A DNA stretch of 51,658 nt, taken from the NCBI RefSeq assembly GCF_001194135.2, contig NC_069004.1, positions 16,624,842 to 16,676,499 on the forward strand, given 5' to 3'. Shown one piece after another: positions 1-51,658 of this stretch. Positions within the stretch are counted from its first letter, which is position 1; each line of letters starts with the position of its first letter. Below the pieces are notes generated by a model. The model was not told the DNA's origin. It saw only the letters and a list, made by a program, of their open reading frames with translations, and searched no databases. This stretch comes from Octopus bimaculoides (lineage: Eukaryota). Position numbers and translations under genes: made by a program.

Positions 1-14
1 TATATATATATATG

Positions 15-79
<65 letters not shown>

Positions 80-95
80 GTGTGTGTGTGTATGC
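1..95. repeat. (TA)n/(TATG)n/(TG)n microsatellite
   Basis: Direct inspection. Confidence 0.95.
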
Positions 96-826
96 GTGTT
101 TGTGTATAGTTATTATAATTATATAAAAAGAAAAATATGAACTACTACAGTAATCCTCCCTTCTCAACACAGGAAATATGTATGTATAGATGTGTATATA
201 TATGTATTCCTCATTTATATACCTTTTCATTCCTACATAACTACAATAATTTTAAGATATATTGATTATTTAAATTCCACTATTGTTTCTCTTTTGATAA
301 TTTTTCTTTCCTCTGTTTATACTTTATCTAATAAGAATAATATGATACATCTAATAATAATTGACTCCTTTGTATGCATATACATGTAAATGTATAGATA
401 TGTATTTATGTATGTATATGTAAAAGTGTATATATGTATGTATTTTTATTTATAACTTAACCTTATGAACCTCCTAAACTCTTATGAAGCCCAGAGGCAC
501 ACTGATGTAGCTTAATCTTACCTACCAAATACTTCAGTTCACTGGAAGGATAGAAGTAAAGTGGGGTACTATGTCCTCTTCGCTGAAACAGCTGTAAGAC
601 ACTATCCTACCTTCTATGCTCTACGTTATATATTTTAGTAATTACTGGTATTTTTATATTTTATATATATGTAAAGCATATGTTATACATGTCTAAAAGT
701 TGATGAATGCCACCTCTTGATCCCCTCCATTTTCTTATTGCTGTGTATATATGTATATATGTGTCAAGGCTGCGATTTAAGGACTGTATCATGTCCTCAT
801 TAAAGGCCTGTGGTATGCGAGAGACT

Positions 827-1046
827 GAAGGCGGCGAGCTGGCAGAATTGTTAGCATGCCGGGCGAAATGCTTATCGGTATTTCGTCTGCCGCTACGTTC
901 TGAGGTCGACTTTGCCTTTCATCCTTTCGGGGTCGATAAATTAAGTACCAGTTACGCACTGGGTCAATGTAATCGACTTAATCCCTTTGTCTGTCCTTGT
1001 TTGTCCCCTCTATGTTTAGCCCCTTGTGGGCAATAAAGAAATAAGA
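827..1046 (+). mobile_element. tRNA-derived SINE (gaaggcggcgagctggcagaa family)
   Basis: A-box-like head, body gtcgactttgcctttcatcctttcggggtcgataaattaagtaccag and aataaagaaataa tail. Related copies recur in the window. Confidence 0.8.
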
Positions 1047-1345
1047 GACTGACTTGGAGAACAATGCCTGTCATTGCCACAGATGGAGGAAGCAGGTTAA
1101 GGAGCGGGGAGGGGTCGACACTTTTGAGAGAGAACATATTCTGCATGGAGAAATTAAGCATGTTGCTTGAAAGCGCACTGCTGGTGTAGTGAATGGATGG
1201 GGAAATCTTGGTCTGCAATGTTTGCAGTCGTGTATGCTTATCAAGAGCAGGGCTCATTAGCCACCAAATGCAAAATATGTTAGTCCTAGAACGCACAATG
1301 TTCCTGAAGGTCAGTAATGGTCACAAGTGGACGACCATCATCATA
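1047..1345 (+). mobile_element. RTE-clade LINE 3' fragment
   Basis: Encodes LVCNVCSRVCLSRAGLISHQ, the C-terminal C2H2-like motif of RTE/BovB ORFs, and ends in a catcatcat tail. Confidence 0.7.
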
Positions 1346-1363
1346 TGTGTATGTGTATATATA

Positions 1364-1421
<58 letters not shown>

Positions 1422-1529
1422 CACACTGTTGTGTCTGGGGAGAGTCATTTTCTTATTGTGCCTTAAAATTTAACACACTCACCAAAAACGAAATATATAT
1501 AAATATGTGTAGATGTATATATATATGTA

Positions 1530-1531
1530 AA

Positions 1532-1620
<89 letters not shown>

Positions 1621-1650
1621 GTGTGTGTGTGTGTATGTATATATATATTA
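1530..1650. repeat. Compound (TG)n(TA)n(GA)n(TG)n microsatellite
   Basis: Direct inspection. Confidence 0.95.
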
Positions 1651-1748
1651 TGGTTGTGGCGATACTAACTATCTTTTATTCACTTCAATATTGAAGCTGA
1701 TTTTAAAAGCAGCTAACTTGTGTCACTATTCTTGTCTCCGTCTGTCAG

Positions 1749-1791
1749 ACAAATGAACCCTACTCCTTCAGTTAAAACAGTAACTAGCAAG
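1749..1791 (+). CDS. NCOA: Probable 43-nt micro-exon of the NCOA gene (xQMNPTPSVKTVTSK)
   Basis: Acceptor tcttgtctccgtctgtcag, donor AAG|gtaatc, open frame ending in phase 0, which matches the exon at 2397. Confidence 0.55.
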
Positions 1792-2396
1792 GTAATCAAC
1801 TGTAATAATGACCTGATCTATATGCCAATAAGGAAGCCTCTCAGCTGTTGCTGTGATTATTGGGAACAGCACCTAAATCTCCTTCAATCCACTTTGGGTA
1901 ATTTTGTGCTAAACACAATGTCTGAATAAAAGGTAGGTTGGTCACAGTCAGCCTGTCTTTGCTGATAGGTTCTACTACATCAGGACTGACTCAGAAATAA
2001 ATTATTTGTTCCAGCAATGTGTAAATGTACAAATTTTGCAAAGAGAAACAAACTTTAAATTCTTGCTTGAAAACAGAGATAGTAAGGCAATCATATTTGG
2101 ACATTGCTATGGGTGGGTGGTGTATATTTATTGCATTACAACCATATTCTGTAAGAATAAAGCCTTATTTATACATTAGTTCCATACTTTCCTTTACCCA
2201 TTACAGCTAAGGCCATGCTAGAGCACTACCATGATTTTTATCTGTCCTCTTATTCTACTTTCCACTGCATGTTGTACTTGCTCTGTCTTTCCTCCATCTG
2301 CTTGCTATACCTTGAATGTCCTCTACATTTCACACTTCCATCACTGCCCATGTAAGTAAAAGTTCTTCCCTATATCCTGACTTTCCCTTCCTACAG

Positions 2397-2486
2397 ACAA
2401 GAATGGAATCCACCACAGTGCAACCATTCCCTGAAAACTTGGCTGAGTTGATGAAAAGTGGCAACGCACCTAATGTCACACTGCAG
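2397..2486 (+). CDS. NCOA: NCOA exon TRMESTTVQPFPENLAELMKSGNAPNVTLQ
   Basis: ctttcccttcctacag acceptor, CAG|gtgagc donor, phase 0/0. Confidence 0.85.
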
Positions 2487-5400
2487 GTGAGCCTCTTCTT
2501 GGTTTTAACCCACAATACACTTTCATTATCAGTGTGTGTGTTGTCTCTTTGATGATGATAAATTTTAACTGGGAATCCTCCAAGTTTCAGTCCTTTCTTT
2601 TACAATATTTGTGTACCTCACATAATATTATTTACTTTCACTCCAACCCACCTTCATCCTTTACTTTCAGACACACATACATGCACATATTATTAACATA
2701 CATATATCTTTGTAAATAGTAATGTTTCAAGTATGTGAAATAAGATCATTATGATTACATTTATTATTAGAGCTACACACAGTATCCACTACAATTCCCC
2801 AAACTTAATCTGTAGAGAATAATTATAACTAATATTATATGTATGTAATATTCTTTTTTTACTGTATTTTTTTTTTTTAACTACAATCAAGCTGGGACAT
2901 GACAACCTTGAAGGGTTAGTCAATTAAATCAACACCAGCACTTATTTTTTTTTCTTAACTCTGGTAGTTATTTCATCAGTTTCTATTTTGTTGGACTGCT
3001 AAGCCATGAGAATGTAAAGACAATATGGAGAGAGACAAACACACACAATGAGCATCCACACAGTTTTCATATGTTATATGTACCCATGTGGTAAGCATGA
3101 AAATCCACCATCATGGCAACTTTGACAATAAACTATTCAGTTCAGTCTTCCAATTATTAAAACATACCTCAGTGAAAAGGTACTTCATTAAGCTATTTTA
3201 TTGTGATGTTTAAACCTGTGGTGATTGGAATTGATATTTTATAATAGACATTTTTGTGGTCAAATCTTTTTTATTTTTATTTTAGTGTCACAGTGATTGG
3301 GTCCTAAACACATAGTGAAACTAATCACCTTGCATAAATTCTTTTGATTGACACTATGGATATTGTGGGTGTATTTAATGAAATAACACAATACCTTTTA
3401 TACATATCACCATTATCACATTTGCCATTGTCAGCTACTGACATTCAATTTTAGATGATATTCTGTTTTTATCAAATTTAAAGATGTGTGTGATGGTGTG
3501 TTCAAACACTATAACCACTGTTCTTTTCTCCCTGTGCTAAACCCTGCTTCTGTACAGTTTATAGTTTACATTTTTGTCATGCCCCAGATAACCAAAATTG
3601 AGCTTCTTATTTCATTACATTCACACACGCATACTCGCACATGCACACATACACTGGGTGGACAGGCTAAATTTGATAGTTTGCATGAAAGGAAAACAAA
3701 ACAATATCCCATCCAAAAATAAATTTGTTTTTAAAAAATCAAAAAATATCAACTAGGTAATGACTGGGAAATAACAGTTTATTCAAAGTAGCTGCCAACA
3801 GCTTCCACCATGACCTCAAAATGGCTCTGGAGCCTGGCACATGCATTCCTCACTGTCCCTGGGAAGACCTTGCACAAGCAGAGCAACTGATGTCTTTCTC
3901 AATTCTGCCCCACACAAAGTAATCCATGGAATTACAATCAGGGGGATTGGGAGGCCAGAAATTGGAGCTGATGAAATCATAGAAATTCTCTGACAAATCT
4001 TCTAACACTTTCCTGAGGTATGGCAAGGAACCAAGTCCTGCTGCCATACATATGGCCTTCCAGAAGCAACCCTCTCCAGCAGTCTCCAGCAGTTTCACAT
4101 AGTCATCTGAATTGAGCCTAAGGCCCTCTTCTAAGATGTACAGCAGCATGACATCACCCTCACTGGAGACACACCCAAAGATCATCACAGTTGGAGGGAA
4201 TTTAGTTTTCATGATACATGGGGCGTGTCTATGTCATTTCTTACAGCCTTTACAGAGTGTTGAGCAGCAGTTACATTGCCCTTTTGATACCCAGCAGGAA
4301 TCATCGTGATACAGGAACGCTTTTCCAATGAACTTGTTAAAAAATATATATTACTAACAGAAGCAGTATTAATACCGAGAGGTAATATTTATCCCCACTT
4401 AAACATGAATGTTCTGTTAGAACCAACTGTACTGCAGCAGATACCACCTCGTAGTTAGATGCATTTTTTAAGAGCAACCACTTTACAGTGTGTACTAGGG
4501 TGCATATATATTTTCATGGTACCACCTCTACAGAAGTTGCCTTGTCAGCAAGACCAAAGAGCCCTTTCAGGCCCCATGTTGTTACTGCTTGAATCAATTT
4601 TCACTCACTTAACTGTGTATGTTTGTGTGTATATATAAAGTATTGGGTCATCCCATAAATAATGGGGGTTTTTCTATACTTTTATTTTTCCAAATTAAGA
4701 TAAACAAAATTCTTTTTTAATCTAAAATTTACTCTCCTTCATTTTCTACAATGCTCTTCCATCTATCTGGTAGACTTGCAAGGCCCCTCTTCCAAAATTC
4801 ACTTGTCCGTGATGAAAAATGCTCCTCCAATACTGTTCTGACCTCACCTACAGACTTCATATTTTTTCCATCCAAATCATTTTGAAGACTGCGGAGAAAA
4901 TGATAATAAGATGGGGCAATGTCTGGTGAATATGGTGGGTGGGGCATCATTTCCCATTCAAACTGTTCCAGCCTTTGAAGTGTCATCCTGGCTTTACGTG
5001 GCCAAGCATTATGCTGATGAAAGAACACCTTTCGTCTTGAAATCAAAGATGGTCCTTTTTCTTCTAGCACTGAGTTACGCTGCTCAAGCTGCTTGCAGTA
5101 GATCTCCTTTGTTATTGTTTGGTTTGGGTTTAAAAGTTCAAAGTGGACTAAACCTTTCATAGTCCACCAAACAGATAACAACACCTTACGTGGGAGAAGA
5201 CCTTCTTTAACTTGGGGTGCCAGTGTTTCTCCTTTCCCTACCCACTGTCTTCAGGAGCTTGAAATTTTTATAGAGAACCCGTTTCTTGTCACCAGTCACT
5301 ATTTGGTCCAAAAATGATTCATTCATGAGATGTGACAGCAAAGAAGAGCTCACATTCACTCTCTGCACGTGATTAGACCCGAAAAGTTTGTGAGGAACCC

Positions 5401-8400
5401 ATTGACCCAGTTTGCTGACTTTTCCAATGGCACACAGGTGTTGATGAATGACTGACCAAATCCAAGCTTCTCTGCTAGTTCCTCAACTGTTAAGATTGGA
5501 TATTGTTCCACCAGGGTTTGCAGGACATCCTCATCGAGCTCTGCAGATCTTCCATGATGAGCTCACCTTCTAGGCTGTAGTTTCCAGCTCAGAATTGACA
5601 CTGGCTTATGCTTATTATCCGATCCCCATATACTGCATTAATATTCTTCGCACTTTCTGTTACATTGTTGCCTTTATTGAACTCAGAAAGCAATATACAC
5701 CGAGTATGCTCCATTATAGCTTTGAGAAAATAATTGTTAAAATTGAACTGCACTCTTCAAAACTTGCCCTAAGAATAAGTACAAGGTAAAATTACTACCT
5801 GCTTTTATAGTAAGTTGATGCAGGTAGTTTATCCCATCCCCCTCCAACTTTTAGCTCATGCAATTGAAAAAAAAACATTTATAGGATGACCCTATATATA
5901 TTGTCTTGCTCCTTTTTAGTTTGGTTGGTTGGCTGATTATTGCCAAATGCTGGTGTTAAGTGTGTATAAAGGTTTATAAATTCCAGCCTTTTGTCTTTTA
6001 TTCCCTAATGCAATGCTGTTGACATAGTCAGCATTTTAAGGATGATTACATGAAAAATCTACTTGAATGAACATATATATAATATAGTTGAAAAACTACT
6101 TTAGATATATTTATAATAAAGTTGATTGGTTGTAAAATGTTGAACCAAGCATTGTTAAATCTGGATATTCTTCCTCTCATACTAATTATTCCATCAGTTC
6201 TTCACTTCAGTTAACCACCATAGCATGAGGTCTACCGCTGCCATCACGAACACATCTGGGCTATCGGCAGTATTCTACATTACTCAATTTCATGTGTGTT
6301 AGACGATGTCCTGATGAAATAAAATTTTGTTTTCCTATTTCAGCGGAACCAAAACTTACCAGAGCCGATGTCACCTCGCTATGGCAGTATACAACGGCCA
6401 CAACAGTCTGTGAGCCCTATGATTGGTCCTGTGTCTTCTCCCTCACAACTGTCCCCTCACTATACTCAGTCCACTCCAAACCAGTGGAATGCTCGTACAT
6501 CACAGACCGCTGCAACTCTCCAGGGATCACTTGACCGAGGAATGCATCAGGTGAAAACCTTTATTCTTTCTAATTTGGGTCTTTTCTTAGAACTTTATAA
6601 GCTTAAAGACAACAGATGGCAGAGAATTCAATATAGCTAGTTAGGAATCAAGTGCTGTCATTTTAAGAGAATATCAACATCAGCCTTTTCATGTCCAATT
6701 TTCCCAAGTAAGCATAGGTTGGGAAAAAAACTTACTGAGGCAGAATTCTAGGGGTCATTGCTCTTCCTGTTGCCAACCCCGATCTGTTTTTCAAGTAATA
6801 TTCCATTGGTATTCACAATACTGACAAAACTGCTAGGCTACTGAACATATTGTTTATAGGATATATAAATATAACACCACTGTAGCATTCTGTCAGTGAA
6901 GATGCATAGAAATAAACACAAGCACAAGTGTGTGTGTGTGTATCTGCAGGGTGGTTGGTGTTAGGGAGGGCATCCAGCCATAAAAACTGCCAAAACAGAC
7001 ACCAGAAGTATGGTACAGGCTTCTTTCTGGCCAGCTCCTGTCAAACCATCCAACCCATGCCAACATGTATATATAAAAACATCTAACTTTTCAGATTTGC
7101 TTGGCTCAAACAAAATTTGTTGGGACATTTTTTCAGCTAGATGCCTTTCTTGTCTCCAACCATCTAAGTGAGGTAATATTTCTCTTGACCCTTCACTTGT
7201 TTAACTGATATTTATTTACATCTAGCACACACTGCTAAGACAAGGGGACAAATATATATCTAAGTGAAGTTATATATATAATGCATGTGTACCGAGGATT
7301 TATTTGCATGTTATATGATAGACTTCTGTACAAATTTCCATCTACCAGTTTCACTTGCTCTAGGTTTTATGCAGTGGAATAGAACCTGAAATCACAGGGT
7401 TTACAAATAGAACTTCATTACCACATTTATCTCAGTGTTTCTTAAATCAATCAAAGAAGAAAATACCATTGCAAAGTAAAGAAATGAGTTTCATCAAAAC
7501 AAAAAGAAATACCTTTGAAGCTCTGGGTTGTTTCCTAGAAATATAATACCTGGAAATGATTGAAAAATAAAGTGGACTGTTGTGTTCAGAAACAAAACTC
7601 ATTTGTCTTCCTTTGTTTTACCATTACAGGGCAACACTCAGTTCTCGGCAGTTCAACGTCATAGGGCAATGTCAGGAAATTCATTGGCAAGCCCTATGCC
7701 TCAAGCTGGCAATCACTTTCATTTCCCACCCGATTCCCAGTTTCCTGGTTCACAGGGTCAGCTGTCAGTCTACAGCCCACAGTCACAACAACAACAGCAA
7801 CAGCAACAACAACAACAACAGCAGCAGCAGCAACAGCAGCAACAACATCAACATCTATATGCTCAAAGCAGAATTATGCATCGGCAGCTTAGCCTCCCCC
7901 CAGGTACAGTGTAATTTCGATTCTTTCCTTTGTATTTCGCATGTTTTTAATCAGTACAACACATACTTTAAATTGCCAGGTGGCTGACCATGCTCAAATG
8001 TTGCCTGAGTTTTGTTAATAAAATTAATTCCGCTATTGTTGTTTGGAAGTTATTTAAATTGATTATAAATCATCATCATCATCATCGTTTAACGTCCGCT
8101 TTCCATGCTAGCATGGGTTGGACGATTTGACTGAGGACTGGTGAACCAGATGGCTGCACCAGGCGCCAATCTTGCTTTTGTATCTATCATAGCTTTAGAT
8201 TTTGTACATACATTAGTGAACCACAATTGATATTGAATCTTGTTCTGAATTGACTCTGAATTTATACTGGAATCTACCTCTGATGTTGGAGTAATTCATT
8301 CTCTAGCTCCTCTCCTTATAAAATCAATAGGGGTAAGATAAATCATCATTATGTAGAATTTGAATCTCTCTTAGTTCCTAACTGGAATAGTTTTTCCACT

Positions 8401-11400
8401 GTAATGTTTTCTTGGTGTTTTTCAGGTCGAGGATCACCACGTATGCCCCACAGCCCTTTTGGAAACAGCCCTGATTCTATGTTATTATCCCCTCACCTAT
8501 CACCCAATTCAGGGTTACGGCCAACGCAACAGGCCCCCAGCAGTCAAGTGAGCCCCACTTTTAATTCCAACTACCCTTCACCTCAGAGTTTGTCAGGAGC
8601 TGCACCGCCGCCGCCACCAGCATACACCCAGCCAACTCCCACACCGACCTCAATATCTACAGATGGTTTGTCAAGTTTTGAAATGCAACTGTTGGAACAC
8701 ACAAACTTACCGACAAATACTGACAGGTGAGCAAGTGCTACAACACTTCTACCTCCATCGATATTTCTCTGTTCATTCTATTTCTATCATAACTTCTGCC
8801 TACTATTTATTCGACCCATGTCCAAAAAACAAAACTTCAAAAAAAGAAGTATCTTTCTCTAAATTATTTAAAGAATTATAATCTAATTTTTCTTTTGATT
8901 ACTTTAGTTTGAAGGCCACCACAAGTGCTGATTTAGGAACCACCATGCCTGGTGCTTCTTCAAAGTCCCAATATGTGAAGCAAGAGATCCGCAACTTTTG
9001 TAATGCCAGATCAGAGAAACAATCCCAACAGCAACAGTTGCAGCAGCAACAGCAACAACAACAGCAGCAGCAGCAACAACAACAACAACAACAACAGCAG
9101 CAGCAGCCGCCGCCACCACCACCTCCTGATCTATCACTTGCCACTCCCCGTCATTCACGAGCGCCTGATATTCCATCTCAAGCGCCAATGAGCACTGACC
9201 AACACACTCATGATAACGATCTCAATGATCTGTTACAGAGTAAGTTGTTTGTTTCTTGATGGTTCAGGAAGGTTGTTTGTATGGTTGGTATGTGTCTAAA
9301 ATGTGCATGTAGTATAGGTATTTGTGAATATATGGTGAGCTTTGCTGAGACTTCAATTAGTTTTCCTGAAACCATGAATATATCAAACACTTAAAAATAA
9401 TCCTTCAATATGCTGTCGTTCCATCTGTTCTGAGAACCCAACTTGCACTCTTTTCCCCTGCTCTGGTTGGCAGTAAGGAGCAATATGTTCTTTCATTGCA
9501 GTAGTTTCTGATTTCTGTAGCCAAGTTGAACTAGATGGACTTGGTATACAACAGTCTAAGAGAAAATCTAGTTCACAACTCAGCACAGATTTTACACCTG
9601 CTGTAATTATTTTGGTGTGTGTACTTAATTGGCAGAGTCTTTTTGGTTGGAGCAGATATCAGTATCCTTGATCTGTGTAAGGTCTTTAAACTTTAATATT
9701 TTGCATCTATGTGCAGGTAGAAGTTTGCATCTCTACTATCTGGTTTCAGGTTCTTCTACCATAGTCCCTGGATGCCTGACACCATATGAGTGAAATAGGT
9801 TGGTGGAAACTACAAAACCTGTCTTGAGAAAGTGTACATTTTGTTTCACATGAGAAAAGGCACTGAGCTGCAAATAGTGAAGTAAATTGTCACACCCTGT
9901 CAATAAATCATCTGCTAGCTCTGCACTTTTGAAGATATGTGGAATAAAAAAAAACCTATCCTTGAAAAATGGGTTAGAATTAGTCACAGGAAAGTTTATA
10001 GAACAATACCACAATAATATAAGTTCATATAACCCATGCTAGCATGAGAAAGATGGCATAAATCCAATGACCAATTGTGTGTGTGTCTTTAAATTCGTGT
10101 TTCTTCACATAAACAACAGAAATATCACCACTTCAGAGTAACATTTCTTTCTCTCATAAACAAAATATCTGGCATTGAAGTCAACATAAAATAAGTACCT
10201 TACTTGAGAAGCAAGTATTAGTATCAGAAAGGGCATTCAACCATAAATCCTATCCAGACAATGCCAGTATGGAGAAAGCAGACATAAAACAATAATGATA
10301 GTGAGTACATGTGTGGGTGTCTGATTTTGGAAATGCATTGTAGTTTTGTTAGCGTGTCAAAAGGCTACAATTTTATAAGGTTCAGAATTAATTGAACTGA
10401 TCCCTCTGGTGTTTAACTAATTCCAAAGAAATAGAAAGCAGATTCAGTTGTCATAAGATTTAAATTCAAAATGTAAAGAAACAATACCACAGGATATTTA
10501 GGGGCCTAAATGTAGTGAGCACTGTGTTTAGTATCTTTTTTTGTATTAAATGAAAGTATTTTGGGGTGTTGTACCACCTCAGAGATTCTGTTGTTATAGG
10601 TTTATGATGGAACATTATATGATGCTAACATCTGATGTTGGTTGATATGCATTCTGGTAACTTGTTTGTTTATTGCTGTTTAGCGTATTGTGAGGAAGTC
10701 CTGATTCATTCAGTAGCATTCAGTAAACCTATTGCCAATGCTGTCACTACTAGTGCCACCACCACCTGTGGTAATTATAAAATTTACAACTTTAAGCCTT
10801 CATTCTTAATTACCTATATATATTCTTTCCTTCTCTATGATGCTTTAACTATATAACTGTTCTGCATTCCTAACTAAATATTCATGGATTTGTCTTATTG
10901 CAGTCATCAACAGTGAAATGCCCCAGACTAATGTATCACCAGCTCCCCAAACCTCAAAGCCATCCTATAACACACCAATAAAAGAGGAAGTTACTCCATC
11001 AAGCATTGTTAACCAAGACGCACGGCAGCTGTGTGCCCGGTTTAGAGCAACTGTTGGACGTGAGTTTCTTTTGACTATAACCAGACATTCATTTAGCAAA
11101 CCTGCAATAGAAATAACTCAGTTTACTGTTAAAGAATTGAGAAGTCATTTCTACAATCTCATAAAACTTCTGCTAACTTCAGTACTTTGGTTAATTGTTC
11201 TAAAAGTATAATTTGCTACAATATAATATTGTCGTAATATCCATCCATCTTCTCTGCCCACTATTCCATGGAAGATCATGGGGTAGAGTCCTCAGGCACC
11301 CTCTCCATAGGCTCCTATCAGAGGTAACCATCATTACACTTTCTGGTTGGATTCCCACACATAACCAACTAAGACTAAGCTTATTATTCAACCATCTCCC

Positions 11401-13757
11401 TCTTGGTCTACCTCTACATCTCTCTTGGCTCAACTTGAAGAATCCCTCTTTCAGCCATTATTCAACATTCATGACCATAAGTGAAGATAGGCACAAAAAC
11501 TGAATTGAAGATTGTAAATTTTTTTTCCCAACCTCTTCTTTTCTGAGGATTGAATGCTTAAAAAGGTGCATTATGTGCAAGCACTTGCAATTCTAACACC
11601 TAATTCAGTTGTTTGCCTCCCATCATTCATGAATATGGCCCCAAGATAATTCAATTTCTCCACTTACCTCAGTGATGTTTCTCTAGCATGCAGAATGCAC
11701 TGGGAAGACTTTCTTCAGATGATCAATAATATAAATGATATAATTCACTGTAAAAAAAGAATGCTTTATTATACAAGTTTTAAGATAGACAAAAGAAAAT
11801 GCAATACTGATTTCACAAGTGTTTACCAGGTTTGTTTTCTAAAGTTGTTAAGGCTGTAATATTCAAGTGATGTAGGAATATTAATGGAAAGACAAGAGGA
11901 CTTGTATGTGGTCAATTTACCTGCTTAGAGTTAACAGCTAGTAAAACCCTACTGTCCTAAAAAATGAAAAAGAAGGATCTGTTGGATGGTCACTACTGAA
12001 ATTTCTTTGATCATAAGTTTTTTTTCTTCCAATCAAACAACAATATGAAAAGTTTCGCATTATCATACACCTATCAATGGTAATAGTTATACAAGGAGCA
12101 GGGTTATCTATAAATAGTTTTGGTAGGATTGTGATGTTTATGTTGGGTGTTATTGTCAGTGGAAATAAACTGTAACTGTCTTTGCTTACATTTGGCTCAT
12201 TGACAACTTACTGCAATTTGATGAGATTGTAATCCCATCCCTACTAACATTTTAATATTTCTGTTTTCAATTTTATTTTTGTTTTTCCTTTGTCTCTTAT
12301 GATTATATTTTGTTTTGAATTAAAGTATCTTGTATAAATAAAATGGCTTCTGTTGAATGATAGAAGTGAGAAATGTAAAACCTGTCTAAACTAATAACGT
12401 TTTACTGTAACAAATTAAAATAGTAAAATCAGATGTTCGTTTCCATTATATATTTTACTAGCTGAATGACCCAGTGTTGCCCAGGTTACTGCTGTTCTCA
12501 TTCAGATTACAAAACAATAAATATAAAGATATATTCTCGTAATTATTTCAAAATATCTATATTTTATTCAAAAATATCCAAATTGTAATGATAATAAAAT
12601 TTAAAACTGAAAATCTATCAATGCTGAAGCACCTCAGGGTAAATAGTATCCATTGTGTAATTTTTTGTTGTTGTCCAAATGAATGAATTGTTGCTGCTTC
12701 CATAGAGTTGACCATGGGAGAAGCATGTAGTAGAGAGATCAAGTCCAACTACTCTGAGGGATTGTCCCTGAGATTTGTTAAGGGAAATACTCAAACTTAG
12801 TTTGACTGGAAACTGAAGCCTCTTAAATTCAAATGGACCATCTGTAGGTATGAGAGGAAGTTTTGGAATAAAGACATTTTCTCCTTTGCTACTACCTGTT
12901 ATGATTGTTGCCAGTAAGGACATGGGGCTTCATGGAAGTAACAATTAAGCCAATTCCATTACACAGGTGAGATGGGTCATGATTCCTAAGCAACATAATG
13001 GGAGCACCCAGTTTTCGTGTCATGTTATGCGGTGGCATCCCAGTGGATTTAAGTGGGTTCAGAAATTCAGCAGGGTATTGAACAGCCTGATCTTGATCGA
13101 CTGTTGTGTGAATTGTCATTGAAAAGTCATTTCTGATGTATCTTAACTTTTGAAGATGTTCGTGATTGAGTTTATCAACCATTTCATTAGTTGGAGCCAG
13201 TATAGCTCTTTCACATAGGCAGTTTACAACAGTGTAATTGGCATGAGTTTGGAAATACTTTATCCATAACATCCCTGAGAGAAAGTATTATTTGATTGCA
13301 TGTAATTTCGTGTAGACTCTAACATATAAAAATTATCACATACAGACACAGAGAAACATATGTTCACACACACCTCAGGTGTATCTCTGTCCCTCTGTGT
13401 GTGTCTCTCTCTCTCTCTTTAGATGTGTGTGTCGTCATGAAAATGTATATATATTCACACACACACACACACCCTCACATACTGTCAGACACATATACTT
13501 CTCAGTCATCAGCCTAAAGTACATAATGAACGTGCAAACACACTCATATAGAAAATGTGACATTGTTGTGGTATAAAATGTTGTTTACAATAGTTGACTT
13601 GTAGAAAGATTATAATGTTAAAGTTTTGTAATGCAAATATATAAATGAAAATAAAGTTTATTTGGTAGCTGAAAGATTACAGAATCTTTTGATACACCAT
13701 ATGTCAAAATCAGCAACTAAGTTTTCGAATGCATAAGCAACACACACACAAACTCTG

Positions 13758-13796
<39 letters not shown>

Positions 13797-16232
13797 GATA
13801 GGAACATGCGCACACACACACACTGCTTTATATATATTGATAATAAACCCTAACTACTCATTGGTTTTCTCCCTGTTATGAGGGGTTAACTGTAAGGAGG
13901 TAGAAGTACAATTAATTGAGTTCATTTATCTTTCTAGAATGTTAGTCAACAGTGTTAACATTGATATTAAAATGTTTTGTGGAGCAAATATTGAAATTAT
14001 AATTCTTTGACATTTAGACACCTCAACAATAATATAATTTAATACAGTAACCTGAAGGTCACTAAAGGTGAGATATTTTGTTAAATGTGTGTTTAACTTT
14101 CTAGCATTCTAAATCAGCTAGATGTTGCCCACATATTCTATTTACCTGTTTTATGTTCAAAGCAGCTAGAATTGTCCTTTCACAAAGAAGTTTTACAGTT
14201 ATTTCTATTTCCTTATGTGACTTTCAGTTGAATTTCATTTCAATTTCAGCCAATGGTGACAGTAGTAAAGCTGATGCACTATTCCGAGCTCAGTTGCTGA
14301 GTGGAACTAACAACAATCGAGGAGGCAGCCAGTCTCCAGTTAAAGGTGTTCTACCCCAATCTCCAAATATGAGTGGTAATATTGTCAATGTTATACAAGG
14401 TGAACATAGGGTGAGTGGAGTTTCACATATCAATAGCTGTTGGGTGCTTGTAGATTTCTCAACAGTATTGTTAGTAACATATTAAATTTCTTTTTACGTA
14501 TTTAATTTCTATTTACCGCATTTTTATAAATAAAACGTATTTTGATATTATATCTATACTATAGTTCAGTCATTATCAGTTATTCCTGGTCAACTATCTA
14601 GGACCAAACTGTATTATTACAACTGGGGTTGCCTAAGAATATCCTGCTGCACACACAACATTTGAACTAAATTAAAATATAGCACAGATTCATTGTTTAA
14701 GTTGAACCTATGAAAGAATGGCTAGAAAACGAGAACTGCACCAATAACATCATACGCAATTACAGCAGATGTAATAAAGAAGAAACTGGGTCATCTTTTA
14801 AACCTCAAAATAGAAAATAAAGCTTTAATAGAGAAACATCTAAGTTTGGAATGAAATATCCATTGCACAGTATCTTAAGCAGTGTCTTCTACTCTAGGTC
14901 CAGACTGATTAGTGACTTGTGAGAGAATTTCATAGGTGGAAACTGAGTAGACCCGATTGCATGTAGGTGAGAGGGTGTTTATGTTTTTGTACAGCAAATA
15001 GAGACTAGAGGAATAAGTATTGAGGTTAATTTGATCAACTAAAGCTTTCAAGGTGGTGTCACAGCATGTCCACAGTCCAATAGTAGAAACAATAATGAAA
15101 AATATAAAAATGATACAGATTGCTGGAAAACCACTGTGCCTAACTAAATATGACTGCTTTTATTGGAAAATAAATTAAAATAACATAAAAATATATCAAT
15201 GAATACATGTGTGTTAATGGACAAGTGTTAATATCCTTATATTTAGAAATATAGATTCAAAGTTCAAATTGAATCAAGTACTATATACACATCCAGGAAT
15301 AAAACACCTGATAATCAGAGAGGAAAACAATGAAAATGTAAACATTAGAATGTTTTTCATTTCGACAACAGCGTTATTTTTTTAAAATAAATCTGGTAGG
15401 TATCTTTAGTGTTTTGCTTTGTGTTGCTGTATAATAAACGTTGCACATTCCATTCCGTAGTGTTTGATGGTATAGAAAGCAGGCTGACAATACTGAGGCA
15501 GGGAGTGTTCCTGCAGAGTAAGTCTCAGTAGCAGGGTACAATGTTTATATTAAGAATGTACAGCATGTATTCCTTATTGAAAGATAATTGACTGTGATGA
15601 TACAGTAGTAATAGTAGTTACAAGGGGTTAGCTGTAAGGATGTGGGGGCACAATTAATTGAGTTCATTCATTTTTCTAGAACGTTAGTCAGTATTAGCAG
15701 GATTTGAATTCAGAGCATCATGATAAATGGCAGGCTCTCATTGATTTTGGTGTATCAGCATCCAGTTGTTTGACCAACTGGACAACCTAGTTATTGAATT
15801 TGTGTGAAAAATGGTTGAATATTCCAAAGTTAGTTTCCCATACAATCAGTGTGACAATGTTGCATTGTAGAATTATAAGTAGAGTTCCTTCAACAGGATT
15901 CTATATAGTTTCTGTCCATATTAATTTATTCACAGGGCTATGATAAATGCACTTACCCAGCATGCTACAAGGCAAACTTCTTAACCACTCAATCTTGCAT
16001 CCATAGCATCTATTTAAGGTGCTATAAAGCAAATAGTGTACATTTCGTATATAAACCCAATGCTTCTAGTGTAGTTTAAGAGATGGAATAAGTGGGATTC
16101 TGTATGTTTTGTCTTGAGTAATTATTCCTTACCTTGTTTCCTTATTACTTGCAGCCATGTGAAGATAGAAAAGCAGATTCAAAAGGAGGAGGAGGAAGTC
16201 TTCTGGAGCAGTTACTGTCAGATAAATGTTAA
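2397..16232 (+). CDS. NCOA: p160/SRC nuclear receptor coactivator (NCOA/taiman-like), 3' part; join(2397..2486,6344..6550,7630..7903,8426..8726,8908..9239,10904..11059,14250..14410,16155..16232)
   Basis: All eight exons have canonical AG/GT boundaries and matching phases (0,0,1,2,1,1,0), giving one open frame. From recall, the motifs PFPENLAELM..APNVTLQ|R, SQYVKQEIRNFCNAR and terminal SLLEQLLS resemble insect Taiman and the SRC-1a tail (SLLQQLLTE). The protein is S/P/Q-rich with polyQ tracts. The bHLH-PAS N-terminus lies outside the window. Confidence 0.82.
3651..4320 (-). mobile_element. Tc1/mariner maT (DD37D) transposon, 3' remnant
   Basis: KTKFPPTVMIFGCVSSEGDVM...WQQD..(37 aa after correcting one frameshift)..WPPNPPDCNSMDYFVWG. 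TIR-like end ta|cactgggtg..aaatttga at about 3650. Confidence 0.85.
4643..5894 (-). mobile_element. Near full-length decayed mariner (DD34D) element with TIRs and TA target duplications
   Basis: TIRs ttgggtcatcccataaa / tttataggatgacccta flanked by TA, about 1.25 kb. Transposase motifs MEHTRCILLSEFNKG (HTH region), GQWVPHKL and YSPDIAPS. The second and third catalytic Asp positions are replaced by H and Y, and there are frameshifts. Confidence 0.9.
6344..6550 (+). CDS. NCOA: NCOA exon RNQNLPEPMSPRYG...LDRGMHQ
   Basis: ttttcctatttcag acceptor, CAG|gtgaaa donor, 207 nt, phase 0/0. Confidence 0.85.
6940..7068 (+). repeat. Fragment of the abundant '...ccaacccatgccagcatgg...gatgatgat' SINE/LINE-tail repeat family
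   Basis: ggagggcatccagc...tcctgtcaaaccatccaacccatgc shared with many copies in the window. Confidence 0.7.
7630..7903 (+). CDS. NCOA: NCOA polyQ exon GNTQFSAVQRHR...QQQQ...RQLSLPP
   Basis: ccattacag acceptor, CAG|gtacag donor, phase 0/1, mixed CAA/CAG tract. Confidence 0.85.
8071..8170 (-). repeat. Same repeat family, 3' tail, reverse orientation
   Basis: catcatcatcgtttaacgtccgctttccatgctagcatgggttggacg. Confidence 0.8.
8426..8726 (+). CDS. NCOA: NCOA exon GRGSPRMPHSPF...EHTNLPTNTD
   Basis: gtttttcag acceptor, AG|gtgagc donor, phase 1/2. Confidence 0.85.
8908..9239 (+). CDS. NCOA: NCOA exon LKATTSA...SQYVKQEIRNFCNAR..polyQ/polyP..DLNDLLQ
   Basis: ttactttag acceptor, A|gtaagt donor, phase 2/1. 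Confidence 0.87.
10904..11059 (+). CDS. NCOA: NCOA exon IINSEMPQTNVSPA...ARFRATVG
   Basis: tcttattgcag acceptor, C|gtgagt donor, phase 1/1. Confidence 0.8.
11250..11520 (-). mobile_element. RTE-type LINE 3' fragment
   Basis: RCRGRPRGRWLNN...SDRSLWR resembles the RGRPxxRW..DRxxWR C-terminal signature of RTE LINEs. Confidence 0.6.
12458..13290 (-). mobile_element. Helitron 3' fragment (PIF1-like helicase C-terminus plus terminal hairpin and CTAG)
   Basis: RAILAPTNEMVDKLN, YPAEFLNPLKSTGMPPH, GAPIMLLRN..LCNG, FKRLQFPVKLSLSISLNKSQGQSL..FSHGQLY. The 3' end reads cctgggcaacactgggtcattcagCTAG|T on the - strand. Confidence 0.92.
14250..14410 (+). CDS. NCOA: NCOA exon PNGDSSKADALFRAQLL...VIQGEHR
   Basis: tttcaatttcag acceptor, AGG|gtgagt donor, phase 1/0. 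Confidence 0.8.
16155..16232 (+). CDS. NCOA: NCOA terminal coding exon PCEDRKADSKGGGGSLLEQLLSDKC*
   Basis: ttacttgcag acceptor, phase 0, LxxLL (LEQLL) just before TAA at 16230-16232. Confidence 0.85.
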   Translation, partial: PCEDRKADSKGGGGSLLEQLLSDKC

Positions 16233-17209
16233 CACAAATCAAATGTTTATATTAAAAGGAAAAAAATTATTCAAAAAAAATACCGAAAAAGACCAAAAAT
16301 TGAGGCCAGTGATTGTTAATGAACTAGTCTTTGCATTTCCTGCCTAGTGATTGTTGTCTGGACAACCCTGGGAGTTTGTCAGGCTGAAGAGAGATCTATT
16401 GACACCAGCTCTCCGCAGATGTCAGTTGCTCTAATAGTGATGTTAAAGCCAGCTCACTCCAACCACTCTCTCAAGAATGTGATGGGTTAAGTTTAGCCCT
16501 ATCTTAACTTGCCGACCAGAACGGTGAGACCAATGACACTGCCAACAGCAGCAAAGCTTTCCTGAACACAGCCAAGTTGATAGACTTGCTTCAGTCTAAT
16601 GACAACTTGAGAAAGCTTAAGACAGAAGAAATAAATATTAATAAGAAATATTGATAATAATATTAATAATAATTATAATAATATATTAATAATAATAATA
16701 ATATAAATAAAAAACAAAAAAATTGTTTATCCTTTTTCTGTTGAAACATTGAAAAAAAAATTCAAACACACCGCCATGTCGGATGATCACTTCACAATTT
16801 CAAATAAAAATTTTTAAAATATATAAATAAAATATGAAAGAATGAAAAAGAAAAAACTGGGGGTAAGTAAACCGATTGAGGCTGTGTACAGGGGGTTTGT
16901 TGGTTGTTGTATTGCAAAGTGCCTGCAGCTCAAGTCTACTCAGTGCCACTGCCCTCACCTTTTTATTATTTTGAGAATATGTAACCATGACAGTTTTCTC
17001 TCTGCCCCTCTCTTTCTCTACTCCTCTTTCTTCTTCTTCTTCAACCATAAATCTGTTACAATTTCTCATTGGAGAACAAAAACCTAACAAAGGTCTTCAT
17101 ACATGTACACACACATACACACATGTATATATGAATAAGACAGACAAATGAAGATTCCATAGTGGGGGGAGGAAGTGTGCACTGCCAGAAGGAAACAAAA
17201 ATAGGTGTG

Positions 17210-17230
17210 TGTCTATCTATCTATCTATCT

Positions 17231-17292
<62 letters not shown>

Positions 17293-17335
17293 TACATACA
17301 TTCACACATACATATATACACACACATACATATAC
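17210..17335. repeat. (CTAT)n(TA)n(CA)n microsatellite
   Basis: Direct inspection. Confidence 0.95.
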
Positions 17336-20300
17336 AGATTCTGAGGACTCTGCAGCTTCTCTCGGGTTTAATGCCATCAACACTTGTTTGGCAGAGATCA
17401 GTTTTTGTTTGTTAATGCGCCCCAACCCACTCACTCTCTTAAACCGCCACCCCCCTCTCTCTTTTGACCTCTACCCTCCACCCCAATGTTTTAAGTGATG
17501 TAAAATGTACAGAAAGTAACAAAAACTGTGACACTGCATTGATAATGAAAGTTAATTGTTAAAATAAATCTGTTTCACTGATCATGCCTGATTATACAAC
17601 AAAATTTCTATTAATCTGTTGTATAAAATTTCCATGTATGTAAGTAAATGTGTGAGTGTATTTGTGTGTGTGTATGTATGTGTGTGTTATATGTTTTTTA
17701 TATATACATATAAATACACACACACACACACACACACACACACCTGTTTTATTTGTTATATACTCACACTCACTAGTTAATATTCTTTAACCTGTTAAGG
17801 CACATTGTAAGGGAACATCTAGTTTCCTTGCTGCCTTCTCCACTGACCCATGGGAGGATCTGAGCTCAGTACTGCAGACTAACAAAACACTTTACATAGT
17901 GCTTCTGTTAGTCATCTTAGCAGTGCACTTGCCTCCACATGGAACTCATGAGTAGTCAGTTCAGTGTCACTTTGTCAAGTATACAGTTTTTCACTATTGA
18001 CAGGATACGTTCATCTACCTGCCATTCATTAAGTATAGTAGATTAACGAGTTGTCATGGTAAGCATGTATACAAATATACAGAGATGTGAATGTGTTTGT
18101 TGTAATATATATATATGTGTGTGTGCGTGTGTGTGTGTTTTAGAGTACAGATTGCTATGGTGTAACATCACTCAGTGTATGAATGGAAATGTGTGGGGCG
18201 GGGGTAACAACAATAATTATGATTCCAGCTGCCCTGGTAATAATATTCACGTTTTTGTTGTTATGTTTAATTTTCCTTTATTTTACTTCATTTTTTTTTA
18301 TGTCTCTTTAAACAATGGGAAAAGACTTTAACAACGAATTTTATTGATAAGACTCCCTCATAATGATGGTTCCCCCCCCTCTCTCTCTCTCTAACTTCCC
18401 CTTTTATCTGAAATATATTTATTGCCAAGACACACCACAACTCACATACAAACACACACACACACAGACACACACACACATGCCATGTACAGAATTGGTT
18501 CATAAGTTAAACACAGACAGATATATAAACTGCAGTTTGACTACATATATTTGTACAGAAAGTATTTAGCACAGTTATACTAAATTTTTATCAGGTCTCC
18601 TCCCCCCCCACACATACATACACATACAAACACTTCTCTATCTCTTTCTCTCCTTCTCTCCCTCTCTCTTAAATGTTCTATTAATCTTATTTCACCATGT
18701 TTCCTAATATCAAGATTTTTCAACAAAAGGAGAAAAAGAAATTAAAAATACTGAATTCACATTTTATGGAATTTTATCTGCAATTCTCGAATATTAAAAG
18801 AAAATTTTTTCAAAAACAAAAAAGGAAAACTCCTCCAGCCCCCTCCCCACAACAAACTAAACTTGAGCCCTATGTTCAGAAGACTCGATTTATATGTTGA
18901 AAAATCCTTCAAAAAATATATTTTGGAATTGTTCATGTACATACTAATGTTGCCTTTTTGTCTTAAAAGTGTCTATTTCTTGTGATTGTATAGTTTTGTC
19001 TTACTCCCAGCACCCTAACCAACTCCCACTCAGCAGTTGGCTGGGGGTGGTGGAGAGAGAAGAAAGCTCTCCCAAGCTTGTTATCAAAGTGATCATTATA
19101 ATAATTATGTAAAAAAAAAATTGTTTTTTTTCTTCTTTCTTTTCTATCTTTTTGTGCAATTTTTCTTCTCATTGGTCTTCTTTCCCATAACAATGCTGGT
19201 AACTTCTTTATCTGACACATCAACTCACAACTCTGCAAGAAAACAACTGGAGATTTATTTTGTTTCTCATCCATTTTTGAATCAATAGAATGTTCCTGAA
19301 AGATTTATTGGTGTAACACTGGAGTTTATTATTGAAAAATGAAATCAGACAAAGAAATCTAACTGAATTTAAAAGTGAAAAATAGCTTCAGCTTTGAGAT
19401 ATTCTGCTACATATATTGATTCTACTTTATTATCTGGATAGTTCACAGTTGAGCAAAGATCTTCATCGGTTTTGTTAATTCGTGACAATTCAGGCAAATA
19501 ACATCTTTCTCTCTCCCTGAAATCTCAACACATTCTACTAGTTCACTATTTTAATTACCATTTCCTCTTTTTCACATTAACTCATTTACTCTCAGACACA
19601 CTCCAGTCTCTGGCCCATGGGTATGTGTGCTCCCCCCACCCTGCTACTGAACTGGCTGATCTCACTGCATCCACTCAGGCACTCCCAACTCGTTTGTCTC
19701 TCTTCATCTCCAAAACTTGACCTTCTGAGTTTGGAAAATAAAGGTATCAGTCTCTCTGGTGTTGGAGAGCCTGGAAAGACCATGGGCCTCTTCTTCAAGA
19801 CCAACTGGAAATTTTCTTAACTCTCTTTGTTTCTTGCATTTTGTCTAACCCACTCTACTCTTTTCTTTCAATCAGTTTAGGTTTTGCAAAGGTAAAAGTC
19901 ATTTCAGTGTCATTCATCTTCCTTTGCTTAACTTCCCAGACCACCCAGACTCCAGTTGCCTTATCACCATACCATGGACCAACCAAAACAGATGTAACAT
20001 GTTTACAAACGTTTGCTTATTCTCAATCATTCAGCTGCAGCTCACCTTTCAAGAGACTAATCAAATTCAAAACAAACTGACACATCCACTTTGGTTCCTA
20101 GCAACCAGTCAGAATACTAAAAATTATTATCACCTAACAGTTGGGGCAGAAGGTGATCATTTTCTCCCCATGTCTTTTAGTCCTTGTTCAAGGTACTTTC
20201 ATCAACTCCACCTTCTCTAAAAAAAATATTTGGTTAAAAGTAGAAATAAATCTCAGTATATTATGGCAGCTTACATTTGGACTTTCATCTTTCTGTAGGC

Positions 20301-20547
20301 ATTGAACGCTAGTTACGACAAGGTAACCATCATTTTTACATCTGCTGTTTCCATGTTGGTATGCATTGGAGGAGACTTGTGGAGGCAGTATTCTTCAACT
20401 GGATACCTTTCCTGACACCAACCTTTGTTTTTCAAATAAGATACTTTATTTAATAACATCACAAACAGCCGCTTTTGGTTCTGTGAGGTATAAACTTATT
20501 TACCAAGAGCTGAAAACAGTGTCAGTGCAAAGATTCACATGCAGCAG

Positions 20548-20725
20548 CATCATTTAACGTCCGTTTTCCATGCTGGCATGGGTTAGACAGTTTGACGAGC
20601 TGGCAAGCCAGAGAGCTGCACCAAGTTCCATCGTCTGGTTTCTCCAACTGGATCTCCCTAACACCAACCACTTTACAGAGTGTAATACTGGGTGCTTATT
20701 ATGTGGCACACACTGGCGGAGTTGC
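20548..20725 (-). repeat. catcat-tailed repeat family copy
   Basis: catcatttaacgtccgttttccatgctggcatgggttagacagtttgac. Confidence 0.75.
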
Positions 20726-21094
20726 CTAGTAACAACTGGGCAAAAGAGTGGGACTGGGAAGTGGCTTAGTGCCAGGTGAGAGAGGGTTATTATATAGAGG
20801 GATAGATTGGTGTCTTACTGTAAGGATACTTGGCTTTTCCAGTAGGAAAAGAGAGAGAAATAGGTCTTTGAGATGTAGTAGGAGGGAGTATAAGTTGTAC
20901 AGAAGGAGAAGAGGTGACTATAAAAAATGATGGTGAGAGAAATTGGAATGGCTGGTGGAGGAGGGAGACCTACAGTGGATAGTGATCTGAGGTGGGAGGA
21001 GTTTTGACAGAAGACAGATTGTGTGTGTAAGAGTGGGGGTTATAGCCTGCCACTATTTTATTTAACTTTACATGTGTTTTCAAGCACAGCAAAT

Positions 21095-22000
21095 AAGTCT
21101 CAGTCCCTTGTCATTTCCCCTGTGAGGCTCAACATCTGAGGATTGTTTCTCACAACTTCCCAAGTCTTCCTGAATCTACTTCCCTCCACAATTATCACTT
21201 CCTTATGCAGCTGTCCTCATCCATATGCATCACATGACTATACCAGTGAAGTTCTCTCATGTACACTACATCTGATGCCCCATATACCCAATTTTTCTTT
21301 TAAAACATGCTCTATTATACATGCACATCCATTCTCAATCATTCAGCTGCAGCTCACCTTTCAAGAGACTAATCAAATACGAAACAAACTGAGACATCCA
21401 CTTTGGTTCCTAGCAACCATTCAGAATACTGACACATCCTTCATTTCTTTCAAACTTTTGCATGTCCTCAGTAATCATAGCCCATATTTCACTGCTATAT
21501 AGCATAGCTGTCCAAACACAGGCAAGGTTTTTTCTTTTCTTTTTTTTTTCTTTTTTTTTAACCAACATGTAGCTTTCTGAACTTTGCCTAGCATGTTCTT
21601 ATTCCAGCAACTATGCTTTCAGAGCATTCTCTTCCACTGCTAACTTGGTCACCTAGGTAACGAAAGCTATCTACTATTTCTAAGGATCCTCCACAGACAT
21701 TTGAGGAAGTCTATTTCCTATACATTCTTAGTGTTTATTGTACCTGCACACCTTCCACACACAAAGATTACTTTCTCTGTTAACCTTCCCATGATACCAC
21801 TGTACTGCTTATGTGTCCATAGCTTACACTGGCTACACCATATAGAATTTCTACCTACATCTTTTTCTCAATATCAGGCTGGGTTATCTGCCTGAAGGGA
21901 TTAGTAATTTGTCTGTTTTCCTGTTTATTAGGCGTTTGGTCTTTGCTAAATTAACTCTAAGGCCCTTTGATTCCAGATCTTCCACAGCCTTTTTTCCATC
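21095..22000 (-). mobile_element. Decayed RTE-clade LINE 3' half
   Basis: Antisense similarity to the + strand RTE copy at 38-39.5 kb (aaggccctttgattccagatc, zinc-knuckle region, gctatatagcagtgaaatatggg). Confidence 0.7.
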
Positions 22001-22279
22001 AGTTTTCACATGCTGAAACTGACAAACTATGAGGTATATTCTTTACCACAGATGTACTACATAGACATGAAACAACATTCACTTACACACATTTGTACAT
22101 AAATATGTGTGTGTATAGAGACAGCCAGACATACATAACACAAGAAGCATCAGTACAGTTTCTATTATCATTTTACATCTACCTTTAGTGTCTTAGTATT
22201 GCATGGTTTCTACTGCTAGCTGCCTCTTCTAGTACCAAGTACTAAAGAGAAACTCCCTCCCCTATGGTAGCTTTTTGTG

Positions 22280-22293
22280 GGTGTGTATGTATG

Positions 22294-22373
<80 letters not shown>

Positions 22374-22381
22374 CTCTCTCT
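22280..22381. repeat. (TA)n(CA)n(CT)n microsatellite
   Basis: Direct inspection. Confidence 0.95.
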
Positions 22382-22469
22382 ATGGTTTAATGGCTCTACT
22401 AATCCACCATATTGATGATTAATAATTTCTAAGCGAGTCATAAGACTAGAAATTTGGTGAGGAATGAAG

Positions 22470-22620
22470 CAGTGAATTATATTGATCCCAGTACTTGACT
22501 GGTACTTTGTTTTAGTAGTCTGAGGATGAAAGACGAAGTTGAACTCAGAATATACGTTTGGATGAAATGCTGGTAAGCATTTTGCCTGGTGTGCTAATGA
22601 TTCTGCCAGCTCACCACTTG
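22470..22620 (-). mobile_element. tRNA-derived SINE (same family as 827-1046)
   Basis: ggtggtgagctggcagaatcattagcac...ttctgagttcaacttcgtctttcatcc on the - strand. Confidence 0.7.
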
Positions 22621-23544
22621 TACTCAGTATTTTAAGTAATACATATAGCTGTGATTTCATTCATTGTCACAGAAGTGGTAGAGTGATTGAACCAATTCTA
22701 ATACATGAATGGTACATATAACTGGATGTCAGGAAGCATTATTCTTCAACTGAACTTACAGTGTTCTACATAGGCTTAATGTAATCCTCAGATGGAATCA
22801 AGAGTGATATATAGTGTATGACAAAGCTGAACTTTTCAATTACAGCTACAATCCATCCAATGACCTACACATTTTCTCTTTGTCCAATTTCACTCAGAAA
22901 GCTTGAGTCAACCTGACCCTATAATTGCTCAAGCTACCCTACTATGTTTGTGAAGCAGTCTCAACCATTTGTCCATACTACACCTACATAACTAGGTGTG
23001 ACTAGTGTAGTGGATTTACAAGATAGCTAGAACAGGAAACAAATGCTTTGGTGTTTCTCCCACCTCTTTCCAATCTGCATTCAGATCACATTGTATTCAA
23101 CTTGGCCTTTTATCCTTCTAGGATCAACACAATTAAGTACCAGTCAAATACTGAAATCAGTAATTAAACTGAAATTAGTTTTGTGACTGTTAGACATTGT
23201 TATCAACCATGAAAGAATGAACGGAAAAATCTCCAGTAAAATTTAAACTTGAAACTAAGGCATTAAATTACATGTCACATATCTTTGATATTCTGCTGAT
23301 TTAGTTATCTTCACCACAGTTTTTATAGTTTAAACAGACAAAGTGCTACTAAATTGTTTGTGTCAACCTACCTGAGACGACATTTCATTTTGTGATATAG
23401 AATGAGACCAGCTGGTCCAAAAAGCTTGTATTTAGAAATTTAACCATCATAATATATGTAAGGATATTTATGTTTCAGATCACAAAAAATATAAGTCGAA
23501 GCAGTTTGTTAGCCTTTTGTGGTTTTATAATTATTTATATATTT

Positions 23545-24037
23545 CCGCTTGTGAAGACCTGTTGAGGCAAGTGAAATCGAACTAATTTAGACGGCTAGCA
23601 CCCATGCCAACGTTGTCTCCTTCATTGGACACAGAAACTCGGCTTGTGAAGACCTGTTGAGGCAAGCGAAATCGTGATGGCACGTGTAAAGACATTTGAG
23701 TGAGATCGTTGCCAGTGCCACTGGACTGGCTCCTGTGCAGGTGGCATGTAAAAGACACAATTTCGAGCATGGCCGTTGCCAGTACCGCCTGGCTGGCCTT
23801 CATGCCGGTGGCACATAAAAGCACCCACTACACTCTCGGAGTGGTTGGCATCCAGCTGTAGAAACTCTGCCAAATCGGATTGGAGCCTGGTGTAGCCACC
23901 NNNNNNNNNNATCCAGCTGTAGAAACTCTGCCAAATCGGATTGGAGCCTGGTGTAGCCACCTGGTTCACCAGTCCTCGGTCATATCGTCCAACCCATGCT
24001 AGCATGGAAAGCGGACGTTAAACGATGATGATGATGA
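23545..24037 (+). repeat. Relatively young copy of the catcat-tailed SINE/LINE-tail family, interrupted by a 10-N gap
   Basis: Internal tandem unit gcttgtgaagacctgttgaggcaag and tail ccaacccatgctagcatggaaagcggacgttaaacgatgatgatgatg. Confidence 0.8.
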
Positions 24038-24630
24038 CAGCTTGATAATGAAAAATCTGTTACTAAATATATCCAAATTCTTTAAAAATATAGTTGCAAA
24101 AGGGTTAAACTATTGTAACAAGAACATTGGTGTGGGTGCTGATACCATGTGAAAAGCACCTAGTACTCTGTGAAGTGGTTAGTGTTAGGGAGGGCATCCA
24201 GCTATTGAAACCAGCCAAAACATAATGGAACCTGGTGCAATCCCTGGCCTTTCCAGTTACTGTCAAGCCATCCAACCCATGCCAGCATGGAAAATGAATT
24301 ATAGATGTTGTCTTCCCTTTACCATTCATTTTTTTTTTTTGTAGTTGCATGATTAGCAGTTAAAAAACAATGGTGTCCAACTGTAAAAAAAAAAAATCCT
24401 TGTATGTTAAAGTTTACCACCTCATTTTCATTGCTCTTCTCTCATTGTATGAATGTATCTGTGTTGGCACAGCATTTGGCAATTTATTGCAGTTCTTTGT
24501 CATTTCCTTCAGGTTCATTCCTGTAACAGCACAGTATCCCTTACTCACCATGACTGATCCTAACTTTAAAATGTATATTAACTGTACAACTCCTGCCAGA
24601 AAAACATCGGCGAGCATCCTAACATCTTAA

Positions 24631-25135
24631 AGAGACTGGCAGCTACTGGTGGATCTTTAGCATCAACTGAAGTTCCTTGGCCACATTGTGGTCTCCACCC
24701 AGCAACCAGATATTGTCCTCGTGTCTAAGTCCACCAAGCAAGTGGTGCTGCTGGGGCTGACTGTCCCTTGGGAATATTGCCTGGAAGAAGCTTTTGAGAG
24801 AAAGCTCTCCAACTACGTAATCTGGTTGTAGAGTGAGATGTCTCCCAGTGGAGGTTGGATGTAGGGGTTTCGCAGCCCATTCCCTGACCAGAGCCTTCAG
24901 CAGTTTGGTCATTGAGGGAGTGAGGAGGAGGTCATCTGCAGTACCACTGATGCGACAGAGAGGGCTTCAAGATGGCTGTGGATTAAAAGAGGATAGCCAT
25001 GGGGTAGCTAGTAGGCCATCTGGACACAAGCTGGGGTCTGATCAGCCCCAGCTGGGTCATCTAGAGGAGGGTGTATGATGTTGAAACACTTGATGACACC
25101 AGGCACATCACTGACGATGTGTCCAGATGCATCAG
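24631..25135 (+). mobile_element. HERO-like non-LTR retrotransposon 3' fragment (restriction-like endonuclease)
   Basis: RDWQLLVDL*HQLKFLGHIVVSTQQPDIVLVSKSTKQVVLLGLTVPWEYCLEEAFERKLSNY...PVEVGCRGF, i.e. a PD-(D/E)xK REL domain, followed by a 3' UTR containing acatcactgacgatgtgtcc. Confidence 0.8.
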
Positions 25136-25484
25136 TCATTGATGTATGCACACAATTTCAAAGCACATTCAACAGAATTTATTCTTTTGCTGGATTGTCA
25201 TTCTAACCTGACCATGCTGGAGCACCATATACAAAGGTCTTTATTCAAGACTATCAACCGCTGTACTTACTACAGTCTAATACTTATTTCATTTAGTTGA
25301 CTTTATTGAGTGGCTAAGTTGCATTTTTTAGCTTAGCAGGAATGCACCAGTACAGATACAGTATTTATATATATATACACATTACATAAATCTTGATTGA
25401 CCAGAAGCAACAATTTACAGGATTCAGTACAAGTGGATCTTTTAATGCATTATAACTGAAAGAAGTAAAAAAGGTGCATGGCTT

Positions 25485-25790
25485 AATAGTTAAGGTGTTC
25501 GGATCACTATAGTAAGATTATGAGTTTAATTCCTGGTGGTGGTGTATGTCCTTGAGCAAGACACTTTATTTCATGTTTCTCCAGTCCACTCAGCTGGCAA
25601 AAATTAGCTGTACATGTAGTTCAAAGGACCCACCTTGTCACACTGAATCTCCCTGAAAATTACATTAAGGGCACACGTCTGGAATGCTCAGCCACTTGCA
25701 TTTTAACTTCATAAGCAGGATGTTTCCTTGGTCAGATCAACTGGAACACTCATAACCAACAGAACACCAGTTATAACTGGAAGGAACCTA
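25485..25790 (+). mobile_element. tRNA-derived SINE (ccttgagcaagacactttatttc..ctccagtccactcagctgg family)
   Basis: tRNA-like head ggcttaatagttaagg..gagtttaattcctgg. Body shared with 27105-27385 and 46505-46640. Confidence 0.65.
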
Positions 25791-26044
25791 TTTCCAGTAC
25801 TTGGTGTTTCTAGTAATACATCAGATGGTAGTTCCAGCCAGCTTTTCTTTTGAAATATATGGCTGCTTCACATTCTTATGGGAATATTTAAACATCTTAA
25901 AACTTCTTAAGTGTGAAGTCATTCTAATAACTTTCCTCATAAAATTGCATCATTGTTTTAAGGTAATAGTTTTAATATTTTTAAAGTCAATGAATGTGTG
26001 TGCACTTGTGTAGATGTATGTATACATATACAGTTATATGCTTA

Positions 26045-26358
26045 TATTCCTTATGCGCCCTTTTAAAGCCTGGTCAGGCTCACGGGGCCCGGTTTCCCGG
26101 TTTCTATGGCGTATGTGTCCCCCCCCCCCCCAGCTGGACAGGATGCCAGTCCATCGCAGTGTTACTCAAGAATTAGAAAGAAAGAGTGAGAGAAAGTTGG
26201 GGCAAAAGAGTACAACAGGGGTCGCCACCAAACCCTACTGGAGCCTCGTGGAACTTTAGGTGTTTTTGCTCAATAAACACAACGCCTGGTCTGGGAATCG
26301 AAACCGTGATCCTCCGACCATGAGTCCACTGCCCTAACCACTGGGCCATTGCGCCTTC
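26045..26358 (-). mobile_element. tRNA-derived SINE with clear A and B boxes
   Basis: ggcgcaaTGGCCCAGTGGttaggg...GGTTTCGATTCCCagacc followed by a non-tRNA body. Confidence 0.8.
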
Positions 26359-26544
26359 ACATATGCTTATATATGCACACATTAAAAATTTCAAAACCAT
26401 TTTTTTCAGCACCAGGACAGAATTCATGGAGGTTGATATTTAGATAAAAAGATAGTGCCATGTATGCACAGTGCTAACAGTTCCATTCTTTTGTTCAAAT
26501 TTTTGCTCCAAGGTTACCCCACATTTTTGATTTGAAGCTACCGG

Positions 26545-26900
26545 TCCTGTATTATTTAATTGGGTAATTTCAAATTTATATATGAAGACATCTCACACAA
26601 GAACCATATAATTTTGAACACAGTTGTAGTGCATCTTCTATCAGGTCTGACAAATTGTTTGTACTTATAAACACAACTTTTAAATGTTCGTTCTGTTGCC
26701 CCATTATATATTTTAGGTTCATTTTTGTTGTTTGTTTCTACCTTGGTGCTGTATGCTATCAACTTTGCCTGACTGTTAAGGAGAGAAGGAAGCAGAATTT
26801 GATAATTAGTTCTGTTAAGCTTGACCACTTGGCTTATCAGCATATCTCTTACTGTGTTGTTTTCTATTAATGAAGTAGCTGGATGCCGTACTGTGACAAC
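26545..26900 (-). mobile_element. Penelope-like element GIY-YIG endonuclease remnant
   Basis: LLNSQAKLIAYSTKVETNNKNEPKIYNGATERTFKSCVYKYK..TTVFKIIW aligns with the PLE pattern C..K.IVY.A.V.....K.YIG.TE.TFK.R...H...S..IW. Confidence 0.65.
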
Positions 26901-27104
26901 AATGTATCTCAATGGTATCACAGATATGTATATAGTCCCCAAAGTAACAGCCTTGACATCTGAGCATCAAAGAGTAAACTTTTCATTATTTCTGTCAAGG
27001 TGCCTCACAGTGAAATCTAGCACTGCATTGTGAAACAAACTTCTTAACCACACAGATATATCCATGGAATAGGAAAGGTTTTTAGTGATGGAAGTTAGAC
27101 ATGT

Positions 27105-27385
27105 GGAGGCACATGGCTTACTGGTGAGGGTATAGGACTCCTGATTGTAAGGTTGTGGTTTTGAATCCTGGACCAGGTGACACATTGTAGTCTTGAGCAA
27201 AAAACTTCATTTCACTTTGCTCCAGTCCACTCAACTGACAAGAGTAATCCTGCGATGGACCAATGTATATGCCATGAAACTGAGAAACCGGCCTTTATGA
27301 GTCAGTATGATTCAAGAAGGTAACTGAACTTTTAAGGTGGTGCTCCAGTGTGGCCACAGTCAAGTGACTGAAACAAGTGAAAGAG
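27105..27385 (+). mobile_element. tRNA-derived SINE
   Basis: ggaggcacatggctta..ggttttgaatcctgg..cttgagcaaaaaacttcatttcactttgctccagtccactc. Confidence 0.7.
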
Positions 27386-28942
27386 TGTAAACACAGAAAG
27401 AGGAAAGCTGAGTCTGAAAAAAAAACAACATAAAATGGCCCTGGGTGGAGCAATTTTCACCTTTCCTGCTTGCAACACTACAGAACAATCATTTGACTCA
27501 GAGAAGACAGTTACATTCACTATCTCTAAAACACAACCAGTATACATGGAAGACTGGCAGAATCAGTAGAGCATCAGACAAAATGCCCTGTGTTATTTAT
27601 TCCTGCACCTTGCATCCTGAATTCAGATCTACTGAAGTCAACTTTTGTCTTTCATTCTTCCAGGATCAACGAATAAAGGTGATGCCATGTGGTATTTCTT
27701 CTGACTCTGTGTTCTCAGTTCAAATCCTGCTCTCGCCCACTTGTGTGACAAATTTAATCCATTGCCCTGTTTGCAACCCACCTGGTCCTTGAGTGCTTTT
27801 AGCAGAGTCCACTCTGTTGCGAGCATGCATTCAGGCCCAGTCGCCAACCTTCCTCACTTTCTACATCCCACTACTTTTGGATGACCTCTAAACGGTCATC
27901 AGAATAGCCCTTCCCTCCTAATTAAAAAAATAACACTGACAGCTTCCACACTTGACCAACACAAAAGAACATTAGATGGTTAACACTAGCCCTCCTGGGT
28001 CTCCAATCTCTCCGTTAGCAACAAATAACAGCAAACTATGCATCATGAGGCAGATTTTCTACAGCTGGATGCCCTTCCTGTTGCTAGCTTTCATGTATTT
28101 CTTAATAAAGTGATATTTACCTCCTGGTCAGACGTTTTCACAAATGATTGGAAATGAAGGGCACCACTTGTATAACGGTGTCACTCATTTACTACTTTTA
28201 CATGATGTCAAGACTAGGAAATACACAGAAAAAAAATATACAACAGGCTTCTTGCAGTTTCCCCCCTACCAAATCCACTCACAAGGCTTTGGTCAGCTCA
28301 GGGCAATTGTAAATGGCACTAGTTTAAGGTGCCATGCAGTGAGTCTGAATGTGAAACTGCTTGATTTCTAACATCTTCGCTATAGCATCATTCTTCAACT
28401 TGAATTCCAATTTTAACTCTTTTGCGATTGGATTTCTAATGAAGTTCAATGTCTTAATGTTTCAATAAATTTTGAAATGGATCAACAACTTGATATAGTA
28501 TTTTAGATTAGTCATTTGGCAGAATCATTAGTGCATCAAACAAAATTATGTGTTGTATTTCTTCCAGCTCTTTGCATTCTGGGTTCAAATCCTGCTGAAT
28601 TATAGTAGCTTCCTTTCCGCCTTCTACACTTCATAACTGTTGCAGTTGATCATAAATTACATCATGCTCCTATAGAGTTATGGTTTAGATACAAGGCCCA
28701 GAAAACTGGGCTTAAAAGCATTCAACTACTGTTATCAGTGAATACAAAGAAATGCAAATATCTAAAGAAAACAAACAGGTTGTTTTTATTTTTCTTCATT
28801 AGAATTGAATTGGGAAATAAATAATGTCTCTAAAAGTGAATTTGTTTCAAAATTTTAAAAAATCATTCCAAGTCAATAAATTTGCAACTTTTATTTGAAC
28901 TTGGTTTAGTTCAAAGCTACCTAGAACCATTCCCAGTCTTAT

Positions 28943-30262
28943 CTAGACACCTTGTGATACAAATCTATATGTACTGATAGTTTTTTCATAAAGTTTGTTT
29001 CTTGGATGATAGAGACTAGAATAAATTGATACTTCTTCTTCGTTCTCCATCTCCAAATGAAAAATCTTTACCGTAACTTCATGGAATTCTTCTCCAAACA
29101 GGTTTTCTTCCACAAACTGATCTGCTTCCTTCAGATCATGTTTCAGGCTGGTCACATGACAACATTCAATAGAGTTGTAGTAAGGGTCAACAACATACAT
29201 TAAAAGATTAAATACAACGATTATGACAGGTTCACCAGTTGCAACGAAAGGCCTTATGGGAGAACTAAACAAATAGCAACCAACAATTACTGGGAAAAAC
29301 ATAGAGAAGATCCAAGTAATAATGGCCCTTATGGTGTGACCATGATTCCATTGACTGATTTGATGACAGGCAATTGCTTCAATGTTGTTCCAGTTCAGAA
29401 GCTTCCAGCTAAATGCTTCTGCATCTTCTTTTGTATGATAGAAATATCTGTCAATTCTTATGGTCTTACGAAACAGAATTTGATGAAATAAAGCAAGATT
29501 AAACTGTATAAAATTTGGCCTTACTGGTTTAGATGTTAATTCTACATTTTTTATATTGATATCAGCAAGACTTGCAATACGTCTCACGCTGTTTCGAAAT
29601 ACATCATTTAATTCTTGAGGTTTTGAAGTTATTTCATTCCATAAACTAATTAAAACAATAAATGGAATTAAGGCAGTCCAGACATATAAGAGGAAGAGAC
29701 CGCCAATGATGTGATGACCAGCAAGGAAAATGGTGAGCAGGGATAAAAAAAAGACTAAGCTTAAGTTTAGCTGCACAAAATGGTTAAAAAAAAAACTTGA
29801 TATTGATTCGGAGGGAAAGTGATATGAATTTTTCAAAATAAAATTGATGTAGGACCACTTGAACATGTGGTAAATTATGTAAAATAAACTCATGCAAATT
29901 GTGATCATGTATGTCCTAAAAACATCATTGTTTACAAAATTGCCCTTTGGGAAAAAAATACTTAAAACAATCCACTGGGAATGTAGAAAGTCTTCAATGT
30001 AAACTGAAGTTACAAAAGAACATTTGATTAAAGCAAGGAAGCAGTAGAAATAGATTCGGTGAGATTGATACGATTTTAGCTCATCAAAACTTTCCTGTGT
30101 GAATGGAATTCCTCTCCGAAGTGGTGGAGTTTTAAGTCCATTTAAATATAATTTATAATGAAAGGCAAGTATAAATTTCAATATCAATATTATCCAGTTC
30201 CAAACAACACCCAGCTGGAAAATGGTTTCAAATCCAAGTACGATATTTGGTAATAGACCCAT
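28943..30262 (-). CDS. ZMPSTE24-like: Divergent intronless CAAX prenyl protease 1 (ZMPSTE24/Ste24, peptidase M48A) homolog, predicted catalytically inactive, 439 aa
   Basis: Uninterrupted ORF with an in-frame TAA two codons upstream of the ATG and AATAAA about 48 nt after the stop (28890-28895). Colinear by-eye matches to human ZMPSTE24: [13 protein letters not shown]~[26 protein letters not shown]~[24 protein letters not shown]~[32 protein letters not shown]~[30 protein letters not shown]~FEFQADAF; SLYHP~YSHP. Multiple hydrophobic TM segments. Confidence 0.85.
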   Translation of the reverse strand: [439 protein letters not shown]

Positions 30263-31049
30263 ATTTTATAAATGTGGCCAATACTTCTGGATAACCCTTA
30301 TTTTCTTGAAAGTTTCTCACATTTCAAGCATGTTGTGATGACATCATGACATTGATGATGTCATAGCTGTTAAGATGAACTTCATGTGACTGAACATTTT
30401 CACATTACATCTACTTTCATGTAATACAGAAATTTAGCAGCTGACTAAAATTAAAATAGCACAAAAAGAAGAAATAAAGAAAATGGAAGGGCCAAACTGA
30501 CAATAGAAAGAAAAAAAAGTAGTAAGTTATCTTTCAAAATCAGACAAGAAATATAGTTAATTTTGAATCAGTGATATCTCTTATCAGATAATATTATTGA
30601 CTTCAGGAGAGAAAAAAATTACCATGAATATTATTATATAAAGAGCTGAACCAGTGGATATATTTTATGCTATGAAAGAAGAAATCTAACACCTAAAGTC
30701 TCAGAACTTTTTGTCTTAAAAAGCGAAGTCTTTTCTTCCTCATAGCATAAAATTTATTCCACAGAATATTGCTAACTTCCTTGAATTCTATCATTTGTAA
30801 ATATTTAAGCTAAGTGAAATCATTACCTTGTAGATGTAAAGAGTTTATCTCTGCTCAATAACAATAACTTATGCACAAAGCCAGTAATTTTTAAGTGAGA
30901 GATATAGTTAACATCAATTTCAGTATTTGACTGGAATTTATCTGAGAGGAAGAAAGGCAAAAGTTGACCTTGGTAAGATTTGAACTCAGCATCAAGGCAT
31001 GTTTCGCAATTCTGCCACTGCACCACACTAGTAATAATAATAATGATGA

Positions 31050-31260
31050 TGTCTTATATAGGCACAAGGCCAACAAATTCAAGAGGAGAGGTCAGTCAAT
31101 TACATCAACCTCCAGCACTTTGCTGATATTTTATCTTATTAACCCCAGAGGGATGAAAGGCAAAGTTGACCAAGGCATAGTTTGAACTCAGAACATAAAG
31201 GGACAGAACAAGTACCACATGGTATTTTTTCTGAAGCCCTAATGATTATGCCACTCCACT
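31050..31260 (-). mobile_element. SINE (family of 827-1046)
   Basis: gggatgaaaggcaaagttgacc..tttgaactcagaac on the + strand is the reverse complement of the SINE body. Confidence 0.65.
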
Positions 31261-31724
31261 ACACTAATAATCATTATCATCATCATCATTATGGTGGTGG
31301 TAGGGGTGGTGGTGATGATGATTAGTAGGAGACCCATGAAATTATTTACATTTTTTTAATAAACGTTTTCAATTCTGTTCTGATACATGAATTTATACAT
31401 CTTCAGGACATTTGTTTCATTATTTTAAAGATTTCTATCATGTCTTCAATTTCGTTCCATGGTCGAGGCTGTTGAAGGCACAACACACTGCAAAATATTA
31501 CTTCAAACACAGGCTCATGAAACCAATTTTGAGGAAGAAAGAGTGCAGTCAATTAAATCAATTCCAATACTTACATTTTATAGCCTATGAAGGAGGACAG
31601 AAAAAGTTGACTGTGATGGGATTGGAAATCAGAACAACTAAATATCACGGGACATTTTGTTAAATGCTCATTTCCTCATAGGAATATTATTTTTTTCATT
31701 TTGATATTCATGCACTGAAATATC

Positions 31725-31940
31725 AGTTTCAAATTTTGGCACAAGGCCAGCAATTTTGGAGGAGGAGATAAGTTGATTACATCAAGCCCAGTGCTCAACT
31801 GGTGCTTATTTTATTAACCCTAGAAGGATGAAATGCAAAATCAACCTCATACGAATTTGAACTCAGAATATAAAAACAGATGAAATGCCACTGAGTATTT
31901 TTCCCAGTGTGCTAATGATTCTACTAGCTCACCACCTTCA
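31725..31940 (-). mobile_element. SINE (family of 827-1046)
   Basis: ggatgaaatgcaaaatcaacctc..tttgaactcagaa..ctagctcaccaccttc. Confidence 0.7.
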
Positions 31941-32688
31941 TACACAGAATGAGAAACAAATTCTATAAACACCAAAAGACAATACATATGATGTGTGTCT
32001 GTATATTCAATACTATATATTCTCCTCCCCTCTACCACTAGACAGACAAACCTCCCACATCAAACATAGCCAAAACTGACACAATTTTCTTCCTGTTTGC
32101 TCAACTACCATATCAGACTAGGGACCATCAGTCACTACATCCACTTTTGACCCTATCTTAATCTGTCACTCTCTTAAAGAAATTACCTATCCTCTCCTTC
32201 CCTCGAGATCTACTATCTATATTGTACCTTATACTCACTGCCTTGTACTTGAAAGTTCACTCTGACACCCTAGCACTATCATCTTTATCTCCTTTCCAGC
32301 TACTCTCACCTCTCACATAATGTTGGGTAGCCTTGTATTTCCTTTATAGCAAAACACCTGTTCTTGTCCTGCTGTCATACCTCTCAACACTTGATATAAA
32401 ACCCCATTCCCCACTCTCTCTTTCTCTCTCAAATACACCTTCATGTAGTTGAGGAGGCTTTTTCCTTTAACTTTCTTTTCTTTATCTTGCAAGTTACTTG
32501 GCCACCTCACTAGTGCTGGTATCACAAAAAATGCATGGAGTACACACTATAAGGTGGTTGACATTAGGAAGGGTGTCTGTGTCAAAGCTAACATTGGGGC
32601 AGTTCTGCAGCTCACTGGAGCCTGTCAAACTGTGTCCAGCCCATGCCAGCATGGAAAATGTATGTTAAATTATGATGAAGATAATGGT

Positions 32689-32725
<37 letters not shown>

Positions 32726-34222
32726 AAAGGGATTAAAAATCCAGGCAGATATCAATAAAGCACTGTTTGAAATGAATTTGGTTAACTATATCAAACAATC
32801 AGACACCAATAAATGCAAGCAGAATATACATCCAAAATGATTTATCATGTATGACAAATAGATCCAAATATTATTTAGAAGAATTTCAAGAAATTCAGAG
32901 TATTAGACAAAAAAATACAGATAGAGAAAATCACATTTTTAATTGTTGAATTCACCATACAAAGCTGACAATTGTTTCTATTGTTTTAACATACTTAGAG
33001 ATAGAAAATATTGAAATTAGTATATCCAAAAATACATGTTAACACATTTTCAAGGTGATCCAGATTTAGTTAAATATTTCCAGTACACAAATGCATACAA
33101 AAAGAATGTTAAGAAGAAATATAATCTGAGGAAAGCTGATTTTATATTCAGCTCTTGGCGATGTCAATGGCTAACGAAAGAATAAAAAATAAACATAAGA
33201 ATTTTACATTACAACAATTAGAAACACAGATCCTATGTCATGACAATTAGTTATCTATCTATTAAATATAGTAAACTTTTTAAGAAAAATTATGCTTATT
33301 ATATAACATATGAAAAGCAATTAAAATTAAGAATTGAAATATTTAAACACCTTCCGAAATTTCTGACAACATTTCATTGTAAGATTCCCATGAAAATTTA
33401 ATAAAATTAATTTAGAAGTAATTATATAATACATTTCTTCACCGTAAAGATCACATGTAGAATTTCCAATATTGTATGATGGTGTGTAACTAATAATGGA
33501 CCACTTTAAATCATACTTAATGTTTTTATCTTTTAAATCTCAAATGCGTTTACTACGATTTGTAGAATTACTTTTCTTTTATACTTAAATGAATCAGAAT
33601 GATTGTGAAATCTAGATTTCTAATTTGTAGCAGATGAACCTATGTAATAATACTTATGATCCCCTGTTATTCCTTTACATTGATAAACTACTTTTCCTTA
33701 AACACTGATTTTCTATCGGACAAACAATTTTGTTTTTGAAATTATACAGGCATTTATTCACTTTTGTTTGGTACTCGTAGTTAAAAGAATTCTTATTAGT
33801 CCTCCTCTCAGAATATTACATAGTATAATACACCATTCACATACTCAATAGCTACCAATATTCTTCAACAATTCTTTGCTGCACCAGGTATTTCCCACCT
33901 TCAAATAAATATGGGAAATTATTTAATCACCATATTATAAAATTTTCGTGTTCAACCACTAGAAATTTAGCTGAGATTATAACAGCACATAATAAACAGA
34001 GAATTGGGGAATGTCTTAACTCAAAATCTATAAAAGCTAAGGAGCTAGAAACATCGACATCTGAGAATCCTGATAGATAATAACACAGAACAGACAGGGT
34101 GTTTTTACATCTTTTTGACCATAAGAGAAAATTTACTCTACAGTCAGTGCAGGGAATTTGCCTTTTAGCAGTTGAAATATGTCACAAACGTATTTTAAAT
34201 AACCTAAACTTTGCACACACAC

Positions 34223-34257
<35 letters not shown>

Positions 34258-34269
34258 CAGACAGACAAA

Positions 34270-34620
34270 TTGGTAATTAAGGGCCTCTCCCTCAAAGTGA
34301 AAGGCAAATTGTATGATGCTTGTGTATATACAGCTATGCTAGATAGCAGTGAAACATGGGCTATGACTACAGAGGACTTGTGAAAGCTTGAAAGAAATGA
34401 AGTCACCATGCTCAGCTGGATGGGTAATGTCAGTGTACACATACAACAGTGTAAATGATGTAAGAGGAAAACTGGGTAGAAGAGGCATCAGATGTGTGCA
34501 AGAGAGAACTGGTTTGGTCATGTGATGCATATGGATGAGGACAGCTGTTTAAAGAAGTATCAATTTCTAATTGTGGAGGGAACAAGGGACTGGGACTTGT
34601 GGTGATTTGCTGTATTTGAG
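34270..34620 (+). mobile_element. RTE-clade LINE 3' fragment
   Basis: LVIKGLSLKVKGKLYDACVYTAMLDSSETWA..LERNE..MLSWM, WFGHV-like motif. Paralogous to 39100-39450. Confidence 0.75.
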
Positions 34621-34962
34621 AAGACACATCAAGCTAAATAAAATCGCAGCCATCCATACATACAGACATGTCCTTTATGGCCATACCCCACTCCCTCTCC
34701 TAGCTGAGAGGTCATTGTCTTTCAGGTGCTGGTGCCATGTAAAATGCACTCATACCTGTGCAACATAGATGCACCTGTGCCAGTGACATGTAAAAAGCAC
34801 CCAGCATACTCTGTAATGTGGTTGGCAGTAATAAAGGAATCAAGCTAAGAAACCATGCCAAAACAGATAATTGGAGTTTGGACAGCTCTCCAGTTCCTGT
34901 CAAACTGTCCAACTCATGCCAGCAGGGAAAATGGATATTAAATGATGATGATGATGATGATG

Positions 34963-35002
<40 letters not shown>

Positions 35003-35634
35003 TGTAGGTATAGATGTGTGATTAAGAAACTTACCTCACCAATAAATGGTTGTCCTACTGTGCAGCATCTTGCAAAGATTGATCAAAGCCCTATAAGTGG
35101 ACTTGGTACGGAGAAAGAAGCTCGTCATATACACGTGTGTGTGTGTGGTGGGGTGTACATGTTTACAATTATGCTTCTTTGAGAATTGTCACTATTTCCT
35201 CTGTCAACAAATCGTCCACTGGCTTTTTGTGCTTTTGAAGATATGCGGAATAAGAAATCCCTTACTTGAAAAACAGATAAGGGTTAGTTACAGGAAGCAC
35301 AATGATTATATGGAAAAAGAAGCATATTGATTGCAAACTAATGAATACACACACACACACACACACACATACCTACAAACCTGCATATGGATGTTTAGGT
35401 GGTAAGGGCTTTATCTTAATATTATTTTCTTCAGTCTTGGCACTTAGAATTGGATGGCAACTGTAACTAAGCAATCTTATTTAAAGAAGGCACTGCTCAC
35501 CCAGGAAGGAGCTGGTAAAGTTGTCTCAAATATTGCCTGCCCCTACAAGGTGGTCTGTTAGCCACAACTGGTGGTTGTTCGATTCAGTAGAGCAACAATC
35601 GTAAAAATGTAAACAAATGAAAGATACATGTATA

Positions 35635-36000
35635 CAGGGTGTTAAGCGAAATTTGAAAATTTTTTAATGTCACCTTTCTTCATAAACAGCTTGATGCGAA
35701 CAGTCAACAGTGTTGGAGAGCATAAAGATTAAAGTTGTAGTTGGGAAAAAGTTAGCTGACGTGGAGGACTCAAAGCTATCTGAATATCGGAGAATTGTTA
35801 CCTGTATCATGTTGATTCATGCTGGATATCAAAATGCCAGCATCATGGCTGCTGTTCAATGCTGTGTGAACACCATAAAGACTGTAAGAAATGACATGGA
35901 CAGCAGCAATGGAGACTATGAAGCTGTGGCCAACAAGAAGGGAGACAGCAGCCATTCTGGCTGTGTCTGTATACTGGAACTCATCCTCACATCCTTGAAC
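35635..36000 (+). mobile_element. maT/Tc1-like transposon 5' fragment (TIR plus HTH-coding start)
   Basis: ta|cagggtgttaagcgaaatttga TIR. xEDSKLSEYRRIVTCIMLIHAGYQNASIMAAVQCCVNTIKTVRNDMDSSNGDYEAVANKK resembles a Tc1/maT N-terminal HTH. Confidence 0.65.
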
Positions 36001-36174
36001 AGGACAAAGACAAATGAACTTGATGCACAAAAAGCTTTGTCATTGTCACCCATCAGGATTGGTTTGGTAGCCACATAAGAAATATTTGGTTGCTTTGGGT
36101 TTACAGCAGATAAGTGAATAAACAAGAGGAGACAACACTCAATCATCAGATTCACACATTCTGCAGCACATCGA

Positions 36175-36760
36175 CAAGGTGTCTGACAGTTTGCATATAA
36201 AGAAAAGAAAACAATATTCCATCCAAAAATAAATATATTTAAAACAAATCTAAAGATGTCAACTAGATTATGGCTGGAAGATAAAAGTTTATTCAAAATA
36301 GCTACCCTCAGCTTCCACCATGGCCTTGAGACTGCTCCAGAACCTGGTGCATGTGTTCTTCACTGTGTCCCTGAGAAGATCTTCAAACACCTCCTTGATT
36401 TCCGCCACCATCTCGGTCTTGATGTTGCAGGTAGAGTGGTTAGTGTCTTTCTCAACTGTATCCCACACATAGTAATCTATGGGATTACAATGGGGTGGGA
36501 GGGATTACGAGGCCAGTAATTGGGGCTGGTGAAGTCATAGAAATTCTCCAACAACCACTTCTGACTCTTTCTAGATGAATCCTGAGGGCCACACATGACC
36601 TTCCAATAGCAACCCTCTCCAGCCAGGATTTGACCACAGTCTCCAGTAGCTTCACAGTCATTTGAATTGAGTCCAAGGTCTTGTTGAAGGATGTAGGATT
36701 GATTTCTGGCCATGTGGACCACAGTACAATGTCTTCGAGTGACATTTTTAACAAACTCCT
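36175..36760 (-). mobile_element. maT (DD37D) transposon 3' fragment
   Basis: LVKLLETVVKSWLERVA.G....QD..SRKSQKWLLENFYDFTSPNYWP...CNPIDYYVW, colinear with 3651-4320 including the 3' UTR. Confidence 0.8.
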
Positions 36761-37357
36761 TTCTTTTTCAGTTATTTGTTTAAATGATTTGAGATTGCTG
36801 TGCTTTTGTTTTGAGAATTTTCCTTTTTCTGGGAATCATAACATCAACCAGAACCTTACTGGAACAAGTTTAATGCATATAGCTTCTTTTATTAATGTTT
36901 ATTCACTGAATTGTTTCTTTGTTCATTACTGGTACTTATGCTATCAACCTTCAACTCAAAAACAAAACTGAATAAATAAATAAATACTGACACATAAATA
37001 TTTAATCTTACCCTGTGCAATCTCTTCACCCTCTCTGTTCTGTAAAGTTAAATATTTTGATCTAGCAAGATCAAAATTTATTTGAGTACACGTATGAGCA
37101 TTTACTTACATGAAATTTGTGATATGAATTAACAAAAGAGCCTCCACATAGTTGTTCAACTTGCTAAAATAGCAGTGGAATCTCCTTGAAACAGCACCTT
37201 CGAAAGCAAGGATAACTCCCACCTTCCTTCTATTTTAGTGTTGGTAGCCCTGAAAATGGTTTTGGGTGTTGCCCTCCCTTCTTGAACTAAGTTATATATA
37301 TATATATATATAACAGTGCTATATATATAACAGTGCTATATATATATATATATATAT

Positions 37358-37628
37358 NNNNNNNNNNNNNNNNNNNNNNNNNNNNNNNNNNNNNNNNNNN
37401 NNNNNNNNNNNNNNNNNNNNNNNNNNNNNNNNNNNNNNNNNNNNNNNNNNNNNNNNNNNNNNNNNNNNNNNNNNNNNNNNNNNNNNNNNNNNNNNNNNNN
37501 NNNNNNNNNNNNNNNNNNNNNNNNNNNNNNNNNNNNNNNNNNNNNNNNNNNNNNNNNNNNNNNNNNNNNNNNNNNNNNNNNNNNNNNNNNNNNNNNNNNN
37601 NNNNNNNNNNNNNNNNNNNNNNNNNNNN
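37358..37628. other. Assembly gap (N run) next to a TA microsatellite
   Basis: Run of n. Confidence 0.99.
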
Positions 37629-37904
37629 TCAGTAGCATTTCTCCTGTCTCTTTCTCAATCTATTCTTTTATTTTTTTTTTATATGCTTCAGTCATTTGAT
37701 GGCAGCCATACCGAAACACCACCTTTAAAGGGTTTTAGTCAGAGAAATCAACCCCAGGATTTATTCTTTGTAAGCCTAGTACTTATTCTATTGGCCTCTT
37801 TTACCAAACCACTAAGTTATGGGGACATAAACACACCAACATCGGTTATCAAGTGAGGGGGGGGGGACAAGCACAAATACAAAAACACACATAAATATAT
37901 GATG

Positions 37905-38035
37905 GGCTTCTTTCAGCTTCCGTCTACCAAATCCACTCACAAGGCTTTGATCGACCTGAGTCTATAGTAGAAGACACTTGCTCAAAGTGCCACGCAGTGG
38001 GACTGAACCTGGAACCATGTGGTTGGGAAGCAAGA
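37905..38035 (-). mobile_element. SINE fragment (cttgcttcccaaccacatggttcc..caaagccttgtgagtggatttggtagac family)
   Basis: Shared with 28250-28310 and 35010-35140. Confidence 0.7.
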
Positions 38036-38069
38036 AAATTCCTGGTTCATCAGAAATTACTGCTGATGA

Positions 38070-39570
38070 AGTGAAATACAGCCTAGTCACCTATATAGTT
38101 TATTATGTTGTCCAGGAAAGTATCATGCTCAATGACTAGTGTAGCAGCATTATAGTCAGTTGTCACAAGGGTAAAGATGTTTTAGAGAAAAGTAATTACA
38201 GAGGTGCCAAACAGCTGGACCAGGTTAGGAACGTTACGGTAAGAGTCATAGTTCAACTAATCAAGAGCAGAGTTAACCCAGATGAGATGCAGTTTGGTTC
38301 TGTGTCCTGGAGAAATACTACTGATGCTACCTTTTTAGTAAGGCAACTGCAGTAGAAGTATTTAACCAAAAATAAACCATTGTACATGGCATTTGTCAAC
38401 ATGGAGAAAGTCTTCAACAGGGTTCCTCATGCTCTCAAATAGAGGTCACTGGAGAAGCTAGGGGTAGATTATAGGCTGGCGAGAGCCTTACAAGCCATGT
38501 ACCGGGGTGCTGTCAGTACAGTGAAAATCAGCAACAAGTATAGCAAAAAATTTAGTGCGCAGATAGCTGTTCACAAAGACTCAGTTCTCAGCCACCTGTT
38601 TTCTTTTTATCATAGTCCTCCAGGCCATAACAGCGGAGTTTAAGACTGATTGCCCATGGGAGCACCTCCATGCTGATGACCTTGTTTTTATAGTAGAATT
38701 TGAGAAGAAATTTCAATTGTGGAAGCAAGGATGAGAACTAAAGGGTCTTAAAATTAAGACCAAAGTCCTGATAAACAGGAAAGCAAACATACTACAAATC
38801 TCTTCAGGGAAATGGCTCTGCTTGAAATGTAGAAATGGTACAGGTAGAAATACCATGTAGTGTACCCAGTGCAAGCTAAGGACACATAAAAGGTGCAGTG
38901 TAATTACAGGAGGATTAACAGAAAAAGCAGCCTTTGTGTCTGGCAGATGTGCAGGAACAATAAACAAAAAACACAAGAAATAGAGTCCCTCAAGTGCCTA
39001 GGGGGATCCTTAGCAGTAGCAGATAATTTCTGTTACCAATTAGCAATGAAGGAGGATTCTGAAAGTGTAGTTGCTAGAATAAGAACTAGCTGGACATTGC
39101 CTCTGTTGGCAACAAAGAGCTTTTCCCTCAGGGTGAGAGGCAGATTGAATGATCTTTGTGTATGAATAGCTCTGCTACATGGTAGTGAAATGTGGGCTGT
39201 GAATAGAGAGGGAATGCAAAGGATTGAAAGAAACGATGACACTAATATTCACAGCTGGATGTTTAATGGTAGTGTGCTTGTTCAACAAAGTATAAATGTT
39301 TCGAAATAAAAATTGGGCATAAGAGGCACCAGATGTAGTGTGCAAGAGAGAAGACTGTACTGGTATGGTCACAAGAAGCATATGGATGAAGACAGTTGTA
39401 CAAAGAAGTGCTGATCTTGAAATGTGGAACTTGTAGAAGACGAAGTCCCAGGAAGATGTAGGACAAAGTGGTGTAAAATGACCGTCAGATGTTGATCCTA
39501 ACATAGGAGATGACAAATGACTGAGATGATTGGCAATTTGCTGTGCTTGAGATGACCTGTCCATCTAAGT
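38070..39570 (+). mobile_element. Decayed RTE-clade LINE (reverse transcriptase and C-terminal region)
   Basis: KGKDVLEKSNYRG, MQFG, TTDATFLVRQLQ*KY, LYMAFVNMEKVFNRVP, LHADDLVFI (YADD-type), CxxC region, stops and frameshifts. Confidence 0.9.
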
Positions 39571-40080
39571 AAAACTGAGGACCTAAAAGGCATGTTGTTT
39601 CTGCCTCTCTATTCCTGCACACAATCTGTACCTGATGGATCTCTCCCCAGCAACATATCTTCCTAACACCTCTTCCTTCTACCTGTTCATTTACTGCATT
39701 CTCTTCTCCTTTTGCACTCTCATAAACTTATCTACCCTAACTGTACCACTTCACTTAAATACACCATCCTTAAGGGTATGCCCCAATATATCTGCTCTCC
39801 CTTTTTCCAAGTGGAGTAGCCATGTATCTCCAATAGTGCAAGTCTCCTTTTTCTGTTCCTCTACCATACTCTCATCACAAAGCAACCTCCCTCAATACTA
39901 TGACACTCTCACTTTAGGGGTCTTGTTTTGCTGGTACCACATAAAAAAGCACCCAGTACACACTGTGGAGTGGTTAATATTAGGAAAGGCATCCAGTCAT
40001 AGAACTCATACCAGGCAGCAGAGTATAGTGCAGTCTTCTGCTTTTCAGTTCCTGTTAAACTGTCCAACCCATGCCAGCAT

Positions 40081-40256
40081 CATATCAGGACAATTACCCC
40101 CCCCCCATAGGACAAATTCCCTCCGAAGACAACTACCCCCTACGACAATTACCCCACTTGGTTAGTTACCCTCTCTCCAATATACTAAGAACTTTTAAAT
40201 CATCATCTATTGTCCTCAGGGGTAATTGTTCATGGGGACGGTAAATGTCCTAGACT
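40081..40256. mobile_element. 176-bp MITE with 9-bp target duplication (MULE-like)
   Basis: TSD tgccagcat at 40072-40080 and 40257-40265; subterminal inverted motif aggacaattacc / ggtaaatgtcct. Confidence 0.7.
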
Positions 40257-40279
40257 TGCCAGCATAGAAAACAAATGTT

Positions 40280-41466
40280 GGATCTGTTCAATTTGGCTCA
40301 CGGATTAAAATTTTTTTTTTAACTAAACAGTTGGAAACTTCGTATACTGGTGGAATTTCTCACACAGAACATGGTTTACTCTGAACATTTTTGACAAAAT
40401 TTCGTATTATAAAAGTTATTTCATGTTAAAGTTGTCGTATTTGTGTAATTTTAGCCAATCAATGACGTATATTCAGTTGAAGAAAGCTACCGTTGTTTGC
40501 AATAGTAATCGAAGAAGAACAACTTCTGGGTCATCTCTACTAAATGTCACCACTCTGTTCTATTTTATATTTTGTTGCATATTATGTTTTTTTTCTCTTT
40601 TGGTTCTTGTGTTGGAGTAACCAGTAAACATCGAGAGCTACAAGTCTGCAGCTAGCTTTTTTGTTGTTGACGCATTTGTAGTTTCAAAATGCCTTATTTT
40701 ACAACTATGAAATGTATTGTTATTGTCATGATTTTATCTTACTATAATCAACAACAAACACATTTCGTCAATATAAAAATCTTTATTAGATAAAAAATAA
40801 CATTATCAAAACATGAAGGTACAACAAAACAAATATGCTTGGTTTTCTTCCAGGCATCAATGTACTGTAGCCATAGTCTTTCATGTTGTTCACCAACTGA
40901 CCTTTCCTCTGAAAAAAAATCAGTGGAATCAGTTGATCTCCATACACAAATTATTTTCCTCCTGAAATTTATAAAAAAGTACACATATTAGGTGCACTTT
41001 TCTATAAGATGCACTCTAAATTTTCCAGGTAAAAAATAGCAGCATATACACTGGAAAATACGGTAATTGTAGTGGCAGTGACAAGTTCGCTCGATGATAG
41101 TGTAGAAGTGGCTGTCTGCCATTAGGGAGGGAAAGAGTAAGGAATACAAGGTGCTGACTAGAAAGGAAGAAACGATAAATGTAGCATTGTCTTCGCTTGA
41201 CATACAAATAGAACAGAGTGGTGACATATAGTAGAGATGACCCAGAAGTTGTTCCTCTTTGATTACTATCACAAACAGCAGTAGCTTTCTTCAACTGAAT
41301 ACACATCGTTGATTGGCTAAAATTACCCAAATATGACAACTTTAACATGAAATTTTGTCAAAAATGTTCAAAGTAAACTGTGTTCTGCATGAGAAATTCC
41401 ACCAGTATACAAAGTTTTAAACAACTGTTTAATTAAAAAAATCTGTGTGCCAAACTGAACAGATCC
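40280..41466. mobile_element. 1.19-kb non-autonomous DNA transposon with about 290-bp TIRs, GG termini and 8-bp TSD (Merlin-like)
   Basis: TSD caaatgtt at 40272-40279 and 41467-41474; termini ggatctgttca / tgaacagatcc. The TIRs give near-identical ORFs on opposite strands (40423+ and 41348-). Confidence 0.85.
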
Positions 41467-42186
41467 CAAATGTTAAATGATGATTGCACACACACACACA
41501 CACACACACGGTTTCATACTAGTATTTAAGAATTTGAACATAGTGGACTTTCATTGTATATGCTGAAGCAAAAGACTATGTGCATGTGTTAGAAAACCCA
41601 AAACAACACACCACCACTACCATGCACAACAGAAATTAAATATCAATCCCAAACAAGTAAATAAAGAAAATGAACCAAAGAAAAGCATAAAACATCACTG
41701 TCCAACAAGAATGAGAAAACAACCATAACTATATGAGCTTCACTACACCTTATGATGATTCATTGAACAAACACTTTTGCAAAATCTACTATAAAAAAAA
41801 AAAAAACTACATATCATAAACGTAAAACAGACAACTTCCATCCACATCTCTTTGTCCATCAGATACTAGAAAAGCAAAAGGGAAGTCTGAAAAGTCAAAA
41901 GACTGCTAAAATTACATTAGTGCCCTGAAAAAATTCTTACATTCACCAATATTTTTAGCTATACATACTAACTCTGCCAAACGTTTAGAACAGTGGTTTG
42001 CAACCTGAGGTCTGTGGATTTCTGAAGGGATTCCACAAAGCTAGTAGAGGGGTGGGGTGGCAGTACGAGTTGTGTTTAGATTTTATAAAACCCATGTGTA
42101 GAATACCTAATTATTCAGGCTGTGGTTTAAGTTCACAAAGAATTATGTGATTAGGGCTTTGGTAATGCAGTGAAAGGGAACTTAAG

Positions 42187-43280
42187 GTGAAACACTCTGC
42201 AATGGGTGTAAGAGATGATCTCTCTAACTGGTTGAAGTCCTTCATTTTCGACCGAAAAAAGGTTGTCACAGTTCTAGGACAGCACTTTTCACCCTATGAG
42301 ATGACATCTGGGGTACCACATGGATCTGTTCTTGGCCCCCTTTTATTTGTTGCATATATTAATGACATAGATGCCAACTTAAAGAATGTCACAGTGCTGA
42401 AATATGCAGATGACATCAAGCTGTACCTTGAAATAAAAAGGACAGATCCTGTACACTATAGATCTTTATTGCAATCAGACCTGGACACGATCCAGCAATG
42501 GATCATGGACTGGCAACTCACGCTGGCTGTGGACAAATGTACCACCATGCATTTTGGGAGGAAAAACCCAGCGTCTACTTACTCCTTCTACAACACTAAT
42601 CTCAAAAAGTCTTCTTGTGAATGTGACCTGGGCATTATTGTCTTGACATCACTTACCAAGTCCTTTGTGAGCCACTCTCCGGCTATCTATCCAAGGCTTT
42701 ATACAGCTATGGTGCGGCCTCACCTGGAATTTGCGTCTCCGGTCTGGAACCCCTATCTTGCTCAGGACATTAACCATCTGGAAACCGTTCAGCGACGTGC
42801 AACCAAGAAAATACCCTCCATCAGGCATTTCCATATTCTGAATGCCTTACTCCCCTGGGCATAGATACATTGAAACTCCGACATCTAGCAGCTGACTTGG
42901 CAGACACCCATAAAATTATTAACCATCTTACTAACAATAACTCTGAGCACCTTTTCAAATTCCACCTGTCTAACACCTGTGGACATGTTTACAAAGTCAG
43001 AAAACAGCACAGCTCCCATGACTTTCGGAAACACTTTTTCACGCTAAGAGTTGCTGAAGTATGGAACAAACTGCCAGCATCAGTTGTTAGTTGTCGGAGC
43101 ACTGCATCCTTCCAAACTTCCATGCTTCCTGAGATTCACCAACACTACACCTGATTTTCTCCCCTCCATACACACGCAAGCAAGGATCTGACTCATGCAC
43201 TGTTCACTTTCCAGACATTTGTACAATACTGCATATGCTTTATACACACTTTTGACAAGTTGTAGTGCACCTGAGCACTG
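42187..43280 (+). mobile_element. CR1/L2-group LINE 3' fragment (reverse transcriptase C-terminus)
   Basis: SGVPHGSVLGPLLFVAYIND..KYADDIKLY..VRPHLEFASPVWNPY..LETVQRRATK..FFTLRVAEVWNKLP, with an in-frame stop and a 3' tail. Confidence 0.92.
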
Positions 43281-45238
43281 TATACAATAATTTCATTATA
43301 ATATCATAAAAGGAAATGAGTTCAGGTAGTGTTAATGGGTGCAACTGACACAAAGTTGGTACCAAATGTGATGGCTTTTTCAAAAGAAGTATGGCTTACT
43401 CAGTCATTCTAGTAGGAAATTCAGATCAAGATTGTGCAAAGTTTGTAGAGATTCTCTTTGCAAGGAATAAAAAAAGTCCAATTACAATTCAGAAGTAAAA
43501 ATAACAAGGACATTTTTTGCCTGAATATCATCTTGTAAGTGTTGTATGTATGCCCCCAGTAGGATTTCTTCCAGATGTTGAGTGAATTTGGAGTTGTAGA
43601 CTTTTGTGTAAGAAATATAGAAAGAGACATAGAAAGGAGAATAGCTTCAGCCTTCAATTTTCTTGCCTTGAATATATCTGAGACAAATACATTTGCAACG
43701 AAGGGCAGTCGGCATAAAAAGTAACAAAGATACAACCAATCTGTTAATTTAAATTAGGAGACCTGTTTGAGTGGCAGTAAATGTGTAGCAGAAAAATAAG
43801 GCTCTGTATTTTAGAGGAAATAGATGTAAATGACTTTTTAGATTAAAAAAAAAAAGAAAAAAAAAAGCAATTCAGAAAAGTATAAACTTTCAATTTAACC
43901 AAGAAGTTTTAAAGTTTTATAAATTGTAGAATTTTTAATGTCAACAACGTATTTTAATATCAACAACTTATATAAATGACTATATATGTAGTTTCAATGT
44001 ACAATCACAATAGTCAGAACAATACAACAGTCATATTCAGACAGTATTTAATTTATGAACACACACATTCACTGTGACAGCGACTTAAAGAGAAACCCAA
44101 ACTTATATCGTTTTAATTTGCATGAATGAATTCAGGTGCAGATCAAAGACTGAAGGCAAATGTGTTCAAAATTTACAAAATACACCTTATAAATTATAGA
44201 TATAGACAACATTCACTTGCCATGGGTGGTGACATGTTCAAATAAAGTTAATTTATAATCAACCCTTCCTTTTAATTGACAAGTTATCAAAAGACATACT
44301 TGTGTGTAGGATTAAACAATTAAGTAAAGCCAACGTTTCTTAGAAAGGAGTATAAAACAGTCTTTTTCTTTTTTTTTTACTCCAATATTTTTGTGTGTAT
44401 TAAGTTCCAATGCATAAGGGTTTATCAAGGAGGCGAGAAGCGAAGGCTGCGAGAGTGGAAAATCAAGTCAACATACAAAGAAAACACAAGATTGTCAACA
44501 TTATATTACCCAACTGTCAACATTGGTAAACATTCTTCAGAGTTAGAAATAAAACCAATATTGTTATTTAGCAGTAATAATATCAAAATTGGTAAGCACT
44601 TGTCAACGTAAGTAAACCAAACGTTAGTAACATTTTTCATTACTGGCCAATTGTCAACATCACCGAAAAGTTATCGACATCAGTAACTCGCAGTTAAATA
44701 TCCTGTCACTTACGGCCTTTTCCGTTTAGTGTTGGATTCATGTCGAGCTCAACTGTTTTTTCATTTTTTCCAGATTCGATAAAAGTACCGGTCATGTACT
44801 AGAGTAGACTTAATCGATTCCTTTCCAGAATGTGTGTCTTGTGAATATGTAAGAGATCGAATTTGTTTATGAAAGTCTGTGAAAACTGCAGTAATATTCC
44901 GGTTGCAGTAAACCAATATATAAATTCCAGAAGTGAATATGGAAAGTAAGCAAGCCATTGACATACTTTCATTTCATTTAGAGATTACCTGCCAGAAAAT
45001 ACCTCACATATTTCTAACCAATGTTAGACGTTCCGCGGGAGATTCTCATTCTGTCCTGACTGCAAATCATATCTCATTTTAAACAAATCAGTAAAGACGT
45101 TTATAGAATATATATTCCATAACTAAATCACATTAAACCATCTATCTGATGATATATCGGGATTGAAATGTGGTTAAATCGTCTCTTTTTTTTTTGTATT
45201 CCAAAAAGAAAACAAGATGAGAGTTAGCTTGAGGGTGT

Positions 45239-45628
45239 TCAAATTGTAAACATTCCATAAGTTATATCACCAATCACTCCACTCAGGAGTAACCAAAAGG
45301 GTATCAGAACAAAGTATAATGTCATGGCGGGGTAATTCTGTAGTTTCAAGCAGATTAAAACTTGGAAAACTATTTTGAGCAAAGCACTAACTATAAACCA
45401 AAGTTTTCTTTTCATTGTCATGTTAGACTCGCTGAGGTCGAAATTGTTCTTGCATTGCATTATCATACTGATTGTGATGTAGATAATACAAACACCATCG
45501 AACACCCAGAGTGGGATGAAAATTAGGAACCAATTCCAATTAACCCTTTCATCTAAACGTAACACAAGTAAGACTAAAAACACAAGAACTATAAACCAAG
45601 TGAACAAGGCTTTATGAAGCAACGCCAT
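45239..45628 (-). CDS. TMEM60: Transmembrane protein 60 (TMEM185/TMEM60 family), single coding exon, 129 aa
   Basis: LVLRLDERVNWNWFLIFIPLWVFD, KRKLWFIVSALLKIVFQVLICLKL and YFVLIPFWLLL match human TMEM60 (LVLKLDEKAPWNWFLIFIPVWIFD; KKKAWYLIAMLLKLAFCLALCAKL) over the full length. Confidence 0.93.
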   Translation of the reverse strand: MALLHKALFTWFIVLVFLVLLVLRLDERVNWNWFLIFIPLWVFDGVCIIYITISMIMQCKNNFDLSESNMTMKRKLWFIVSALLKIVFQVLICLKLQNYPAMTLYFVLIPFWLLLSGVIGDITYGMFTI

Positions 45629-45649
45629 TGTATAATTATTTTATTAATC

Positions 45650-45830
45650 TCTTATGCGAAAGAGTTCTAAAGTAGGGGGGAAAACAAATAAATGCAATCA
45701 GAAACTCCCACTTCCGGTAGGTTGGACATAACAGCAGATTAAGAAAGAAAAATCTTTATTAAATTCTCGGTTTCACTTCAGCACTTTTCATATCCTGTTC
45801 CGCACGCTGCACTATGTCAGTGAACAGAGT
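45650..45830. promoter_or_regulatory. Probable TMEM60 promoter region with ETS/GABP-type CCGGAAGTG site
   Basis: cacttccgg at 45709-45717, about 80 nt upstream of the TMEM60 ATG, with local CpG enrichment relative to the flanks. Confidence 0.4.
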
Positions 45831-46844
45831 ATTGAACTTTTACTTCAGTTTTCTTTCGTCATATAAATTATGTGATTTGCTACTGATAACATCCAAACCT
45901 TCCTCATATCACACCTTACTATATTCGATTATGGTGGGATGGTCTCAGCTGGAATATCTTTGATCAGAATTGACGTAGGGTTAATCTATCTTTCTCCAAT
46001 CTAAAATTTTTTTAATTAGGATCTGAACAAGTTACAATAATAAAAAAAAAAAAAGGACTTAAGCGGTTTCGCATCATAAGGGACATCACTCTTCATACAC
46101 AAGAGCGCCTTATTTCTTCACTAATTTCGTAGATGTTGGCTGTCGTTACTGATTCGAGAAGCGTCGGATAAAATGTGTTTTTTCTCCCAGTTCTTTACAT
46201 TTTGAGTCCAAAATTCTCTTTACCTTTCATATTTTGGGGATTTATGAAGTAAATTACCAATCAAGTATGAATGTATGTATATCTAATATAGGAGAGGAAT
46301 TTCACTAGAATGTACACTACAATTCTCTAACCCTGGCTTCCAACCTTTTCAATCAAGCTGCACTTTTGAATGAATAAAACTTTTGGTGCAATTTGTTTCG
46401 AAGGAATAAAAATGGGTGTTTCTATAATTTATGAAAGATTGTATTGGTGGTATGTGGATCATGGAATGCTGCTGGAAAATATTGAGAAATTAGAAATAGC
46501 ATAGTGAAGGCACGTGGTTAGAGGTGTTGGGCTCGCAATCATAGGGTTGTGGGCTGGGTGGTGCATTATTTCCTTGGCAGACCACTTCATTTTACATTAC
46601 TCTAGTCCACTCGGCTGAAAATGCATACCAACCGAGCTGATGCAATCGTCTCTCTTTCTCTCTCTCCAGCTGTCATCCTCAATGTTTTGTTGGATCAAGG
46701 TTGGAAGGGCTGAAGTATTACGTTAGTCTGCAACTAAATAGGAATGTAAAACAATTAGCAAAAGCAGAATACATGCTAATGAGTCACATATTCTTTTTAG
46801 TTAGATTGTTGTATGTATTGATTTTTTAATCTTTATATCATAAT

Positions 46845-47060
46845 AATTTCAAATTTTGGCTCAAGGCCAGCAGTTTCAGAGAAGGGGCTAAGTTGGTTAC
46901 ATTGACTCCACTGCATAACAGGTACTTATTTTATCAACCCTAAAAAGATGAAAAAGCAAAGTTGATCTTAGTGGAATTTGAACCCAGAACATACAGATGA
47001 ACGAAATGTCACTAAGGATTTTGCTTGGTCTCCTAATGATTCTGCCAACTCACCTCTTTC
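46845..47060 (-). mobile_element. SINE (family of 827-1046)
   Basis: aagatgaaaaagcaaagttgatc..tttgaacccagaac..ttctgccaactcacc. Confidence 0.65.
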
Positions 47061-49568
47061 TACCTCTATTTGATAATAGCCGATGTATATCTTGGTTGTT
47101 TGGCTGATTGTTTTCTCCTGTCATGCTTTACATTGTATAGGAAGAGGAGGGAGACGAAAAGAGAGATCCATACAGTGTTAACACAAGAGGTGAAAGTGTA
47201 CATACTAGACTTGGTGGCTGGCAATGAGTAAAAGAATGTCACACATACACAGGGAGAAATAAAGAATCAGAGACAGGGGGAAGAGAAGAGAGAGTAAATG
47301 GCAGAGTGTGTATGGGAGAAGTTATACAAATAAGAAATTAATTTTATATTAAGATAATAAATATTTTTCTTTTGAAAATTAGTATTCATTTCATAATTTG
47401 ATATAAGAACCAAGAAATTTGATTGTGTGTATACCATAATTCCTGATATTACCCATGGTGGGAAAAGGATATTTCCAAAGTTACACATAATATGAAAGAT
47501 TACATTCTAATGCAAGTATAAAAACTTACTTCTGAGAGGTAGTGTTTACATCAGGGATGTCCAACCTTTTTTCCAAATTTATAAATTTAATTATATTCAC
47601 CAGGCCACAAAGGTACTTAGATATGAACTTTTAAAAAGTTCAAAGTACAGTGAATATCTGCTTTTGTGGTACTATTCTTTACTCTAAGAATGTTAGTTAA
47701 ATGGCAATCACTCAGCTTATTTCTTTCAGCAGTTTTAATGTTTTTCATACACGAAAAGAATTGTTCACAGCAGTATGTACGACCCTACATGCACAAGGAG
47801 AAATGAGATCCTGACATTAATCTCATCCACCCCCACTGTACCCAACACCATCTATTTCTCTCCCTCTCTATCTCTTCTTTTTTCTACTTGGGTAAGCCAA
47901 GTAGCCCCTCTATAATAAGGCACATATCTCTATCCCTCTATTATACTTTAATCTCTCAAATGGCACAAAGCCACTTCCCTCTCCCACTGAAAGGCCTTTG
48001 TCTTGCAAGTTACTTGGTGCCATGTTAAAAAAGCACCAGCACTGGTACAACATAGAAAGCATCCAGTAAAACTCCATAAAGTGGTTTGTGTTAGAAAGGG
48101 CATCCAGCTGTAGAAACCATGCAAAAGTGGACAATGGAGCCAGGTACAGTTCTCTGGCTTGTCAGCTCCTGTCAAGCCATCTAACCCATGTCAGCATGGA
48201 AGGACATTAAATAATGATTATGATACACTTGTGCGTGTGTGTGTGTAGCAGAAGCAACAGAGTGACTTAAGGGCCAAGAATTTTGTGCATTAGCACTTAT
48301 GTATTGTCATTCAATATCTATTTTCCATGCTGGCATGGGTTGGACAGTTTGACAGGAGCTGGATGCCCTTCCTCATCCTAACCACTCTAGAGTGTACTGG
48401 TGCTTTTTTGTGGCACCAGCACACACATGTAAATTATTAAGGTGGTTATTCACAATTTAGAGCCTATATATATATAAATATATAATAATTTAAAGAAAAC
48501 AGAGAATATACATAGAGTAATTATTTTTTAATCATAGTGCAGTCAATTTTATTCATATTAAGATCTGAATTCTTTTTAGCAAGTAAGAGGGCTTTATTGA
48601 GTAGTATAGGGTTAATAGATGAATAGTAGCTGTCTATGTCTATTTGAATAAATGGTGCTTTTTACATGCCACCGGCATGGGTGCCAATCAAGTGGTACTG
48701 TCATCAGCCACAACAATGACTTCACTTGCCTCAACAGATCTTTGCAAGTGCAGTTTATTGTCCAATGATTGAAGGGTACTCTTAAATGGGCTGGCATAGG
48801 CCATGGTTATAGTCTCACTTGGCTTGCTGAGTCTTCTCAAGCACAGCACATCTCCGAAGGTCTTGGTCACTTGTCATTGCCTTGGTGAGGCCCAACATTC
48901 CTTTGTTAAAAGTCTACTGCTGAAAGTGAAAAAAAGATGTAGGAAAGTGCACACAAAGAAAAAAGGTTGTTGAAAGTCTGTGCCAGCTCAGCTCAGCTCT
49001 TTTCTTGACTCAATGCATGTCGGATGTTCACATGCTCTGCACTCATGTGTAGACATAATTTCCTTCTGTTAGACCCGTTTGATCACGTAATAAATAGAGA
49101 AAGTTACCTGTCTCGCGCATCACTCCCGCATGCTACTCTGTCATTCTTGCTAATCTCAGCAATTACCCATGACATCAGCACCAGACACATTTCACTTCTG
49201 AAAAACTTCCAAGGCATTTTCACACATTGCAATCCTGCAGGAAGATTTTCAATATCATGAATTGAGAATACACTCACTCACTCACCTCAGCTTATTTTAC
49301 AGTGAATTTTGATGTGCACATGCACTCGTGTATATGCTCTATTGCACATGCATGTGCTAAATCATTTTCCATATTACCCAGTCACTGACTGCACATTTTG
49401 GCACGCAAAGCGACATCGCTGTTTGGACTTATCCAAACAGAAAATTGTCCTGTATACACTTCAATGATCCTCTCTGTTAATATGCAAAATTTTTCCTTGG
49501 CCATGCATTTCTTTTTCATCCTCAATCGTTCATTTCCTTTTCTCGGAAATTCTCTGGTGGGGGAGTGA

Positions 49569-50149
49569 TGTAGTGGCTTTATGCAGGCATGGTGTGGATT
49601 CGATCCTCAATCACCAAATTTCACTTAACAGTTCAACAGCATTTTTCTCATGGTAAAACAATAGTGTTTCAGTGAGTGACAGATGCCTTCACAAAGTAGA
49701 ATAATGTCTTTGTCACTTGACCCTTCTAACCTCTTCTTGGCCACCAAAAGCTAGAATAGAGATAACAGGTACCACCAATGAAATCGATTGTCAACAATAT
49801 GTCTAACCTTCTGGCTGGTTTTGGATAGTTATGTAACGGTTAGTTTTTCATTGCAGTCGAAGGTCACCAATTGTAACGGTTTTGTTAAAATAGAATCACT
49901 GGTCACCAGTTTTAATGGTTGTTGTTAAGGTGTTGCTGTTGCAAATGTGCAAGATGTGGCCTAGAAGTGGTTAGAAGGATCAAGTGAGGCAAAGACATTA
50001 TTCTGCTTAGCGAAGGCATCTGGCAAATGTAACTGCTGTCACTTACAGAAAAACTATTGTTTTACCGTGAGAAAGGTGCTGTTGAACTGTTAAGTGAAAT
50101 TTGGCTATCAAGGATCGAATCTACGCCATGCCTGCATAAAACCACTACA
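49569..50149. mobile_element. Foldback element/MITE with about 180-bp inverted arms
   Basis: 49569-49744 is the reverse complement (with indels) of 49956-50149, e.g. accaaatttcacttaacagttcaacagca / tgctgttgaactgttaagtgaaatttgg. Confidence 0.85.
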
Positions 50150-51658
50150 GTTATAAAAACAAAAAACTCCGTAAGCCAAAGTTAATTACTGAGAACTGAG
50201 TCTGGCTGATCGGCTGAACAAAACGTCATCTTTGAAAGAAAAGGCACAAATATAGTAACTCAGCAACAAAGTAGTTGTTTCGTCCCCATACTCTCAGTTT
50301 CACTGATTCTACCTTAACAATATTGTTACAATTGGTGACTTTCTTCTGCAACGAAGAACTACCCGTTATATGTATATACCCATAATTGAAAGGATCTATG
50401 AACGCTTATTTACTAGCACTGTAAATTTTTTTTTGTTAGAGGAACACTTAGCAATGATGATTAAAATATGGGTGTCTACAATTATATATTGAACACATTC
50501 ACATACACTTTAACATGGAAAGGCCTTCACTGCAGAAACTGTCTCCTGATATACAGAAAGACATAACTGGACCGGAGAACACATATTTCTGCATTGTAAC
50601 GCTTCAGCAGTTATGCTTATCAAATCCGTTGTTCACAGCTCACTAAGAGCTACCGTTCTTATAAATTAAATAATAACGCAAAAACACATCTTAGGATCCG
50701 ATGACACCATTCATGGCCCTGTCACGTGTTTTTCACAGACATTGTCTATGAGAATTCTTTCCCAAGACAGTTCTGGCAATGGAAGTTCTTCCAAATTTGA
50801 GTGCCTATGAACATGTTAAATATAATTGCATACATTTATATTTTTGATTAATATTTTCAAAAGCTTTCTCGGTGTGGTTGGTCTGCCTCTCCCCACTTTA
50901 ATACCATTTTCTTCTGTCTCATTCGAGTCGTTGGTTACTCGTATCTTCATTCTCCTTTCTCTTTTCGCTGACCATCTCTTTCTCTCGGTGATTCCCTTTG
51001 TTCTTTCATTTCAATTCCGTTATCATTTACTACCTTACAACAAATGCGACAAAATCACTTTCTCTCAATTCCTCTTCTTTCAGATAAAGCGGAAAAGCCC
51101 GAAACATTTGAACTTTGCCCCCCCCCCATTTCAGTGATTTCGACGGAAGTGTGTGTGGTCATCAAGGCAGATAACTCTTGTTGACTCTTCCACCTGACAG
51201 TAATGGCTACACGTGTGGTGGTAGTCTAACATTTACGACCGACACGCATTTACCGTCTTTAAACTAGATCTAATTACAAAAGCGACCACAATGGACTATA
51301 TCCATGAAAACATGCAACCCACAGCTGGTACAATGTAAGTGCTATTATGTGTTTGTTGTCTTCTTGATTACGTTTCCAGAGCGACCAGGTACCTCGCCAT
51401 AAAATCGCATAGTTTTGCTTTATAAAATAATAATATACTAACTTTTTATATTTATAAAATGCTAGTTTTAAAAATATGTATAATTAAATTATTTTAATAG
51501 GTATTGTTTTGTAGGAAGTATTCTAGGGATAGCTGAACCATTCAAGATAATGAAATGGCATGAGATTTGATGAAACACGTGTTCATTTTTTTTTTGTTTT
51601 TGACTATTTGAGTTTATTGGAAATTTTAATAATTACGTATATATATATATATATATAT

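What the first reader, a model, noticed from the sequence alone, without database searches (positions are those of the whole stretch)
28943..30262. Intact, intronless ZMPSTE24/Ste24 paralog that has lost its zinc-protease active site: candidate pseudo-protease retrogene
Seen: a 439-codon unbroken ORF, colinear with ZMPSTE24 end to end, in a region where every transposon ORF is decayed. The HExxH motif reads H300-Q-I-S-Q304 (29365-29351). Both Q codons are CAA, one base change from GAA (E) and from CAT/CAC (H). The third ligand of FEFQAD aligns to L377 in DLKEAD. The SNAY motif is gone, while WxxGHT, ADxF and the C-terminal HP remain. Established: human H335/E336/H339/E415 are needed for catalysis; Ste24 forms a 7-TM barrel; and catalytically dead ZMPSTE24 has been reported to keep IFITM-linked antiviral activity. 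Inference: a retroposed copy under selection for a non-catalytic role, such as a prenyl-peptide binder or decoy, translocon or membrane scaffold, antiviral factor, or germline-specific protein.
Basis: partly seen in the sequence, partly recalled or inferred. Interest (0 to 1): 0.85.

Follow-up and report, generated by a model that had tools for sequence, protein, structure and literature searches.

The report
Ancient catalytically dead cephalopod ZMPSTE24 paralog
This octopus gene is an intron-free, very diverged copy of the membrane protease ZMPSTE24/Ste24 that lost its zinc active site before octopuses and cuttlefish split, yet has been kept intact by natural selection since, so it almost certainly does a non-cutting job that is still unknown.

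Summary
Window 28943-30262 (-) is a 439-codon ORF that matches ZMPSTE24 from end to end: hhalign 99.1%, and the clade profile hits human ZMPSTE24 structures at E 1.6e-15. HExxH reads H300-Q-I-S-Q304, and the third zinc ligand is L377.

The ORF is not a young pseudogene.
- It is intact and free of indels in four Octopus genomes, with dN/dS of 0.08-0.25.
- A 33%-identical ortholog is intact in four cuttlefish-type loci, with dN/dS of 0.04-0.12.
- All eight copies carry C-H-Q-x-x-Q and [L/I]-[K/R]-E-A-D.
- The Gln codons change synonymously between lineages, so the substituted residues are themselves conserved.

Only 18 of 120 near-invariant Ste24 columns survive. The predicted fold is still the Ste24 barrel (TM 0.62-0.70). 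The coding sequence has no introns, whereas oyster ZMPSTE24 has at least 10 exons, so an old retroposition is a reasonable inference.

The best-conserved part is a new acidic C-terminal tail. A tandem CRE-like promoter motif sits at the same offset in both lineages.

The closest precedent is Drosophila CG7573, a retroposed, testis-specific Ste24 paralog with an altered active site.

Expression, function and the canonical octopus ZMPSTE24 gene could not be checked.

The parts
28943..30262 (-). Single-exon coding sequence, 439 aa plus stop, of a diverged Ste24/ZMPSTE24-fold protein.
   Evidence: ORF listing and sequence. Intact orthologs in O. sinensis, O. vulgaris and a further octopus. Profile hit to human ZMPSTE24 structures at E 1.6e-15. 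hhalign 99.1%.
29645..30106 (-). Residues 53-206: the Peptidase_M48_N region, the N-terminal five membrane helices.
   Evidence: Pfam PF16491 at 30.9 bits against a gathering score of 27. High-confidence helices in AlphaFold model 2.
29351..29365 (-). Degenerate HExxH motif H300-Q301-I302-S303-Q304. The catalytic Glu and the second zinc-binding His are both Gln.
   Evidence: Sequence. Alignments to human H335/E336/H339. C-H-Q-x-x-Q is invariant in eight loci, with synonymous CAA/CAG turnover.
29120..29137 (-). D376-L377-K378-E379-A380-D381. L377 occupies the position of the third zinc ligand, human E415.
   Evidence: The residue is Leu or Ile in all eight loci.
28946..29068 (-). Residues 399-439: a clade-specific, acidic C-terminal tail ([16 protein letters not shown]..LYEKT..TYR). 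It is the best-conserved and least Ste24-like segment.
   Evidence: Residues 401-439 are 58-75% identical between octopus and cuttlefish against 33% overall, and only 5-11% identical to the canonical consensus. pLDDT is low here in model 2.
30339..30363 (.). Tandem CRE-like octamers, TGACATCA and TGATGTCA, at -101 and -84 from the ATG. Putative core promoter element.
   Evidence: Cuttlefish-type loci have TGACGTCA at -101/-102 and TGAC(A/G)TAA at -83 from the homologous Met. Background is about one site per 4-6 kb.
30263..30421 (-). Upstream block conserved with the most distant octopus. Putative promoter and 5' UTR.
   Evidence: The blastn block between window and L002 spans window 30421-28641 at 92.7% and breaks beyond it.
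28641..28942 (-). Downstream block conserved at 94% with the most distant octopus. Putative 3' UTR with AATAAA at 28890-28895 and 28785-28790.
   Evidence: Conservation ends where the other species carries an insertion of about 300 bp.

Best explanation
This is a functional, single-exon gene for a catalytically dead member of the Ste24/ZMPSTE24 (MEROPS M48A) fold: a pseudoprotease.

Origin. It most likely arose by retroposition of a ZMPSTE24 mRNA in, or before, the common ancestor of octopuses and cuttlefish (inferred). That split is on the order of 200-300 million years old (my own knowledge, not tested).

What changed. It lost the catalytic Glu and two of the three zinc ligands before that split (shown: all eight copies in both lineages carry the same replacements). 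It has since been held under purifying selection (shown).

What it keeps. It retains the multi-helix membrane barrel of Ste24 (predicted). Most of the canonical substrate-binding and catalytic surface has been replaced. In its place is a conserved polar C-H-Q-x-x-Q / E-A-D cluster and a new, strongly conserved acidic C-terminal tail.

Likely mechanism (inferred, low confidence, about 0.25). It sits in the ER or nuclear-envelope membrane and binds a client polypeptide or ligand in or at the chamber without cleaving it. The engineered ZMPSTE24 E336A 'trap' mutant holds IFITM3 in this way, and iRhom and Derlin pseudoproteases hold membrane clients in the same manner.

Expression is probably driven by a conserved tandem CRE-type promoter (inferred).
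For: Homology and fold
- Pfam M48_N is above threshold.
- The clade profile hits human ZMPSTE24 chains 5SYT/4AW6/6BH8/2YPT at E 1.6e-15 over 13-399 against 18-438.
- hhalign against 30 canonical sequences gives 99.07%, E 1.6e-18, over 409 columns.
- AlphaFold models from a shallow and a deep alignment both retrieve only ZMPSTE24/Ste24p as significant hits. TM is 0.50-0.58 for the shallow model and 0.62-0.70 for the deep one.

Loss of catalysis
- E336->Q, H339->Q, E415->L/I, H459->R and R465->K in all eight loci.
- Only 18 of 120 columns that are at least 97% conserved in 117 canonical Ste24 proteins are retained.

Selection
- Window against the distant octopus: Sd 62, Nd 24, dN/dS 0.085, binomial p 1e-24.
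- Window against O. sinensis or O. vulgaris: dN/dS 0.25, p 0.001.
- Cuttlefish-type L008 against L009: dS 0.70, dN/dS 0.117, p 6e-35.
- The octopus ORFs have no indels while the flanks carry gaps.
- The Gln codons differ synonymously between lineages.
- The ORF is the only block shared between the cuttlefish-type locus and the window, at E 6e-77.

Taxon anchor
- Run ERR12945500, which carries locus L012, is described as Acanthosepion esculentum short reads in 10.1101/2025.04.22.649952.

Retroposition
- The coding sequence is uninterrupted in all eight loci. Canonical Ostrea edulis ZMPSTE24 spans 29.5 kb in at least 10 exons.

Promoter
- CRE-like pairs sit at -101 and -84 in both lineages.

Non-catalytic precedent
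- Protease activity of ZMPSTE24 is dispensable for viral restriction (PMC5379977).
- E336A traps IFITM3 (10.64898/2026.02.27.708584).
Against: - No expression evidence could be obtained. The Logan contigs that carry the orthologs end in repeats and look genomic.
The top 120 hits include gastropods, bivalves and a chiton but no cephalopod. 'Paralog' therefore rests on the near-universality of Ste24 (PMC3362292 and my own knowledge).
- H300, H309, E379 and D381 are retained, and Gln can occasionally coordinate metals, so metal binding is not excluded.
- The second AlphaFold model used an alignment dominated by canonical sequences, which biases it toward the Ste24 fold.
- The canonical substrate-binding strand (SNAY) is also lost, which weakens the 'substrate trap' analogy.
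- The phylogenetic origin is unresolved. The clade is a long branch in the neighbour-joining tree and shows no preference for mollusc sequences.
- No poly(A) or target-site duplication remains.
Confidence: 0.8

Rival explanations
1. It is a young processed pseudogene whose ORF is still open by chance.
For: The gene is intronless, sits among decayed transposon fragments, has a degenerate active site and has no expression data.
Against: Eight intact ORFs occur across two lineages that share only 33% identity. dN/dS is 0.04-0.25 with p values down to 1e-24 and 6e-35. There are no indels in the octopus ORFs. P(439 open codons by chance) is about 2e-14.
Confidence: 0.01
2. It is still an active metalloprotease that uses a rearranged metal site (for example H300, H309, E379, D381, C299) or a different catalytic mechanism.
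For: H300, H309, E379, D381 and C299 are invariant in the clade. Some apparent pseudoenzymes have migrated catalytic residues (a general point in PMC10211241, listed).
Against: The general-base Glu of HExxH is Gln in all copies, and a mutation of this residue (E336A) is used as the catalytic-dead form of ZMPSTE24 (PDB 2YPT listed). Two of the three ligands are replaced, and 102 of 120 near-invariant columns are changed. E379 lies at i+2 from the ligand position on a helix. H307 is not conserved in cuttlefish.
Confidence: 0.05
3. It is the only ZMPSTE24 ortholog of coleoid cephalopods. On this reading it is highly derived and not a paralog, and prelamin or CaaX processing is handled otherwise.
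For: No canonical cephalopod ZMPSTE24 appeared among the 120 listed hits, and none lies in the window.
Against: Only 120 of 3415 hits were listed, ranked against a choanoflagellate query, so absence from that list is uninformative. Canonical orthologs are present in gastropods, bivalves and a chiton. Ste24 is a conserved gene across animals and plants, usually single-copy (PMC3362292).
Confidence: 0.05
4. The ORF is not a stand-alone gene. It is part of a larger multi-exon or transposon-associated transcription unit, as in the O. vulgaris model CAI9740057.1.
For: That 43-kb model uses 25 codons of the ORF in frame, with an AG acceptor and a GTAAAG donor inside the ORF.
Against: The model uses only 6% of the ORF, and the rest of it is a FAM200/ZBED5-type transposon-derived domain. 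The start Met, the stop and the full length are conserved in both lineages. NCBI's O. sinensis model is the full 439-aa ORF. Conservation falls off about 160 bp upstream and 300 bp downstream. Purifying selection acts over the whole ORF.
Confidence: 0.07

Closest known systems
Human ZMPSTE24 / yeast Ste24p (MEROPS M48A; PDB 4AW6, 5SYT, 2YPT, 6BH8, 4IL3)
   Same: Homologous over the full length. Same M48_N domain. Same predicted helical membrane-barrel fold, TM 0.62-0.70. H335, H344, A418-D419 and a few structural residues are retained.
   Different: E336, H339, E415, H459 and R465 are all replaced. The SNAY strand and 102 of 120 near-invariant positions are changed. The acidic insert before the HExxH helix is shortened. 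There is a new conserved acidic C-terminal tail. The coding sequence is intronless, against at least 10 exons in the oyster gene. Identity is about 15%.
Drosophila CG7573 (Adolphsen et al. 2012, PMC3362292)
   Same: [quoted passage not shown] It has sequence changes at the HEXXH active site, is conserved across the genus and evolves faster than the parent.
   Different: It is an independent event restricted to Drosophila, less than about 65 million years old according to that paper. The cephalopod clade is much older and far more diverged. CG7573 is testis-specific by FlyAtlas, whereas expression of the cephalopod gene is unknown. The two sequences could not be compared directly here.
Engineered ZMPSTE24 E336A 'trap' mutant (Spear et al. 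2026 preprint, 10.64898/2026.02.27.708584; Fu et al. 2017, PMC5379977)
   Same: A Ste24-fold protein without the catalytic Glu. It binds a client (IFITM3) more stably and retains a non-proteolytic antiviral activity. This gives a working model for a natural dead copy.
   Different: E336A keeps the zinc site and the whole substrate-binding surface, while the cephalopod protein has lost both. The IFITM link is described in vertebrates and nothing here ties the cephalopod protein to it. No binding data exist for the cephalopod protein.
iRhom and Derlin rhomboid pseudoproteases
   Same: Ancient, selected, catalytically dead relatives of intramembrane proteases that act by binding membrane clients (PMC6451368 and PMC3149277, listed).
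   Different: They have an unrelated fold and family and are widely distributed in eukaryotes. This is an analogy of principle only.

Membership tests
Ste24/ZMPSTE24 (MEROPS M48A; Pfam PF16491 + PF01435) | N-terminal five-helix domain, Peptidase_M48_N (PF16491), above the gathering score | tested here: met
   30.9 bits against a cutoff of 27, residues 53-206.
Ste24/ZMPSTE24 (MEROPS M48A; Pfam PF16491 + PF01435) | Peptidase_M48 catalytic domain (PF01435) above the gathering score | tested here: not met
   No PF01435 hit even at E<=10 and no single-sequence PDB hit. Homology of this half is nevertheless shown by profiles: E 1.6e-15 and hhalign 99.1% through human residue 465.
Ste24/ZMPSTE24 (MEROPS M48A; Pfam PF16491 + PF01435) | HExxH zinc-binding and catalytic motif | tested here: not met
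   H-Q-I-S-Q in octopus and H-Q-L-G-Q in cuttlefish, in eight loci.
Ste24/ZMPSTE24 (MEROPS M48A; Pfam PF16491 + PF01435) | Third zinc ligand, the Glu of the ExxAD motif (human E415) | tested here: not met
   Leu or Ile at the aligned position.
Ste24/ZMPSTE24 (MEROPS M48A; Pfam PF16491 + PF01435) | Seven-transmembrane helical barrel with a capping protease domain | tested here: met
   Prediction only. Model 2 has pLDDT 77.8 and pTM 0.75. The top 12 Foldseek hits are all ZMPSTE24/Ste24p, TM 0.62-0.70. The shallow-alignment model agrees.
Ste24/ZMPSTE24 (MEROPS M48A; Pfam PF16491 + PF01435) | CaaX or prelamin A endoprotease activity | not testable with these tools
   Needs biochemical assays or yeast complementation.
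Pseudoprotease (pseudoenzyme) | Homologous to an enzyme family but lacking essential catalytic residues | tested here: met
Pseudoprotease (pseudoenzyme) | Maintained by purifying selection, so not a pseudogene | tested here: met
   dN/dS 0.04-0.25 in two lineages, with intact ORFs in eight loci.
Pseudoprotease (pseudoenzyme) | Expressed as a protein and experimentally inactive | not testable with these tools
   No RNA or protein data were reachable. The Logan contigs are genomic.
Retrogene (processed copy of a multi-exon parent) | Coding sequence without introns where the parent family has many | tested here: met
   Uninterrupted coding sequence in eight loci. Ostrea edulis ZMPSTE24 has at least 10 exons over 29.5 kb.
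Retrogene (processed copy of a multi-exon parent) | Poly(A) remnant and target-site duplications at the flanks | tested here: not met
   None seen by reading about 565 bp downstream of the stop, and no target-site duplication was noted on reading the upstream flank; no formal repeat search was run. These traces are not expected to survive at this age, so their absence says little.
Retrogene (processed copy of a multi-exon parent) | An identifiable intron-containing parent gene in the same genome | not tested

The most novel reading that the evidence does not exclude
Coleoid cephalopods carry a lineage-specific Ste24-fold pseudoprotease with a new function. On this reading it is a natural 'trap' or receptor. 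It uses the hollow membrane barrel, a remodelled H-Q-x-x-Q/E-A-D pocket and a new acidic C-terminal cap to hold a client rather than cut it. Candidate clients are prenylated, tail-anchored or translocon-stalled proteins. Expression would be under cAMP/CREB- or CREM-type control, for example in the germline or in activity-regulated neurons. This would be the first naturally selected proof that the Ste24 barrel has a protease-independent cellular function.
Probability: 0.2. Interest if true: 0.7.

Novelty: new member of a known kind. Interest (0 to 1): 0.5.

Why it matters
ZMPSTE24/Ste24 is usually a single-copy, highly conserved protease. Whether its barrel has protease-independent roles in antiviral defence, translocon unclogging or membrane-protein topology control is debated, mostly on the evidence of engineered E336A mutants.

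A copy that lost the active site more than 200 million years ago (my own dating) and has been kept under strong selection since is a natural experiment. It shows that the fold is useful without catalysis. The conserved residues it retains, namely C-H-Q-x-x-Q, E-A-D and the acidic tail, point to what that use requires.

Together with Drosophila CG7573 it suggests that retroposed, active-site-dead Ste24 copies have been recruited more than once.

There is also an annotation point. NCBI names the O. sinensis ortholog 'CAAX prenyl protease 1 homolog', which overstates what the protein can do.

Tried and rejected
1. Single-sequence searches under-call the homology. Pfam gave no Peptidase_M48 hit, NCBIfam gave nothing, and phmmer against the PDB gave nothing. 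Profiles were needed.

2. Finding the canonical octopus ZMPSTE24 failed. The last allowed homolog search (choanoflagellate query) listed molluscs but no cephalopod. Looking up Logan-only candidates (P0118, P0099, P0006, P0007) gave runs I could not assign to a species.

3. Expression evidence from Logan contigs was not available. The contig ends fall in repeats with no poly(A), so they are genomic.

4. Species assignment by accession in the literature worked for only one run. ERR12945500 could be tied to Acanthosepion esculentum. ERR3431203 is numerically adjacent to a Mytilus coruscus run. I rejected a mussel origin because its protein falls in the same 90% cluster as the A. esculentum one. 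The SRR11869384-94 (including SRR11869390), ERR129213xx, ERR1237/1240/1485 and ERZ21867824 records remain unassigned.

5. Phylogenetic placement is uninformative. The neighbour-joining tree puts the clade on a long branch at the base of Metazoa, probably by long-branch attraction. Profile scores show no preference for mollusc sequences.

6. A-to-I RNA editing cannot rescue the active site. Editing CAA gives CAG, CGA or CGG (Gln or Arg), never Glu or His, and CTG has no A. This is reasoning from the codons.

7. Synteny between the octopus window and the cuttlefish-type locus shows nothing shared except the ORF and a mariner-like fragment.

8. Rfam and tandem-repeat scans of the window found nothing relevant.

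9. Literature searches for a ZMPSTE24 pseudoenzyme or for any cephalopod CAAX protease paper found none.
Full report
**1. The observation**

Window 28943-30262 (minus strand) is a 439-codon ATG-to-stop ORF. It is the longest ORF in the 51.7-kb window by a factor of two. In 200 block-shuffles of the window the longest ATG ORF averaged 125 aa and never exceeded 249 aa. With the local base composition, the chance of 439 open codons is about 2e-14.

**2. Is it really a ZMPSTE24/Ste24 homolog?**

- Pfam reports only the N-terminal Peptidase_M48_N domain, at 30.9 bits against a cutoff of 27.
- There is no Peptidase_M48 hit, no NCBIfam hit and no phmmer hit to any PDB chain.
- An exhaustive phmmer scan of 1.84 billion representative proteins found canonical Ste24 proteins only at E of about 1e-4.

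Once relatives were found and a clade profile was built (alignment A4), the homology became unambiguous.
- The profile hits the four human ZMPSTE24 crystal-structure sequences at E 1.6e-15, in one colinear alignment of profile positions 13-399 to residues 18-438.
- hhalign against 30 canonical sequences gives 99.07% probability, E 1.6e-18, with query 11-426 aligned to human 16-465.
- The clade profile hits all 120 canonical Ste24 sequences in hand.
- Aplysia ZMPSTE24 aligns to the window by tblastn over its residues 8-411.

Two AlphaFold models were made, one from a shallow 8-sequence alignment (pLDDT 54) and one from a 96-sequence alignment (pLDDT 77.8, pTM 0.75). Both retrieve only ZMPSTE24 and Ste24p structures as significant Foldseek hits. 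TM is 0.50-0.58 for the first and 0.62-0.70 for the second. The deep alignment is dominated by canonical sequences, so the second model is biased toward that fold. The shallow model is not biased in that way, and it agrees.

**3. The active site**

Three independent alignments agree on these equivalences:
- H300 = H335
- Q301 = E336, the catalytic base
- Q304 = H339, a zinc ligand
- L377 = E415, the third zinc ligand

The profile alignments also put R421 at H459 and K427 at R465.

Of 120 columns that are at least 97% conserved in 117 canonical Ste24 sequences, only 18 are retained across the clade. The SNAY strand reads P-N-F-I.

- H307 is Tyr in cuttlefish.
- H309 corresponds to canonical H344, which is conserved but is not a zinc ligand.
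- E379 lies two positions after the ligand position on a helix.

A-to-I RNA editing, which is extensive in coleoids (my own knowledge), cannot turn CAA into a Glu or His codon, and CTG has no A to edit.

**4. Orthologs and selection**

The same 1320-nt ORF, with no indels, is present in three other genomes:
- O. sinensis. This is XP_029650768.1, which NCBI names 'CAAX prenyl protease 1 homolog'. It is 98.2% identical in nucleotides.
- O. vulgaris, also 98.2% identical.
- A more distant octopus known only from Logan assemblies of runs SRR11869384-94, 93.5% identical.

Nei-Gojobori dN/dS values are as follows.

| Comparison | Sd | Nd | dS | dN/dS | Binomial p against neutrality |
|---|---|---|---|---|---|
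| Window vs distant octopus | 62 | 24 | 0.275 | 0.085 | 1e-24 |
| Window vs O. sinensis or O. vulgaris | 12 | 12 | 0.046 | 0.25 | 0.001 |

The ORF has no gap columns. The flanks carry gaps, and their conservation collapses about 160 bp upstream and 300 bp downstream in the distant species.

More distant relatives were found at 33-34% identity: a 462-aa ORF on an ENA contig (P0011, locus L008) and a cluster of Logan ORFs (P0005, P0009, P0010). One of the runs that carries them, ERR12945500, is described as Acanthosepion esculentum (golden cuttlefish) short reads in the Sepia officinalis genome preprint. These relatives are therefore decapodiform. For L008 that assignment is an inference.

Re-reading the cuttlefish-type loci shows that the real start is the Met homologous to the octopus Met1. 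That gives intact 440-aa ORFs in all of them. Between the two cuttlefish-type lineages dS is 0.70 and dN/dS is 0.117 (p 6e-35). Between the two closer ones dN/dS is 0.04.

All eight loci read C-H-Q-x-x-Q and [L/I]-[K/R]-E-A-D. The Gln codons are CAA in octopus and CAG or CAA in cuttlefish, so the replacement residues are themselves maintained.

The ORF is the only block shared between the cuttlefish-type locus and the octopus window, at E 6e-77.

The active site was therefore lost before the octopus-cuttlefish split, and the gene has been kept since. No other relatives were found in 5.8 billion clustered proteins or in the exhaustive scan. Squid, Vampyroteuthis and Nautilus could not be checked specifically.

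**5. Retrogene?**

The coding sequence is uninterrupted in all eight loci. The canonical Ostrea edulis gene spans 29.5 kb with at least 10 coding exons. Human ZMPSTE24 has 10 exons (my own knowledge).

Simultaneous absence of every intron is most simply explained by retroposition. That remains an inference, for three reasons.
- No poly(A) tract or target-site duplication remains.
- The phylogenetic origin is unresolved.
- The presumed parent gene in Octopus was not retrieved.

**6. What is conserved instead**

Identity between octopus and cuttlefish averages 33%. It rises to 58-75% in the last 40 residues (FHLEME, an acidic run, then YHPR..LYEKT..TYR). That segment is only 5-11% identical to the canonical consensus, and AlphaFold models it poorly.

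Upstream of the ATG both lineages carry a pair of CRE-like octamers at the same offsets.
- Octopus: TGACATCA at -101 and TGA[T/C]GTCA at -84.
- Cuttlefish: TGACGTCA at -101/-102 and TGAC[A/G]TAA at -83.

The surrounding DNA is otherwise unalignable. The background density of such sites is about one per 4-6 kb. This argues for a conserved promoter, and so for a transcribed gene, and it hints at CREB/ATF/CREM-type regulation.

**7. How it most likely works**

Shown:
- It is homologous to Ste24.
- The catalytic residues are gone.
- It is ancient and under purifying selection.

Predicted:
- The Ste24 membrane barrel persists.

Inferred:
- It is a pseudoprotease that acts by binding, not by cleaving.

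The nearest mechanistic model is the engineered ZMPSTE24 E336A mutant. That mutant traps and stabilises IFITM3 (preprint 10.64898/2026.02.27.708584). In addition, the protease activity of ZMPSTE24 is dispensable for viral restriction (PMC5379977).

The cephalopod protein has also lost the zinc site and most canonical substrate-contact residues, and it has gained a conserved acidic tail. Its client or ligand is therefore probably different from those of ZMPSTE24. I put about 0.8 on the core statement and only about 0.25 on the 'client trap' mechanism.

**8. Comparison with what is known, and novelty**

By descent the protein belongs to the M48A/Ste24 family, and its fold is predicted to be that of the family. 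It fails the family's defining catalytic features, so it should be filed as a non-peptidase homolog, not as a 'CAAX prenyl protease'.

The closest precedent is Drosophila CG7573. Adolphsen et al. 2012 (PMC3362292) describe it as follows:
- a Ste24 paralog probably born by retrotransposition;
- ancestrally intronless;
- with altered active-site residues;
- conserved across the genus and fast-evolving;
- testis-specific.

The same paper states that Ste24 is single-copy in almost all other animals.

The cephalopod gene is an independent, much older and more thoroughly remodelled case. I found no publication describing it. I therefore rate it a new member of a known kind, namely retroposed pseudoprotease paralogs. 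It is of moderate interest: a useful natural experiment for the protease-independent functions of the Ste24 barrel, but not a new principle.

**9. Limits**

- There are no expression data.
- The canonical octopus ZMPSTE24 was not shown.
- The taxon of several loci rests on a single accession-to-species link.
- The species of the window itself is inferred only as an Octopus close to O. vulgaris and O. sinensis.

Noticed in passing
window 30339-30346 and 30356-30363; L008 9966-9973; L002 about 109-133: Tandem CRE-like octamers (TGACATCA / TGA[T/C]GTCA) lie at -101 and -84 from the start codon. Cuttlefish-type loci have TGACGTCA and TGAC(A/G)TAA at the same offsets, although the rest of the upstream DNA is unalignable. 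This is a candidate conserved CREB/ATF/CREM-type promoter.
   Followed up: partly
window 29072-29146 (-); L006 10001-53136: The O. vulgaris gene model CAI9740057.1 spans 43 kb and carries a FAM200/ZBED5 RNase-like transposon-derived domain. It uses 25 codons of this ORF (residues 373-397) as an in-frame internal exon, with an AG inside codon 372 as acceptor and a GTAAAG donor after codon 397. It may be an annotation chimera or a real read-through transcript.
   Followed up: partly
L008 10001-10066; L009 317-382; L007 728-793: Cuttlefish-type loci have an extra ATG 66 nt upstream of the conserved start. It is in frame and open in L008, which gives the 462-aa P0011. In the A. esculentum-type loci a TGA at codon 19 closes it, making it a short upstream ORF.
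   Followed up: partly
window 28946-29068 (-): The last 40 residues or so, an acidic [12 protein letters not shown] run followed by YHPR..LYEKT..TYR, are the most conserved part of the protein between octopus and cuttlefish (58-75% against 33% overall). They have almost no similarity to canonical Ste24. They may be a new functional module.
   Followed up: partly
window 4729-5184 (-) and 42187-42864 (+); L008 about 12535: Decayed transposon ORFs: a mariner-type Transposase_1 fragment and an RVT_1 reverse-transcriptase fragment. A similar transposase fragment lies near the cuttlefish-type ortholog, most likely by coincidence.
   Followed up: no
L002 1829-2127 against window 28641-28592: An insertion of about 300 bp sits 300 bp downstream of the stop codon in the distant octopus species. 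Its tRNA-like/SINE-like tail (GGACTTGAACCCGGAATGCG) is shared with the window. This insertion marks the end of the conserved 3' block.
   Followed up: no
window 33001-34000 and 37001-38000: Two 1-kb bins have unusually low G+C (26-27% against about 36% for the window). Within 26000-39000, only a short 17-bp tandem repeat at 37303-37346 was detected.
   Followed up: no
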